Shown here: positions 1-21,534 of the stretch, one piece after another | How positions within the stretch are numbered: the stretch's first letter is position 1 | How the letters are laid out: each line of letters starts with the position of its first letter | Assembly: GCF_006345805.1 (NCBI RefSeq) | Contig: NW_021823713.1 | Coordinates: 1-21,534, forward strand | Reading direction: 5' to 3' | Source: Octopus sinensis | Lineage: Eukaryota | Length of the DNA stretch: 21,534 nucleotides | Translations under genes and position numbers: made by a program | The notes under the pieces: model-generated | Told to the model about the DNA's origin: nothing | Seen by the model: only the letters and a program-made list of their open reading frames with translations | Database searches by the model: none

Positions 1-504
1 GATTCAACGTAACAAATATGTTAAGAATTACTAATTAGGGAGATGAATCGTGGGGGGGTGAGTGGGCGGTTAGTTGGTAAGCAGGGTGGTAGGTTGTTGG
101 TTGGTAGGTTGGTTTGTCGGTTGGTTGCTAGGTTGCTTGGCTGGTTTTCTCTGTAGAATATTTTCAACTATTGAATTAAATCGTCGTAAAATGATATTTC
201 TATTACGACTGATGAACAATTAATTGGAGAAGTGAAAAACGTGCTAGCAAGTGGAAATGCAAAATGCATGTTTGTGTGTGTGTGTTTGTTGTGTGTGTGT
301 ATTGTGTGTGTGCGTGTTTGTAAGTGTTTGTAAGTGTGTGTGTGTCTCTATGTATTGTGTGGGTGGCTGTATAAATGTGCCTGCAGATTTATTTAATAAA
401 ATAAACGAGGCTAAATAGAATCAGTTCAAAGTATCTGACATACACGTCCACAAAATCATGATTAGGGTAAAGATTATCAAAAATACATACATATATATAA
501 GTAC

Positions 505-505
<1 letters not shown>

Positions 506-547
<42 letters not shown>
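506..547. repeat. (TA)n microsatellite
   Basis: Uninterrupted TA dinucleotide run. Confidence 0.95.
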
Positions 548-548
<1 letters not shown>

Positions 549-915
549 GAGGAAAACGCACCCCCCCACCCCGTCCGATGGACGGTGCTGAGTTGTCTAA
601 CATTTAAACCAAATTTTCTCAAAACAACTTGTCCGACCGTCCCATAGGCCTCCCCTTTGAGAAACACTGATTTAACCTAAATTTGAGACACCAGCAAAAA
701 GGAAGAAATAAAGATAGACTTCTTTTCTATTCCAAGAAAAACGATTTTACAAATGCACGTTCCTACGGCTTTATCGATCGCATTCTCACCTGGAACCGAT
801 TTTTGTAATTTTTTCAAGACTTATTACATGTCCTGATACCGTCGATATTTACCTATGAAATTTGAGCGCAATCGGATGGAGGATGCCTGAGATCCTAGAA
901 GACACATAGTGTGCT
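549..915. mobile_element. Possible non-autonomous DNA-transposon (MITE/HINE-like) remnant
   Basis: Unique GC-richer block between microsatellites. It has a hairpin CCGTCC-GAT-GGACGG (571-585) and motifs such as GGAACCGATTTTTG and GAAATTTGAGCGCAATCGGATG that resemble non-autonomous invertebrate elements. No TIR or TSD confirmed. Confidence 0.3.
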
Positions 916-1039
916 TTCAAATGTTCCTTTTCGGGTTTCAGTTGCTGACTAAGCCTTTCACTGTATTCTCCCGAAGAGATGCATGTGGTACTGCTGCTCA
1001 ATGATATTAATGCAATGTTACTTGTAATATATGCAACAT

Positions 1040-1096
1040 TCAGTGACGAACATGTGGTAATGGTGCGTCGAAACAATTGTTGAGCTACACAATAAA
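1040..1096 (+). mobile_element. Penelope-like pLTR remnant with degenerate minimal hammerhead-like motif
   Basis: Imperfect stem GACGAACAT...ATGGTGCGTC, then GAAAC-AATT-GTT, then AATAAA at 1091-1096. The CUGANGA core is not intact. Confidence 0.35.
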
Positions 1097-1129
1097 GCCT
1101 GTTCAATCCATTTTCTCGCATCAATATTA

Positions 1130-1408
1130 TGTATATATATATTTTTTTTTCTATCCATCTACCCATCTCTGTATATATATATATATACATAGATACATAT
1201 ATATACACATAATATATATATATATATATATATACATAGATACATATATATATATACACATATAATACAATATATATACATACATATATATATGTGTGTG
1301 TGTGGATGTATATATATATGTGGTCTATGTATATATATGTATATGTAGTAATATATTTATATATATGTATATCTATATATGGATATATATATGTATATAT
1401 ATATATAT
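1130..1408. repeat. Compound (TA)/(CA)/(TG) microsatellite flanking the LINE 3' end
   Basis: Direct inspection. Confidence 0.9.
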
Positions 1409-1492
1409 GATTGATTGATTGATTCTAGTTTCAGCTTATGAGCTGTGGCCATGCTGGGGCACCGCCATTTGGTGTTGCTACTTGGTTTCACT
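1409..1492 (-). other. LINE 3'UTR: stem-loop plus (AATC)4 tail
   Basis: Minus strand reads GGCGGTGCCCCAGCATGGCCACAGCTCATAAGCTGAAACTAG(AATC)4. Hairpin CAGCT-CATA-AGCTG at 1432-1445; GATT x4 at 1409-1424. A stem-loop plus short tandem repeat is the typical CR1/L2 3' end. Confidence 0.8.
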
Positions 1493-4481
1493 TCATGGAG
1501 GCTTTCTAGCAACTGCTATTTGGTGCATGAGAGAGTTCGATGCAGCTGCCCTCATCTGCCCCTCCTGCCGTGAAGTTGGTTCATCTGGGACACCTGACAG
1601 GAAGAGATCCAGCTTCATTTTAAAGACATCTGTATCCACCCCATGCAGGTCTCTCAGGTTCTTCGGGAGGATATTGAAGAGCTGTGGGCCTCGGAAGCCC
1701 AGGCTATCACAGAATCTTGTCCTACATCTTGATGGCAGGTTTGGAGTCCTAGGCACCACGCAGTGGCGCCCAGTTCTGGCATTTGCGTAACTCTCGATGC
1801 CAAAGTTCAGGACACTTCCCTCCAGGATCTTCCAGATGTATATTATGGCATATCTTTCCCGCCTACGCTCCAGGAATATAATTTTAATCTCTTGAGTCTT
1901 TCCCAGTAGCTTACATTCTGCATAGAGGCTATCTTCTTTGTGTAGCTTCGTTGGATCGCCTCAAGTTCTGTGATCAACTTGACACTGGATGGTGACCATA
2001 GCTGAGAGCAATAGTCAAAGTGGCTTAGGACAAGTGTCTTCCAGAGGACCATCATGGTTTCTTGTCTCTTGTTCTAAAGGTTCTAAGAATCCATCCAGCC
2101 AGCCGTCTACATTTCATTGTCAGTTTAGCAACATGTACATGAAAGGTCGCGTCATCACTCATGTGAATACCCAGGTCACGCACTGATTGTGCCTCTGGGA
2201 TTGCAATCCCTCCGGGTCCAGTGTATTCATTGGGTATTGCATTCAGTTTTGCATGCTGATAGTATAAAGCTTGAAACTTTCCAGCATTGAACTGCATGCT
2301 ATTCTTTTCAGCCCACTTGTATATTTCGTCCAGCTCACATTGCAGGTGTTTAGTGTCCTCAGGGTTCTGTATTGCCTGTGAAACTTTTGTATCATCTGCA
2401 TAACTTGTGATCGTGGCTCTCTGCGTGGCTGAGGGCATGTCTGAGAGGGCCATTATGAACAGTAGTGGTCCCAGAACAGTGCCCTGCGGAACACCGCTCA
2501 CTATTTGTGTGTTAATGGAGGTGGCCCCATTGGCTACTACCACCTGACTTCTATCCTTCAGAAAGTCATGAAGCCATTCTCCCAGTTTTCCAACTATGTT
2601 GAGATCACGCAGTTTGTGACATATCATTCCATGATCGACTTTATCAAAGGCCTTTGCAAAGTCGAGATATATCACTTCCACATTTGAGTGGTTGAGCAGC
2701 CGTTTCAGCACCCAGTCATAGTGTTGTAGGAGCTGAGTTAAACAGCTTCTCCCTGGTCGGAAACCATGTTGGGTGTCGGGCAGCAAGTCATTCTCTTCAA
2801 GGAAGGTGATCAGCTTCCTTCTGACTATTCGTTCCATGACCTTGCTGATGTGTGAGGTCAGAGAGATAGGTCTATAGTTCTTGGCTTCCGCTCTGCTACC
2901 TCCTTTATGAATGGGGCATATTTTACCTTCCTTCAGTTTTCCTGGAAGTTTGCCAGCTGCAAGGAAGCTCTGAAAGAGGAACTGCAGTGGTCTTGCTAGG
3001 ACTCTCTTACATGCTTTTAGGAGGATTGCCGGGAATCCATCGGGCCAGTAGCTGAGTCTGTTTTCATTTCATCTATAGCCTTGGTTACATCGTCTTCCTT
3101 TATATCGATGTAATCTATCGTCGCCGCCTCTGATTTTATATCTGCAGTGGTAAAAAAGTCAGTTGGATTGGTGATTTGGAGATGCCCAAGGGGTGGAGTG
3201 AAAACACTCTTGAATTGCTCATTCAGTATTTCACTTACCCTCATTGGTTTTCCTGTAAGTGTGCCATCCTTTTCGAGGAGTGGCCCTATTCTACAGTGCA
3301 CTGTAGCTGTTTCTTTGGCATACCTGTAGAAAGCTCTGGGGTTAGATTTTATGTTTTCTATAGCCCAGGCTTCTTTGTCTGCTCTTTCTTTTTCATGGGA
3401 GAGTTGCAGACATTTTTCGATTTCCAACAGTTTTATTTTTAGGCGGGACTTTTCACTGCTTTCAATCTGTTTGTTTAGGCGATTTGAAAATTTCGTACGC
3501 CGTCTCATTAAAATTTTCCTCTCTCTGGGGATTTTGTTCTTGTGTACAGTGGCCTTTCTCTCTGGGACACATTTGTAGCATATGGCTTGCATTACAGACA
3601 TGAATTGTTGAAGTTTCACGTCGATGTCTGGCGAGGAGAGACATTTAGGCCAGTTTTGTTTGAGGATCTCTTTCTCAATTTGTTTCCAGTTTGCCTTATG
3701 GTAGTTCAAGCTGGAATTTTGAGGGTTTCTTGTAGGCTGCATGTCCGTGCTCTCTTTTGGCCCGTACATGGTCAGCTCTATCATGTTGTGATCCGAGAGT
3801 AGTGTCGGTGTCACTTTCACATTATGGATGAGATCCATGTCATTTGTGAAGCAGAGATCCAGTGTGTTACCTGCCCTGGTTGGTTGGAGTATTACCTGCT
3901 CCATGTACAGGGTGTTGATGAGGTTCAGGAGGGACCTCGCCTGTCCTCGTTCACATCTTGTCATTCCTGGGAGAAAGGCCCTCGGGCCATCTGACATTGG
4001 GCAGATTGAAGTCTCCCATAAGAAGCACACCTATGTGTTGTTCTAATGTGGTTAGAATTTCTTCTATTTTTATAAGGCAGTCTTCAAACTTGCCCACATG
4101 GCTTGGGGCATCTGGAGGGCGATATGTAGCACACACAACTACATCAAGTTGCCTAATATGTACAATTAGTGTGTCACACACCGAGTTTGAGTATGACAAG
4201 AGGACCTGGGGTGTGAGGTCCTCACGGATGTACATAGCAACACCTCCATGACTCCTTTCTTTCCTGTCGGTCCGTAGTACAGCATACTGTGGTATGTGTA
4301 ACTCCGCATCTGCTATGTCCGGTTTCAGGTGCGTTTCTGTAAGTGCTATGCATAAGGCTTGATTGCATGCAACAAAGTCTCTCAGGAACGGGATCTTTGT
4401 CCTGTTACTGAGTGTTTGCAGTCCTCTGATGTTCAGTAGGAGTATCGAGGTGAGGTGTACGTTGTTGCCGGCGGTGTCCAT
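1493..4481 (-). pseudogene. LINE ORF2 (AP endonuclease + reverse transcriptase), about 996 aa when 4 frameshifts are corrected
   Basis: APE motifs NIRGL, ETHL, GGVAMY, YRPP, GDFN, TR..LDL, SDH. RT motifs NYRPISLT, QHGFRPGRSC, YLDFAKAFDKVDH, GVPQGTVLGPLLF, YADD. CR1-type C-terminus DYCSQLWSP, YSLERRRERY, FKMKLDLFL. Frameshifts near 3975, 3043, 2059 and 1873; no in-frame stops in the joined frames. Confidence 0.93.
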
Positions 4482-5341
4482 CCTGTGTCTGTTTGCTGTG
4501 GTGGTCTGGTATATAGTGGGTAGTCCCACCTGCGGGCTTGGGTTTGATGAAGCCAGGTCAGCTGCTGTACAATCTTTTGTGCCATGCACAAAAAAGATTG
4601 TTGCTCAGCAGCTGCTCTTTCGACAACATCATGTTGGCTGTTTGTGGCGCGCACAACATCTGCGTACCTCCGCTTTGGGGCAGGTGGTGCGTGGTCCATC
4701 CCTTTTCTTTGTGTTGATGGTTTGTCCATCTGCCTCGTGTCTCTGTGGCAGGGTCCCCGATGTGCAAAGCGGCAGCCTGCACCTTCCTTTCCGTGCCAGC
4801 AGGAACCTCTCAGGTAGAACATACACACCCGTGTGCGCTGTTTGGTTCCATCCTTTGCGGTTCCACTTCTATCCTGGTTGTTTCACTCTTTGGTCCTGCT
4901 TGAGCTTTTTCTTTTCCTTTAGCTCTTCCAGTCCTTCTTTTAGTTCTTCTTCCTCCCTCTACCTCTTCACCGGGTTCTCCGTCTCCATGGCCCTTGCTGC
5001 CGGTTGGAGAACTTGCACCTGGGTTCACTTCCCGGCAGGTTTCTCATTCAAAACCTCCTCCTGGGCGTCCACCAGGTGGGGGTGACTTCTTTCATCGTCT
5101 CCATTCTTGCCATCTTTGCCCCGCTCGTTCTCAAAGATGGCATCAAGTGCGCCAATGTGCGACCGTACAAGCGCATATGAGCGCACGAATTCTGTCTCTT
5201 TCGCTCCATCTGAGCCGCTGTCCTCTTGTAGCCTCTGCTCTTCAGCGCAGCCGCAATCACCTCGCTAGGGCTATCTCCGCCGGCGCACTCCCATGCTCGT
5301 ACGAATAAATCCAGCTCGTCACGTCTCCATGCTCTGGACAT
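4433..5341 (-). pseudogene. LINE ORF1, about 303 aa when 3 single-base deletions are corrected; Myb/SANT-like N-terminus and CCCH zinc finger
   Basis: Joined frames: MSRAWRRDELDLFVRAW...VIAAALKSRGYKRTAAQMERKRQN.../HIGALDAIFE...PAG/EVNPGASS...SAHG/VCMFYLRGSCWHGKEGAGCRFAH...RYSY*. Frameshifts near 5160, 5032 and 4829. Confidence 0.7.
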
Positions 5342-5400
5342 GCTGGATAATCCGTCTATCCGTTTATCTATCTAATTATGTTCGAGAGAAGACAGGAAGA

Positions 5401-6105
5401 TATTAAGGCTAATTAAGATAGAGTACTTGAAAAAGAAATATTAACAATTTAAAGTTTGTGTAAAAACGTTATTTGGGTAAAAACGTTATTTAATCTTAAG
5501 GCTAATTAGGAGATAGAGTATCTGAAAATATATTAGCAATATTAATATTATATTAGAGTGTGGGTAAAAAAAACGTTATTTAATCTTAAGGCTAATTTGG
5601 AGATAGAGTATCTGAAAATATATTAGCAATATTATATTATATTAGAGTGTGGGTAATTTAAACGTTATTTAATTAATCTTAAGGCTAATTAGAAGACAGA
5701 GTATCTGAAAAATTATATATACAATATTAAGCAATATTAACCGTTATTTAATTAATCTTAAGGCTAATTAGACGTTATTAATATTAAACGTTATTTAATT
5801 TAATCTTAAGGCTAATTAGAAGATAGAGTATCTGAAAATATATTAGCAATATTAATATTATATTAGAGTGTGGATAAAAACGTTATTTAATCTTAAGGCT
5901 AATCAGGAGATAGAGTATCTGAAAATATATTAGCAATGTTAATATTATATTAGAGTGTGGGTAATATTAAAAGTTATTTAATTTAATCTTAAGGCTAATT
6001 AGAAGATAGAGTATCTGAAGAATTATTAACAATATTAAAACAATATTAAACGTTATTTAATTTAATCTTAAGGCTAATTAGAAGATAGAGTATCTGGAAA
6101 ATTAT
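5401..6105. repeat. Tandem array of 9 units (about 80-95 bp, one truncated) with a roughly 310-bp higher-order period, directly upstream of LINE ORF1
   Basis: Core TAAGGCTAAT...GATAGAGTA starts at 5404, 5497, 5587, 5680, 5759, 5807, 5894, 5990 and 6069. Confidence 0.92.
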
Positions 6106-6556
6106 TATATCGAGAACAGTTATTGAAAATGTAAACAAACAAAATGACGATCGCAACTTTAACTAAGATGTGGGCCTAAGTGAAAGATAAAATAGAATAA
6201 TAAATAAAATATGAAATAGATGAAATTGATATTTAATCCAACAATGTGGTCTGGATTATTTTTTTTTTTTTGTTACGGGATTTTTTTCAGGAGAGAGCTT
6301 CTTTTTTCTTTCTTGCAGGAGATAACTTGATCAGTTATTTTTGCACCATGTGCGTTTCGGCGAAAATGAAAATTACTGTGTATATGTATATATTTATATA
6401 TATATATTTAAAAATATTTTTAACCAAAGTGTTGTAGTGATCTCTATGACTTAGAGTTTTACGTTTGGCAACTACAGTGGGTTATTTCGCCGTTCTATGC
6501 AAACTTTTTCACAGAGCAAAGGCAATCACGTCTTTCTCTGCTGAAAACGGAACCGG

Positions 6557-6604
6557 ATATATGTATATATATTATATTATATATATATATATAATATAAT
6601 ATAT

Positions 6605-6645
<41 letters not shown>

Positions 6646-7062
6646 TATATAATGTATTGATAGAAAAATAGATAGATAGACAGACAAACAGATTGATAGA
6701 TAGAAAATTATATGACTCAACATAAATATGGTGATCTATCTGTCTGGTTGTCTGTCTATCCAGCTCTCTATATCTATGTATGTATGTATGTATGTATGTA
6801 TGTATCTCTATCAATCTATCTACCTGTATATAGATAGATAGAGAGAGAGGAAGAGAGAGAGAGAGAGAGTAGGGAATAAAGATAAATAGGTAGATGGAGA
6901 GACACAATCAAATAAAGAAACGTAGTGATGTAGATATATGCACGCACGTACAAACACATGTATACTTACATATGTGTATACGTGCATATGTGTGTGTGTC
7001 TGTGTATATCTGAGTGTGTGTGTGTATGCGTATGGGTGCGTGTGTGGTGTGTGTGCGTGCGT
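6557..7062. repeat. Compound microsatellite block (TA, GATA/TATC, TATG, GA, TG)
   Basis: Direct inspection. Confidence 0.85.
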
Positions 7063-7178
7063 ACGATTTATTTCTAGATAGTTTCATTCAAACGTGCATT
7101 GCTGAAATATTTCCTGCTCTACAAAATCGATTCCTTAATTTTCCAGTGTTATGACAAACGAAGGGACCAGTCACGATT

Positions 7179-7447
7179 TTACGTCATCGAAACTTTTTAA
7201 CGCATATCTGTGTATATTAAGTAGACCGTGAACCTTTCGAAACTATAGTTTGATCCATGGAATACTAAATAAATAAACGATCCTACACAAGGACAGGCGT
7301 TTAGGCCAATCAAAAAAAATATATTATAATAATAATCCGCAGATTGCGGATTGCCTTGGCAACCGAGACAGTTGCTTACCTCAAATCCTCGGTCTACATG
7401 TGATTATGGATGTGAGTGCATTAGCAATGGCTGCCGTTCTCACTTCC
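7179..7447. promoter_or_regulatory. Promoter-like motif cluster: CRE/ATF-like, CCAAT box, palindrome, RFX X-box, ETS site
   Basis: TTACGTCA 7179-7186; GGCCAATCA around 7304-7312; AATCCGCA-GAT-TGCGGATT 7334-7352; ATTGCCTTGGCAAC 7350-7363 (12/14 match to GTTGCCATGGCAAC); CACTTCC 7441-7447; minus-strand donor GAG|GTAAGC at 7380/7379. Confidence 0.4.
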
Positions 7448-8299
7448 TCTTTCTCAGCTTCGAATTATATTTGTTGGAGGGATATAAATATCTTCTTTCT
7501 ACACTAGCTCACCTTCTTCTTCAAGGGAAACTTAAATGGAAGCTTAAATGATGCTGTACATGAGGATGTTAACTATGATTATTATAATGACATTAGTGAT
7601 GATAAATGATAATAATAATAATTTCAAAGGTGGAGAAAATGTAAACACATGAACTGCAATGCCTCTATACGAAAACTGAAAACCTGTGAGCGAAACTTTA
7701 TTTAATCACATATGCTTCCATCCATATCTATACAAATGCTCTATGTATATGCTCATTTCTGTTTCTTCTCGGTCTCTTGCGTATACATCAGTAATGAATA
7801 TGAATACGAAAGAAACATTAACACATCTCCATGCACGGTGTTCTGTCAAATGGTAAACGCTGTAAAGACGGACTTATAACAAGTCCAAAAAAGAAACGAT
7901 GGACGGATAATTAAGAATGCGATGAAAGAGTTGATTTATGATTTACACACATTACTATGCAACACTCCTCTAAAGCATACAGGAATAAACTAATTCAGTA
8001 AATACCCAACAAAATGAACAAACCCCACAATACGAGACATAGAAGTTCGATACCCAATATAACCTACACTGTACAAACTACACACAATACAAAAGCTAAT
8101 ATAACAGAAGACTCAAACCAAACCCCATAGCAAAACATATTGATGCAATACAGTTTTCCCCAAAGATAAAGTTGAGGCACACACCAACACCAACACAAAA
8201 TTGCTGCAAGCGATGCAATGGAAAGTTACTTGAAACTATCAAATGCCGAATAATAATAGTAGTGATGACGATGGTGACGAACGTTACCTTACCTCCATA

Positions 8300-10182
8300 T
8301 ATAAGCGACAAGAGTTTGCGTATAAACTCAGATTATAACAGCGAACATGTGGTTAGACATTTAATGGAAGGTCTTTTGCTCGGCAGTGGTTCGATATAGA
8401 TGGAGACTGACCACAGCTGTTATCCTAAGACAATATCAGCAGATATAGAGTAAAGAGGAGGAAGTTGACCTGTGAAGAAAACAGGATAGTGGTGCAATGA
8501 TACTGAGAAAGTGAACCTAAAAGAAGAGGTTATGGAAAACGGATGCAGAGAAGGGCATGTTTAAAGTGACTGAGCAGAGTTACTACTAGATCACGCTAAT
8601 GCTATTAGGAGAATAAAGTGGATGACTGAATTGGAATTGGGAGAGATCACAAGAGAACTTGAAAAGAAAGACCAGATTGTCTGTAGAATAAAACGGCAAC
8701 ATAAGAGATTCAGTTCAAACTGAAGAACCTAAAGGTAAAAAATAATACTAACACCATCAATAAGAAAGGGACAACTGGCACCAATAATTTAAGTGATTTA
8801 AGTGAGGAAGATCAGAAGATTTTAGATGAGTTGCAGGAAGTAATGAGTACAGAAGTAAGATAAAGATTGCCAGCTTTAAAAGGCACCAACAGAAGGAAGT
8901 TGCTAGAAATGACTAGGAAAGTAGATTCTATTATCAGTAGGATAGATACTGAAAATATAGGTGACACTAACTTATTGATCTATGCAGGAGGAGAAGCAGT
9001 GACTAGAAGATTAGATATTTCACAAGGAAAGGTTTGGAAAGAGCAAATGTGGAAAAAGGGACTATAAATAAAATGAAGACTTTAATAGAAGATCTGAATA
9101 GAAACAAGGCTGGAAACTGAACAAGTTAGGAAACACAAGAAGATCTAAATCTTCACTTGAGAAAAGATACTTAATCAAAGAGAAAGAATTTGGAACAGCC
9201 GTTGAAGAGTTGAAACAGCATATCAGCAGTTACAAGTAAGCTTTCCAGATATCAGAAAATAATAGCTCTGTATCAACAGAAGAGATTATTTGAGACTGAG
9301 ATTTTATAAGCAAATAAATAGTGGAGATAAAAGTACTGAAGATGAGAAACCTACTGCAAAAGAAGCTAAAAAGTTCTAATGTAATATTTGGGATAAGCCA
9401 GTCACCCATAATGGTGATGCGATATGGTTAATGAAAGTGAGGGAAGAGGTAGTGAGTGAGAAGCTGCCTGATGTAAGACTAACTAATACATTAATAAGTA
9501 AAGTGTTAGGAAAAATGCCAAAATGGCAGGCCCCAGGACCAGATTTAGATCGAGGGTACTAGTTAAAGAAATTTTGTAGTCTACATGGGTGGCACAAGGA
9601 ACATCTTCAGGATTGCCTTAATGAAGGAATAATACCAGATTGTATGAGTCCCTACAATATTCCCTATGAAAGACAAAATTAAGGGTAATATAACTAGCAA
9701 TTATAGACTAATCACTTGCTTACCATTAGTGTGGAAGCTGTTAACAGGGATACTTTCAGAAAGCATTTATGAGCACCTGGACAGAATGAGCAAGTATAAA
9801 GATCTTGAAATAGAAATTAGCAAAATGTGGAACCTGAAGACTAAAACAATACTTGGAATGGTAGCAAAAGGGGCTGATTGCTACCTAGCTCAGATACTAA
9901 GAAACGCCAAAATGGCTGAAATTCAAAAGATAGTGCTCATAGGAACTGCTCATATCCTACGCAATATACTTTCTATGTAATCTCAAGTTTTAAAACAAAC
10001 ATAATTTTCTTATGGTTTCTTAAACATTCTTTAGAATAACATTATGTACAAAACCAAATATATAATGGCACCCTAAGCATAACACCAACATGAACTTCTA
10101 TCATGTTGTCTCTTGAGGTCCTTGGGTGAGACTTGGAGCCAATTTGTACAAATACAGAGCAAAAGTCAAACATAAAATAATA

Positions 10183-10220
<38 letters not shown>

Positions 10221-10254
10221 CTAGTAATACTACTACTAATAATAATAATAATAA
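8300..10254 (+). mobile_element. Decayed, internally deleted Dong/R4-clade (RLE-type) LINE
   Basis: Interrupted frames: RRKLTCEENRIVVQ*Y, SEPKRRGYGKRM, LLDHANAIRRIKWMTELEL, LPALKG, TNLLIYAG, KMPKWQAPGPD, NYRLITCLPLVWKLLTGI, KYKDLEIEISKMW, GTAHILR. A 3'UTR follows, then a (TAG)n(TAA)n tail at 10176-10254. The RT core is absent and there are many stops. The 5' boundary is approximate. Confidence 0.82.
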
Positions 10255-10401
10255 ATTTGTCATAGTACCAACATGACCATATTGGCTACAAGCAGCCTTC
10301 AACTTGAACCCAAATCTGTAACTTGACAAGACTTCTCCCATTGGGCCAAAATAACATTTAAGTGAAATGACGGTGGTGGCAGTGGTAATATTGCTGCTGA
10401 C

Positions 10402-10486
10402 ATGATAATGATGATAATGATGATAATGATGATGATGATGATGATGATGGTGATGATGACGGTGACGATGATAATGATGATGATGA
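10402..10486. repeat. (GAT)n microsatellite
   Basis: Direct inspection. Confidence 0.9.
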
Positions 10487-10567
10487 CTTTTCCGAAATTT
10501 AGTTCATAGTGCTAGCCGTCTTTGAGAGGAGTAGGTTTAACAATGCCATTCCCCCCTCACCCCCACG

Positions 10568-10622
10568 CAGTACCTTAAATTGATATTATCGGTCTCGAAA
10601 GAATGGAAAGTTTAAAACTCCA
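10568..10622 (-). mobile_element. Old degenerate fragment of the same SINE core domain
   Basis: AGTACCTTAAATTGATATTATCGGTCTCGAAAGAATGGAAAG loosely aligns to GGTACTTAATTTATCGACCCCGAAAGGATGAAAGG in the copies at 13005-13030 and 13188-13225. Confidence 0.4.
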
Positions 10623-10784
10623 CAAGGTCACACACAAATTATGTGGGTGGTAGAATCGATTAAAATGATATTTGCACTTGATTGATCCAACCGAACAGAG
10701 AGAAAGGAGAAAAGTACAATCCACGGAAAGAATTTGATGAGTTCGTAGATATTTATAGAGAGACCAAATCGCAGAGGGAGAAAG

Positions 10785-10811
10785 AGTGAGAGAGAGAGAG
10801 AGGGAGAGTGA

Positions 10812-10856
<45 letters not shown>

Positions 10857-10964
10857 TTAGAAATATGGACAGGTGATCAGATGCATCCAACTATGTAGCA
10901 CGTTTGAAAAAAATTTAATGAATAGGATAGGATACAATGTAATAGATAAGTAAATGGATGGATG

Positions 10965-11037
<73 letters not shown>

Positions 11038-11159
11038 GTAGACAGATAGGTAGACAGATAGACAGGTAGGTAGATAGATAGACAGGTAGGTAGGTATGTT
11101 GGTAGATAAATAGATAGATAGGTAGATGATAGACAGGTAGATAAATAGATAGATAGATG

Positions 11160-11221
<62 letters not shown>

Positions 11222-11286
11222 ATAATTGTATAGTTAGTGTGATTGATTAATTGATATAGATAGACAGAGAAAGTGTGTGTGTGTGT

Positions 11287-11319
<33 letters not shown>

Positions 11320-11405
11320 TTCAATGGACAGATAATTCTATAAGGTAGGTAGGTTAGGGTGGTAGGCAGGTAGGTAGGTAGATAGGTAGGTAAGTAGGTA
11401 GGTAT
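10785..11405. repeat. (GA)n, (GATA)n/(GACA)n and (TAGG)n microsatellite block
   Basis: GA run about 10785-10851; GATA array about 10965-11222; TAGG about 11343-11403. Confidence 0.9.
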
Positions 11406-11935
11406 AGTCAGAAATAGACGATTGGGCATGTAAAGTAGATAGCAGATAGCTTAATAAATGTATTGCTAAACGTATCGATTGACTTGACTGATTCTTTTAT
11501 TGATTGATATCTGGTAGGCATATATAATAATGCAGCAGAGTGTATGAGTGGACGAGGTGAAGGTCATTTTTCTATCTCAAATAAACAGACAGTGGATTTG
11601 TTACACTTGAAATGATCAAATACCAACAGGTGTTATGATTGCTTAGTTCAGCACAGTGCACTACATTTAAAATTTTGTGTGAAAGTGAGTGGCGTGTAAG
11701 AATGTATCAGGGGGTGGTGGTGGTAAAACTTTGCTTTTACTAACAATACACCAACTGTCAGTTAGTTAGATACGGCTACATAAATGACTATATTATGGTA
11801 GCTAGCTTCTCACAGCTTGATTTTTTAGTCTCTCAGGATGCTGTTGCTGCTACTGCTACTGCTGCTACTACTACTGTTGTTGTTAGTGGTGTTGTTGTTG
11901 GTGGTGGTGTTGGTGTTGGGGGTATTTTTGTTACC

Positions 11936-12532
11936 GAAGGCGGCGATCTGGCAGAATCGTTAGCACACCGGGTGAAATGCGTAACCGTATTTCGTCTGCC
12001 TCTACGTTCTGAGTTCAAATTCCGCCGAGGTCGACTTTGCCTTTCATCCTTTCGGGGGTCGATAAATTAAGTACCAGTTACGCCCTGGGGTCGATGTAAT
12101 CGACTTAATACCTATGTCTGTCCTTGTTTGTTCCCTCTGTGTTTAGCCCCTTGTGGGTAATAAAGAAATAGGTATTTTGTCTGCCGTTACGTTCTGAGTT
12201 CAAATTCCGCCGAGTTCGTCTTTGCCTTTCATCCATTCGGGGTCGATAAATTAAGTACCAGTTACGCCCTGGGATCGATGTAATCGACTTAATCCGTTCG
12301 TCTGTCCTTGTTTGTCCCCTCTGTGTTAAGCCCATTGTGGGTAGTAAAGAAATAGGTATTTCGTCTGCTGTTACGTTCAAATTCCGCCGAGGTCGACTTT
12401 GCCTTTCATCCTTTCGGGGGTCGATAAATTAACTACCAGTTACGCCCTGGGGTCGATGTAATCGACTTAATCCGTTTGTCTGTCCTTGTTTGTCATCTCT
12501 GTGTTTAGCCCCTTGTGGGTAGTAAAGAAATA
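11936..12532 (+). mobile_element. tRNA-derived SINE (Nin-like core), head-to-tail trimer flanked by a 15-bp TSD
   Basis: A-box TGGCAGAATCG 11949-11959; B-box GAGTTCAAATTCC 12011-12023; core GCCTTTCATCCTTTCGGGGTCGATAAATTAAGTACCAG. Units restart at GTATTT at 11987, 12172 and 12356. TSD GGTATTTTTGTTACC (11921-11935) / GGTATTTTTGCTACC (12533-12547). Confidence 0.88.
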
Positions 12533-12707
12533 GGTATTTTTGCTACCATTTTATCGTTTATGTTGTCATTCATAATACGGTCTCTGCTGTTGTTGTTCTT
12601 GTTGTAGTTGTTTGCATGTGGCTGCTTAGCCATTCACAGGTAGGTAGGTTTTGACAGAGCAAACTTTTACCACTATCATTATCATCGACATTAGCAGTAT
12701 TAAACCA

Positions 12708-12916
12708 GCGAGTTGGCAGAATCGTTAGCACGCCGGAAAAAATACTCAGCGGCATTTAATCCTTTTCCATACCCTTGAGTTCAAATTCCACCGAGGTCGG
12801 CTTTGCCCTTCATCCTTACAGCGTCAATGAAATAAATACCTGTTAAGCACTGGGGTCGATGTAATCGGCGTACTCCCTCTCCCCTAATCTCAGGACTTGT
12901 TCCTATAGTAGAAAGG
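12708..12916 (+). mobile_element. SINE monomer, same head and core with an alternative tail (tail B), more diverged
   Basis: GCGAGTTGGCAGAATCGTTAGCACGCC...GAGTTCAAATTCCACCGAGGTCGGCTTTGCC...CCCCTAATCTCAGGACTTGTTCCTATAGTAGAAAG. Confidence 0.82.
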
Positions 12917-12926
12917 GACATTAATA

Positions 12927-13283
12927 TACTTTTCTATTCTAGGCACAAGGCCCGAAATTTTAGGGGATGGGATCTGTCAATTAGATCGACTCCAGTACAC
13001 AACTGGTACTTAATTTATCGACCCCGAAAGGATGAAGGGCAAAGTCGACCTCGGCGGAATTTGAACTCAGAATGTAAAGACAGACAAAATACCTATTTCT
13101 TTACTACCCACAAGGGGATAAACACAGAGAGGACAAACACGGACAGACAAACGGATTAAGTCGATTATATCGACCCCAGTGCGTAACTGGTACTTAATTT
13201 ATCGACACCGAAAGGATGAAAGGCAAAGTCGACCTCGGCGGAATTTGAACTCAGAACGTAGCGGCAGACGAAATAACGCTAAG
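12927..13283 (-). mobile_element. SINE dimer: 5'-truncated unit with tail A joined to a unit with tail B
   Basis: Two copies of CCTCGGCGGAATTTGAACTCAG. The junction AAAGAAATAG-GTATTT near 13093 matches the trimer junctions. Confidence 0.85.
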
Positions 13284-13352
13284 TAATCGACTTAATCCCT
13301 TTGTCTGTCCTTGTTTGTCCTCTCTATGTTTAGCCCCAATAAAGAAATAAAT
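13284..13352 (+). mobile_element. SINE tail-A fragment abutting the inverted dimer
   Basis: TAATCGACTTAATCCCTTTGTCTGTCCTTGTTTGTCC...AATAAAGAAATA. Confidence 0.8.
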
Positions 13353-13363
13353 ATGATATGATA

Positions 13364-13403
<40 letters not shown>

Positions 13404-13469
13404 CGCGTGCGTGTGTATATGTGTACGCGCGCTAGTAATAGTTTCATACGCTGAAAGCGTACGAAACAA

Positions 13470-13550
13470 TATTTTTAAACACGTCTGGTTTCCTAGCACA
13501 GTCATCAGACCTAATGATTGTGCTAGGACACGAGACGTGTTAAAAAAATA
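13470..13550 (+). ncRNA. Long hairpin with pre-miRNA-like geometry inside a 141-bp decayed palindrome (13440-13580)
   Basis: About 36-position stem with 3 mismatches, 1 G-U pair, 1 bulge and an 8-nt loop (CAGACCTA). Outer AGTTTCAT/ATGAAACT lie on the same symmetry axis. Expression unknown. Confidence 0.4.
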
Positions 13551-13689
13551 CTCTCTGCCATGCTCGCAGTACATGAAACTCATAGAGGCACCAAAAACAT
13601 ATACTGTGTTTTATTATATATATATATATATATAGTATATATATATATATATTAGATATATATATATATATATTGTTGTTATGTATTAT

Positions 13690-14135
13690 ATATTGTTAGC
13701 CACCCTCACTGCTTCGGTGAGCGAGAGTTCAGTAGAACACAACTGTGCTTAGTTCGATGTCGTGTCGTGTCGTCTCATATAGGAATTTGAATCTATCCGG
13801 GATTTGCAGATCCTGTTGGAGACGTAGCATTGATGGCATCCATCTTATGAATACAGATCGGAGCTGACTTTACGCTGGGATCTTTCTCCTTCAGTTTGTC
13901 GACCCTGGTTGCCTTCCTCTAAACCTTAGATATTGATTGGTAGCTGGGATTCTTAGTTGGTTTTGATTCGTATGTCTTTGGTTCATCTCACAGATTTTCA
14001 AGCAGGTTCTTTTAACGGAATTGTGGCCGGCCTTGGTACTCTGCACGAAAGCTAAGTTCCACAGTTTTTCTGTGCGCATTTCACAAAAATAATAGTTCCC
14101 TTATGCAGATTGGTACATTTGGGATGCTTAGAAAA
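13690..14135 (-). mobile_element. Decayed 3' fragment of an RTE/BovB-like LINE
   Basis: Interrupted minus frames resembling the RTE C-terminus: ELLF.EM, GRPQFR, LKICEMN, and a remnant zinc finger NRICKSRIDSNSYMRRH (RTE-type C..C.R.C.SRIGL.SH.R.H), followed by a short 3'UTR hairpin CTCAC...GTGAG and a TA-rich tail. Confidence 0.6.
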
Positions 14136-14140
14136 AAATC

Positions 14141-14191
<51 letters not shown>

Positions 14192-14214
14192 CAGCAGCAG
14201 GGTAGGAGTAGTAG

Positions 14215-14248
<34 letters not shown>

Positions 14249-14325
14249 AATAATAATAATAGTAATAATAATAATAAGAAGAAGAAGAAGAAGAAACGAA
14301 GGAAGAGGAAGGAGAGGAAGAAGAT
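14141..14325. repeat. Compound trinucleotide microsatellite (TAG)n(CAG)n(TAA)n(GAA)n
   Basis: Direct inspection. This block explains the poly-S/poly-I/poly-L ORFs. Confidence 0.93.
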
Positions 14326-14976
14326 GATCTCTTTTAATTGCCATCAGGGCGATGGATGTGGGGAGTGACAATACAAAAGACAGACTTGGAATTGTTTTAA
14401 ATAGGAGGCATTTACTGCTTCTTGTTGGTTGTTGTCATGTCTTCAGCGGTTATCTGATAGGTCGAGAGGCGTTGTTGCGTCAATAACTTTCTACGACAGG
14501 CTCCAAATCGGCAATTATTCAATGGTTCTAATGTTTAGATGCTGGATATAAAGTTAATCGATGGACCGCTCCTTTCAGCTGACTTGCAATCCGACATATT
14601 TCATTAATTGGCTCTTACCGGCTGATGTGCGGCGGCTCAGTCGGATCAGGCTATTTTGCTTAGTAATCTTCCTCCCTCTCAATCATTCATTAATTCATTC
14701 GTTCATTCCTTTCCTTTCCTTTTTTCTTTCCTCTTCTTTCTTACTTTTATTTTTATTTCTATCATGCTTTAATTCTTTTTTTTTTTTTACTTTCATAGTG
14801 TTCTTGATCTCTGACAGGAATATCTATCTGTCTGTCCGTCTAAATATCGAGTATATCTGTCAGTCTATCTAAACACATGAGCACACACACTTTTCTCGAT
14901 ATCTCAGTCTATGTATCGATGTTATCAATATGTGTGTATGTGCGCGTGTTTGTATTGTGCTGTTAATGAGTGTGAA

Positions 14977-15073
<97 letters not shown>

Positions 15074-15400
15074 GTCTATTTCTCTATATATATAAACGCG
15101 TTAAGTATTTTATATAAACCTATACAATATATATCTATATACATCTACTTTTCCGTTATAATATATATATATATGTGTGTGTGTGTTGTGTGGTGCGCGG
15201 TGGTGTATATGTGGATATGTATGTGGTGTGTGTGTGTTTGTGTGTGTACGTGCACACGCGCGGGTGAGTGTGTATTGATATTATGTGCATGTATATATTT
15301 ATATATATACATGTGTGTGTGTATATATATATATATATTTATATATACATACATATTTATATATGTATGTATGTATGTATATATATATATATATCTATAT

Positions 15401-15473
<73 letters not shown>

Positions 15474-15535
15474 AAGATAAACAGACAGACAGACAGATAG
15501 ATAAATATACATACACATACGTATGTATATACATA
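14977..15535. repeat. (TATC)n, (TG)/(TA) and (GATA)/(GACA)n microsatellite block
   Basis: Direct inspection. Confidence 0.9.
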
Positions 15536-16089
15536 TATATTTTTGCGTTGGATGGTGTATTAATTTAAAATTTATATCTAATACATCTGGTCCGTTATGT
15601 AATACATATATAAATGGTTATAAACGTGTTCTCATCCAGTTACATAAGTCACAGGCGTATTGTATAGCCACAGGAAAAATGTCGCCAACAATTTCTATTT
15701 ACCAGATTCTCGCCACATCCAAGCAAGCCTCTTCCGTTCACACACACATACACAGATACGCACGCACGCACGTACACTCAAACACGCACACGTACGCATA
15801 CCAACGCGGATATACGCTTAACAGACTCTCAGTCGCCCGGACGTGCTCATAGAGAAATTATGTTAATTTGCGCGAGTTAGTTACTCCTAGAATCATACGG
15901 AATATCAATATTAGTAGAATAAAGTGCCATCAACATCAATATCAGCATAAGAAGGACCAATATACCAATTATACACATAAACGCGTATATATATGACTAT
16001 ATGTGTGTATGTGTGGGTATGTGTATGTGTCTGCGTGTGTGTATGAATATATATGGCATATGAAAGATGGAAGATGAAATATACGAGAA

Positions 16090-16150
16090 TTTATTATTAA
16101 TCACAACAATTGTTTCGACACATCTAGCATCGATTCCTCATGGGTGGGAC
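16090..16150 (-). mobile_element. Second Penelope-like pLTR remnant with degenerate hammerhead-like motif
   Basis: Minus strand CCCATGAGGAATCGATGCTAGATGTGTCGAAACAATTGTTGTGATTAATAATAAA shares GTCGAAACAATTGTTG and a downstream AATAAA with 1067-1096. Confidence 0.35.
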
Positions 16151-16488
16151 ACTCAACATCTGGTTCAGGAGCATCCGGTGGTGCAGAAGTATCTCATCGG
16201 GTGATAAATACACCTGTATGTATATATGTATGTATATACAATATATATGTATGTTTCTATCTATCCGCTCAGTCGAAGTCGACTCTACGGAACCAGCATA
16301 ATGCGGCGTGAGTAAACCAGTATAAGCTGTCTGGCCCCGCTGCTGATATCGGGGTTTGCGTTCTACGCCTTGACCCGAGCATAGAACGAGGCTCGCCTCT
16401 TTGAGCTGGGAAATGAATAGAATGCCTGGTACGTATCTTGTGGCTATCCCCTCCTAGAATGGGGAATAGGCCTGGATATAATATATAT

Positions 16489-16768
16489 ATCACCGTGATC
16501 ACCGTGACCGACCAGGCTATCAGATGTTGCTACACATCGCTGGTCACAATGCACTTCGCATTGTTTTAGCCTTCAAATGACGCCAGACCGCTGGTTAAGC
16601 GAGCAGGCCGACAGAAGAAAGAGTGAGAGAAAGTTGTGGCGAAAGAGAACAGCAGGGTTCGCCACCGGAGCCTCGTGGAACTTCAGGTGTTTTCGCTCAA
16701 TAGACACTCACAAGCGAAACCGCGATCCTACGACCGGGAGTCCGCTGCCCTAACCACTGGGCCATTGC
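16489..16768 (-). mobile_element. tRNA-derived SINE of a second family, with internal deletions
   Basis: Minus strand starts GCAATGGCCCAGTGGTTAGGGCAGCGGACT (A-box TGGCCCAGTGG); the B-box is truncated at GGTTTCG. Tail hairpin CAATGC-GAAGT-GCATTG; terminal repeat (CACGGTGAT)2. Confidence 0.78.
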
Positions 16769-16916
16769 TCGAGATGGGAGTAGATAGACAGTCAACAATT
16801 AATGAAGGGTCATTTCTTGCATTACTTGTCCCTTTTTCTCTCTCTCGATATTTGCGTATTTAACTTGTTTTCGTAATTGATGTTTACTGTTGGTGATGCC
16901 CTGTACCCATATATTC

Positions 16917-16948
<32 letters not shown>

Positions 16949-16960
16949 ATGTGTGCAGAC

Positions 16961-17056
16961 ATAAGATTGTGGGTTCATTTCTTGGACCGTGTGATGCATC
17001 GTACTCTTGAGCAAACGTTTCATTTCAGGTTGCTTCAGACCACTCAACTGGAAAAG
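16961..17056 (+). mobile_element. Degenerate SINE fragment (third family)
   Basis: B-box-like GGGTTCATTTCTTGG followed by TCTTGAGCAAACGTTTCATTTCA, resembling the GTGTCCTTGAGCAAGACACTT segment common in metazoan SINEs. Confidence 0.5.
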
Positions 17057-17158
17057 ATATGCATATATTTATACGTATGTGCATATATACAAATTTACAA
17101 ATATAAGCATACATACATCTATGTCTGAGAGGGAGAGAGAGAGAGAGAGAGAGAGACA

Positions 17159-17195
<37 letters not shown>

Positions 17196-17635
17196 TGCAT
17201 GTGTACACTTACCCAAAAATCACCGTCAATTACATGGTTTTACACAGGGGGGGATTCAGAACTAATTAATCGATCATTATTTTATAAAAAAAAAAAAAAA
17301 GATGTTTTGTATCTTTGAATTTCAAGTTTAGAGAGAACACGGGGGAAGAAACTTGCATAAACGAAAAGGATACAAATTAAAAGTTATCAGTTATAATCAA
17401 TGAGAAATTTTATTTATTTATTTATTCATTTAATTATTTATTTATTTATTTATTTATAGATCTTTGGCTCTGCGTCTCAATTTTCGTGTGTTCTATTTAT
17501 TTTTTTTTTATTTCTTTGCTTAACAATACGAGAGAGAGGTTCTTGGAAAATTCGGTTTTATTTATAGTTCGAAGATGTATGTACCTGCAATACATACATA
17601 CATACTTACGTGTGAATACATATTAACATGCGCTA

Positions 17636-18262
17636 GCAAATATATATATGTGATATTACGTACAGACACAGATACTTATATATACACACAGACACAGACA
17701 CACACGCACACACACACAAACGCGCACATGCAACATACATAAATAGATATACATGAAATAAATGTACATAGACAAACATGAAATATATAGCAAATATATG
17801 TGATATCACGTAGAGACACAGATACTTATGTATGCACACATACACACACACGCACACGCACACACACACACACACATAAACACACATACATAATACATAT
17901 ACAAGAAATATATGTATATAGACAAACATGAAATATATAACAAATATATGTGATATCACGTAGAGACACAGATACTTATATATGCACACACACACACACA
18001 CACACGCACACACACAGACACACATAAACACACATACATAAATACATATACAAGAAATCTATGTATATAGACAAACATGAAATATATAACAAATATATGT
18101 GATATCACGTAGAGACACAGATACTTATATATGCACACACACACATACACACACACATACACACACACACACACAAACGCGCACACACACAAACGCGCAC
18201 CCACAACACACATAAATACATATACATGAAATATTTGTATATAGACAAACATGAAATATATA
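17636..18262. repeat. Minisatellite of 4 units (150, 150, 149 bp and a longer incomplete unit) built around (CA)n tracts
   Basis: Anchor TGTGATATYACGTASAGACACAGATACTTAT starts at 17649, 17799, 17949 and 18098. Confidence 0.9.
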
Positions 18263-18589
18263 CATGTATAGAAATAGAGATAGGTAGATTGCTAAATAGG
18301 TAGGTAAACACACACATATATGTGTGTGTATGTGTGTGTGTGTGTGTTTACAAAGCTACATTTGCGCACACGAACACACACGCGTATTCGTAGTTACATA
18401 TATATATATTTAATATTTAAGTATATATATATATACAAAATGCTTACGAGTATAATGATTTCCTTAATTGGGTCTTCATGCATATTCTCCATTCTCCGTA
18501 CGACGACGGCCAAGCGGTGCATTGCACCTCTTCCTCTTAATTGACTTTTCAATATTTAATGAATAAACCGATATGGAAATAATTGCCAA

Positions 18590-18925
18590 AATAGATAGAC
18601 ACACACACACACACACACACACAGATGCACACGACCATACACACTCGCACGCGCGTACACACACGCGCGCATGCATGCAGACACATACACGCAGGTGCAC
18701 ACAGGTGCACACACGTACATACACACATAAGAACACCCTCTCACACACACATATGTATGTATGCATGCGACCGTCTGTGCACATATATATTAGAATATAT
18801 ATATATACATATATGCACACGCACAAAAATGAGTATATATATTAAATATTTATATATATATAAATGTACGTGGTGCGTATATGTATGATATATGCATATA
18901 TATGTGTAAAATTATATATTATACT

Positions 18926-18991
<66 letters not shown>

Positions 18992-19075
18992 GTATATATA
19001 TAATATATATATATATATATAATATGTCTATATATATATATATTATATATATACATGCACACACACAGAGAGAAA
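18590..19075. repeat. (CA)n / (TA)n compound microsatellite
   Basis: Direct inspection. Confidence 0.88.
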
Positions 19076-19668
19076 TACACGTTTATGTTTATACATATTC
19101 ATATGAAATATTTATGTTCGTATATAAGTGGGTGTATAGATACGAGTGCGTATAAACGTACTTGTATGTAACTCCACACATACAATCTCTGTGTCTCTGC
19201 CTGCCTGCCTGCCTGTCTGCCAGTCTCTCTCTCTCTCTCACCCAACACACACACACACACACACACACACACCACACAACATACACACATAGATATACAC
19301 GTGCTTCCAAGCTAAGGGAACTTACGTGAAATTCATGGTACACAAATAATTAGGCTGTCAGGTTTTGACAGTTTCAGATAACCCCCCCCCCTCCGCCGCT
19401 GCTCTTTTATCATATATAGGATTATTATCTAACATCTATTTGAAATTTTGGGTTTTTCGCAAATTGAAGTGTAACTCTGGATCCAGTTGAAGGACTGAGG
19501 ATCTTCAGACAGAAATTCGTGACTACGCCTATAATATATATATACGTATGCATCTATTTATATGAATAGATATATATGTCTATACATATGTCTATATACA
19601 TGGTATATATATATATAATATATACATACACACACACACAGATACACATGGTATATGCATATATACAT

Positions 19669-19875
19669 GGCGAGCTAGGCGAAATGCTAGCGGTATTTCA
19701 TCTGCCGCTGCGCTCAGAGTTCAAATTCCGCCGAGGTCGACTTTGCCTTTCATCGTTTCGGGGTCGATAAATTAAGTACCAGTCACGCACTGGGACGATG
19801 TAATCGACTTAATCACTTTGTATGTCCTTGTTTGTCCCCCTCTATGTTTAGCCCCCTGTGAGCAATAAAGAAATA
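19669..19875 (+). mobile_element. SINE monomer (tail A) with the A-box region deleted, inserted in a TA/CA microsatellite
   Basis: GGCGAGCTAGGCGAAATGC...GAGTTCAAATTCCGCCGAGGTCGAC...AATAAAGAAATA. ATATATACAT on both sides is a possible TSD. Confidence 0.85.
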
Positions 19876-20015
19876 TATATATATATATATACATACATAC
19901 ATACACTTACATATAAATATGTATTATATATATATATATATATATACATACACACATATAAACATGTGTTATATATATATATATATATACGTACATACAT
20001 ACATACATACATACA

Positions 20016-20051
<36 letters not shown>

Positions 20052-20070
20052 TATACATATATTTATGTAT
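19876..20070. repeat. (TA)n/(TACA)n microsatellite
   Basis: Direct inspection. Confidence 0.88.
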
Positions 20071-20749
20071 GTATATACTTTTACATGTGCGTGCGTATTT
20101 TCTCACCTACATGCCCATTCATATTCACTTGTACACACATGCCTACACGTGTACCAGCCCCCATTGCGTGCTCATGGACACAAAGAGAGAGCTCTTGGCA
20201 ATCGTCCTACAGCCAGTCAGACATACGTACACTAATACAGTAACATTGAATATATACATATATACAACGTACTGAATCTAGTTCTCGTAAACTAAATATG
20301 ACGTCACAGACGGTGTATTGAAGTGAAACTAAAACAGCCTAAACAGAATTCAATAAAACATTCTTCCCTTCGATTTTCTAGGAATTAGGTTAAGACTTCA
20401 ATGAATACTGGTTCGTTTCCATTTGTAGTATATACTAACACGACCGCTATTTAAATTTTCTTTTAATCTGTTTTTTATTTTTTTCTCAAACAATTTTGTT
20501 ATATTTTATTTCGTTTTAAATTTGTTTCTTTTTTATTCTGCTAAGCCATCGAACTCTTTAACCATCTGAAATAAAAAATAAAAAATTGTCTATTTAACGT
20601 ACATGCTAATAAGCTGGATGGTTTGCAAATTTAGCTAGCACGTCTGTTATAATAGATGGAAAGATATATGGATGGATAGATTCGAGAATATGTAGTAAAT
20701 TAAATAGGTGGCTAGATAATACATCGACAGACAGTAAGACAATTATATA

Positions 20750-20754
<5 letters not shown>

Positions 20755-20808
<54 letters not shown>
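20755..20808. repeat. (GA)n microsatellite
   Basis: Direct inspection. Confidence 0.95.
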
Positions 20809-20812
<4 letters not shown>

Positions 20813-21046
20813 CGGCAGAAATGTAGATTCTTAGACAATTAGATACAAGAGAAGAGGGAGATTAAAATGAAATGATTAATAGATGTAGGTGGGATCATGG
20901 GTAACAAAGCGAGATCGATACTTATTACTGTATTTATGAAATAGCCTCAGGCATAAAGTTCCGACTAAACAGGGTTTTTTACTCCACCATATACAGCACC
21001 ACTGTTACATTGCAGACCATTATAAATCAAATTGAAGGTTATCAGT

Positions 21047-21053
21047 CTATCTC

Positions 21054-21151
<98 letters not shown>

Positions 21152-21156
21152 TTAAC

Positions 21157-21232
<76 letters not shown>

Positions 21233-21330
21233 TTGTCTGTCTATTTGTCTGTCTGTTTAGATATCTCTTCTCTCTCTCTCTTCTCTCTGTCTCTGTCTCT
21301 CTCTCTCTCTCTTTCTCTCTCTCTCGCTCT
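21047..21330. repeat. (TATC)n / (TGTC)n / (TC)n microsatellite block
   Basis: Direct inspection. Confidence 0.92.
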
Positions 21331-21491
21331 TTAATTTTCAGACTTCTTACCTTTGTACCTTTCAGAATACCTGCCTGTTCATTTCCTCTATCACACTATA
21401 AGTATTATATATGAGAGTGTGTTTGTATTGTTACACACCACCACACACACACACACACACAAACACACCCACAACACACACATACATATAT

Positions 21492-21534
<43 letters not shown>

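What the first reader, a model, noticed from the sequence alone, without database searches (positions are those of the whole stretch)
4735..5341. LINE ORF1 with a Myb/SANT(trihelix)-like domain plus a CCCH zinc finger
Seen: the N-terminus W-RRDE-LDLFVRAW...VIAAALKSRGYKRTAAQMERKRQN, followed after one frameshift by ALDAIF, matches the pattern of Myb/SANT-like trihelix domains (W..EE..LI..W...IA..L...GY.RT..QC..K..NL...LDAIL). A C-x7-C-x8-C-x3-H finger (CMFYLRGSCWHGKEGAGCRFAH) lies downstream. Known: ORF1s of CR1/L2/Jockey-group LINEs usually carry RRM+CCHC, PHD or esterase modules, whereas Myb-like domains are typical of R2 proteins and Harbinger accessory proteins. Inference: this may be an undescribed ORF1 architecture combining a DNA-binding and an RNA-binding module. 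Together with the upstream tandem array it suggests a LINE that binds and regulates its own promoter, or that selects targets. I cannot confirm novelty without a search.
Basis: partly seen in the sequence, partly recalled or inferred. Interest (0 to 1): 0.75.

Follow-up and report, generated by a model that had tools for sequence, protein, structure and literature searches.

The report
Octopus LINE ORF1 with Myb-like domain
A dead copy of an octopus jumping gene (a LINE) encodes a first protein that joins a small Myb/SANT-like three-helix domain to one CCCH zinc finger, and I found this domain combination intact in other octopod copies but not described in the literature I could search.

Summary
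On the minus strand, ORF1 of a roughly 4.7-kb APE/RT LINE starts at 5341. It has the quoted N-terminus, a 1-nt frameshift near 5189, ALDAIF at 5150-5133, and a C-x7-C-x8-C-x3-H finger at 4825-4760.

This copy is a pseudogene: at least 2-3 frame breaks in ORF1 and about 4 in ORF2. ORF1 runs on to 4436, beyond the stated range.

The architecture is real and conserved. The same ORF1 (N-domain, disordered linker, one CCCH, C-terminal helix) sits directly upstream of APE/RT in five other loci: Octopus vulgaris (intact, 318 aa), O. sinensis, Argonauta hians (intact) and two unnamed assemblies.

The N-domain is best read as a Myb_DNA-bind_4/trihelix-type domain:
- Pfam hits are consistent but below threshold (best 22.9-23.1 bits, cut-off 27).
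- hhalign against validated trihelix domains gives P=1.4e-5; 0 of 200 shuffles come near.
- The AlphaFold model has three helices (pLDDT 89.5), and the top Foldseek hits are Myb domains.
- The domain is basic (pI 9-10).

More distant marine LINEs carry PHD + 3-4 CCCH + the same helix, so octopods appear to have a Myb-like module where relatives have PHD.

Binding to its own promoter is unsupported, because the 5' arrays are unrelated between subfamilies.

Verdict: a new variant of a known kind, of moderate interest.

The parts
5400..6110 (-). AT-rich tandem array (units of about 87-90 bp, higher-order 310 bp) ending about 60 bp upstream of the ORF1 ATG. Probably the LINE's monomeric 5' UTR.
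   Evidence: TRF; self-blast shows the array only here. Unrelated tandem units sit in the same position in L001, L004 and L008.
5189..5341 (-). ORF1 start and the first two-thirds of the Myb/SANT-like N-domain (M1-N51): helices 1 and 2 and the start of helix 3.
   Evidence: Translation; Pfam Myb_DNA-bind_4; AlphaFold2 helices 7-19, 25-35, 42-74.
5115..5189 (-). Rest of N-domain helix 3 (FVRSYALVRSHIGALDAIFENERGK) in the neighbouring frame, after a 1-nt shift near 5189.
   Evidence: Intact relatives read ...RKK.EF.RSY.LIRPH...LD.I in one frame.
4826..5114 (-). Charged low-complexity linker of ORF1. The frame is ambiguous in this copy, and there are further frame breaks or stops.
   Evidence: The equivalent region in intact P0145 is predicted disordered (pLDDT<55).
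4760..4825 (-). Single CCCH zinc finger CMFYLRGSCWHGKEGAGCRFAH (C-x7-C-x8-C-x3-H).
   Evidence: Pfam zf-CCCH 17.2 bits and Torus 24.1 bits, both below cut-off. The ligands are conserved in relatives. The near-identical finger of P0144 passes zf-CCCH at 26.4 bits against a cut-off of 20.5.
4529..4672 (-). Conserved 'YADVV' motif and the C-terminal amphipathic helix (ERAAAEQQSFLCMAQKIVQQLTWLHQTQ).
   Evidence: Alignments A3 and A5. AlphaFold2 gives a helix at 253-287 of P0145, pLDDT 79-87. The same 'SSFLEILQ' helix occurs in the outgroup ORF1s.
4433..4528 (-). P/Q-rich tail of ORF1 and its stop codon (4435-4433). It overlaps the ORF2 start.
3954..4481 (-). ORF2 start (ATG at 4481) and the APE endonuclease domain.
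   Evidence: Pfam Exo_endo_phos 28.5 bits against a cut-off of 24.5.
1493..4030 (-). Rest of ORF2 in pieces: linker 4030-3017, RT 2999-2055, C-terminal region to the stop at 1495-1493, with about 4 frame switches overall.
   Evidence: Pfam RVT_1 109.7 bits; translation; 88% identity to the 1033-aa protein P0001.
1408..1466 (-). 3' UTR end: two conserved hairpins (GGCGGTGCCCCAGCATGGCC and CAGC..GCTG) followed by a short (AATC)n tail.
   Evidence: The same motif occurs in L001-L004, with a different tail repeat in each subfamily.

Best explanation
The region is ORF1 of a decayed copy of an octopod LINE. The LINE looks like the CR1/L2 group by structure: APE+RT in ORF2, with a 3' stem-loop plus a short microsatellite tail.

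In intact relatives ORF1p is a modular protein of about 290-320 aa with five parts:

1. A basic N-terminal three-helix domain of about 75 aa, homologous to Myb/SANT-like trihelix domains (Myb_DNA-bind_4 type).
2. A charged disordered linker of about 110 aa.
3. One CCCH zinc finger.
4. An amphipathic helix of about 35 aa.
5. A P/Q-rich tail.

Shown here:
- The architecture.
- Its conservation.
- Its linkage to ORF2.
- The fold-level and profile-level Myb similarity.

Inferred mechanism:
- The CCCH finger and the basic linker bind the LINE RNA, and the C-terminal helix multimerises the protein, so that it coats its own transcript as other ORF1 proteins do.
- The Myb-like domain occupies the N-terminal slot that a PHD finger holds in the nearest more distant relatives.
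- In that slot it would give the particle a DNA or chromatin contact during integration. Whether that contact is sequence-specific is unknown.

The window copy itself is non-functional.
For: LINE identity and ORF order:
- APE and RT pass the Pfam cut-offs downstream on the same strand.
- ORF2 is 88% identical to an intact 1033-aa protein.
- The same ORF1 followed by APE/RT occurs in L001 Argonauta hians (intact 291-aa ORF1), L004 O. sinensis, L008 O. vulgaris (intact 318-aa ORF1 and a 921-aa open ORF2), L009 and L010.

The family is real: 24 hits in the exhaustive search.

N-domain:
- Myb_DNA-bind_4 is the top Pfam hit in the frame-joined window sequence (22.9 bits, E 1.2e-4) and the only one for the consensus (23.1 bits).
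- It also hits the Argonauta protein (19.2 bits), P0134 (16.5) and P0128 (15.6), always at profile positions about 2-70.
- hhalign against 10 wheat trihelix domains, each passing PF13837 at 44-89 bits, gives probability 80%, P 1.4e-5 and 58 aligned columns. It pairs W5, E9, the G-Y/F38..R40 motif, Q44, K48 and Y56 with the trihelix W/E/GY.R/Q/K/Y.
- Controls: the reversed alignment scores 10.4, and 200 column shuffles have mean 9.8 and maximum 14.8, against 31.4 for the real alignment.
- AlphaFold2 pLDDT is 89.5, with helices at 7-19, 25-35 and 42-74.
- Top Foldseek PDB hits are Myb domains: PHR1 (probability 0.95), LUX, CDC5L, GT-1, RTBP1, ZZZ3 and Zeste.
- All 12 members are basic, pI 9.0-10.2. 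K34 and R40 are invariant, and there is a basic run R47-K48-K/R49 in helix 3.

CCCH finger:
- The four ligands are kept in most relatives.
- The same C-x7-C-x8-C-x3-H spacing is found in the first finger of the outgroup ORF1s.
- The finger of P0144 passes the zf-CCCH cut-off.

PHD in the same slot: outgroup LINEs with 40-44% ORF2 identity have a C4HC3 PHD, 3-4 CCCH fingers and the same C-terminal helix, and no N-domain.
Against: - No member reaches Pfam's gathering score for Myb_DNA-bind_4 (27 bits).
- The window's finger is below the zf-CCCH cut-off (17.2 against 20.5).
- No Foldseek match has E<0.4. Small three-helix bundles match many folds, and homeodomains are also among the hits.
- The profile search of PDB sequences found no Myb protein. 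Its best hits were ribosomal protein S8, at non-significant E values.
- The hhalign probability is 80%, not above 95%.
- The alignments are shallow (12-20 sequences, nearly all from octopods).
- Nothing here tests DNA, RNA or zinc binding, or oligomerisation.
- The RT clade was not determined by phylogeny.
- 'PHD replaced by Myb' rests on three outgroup contigs of unknown organism. The direction of change is not established.
Confidence: 0.62

Rival explanations
1. The Myb-like domain binds the element's own 5' tandem monomers, so ORF1p regulates its own promoter or recognises its own DNA or RNA 5' end.
For: - Tandem units lie directly upstream of the ORF1 ATG in the window, in L001 (112 bp x2), in L004 (about 152 bp x2-3) and in L008 (35 bp x2.6). 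An array next to the gene for a putative DNA-binding domain is therefore a recurring feature.
- The N-domain is basic.
Against: - The arrays share no detectable sequence between subfamilies: AT-rich in the window, CT-rich in L004 and L008.
- Across those subfamilies the N-domain keeps its helix-3 residues K34, R40, Q44, K48, R54 and Y56 in all or nearly all members.
- Monomeric 5' UTR arrays are also reported in CR1-group elements that have no ORF1 at all (PMC13343379), so they do not need such a protein.
- No binding data exist.
Confidence: 0.1
2. The Myb-like domain selects integration targets, as Myb domains do in R2 and in R1/TRAS-type LINEs, making this a site- or repeat-specific LINE.
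For: - Myb domains direct target recognition in other LINE clades (background knowledge, not tested here).
- In the window and in both 3' ends in L004, the element's tail runs into TA/CATA-rich microsatellite.
Against: - The two Argonauta 3' ends and L002 are followed by unrelated sequence.
- Octopus DNA is full of TA microsatellites, so the association can be chance.
- The short tail repeats are element-encoded and vary in copy number.
- The family proteins annotated in O. vulgaris come from six differently sized records, i.e. several chromosomes, so copies are dispersed.
- Too few junctions were seen to test this.
Confidence: 0.1
3. The N-terminal domain is a generic helical bundle, convergent with Myb or very remotely related. 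It acts in protein-protein contacts or RNA binding, and the Myb label is a by-product of a common helical pattern.
For: - All Pfam scores are below the curated cut-off.
- Foldseek E-values are not significant, and the hits include homeodomains and Fur/ArgR winged helices.
- The PDB sequence profile search found nothing.
- SANT-type relatives of Myb are protein-binding, not DNA-binding (background knowledge).
Against: - The same single Pfam family is hit by five divergent members at the same profile positions.
- The hhalign score is about 12 SD above the column shuffles, and the reversed control fails.
- The signature residues line up (W, E, GY.R, Q, K, Y).
- The domain is basic rather than acidic as in typical SANT domains.
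Confidence: 0.15
4. There is no real gene here. The reading frame is a chance product of translating decayed repeat DNA, or it is a host gene fragment lying next to a 5'-truncated LINE.
For: - The window copy needs several frame corrections.
- The word-indexed protein search with the joined ORF1 found nothing.
Against: - Intact single-frame ORF1s of 289-371 aa with the same order of parts exist in other genomes.
- All five other loci examined have the ORF1 abutting or overlapping the APE domain.
- E-values go down to 1e-28 in the exhaustive search.
Confidence: 0.02

Closest known systems
PHD-type ORF1 of CR1/L2-lineage LINEs (Type III of Khazina & Weichenrieder; CR1 subgroups 2, 4, 6 and L2 subgroup 4 in Metcalfe & Casane 2014, PMC4120745)
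   Same: - A small ORF1 directly upstream of an APE+RT ORF2, with a compact N-terminal reader or binding module.
- The nearest outgroup elements found here (L005, L007) have a C4HC3 PHD followed by CCCH fingers and the same C-terminal 'SFLE.LQ' helix.
- Their first finger has the identical C-x7-C-x8-C-x3-H spacing.
   Different: - In the octopod lineage the N-terminal module is a Myb/SANT-like three-helix domain, not a PHD.
- Only one CCCH finger is kept.
- The published survey lists PHD, RRM, CCHC, Tnp22, esterase, lz/zf and coiled coil, but no Myb and no CCCH.
Myb_DNA-bind_4 (PF13837) / trihelix (GT-1, GT-2) domains and the related MADF and Harbinger-type Myb-like DNA-binding domains
   Same: - Three helices with a long basic third helix.
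- The aligned signature is W..E..L..W ... GY.R...Q...K.......Y.
- hhalign P=1.4e-5 to validated trihelix domains.
- GT-1 (2jmw) and Zeste (5cqq) are among the Foldseek hits.
   Different: - Scores are below Pfam's cut-off.
- The domain is shorter than the model. It matches profile positions about 2-72 of 89, and the segment with the last conserved aromatic pair of trihelix domains is absent.
- It is encoded by a LINE ORF1, not by a host transcription factor or a DNA-transposon accessory gene.
Myb domains of target-specific LINEs (R2 N-terminal zinc finger + Myb; Myb-like region of R1/TRAS ORF2). From background knowledge, not tested here.
   Same: A LINE-encoded Myb-type module that could contact DNA.
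   Different: - In those elements the Myb is part of the RT-bearing protein and confers a known target specificity.
- Here it is in ORF1p, in a CR1/L2-like element, with dispersed copies and no shown specificity.
CCCH zinc fingers of RNA-binding proteins (Pfam zf-CCCH PF00642, PARP12/ZAP-like, Torus)
   Same: Cys3His ligand order, aromatic and basic residues between the ligands, and weak hits to several CCCH models.
   Different: - The second spacer is 8 residues, against 4-6 in the canonical motif.
- There is one finger, not a tandem pair.
- The window's score is below the cut-off.
Monomeric 5' UTR arrays of LINEs: mouse L1 monomers (background knowledge) and the repeating 5' subunits of vertebrate CR1-group elements (PMC13343379)
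   Same: Tandem units of tens to hundreds of bp directly upstream of the first ORF, with sequences specific to each subfamily.
   Different: Promoter activity is untested here. The paper describes such arrays in ORF1-less elements.

Membership tests
LINE (non-LTR retrotransposon) ORF1 | Lies upstream of, on the same strand as, and adjacent to or overlapping an ORF2 with APE endonuclease and reverse transcriptase. | tested here: met
   ORF1 runs 5341-4436, and the ORF2 ATG is at 4481. Exo_endo_phos scores 28.5 bits (cut-off 24.5) and RVT_1 scores 109.7 bits (cut-off 29.6).
LINE (non-LTR retrotransposon) ORF1 | The same ORF1-ORF2 linkage is found in independent copies or relatives. | tested here: met
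   L001, L004, L008, L009 and L010.
CR1 group of LINEs (CR1, L2, Rex1, Daphne, Crack, Kiri; Repbase scheme as quoted in PMC13343379) | Placement of the RT domain in that group by phylogeny (RTclass1/Repbase). | not testable with these tools
   No reference RT set, Repbase or Dfam was available. The assignment rests on structure only.
CR1 group of LINEs | A 3' end with a conserved stem-loop and a short tandem-repeat tail instead of poly(A). The link between this feature and CR1/L2 elements is background knowledge. | tested here: met
   There is a conserved GGCGGTGCCCCAGCATGGCC..CAGC-loop-GCTG motif. It is followed by (AATC)n here, (ATACAAG)n in Argonauta and (TTTAAGGA)2 in O. sinensis. Two hairpins are predicted, with little covariation.
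Pfam Myb_DNA-bind_4 (PF13837) | Score at or above the curated gathering threshold (27 bits). | tested here: not met
   Window as read, 15.8 bits. Frame-joined window sequence, 22.9 bits. Family consensus, 23.1 bits. Relatives, 15.6-19.2 bits.
Pfam Myb_DNA-bind_4 (PF13837) | Profile-profile similarity to bona fide members. | tested here: met
   hhalign against 10 wheat trihelix domains that pass PF13837 gives probability 79.9%, P 1.4e-5 and score 31.4. The maximum of 200 shuffles is 14.8, and the reversed alignment scores 10.4.
Myb/SANT fold | A three-helix bundle with a helix-turn-helix arrangement. | tested here: met
   AlphaFold2 pLDDT 89.5 and pTM 0.72, with helices at 7-19, 25-35 and 42-74. 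The full-length model reproduces this.
Myb/SANT fold | Significant structural match to solved Myb/SANT domains. | tested here: inconclusive
   The top Foldseek hits are Myb domains (6j5b probability 0.95, TM 0.54/0.67; also 5lxu, 2jmw, 2roh, 2yum, 5cqq). The best E-value is 0.43, and homeodomains also match.
Myb-type DNA-binding domain | Binds double-stranded DNA. | not testable with these tools
   Only indirect evidence: pI 9.0-10.2 and conserved basic residues in helix 3.
Pfam zf-CCCH (PF00642) | Score at or above the gathering threshold (20.5 bits). | tested here: not met
   Window 17.2 bits and P0145 18.6 bits. The relative P0144, with a near-identical finger, passes at 26.4 bits.
CCCH zinc finger | Conserved Cys-Cys-Cys-His ligands with fixed spacing across relatives. 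| tested here: met
   C-x7-C-x8-C-x3-H is found in the window, P0121, P0122, P0123, P0124, P0130, P0133, P0145, L002 and the first finger of L005, L007 and P0144. The ligands are lost only in visibly decayed copies.
CCCH zinc finger | Binds zinc and single-stranded RNA. | not testable with these tools
   Needs biochemistry.

The most novel reading that the evidence does not exclude
This would be the first LINE lineage in which ORF1p, rather than the RT-bearing protein, carries a sequence-reading Myb-type DNA-binding domain, acquired in place of a chromatin-reading PHD finger. The ORF1 protein would then steer the particle to particular DNA, either insertion sites or the element's own 5' monomers. 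It would also define a new ORF1 type (Myb-like + CCCH + helix) outside the five published types.
Probability: 0.2. Interest if true: 0.75.

Novelty: new variant of a known kind. Interest (0 to 1): 0.5.

Why it matters
ORF1 proteins are the least understood part of LINEs. Outside L1, only a handful of domain types are on record: RRM, CCHC, Tnp22, PHD and esterase.

- A conserved ORF1 that pairs a Myb/SANT-like domain with a CCCH finger adds a new module set.
- Together with the PHD + CCCH relatives, it gives a natural pair for asking what the N-terminal module of such ORF1 proteins does, for example chromatin or DNA tethering.
- Octopus genomes are rich in transposable elements. Intact copies of this element exist in O. 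vulgaris and Argonauta, so it may be recently active.
- The proteins are currently annotated only as 'hypothetical' or '---NA---' host genes. Recognising them as LINE ORF1s would correct the annotation.

Tried and rejected
- **Word-indexed search with the frame-joined ORF1.** No hits. The exhaustive search was needed.
- **Word-indexed profile search with the N-domain alignment.** Only three family members were found, and no outside relatives.
- **Profile search of PDB sequences.** Only non-significant ribosomal S8, TAF5 and Gfh1 matches. Rejected as chance.
- **P0139.** It matches the out-of-frame stretch 'NSCAHMRLYG' and is a repetitive peptide. Rejected as an artefact of reading past the frameshift.
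- **Other copies in the window.** None.
- **Exact look-up of the window's 97-aa ORF.** Not on record, so the source species was not identified. The closest DNA is L003 at 89% identity.
- **Defining the 5' end by comparing L008 with L004.** The 5' UTRs do not align, and the output was swamped by microsatellites.
- **Target preference for TA microsatellites.** Suggestive in 3 junctions and absent in 3 others. Left as untested.
- **Circular shifts as an hhalign control.** They keep most of the local alignment, so they are not a valid null. Column shuffles and reversal were used instead.
- **Rfam and tRNA scans of the window.** Nothing found.
- **Structure prediction with a row translated from L002.** Repeated without that row.
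- **Two trihelix papers' supplements.** They held no sequences. A third did.
Full report
**What is at the coordinates**

The feature is on the minus strand. Translating 5400 down to 1400 in three frames shows a LINE. An ORF starts at ATG 5341. It is followed by an APE endonuclease (ATG at 4481; Pfam Exo_endo_phos 28.5 bits, cut-off 24.5) and a reverse transcriptase (RVT_1, 109.7 bits).

- MSRAW...KRQN at 5341-5189.
- FVRSYALVRSHIGALDAIFENERGK at 5189-5115 in the neighbouring frame, with ALDAIF at 5150-5133.
- CMFYLRGSCWHGKEGAGCRFAH at 4825-4760.

The first and last parts of ORF1 are in the same frame: 5341 to 4436 is 302 codons. The middle is not. After the 1-nt shift near 5189, the second frame runs into three stops. 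A third frame is open from 5025 to 4813, and the original frame resumes by 4882. So at least two frame breaks, and probably three, are needed. ORF2 also changes frame about four times. This copy is a pseudogene.

ORF1 extends beyond the finding's lower limit (4735). It ends at 4436, with its stop codon at 4435-4433, and overlaps the start of ORF2.

**Is it a real gene family?**

A word-indexed search with the frame-joined ORF1 found nothing. The exhaustive phmmer search of 1.84 billion cluster representatives found 24 proteins at E<=1e-3:
- Several cover the whole ORF1: P0122 (371 aa), P0123 (291 aa) and P0124 (289 aa). P0121 (265 aa) covers only its C-terminal part.
- Others match the N-domain only: P0126, P0128, P0129, P0131 and P0134, at E 1e-13 to 2e-7.

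The sources name them 'hypothetical' or '---NA---' proteins of Octopus vulgaris, LOC118766810 of O. sinensis, and a protein of Argonauta hians. A cluster mate, P0145, is an intact 318-aa ORF1 from O. vulgaris.

**Linkage to ORF2**

Searching with ORF2 gave close relatives at 88%, 64%, 62% and 55% identity, the last from Argonauta hians. I fetched the DNA for several loci.

- **L001, Argonauta.** An intact single-frame ORF1 (MSRNWLKDEMRLLVEAW...CRYYIRGKCRHTQNGTQCRFAH...YADAVKRANNEQINFLKVAQEMVTHLTWMH) abuts the APE domain.
- **L004, O. sinensis.** The same order of parts, decayed.
- **L008, O. vulgaris.** An intact ORF1 at 8001-8957, followed by a 921-aa open ORF2.
- **L009 and L010.** ORF1 runs straight into an APE domain 63-67% identical to the window's.
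- **L002 and L003.** Short contigs that hold only the C-terminal part of ORF1 before ORF2.

The refutation test 'the 5050-5341 segment is not linked to ORF2 in other copies' therefore fails. The linkage is conserved.

**The N-terminal domain**

*Pfam.* Read as it stands, the window's N-terminus scores only 15.8 bits against Myb_DNA-bind_4 (E 0.019). With the frame joined as the intact relatives dictate, it scores 22.9 bits (E 1.2e-4). The family consensus scores 23.1 bits, Argonauta 19.2, P0134 16.5 and P0128 15.6. All hit profile positions about 2-70 of 89. In most of them it is the top or the only hit, and the Argonauta protein's CCCH hit ranks just above it. None reaches the curated 27 bits, so formal Pfam membership is not met.

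*Profile-profile comparison.* To test homology independently, I took ten wheat trihelix domains from a published table (PMC6460849, Table S3). I confirmed that each passes PF13837 at 43.8-88.6 bits, then aligned them and compared profiles with hhalign.
- Result: probability 79.9%, P 1.4e-5, score 31.4, 58 aligned columns.
- W5, E9, the GY.R motif (38-40), Q44, K48 and Y56 pair with the trihelix W, E, GY.R, Q(C), K and Y.
- Controls: the reversed alignment scores 10.4, and 200 column shuffles have mean 9.8, SD 1.8 and maximum 14.8. The ORF1 C-terminal alignment scores 9.8.

*Structure.* AlphaFold2 on the 12-sequence alignment gives a confident model (pLDDT 89.5, pTM 0.72) with helices at 7-19, 25-35 and 42-74. 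The full-length model of P0145 reproduces them. Foldseek against the PDB puts Myb domains on top:
- PHR1 6j5b (probability 0.95, TM 0.54/0.67).
- LUX 5lxu, CDC5L chains, GT-1 2jmw, RTBP1 2roh, ZZZ3 2yum and Zeste 5cqq.
- The best E-value is 0.43, and homeodomains also appear.

A profile search of PDB sequences found nothing relevant.

*Charge and conservation.* All twelve N-domains are basic (pI 9.0-10.2, net +3 to +7). L33, K34, R40 and L58 are invariant. Q44, K48, Y56 and L66 are nearly so.

Taken together, this is a Myb/SANT-like domain of the trihelix/Myb_DNA-bind_4 type. It is divergent and somewhat shortened.

**The finger and the rest of ORF1**

The finger scores below Pfam cut-offs in the window: zf-CCCH 17.2 bits against 20.5, and Torus 24.1 against 29. 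The four ligands and the C-x7-C-x8-C-x3-H spacing are kept in P0121, P0122, P0123, P0124, P0130, P0133, P0145 and L002. The near-identical finger of P0144 (CKFYLRGSCKHGKKGSKCSFKH) passes zf-CCCH at 26.4 bits.

Downstream lie a conserved 'YADxV' motif and a helix...AAAEQQSFLCMAQKIVQQLTWLH. AlphaFold2 predicts this helix as residues 253-287 of P0145, with pLDDT 79-87. Residues 76-190 are disordered, and the finger has pLDDT around 75.

**Relatives outside octopods**

ORF2 proteins with 40-44% identity come from marine metagenomes. They sit behind ORF1s of a related but different design:
- L005 has a complete C4HC3 PHD signature at residues 98-150. L007 has the C-terminal half of one, at the contig edge.
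- Both are followed by three to four CCCH fingers. The first has exactly the C-x7-C-x8-C-x3-H spacing.
- They end in a C-terminal 'SSFLEILQ...' helix that aligns with the octopod helix.

The N-domain profile finds nothing in these proteins. So the finger-plus-helix core is shared by a wider group of marine LINEs. The octopod lineage has a Myb-like domain where the relatives have PHD. This fits the documented modular shuffling of ORF1 domains (PMC4120745), but the direction and timing of the change are not established.

**What kind of LINE it is**

ORF2 shows APE and RT, and I saw no other domain in the pieces scanned. The 3' end carries a conserved motif, GGCGGTGCCCCAGCATGGCC followed by CAGC-loop-GCTGAAAC. 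It is predicted as two hairpins.

After the hairpins comes a short tandem-repeat tail that differs by subfamily:
- (AATC)n in the window.
- (ATACAAG)2-4 in two Argonauta copies.
- (TTTAAGGA)2 in O. sinensis.

From background knowledge this is the CR1/L2 style of 3' end, not a poly(A) tail. I could not run an RT phylogeny or consult Repbase or Dfam, so the clade is not named.

The AT-rich array at about 5400-6110 has units of about 87-90 bp and a 310-bp higher order. It ends about 60 bp from the ATG. Tandem units sit in the same place in three other loci:
- Argonauta: 112 bp x2, ending 20 bp from the ATG.
- O. sinensis: about 152 bp x2-3.
- O. vulgaris: 35 bp x2.6.

An array is therefore probably part of the 5' UTR. 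This resembles the repeating 5' subunits reported for vertebrate CR1-group elements (PMC13343379).

But the arrays are unrelated in sequence, AT-rich in one case and CT-rich in others. The N-domain's helix-3 residues are conserved across the same subfamilies. That argues against a simple 'binds its own monomers' model, and nothing tests it directly.

Target choice is equally open. Three 3' junctions run into TA-rich microsatellite and three do not. Such microsatellites are everywhere in this DNA.

**Novelty**

The survey of ORF1 domains in the Jockey/CR1/L2 superfamily lists PHD, RRM, CCHC, Tnp22, esterase, leucine zipper/zinc finger and coiled coil. It lists no Myb and no CCCH (PMC4120745). 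None of these mention such an ORF1:
- A 2026 survey of vertebrate CR1-group elements (PMC13343379).
- The octopus brain LINE paper, which describes an RTE element with no ORF1 (PMC9115989).
- A bivalve transposon survey (PMC10294476).
- A gastropod LINE study (PMC11203168).

Four full-text searches combining Myb, Myb_DNA-bind_4 or CCCH with ORF1 and LINE terms returned nothing relevant. Absence from the library I could search is not proof of absence. A consensus may exist in Repbase without a domain description.

**Verdict**

- The Myb-like call is well supported as remote homology and fold. It is not supported as Pfam membership.
- The functional ideas are speculation.
- This is a new variant of a known kind of thing, a LINE ORF1 with a fresh domain set, seen here in a dead copy while intact copies exist in other octopod genomes.
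- Interest is moderate, at 0.5.

Noticed in passing
window 11987-12539: Three tandem copies of a 184-bp unit (90% matches). The unit contains GAGTTCAAATTCCGCCGAGGTCGACTTTGCC, which looks like a tRNA-derived SINE head. However, ARAGORN and Rfam found no tRNA or RNA family in the window.
   Followed up: partly
window 1408-1466 (-); L001 12396 and a second copy on the other strand; L004 14859 and 16583; L002 3454; L003 3171: A conserved 3' UTR motif is predicted as two adjacent hairpins, followed by a subfamily-specific short tandem-repeat tail whose copy number varies between insertions. L004 (near 16583), L008 (5783-5904) and L001 (other strand) also hold further matches to this 3' end. The first two are short fragments, 5'-truncated copies or a SINE sharing the LINE tail. 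The L001 match lies near the locus end, so its extent was not determined.
   Followed up: partly
L005 184-1554, L006 1-1038, L007 2-1222 (marine metagenome contigs): LINEs with 40-44% ORF2 identity have an ORF1 built of PHD (C4HC3), then 3-4 CCCH fingers, then a C-terminal 'SSFLEILQ' helix. CCCH fingers are not listed among ORF1 domains in the published survey. The host organisms are unknown.
   Followed up: partly
L008 8001-12050 (Octopus vulgaris OX597829.1): A near-intact full-length relative: ORF1 is intact (318 aa) and ORF2 is open for 921 codons, with one frame change near the C-terminus. The family may have been active recently in O. vulgaris. Its ORF1 is annotated as a host protein named '---NA---'.
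   Followed up: partly
window 17644-18178: A tandem repeat of a 150-bp unit (3.6 copies, 91% matches) with an embedded (CA)n run. There are also many long microsatellites across the window, including (ATAG)70 at 10942-11221, (TCTA)50 at 21046-21244 and (TA)n blocks.
   Followed up: no
window 5144-5189 (frame of the ORF1 start): The out-of-frame read-through 'NSCAHMRLYGRT' matched a repetitive protein (P0139, E 3.6e-4) in the exhaustive search. This is a reminder that hits to the part of the 97-aa ORF after the frameshift are artefacts.
   Followed up: yes
L001 6500-7428: A 39-bp satellite (24.5 copies, 92% matches) lies about 1 kb upstream of the Argonauta element. It shows no evident relation to the element.
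   Followed up: no
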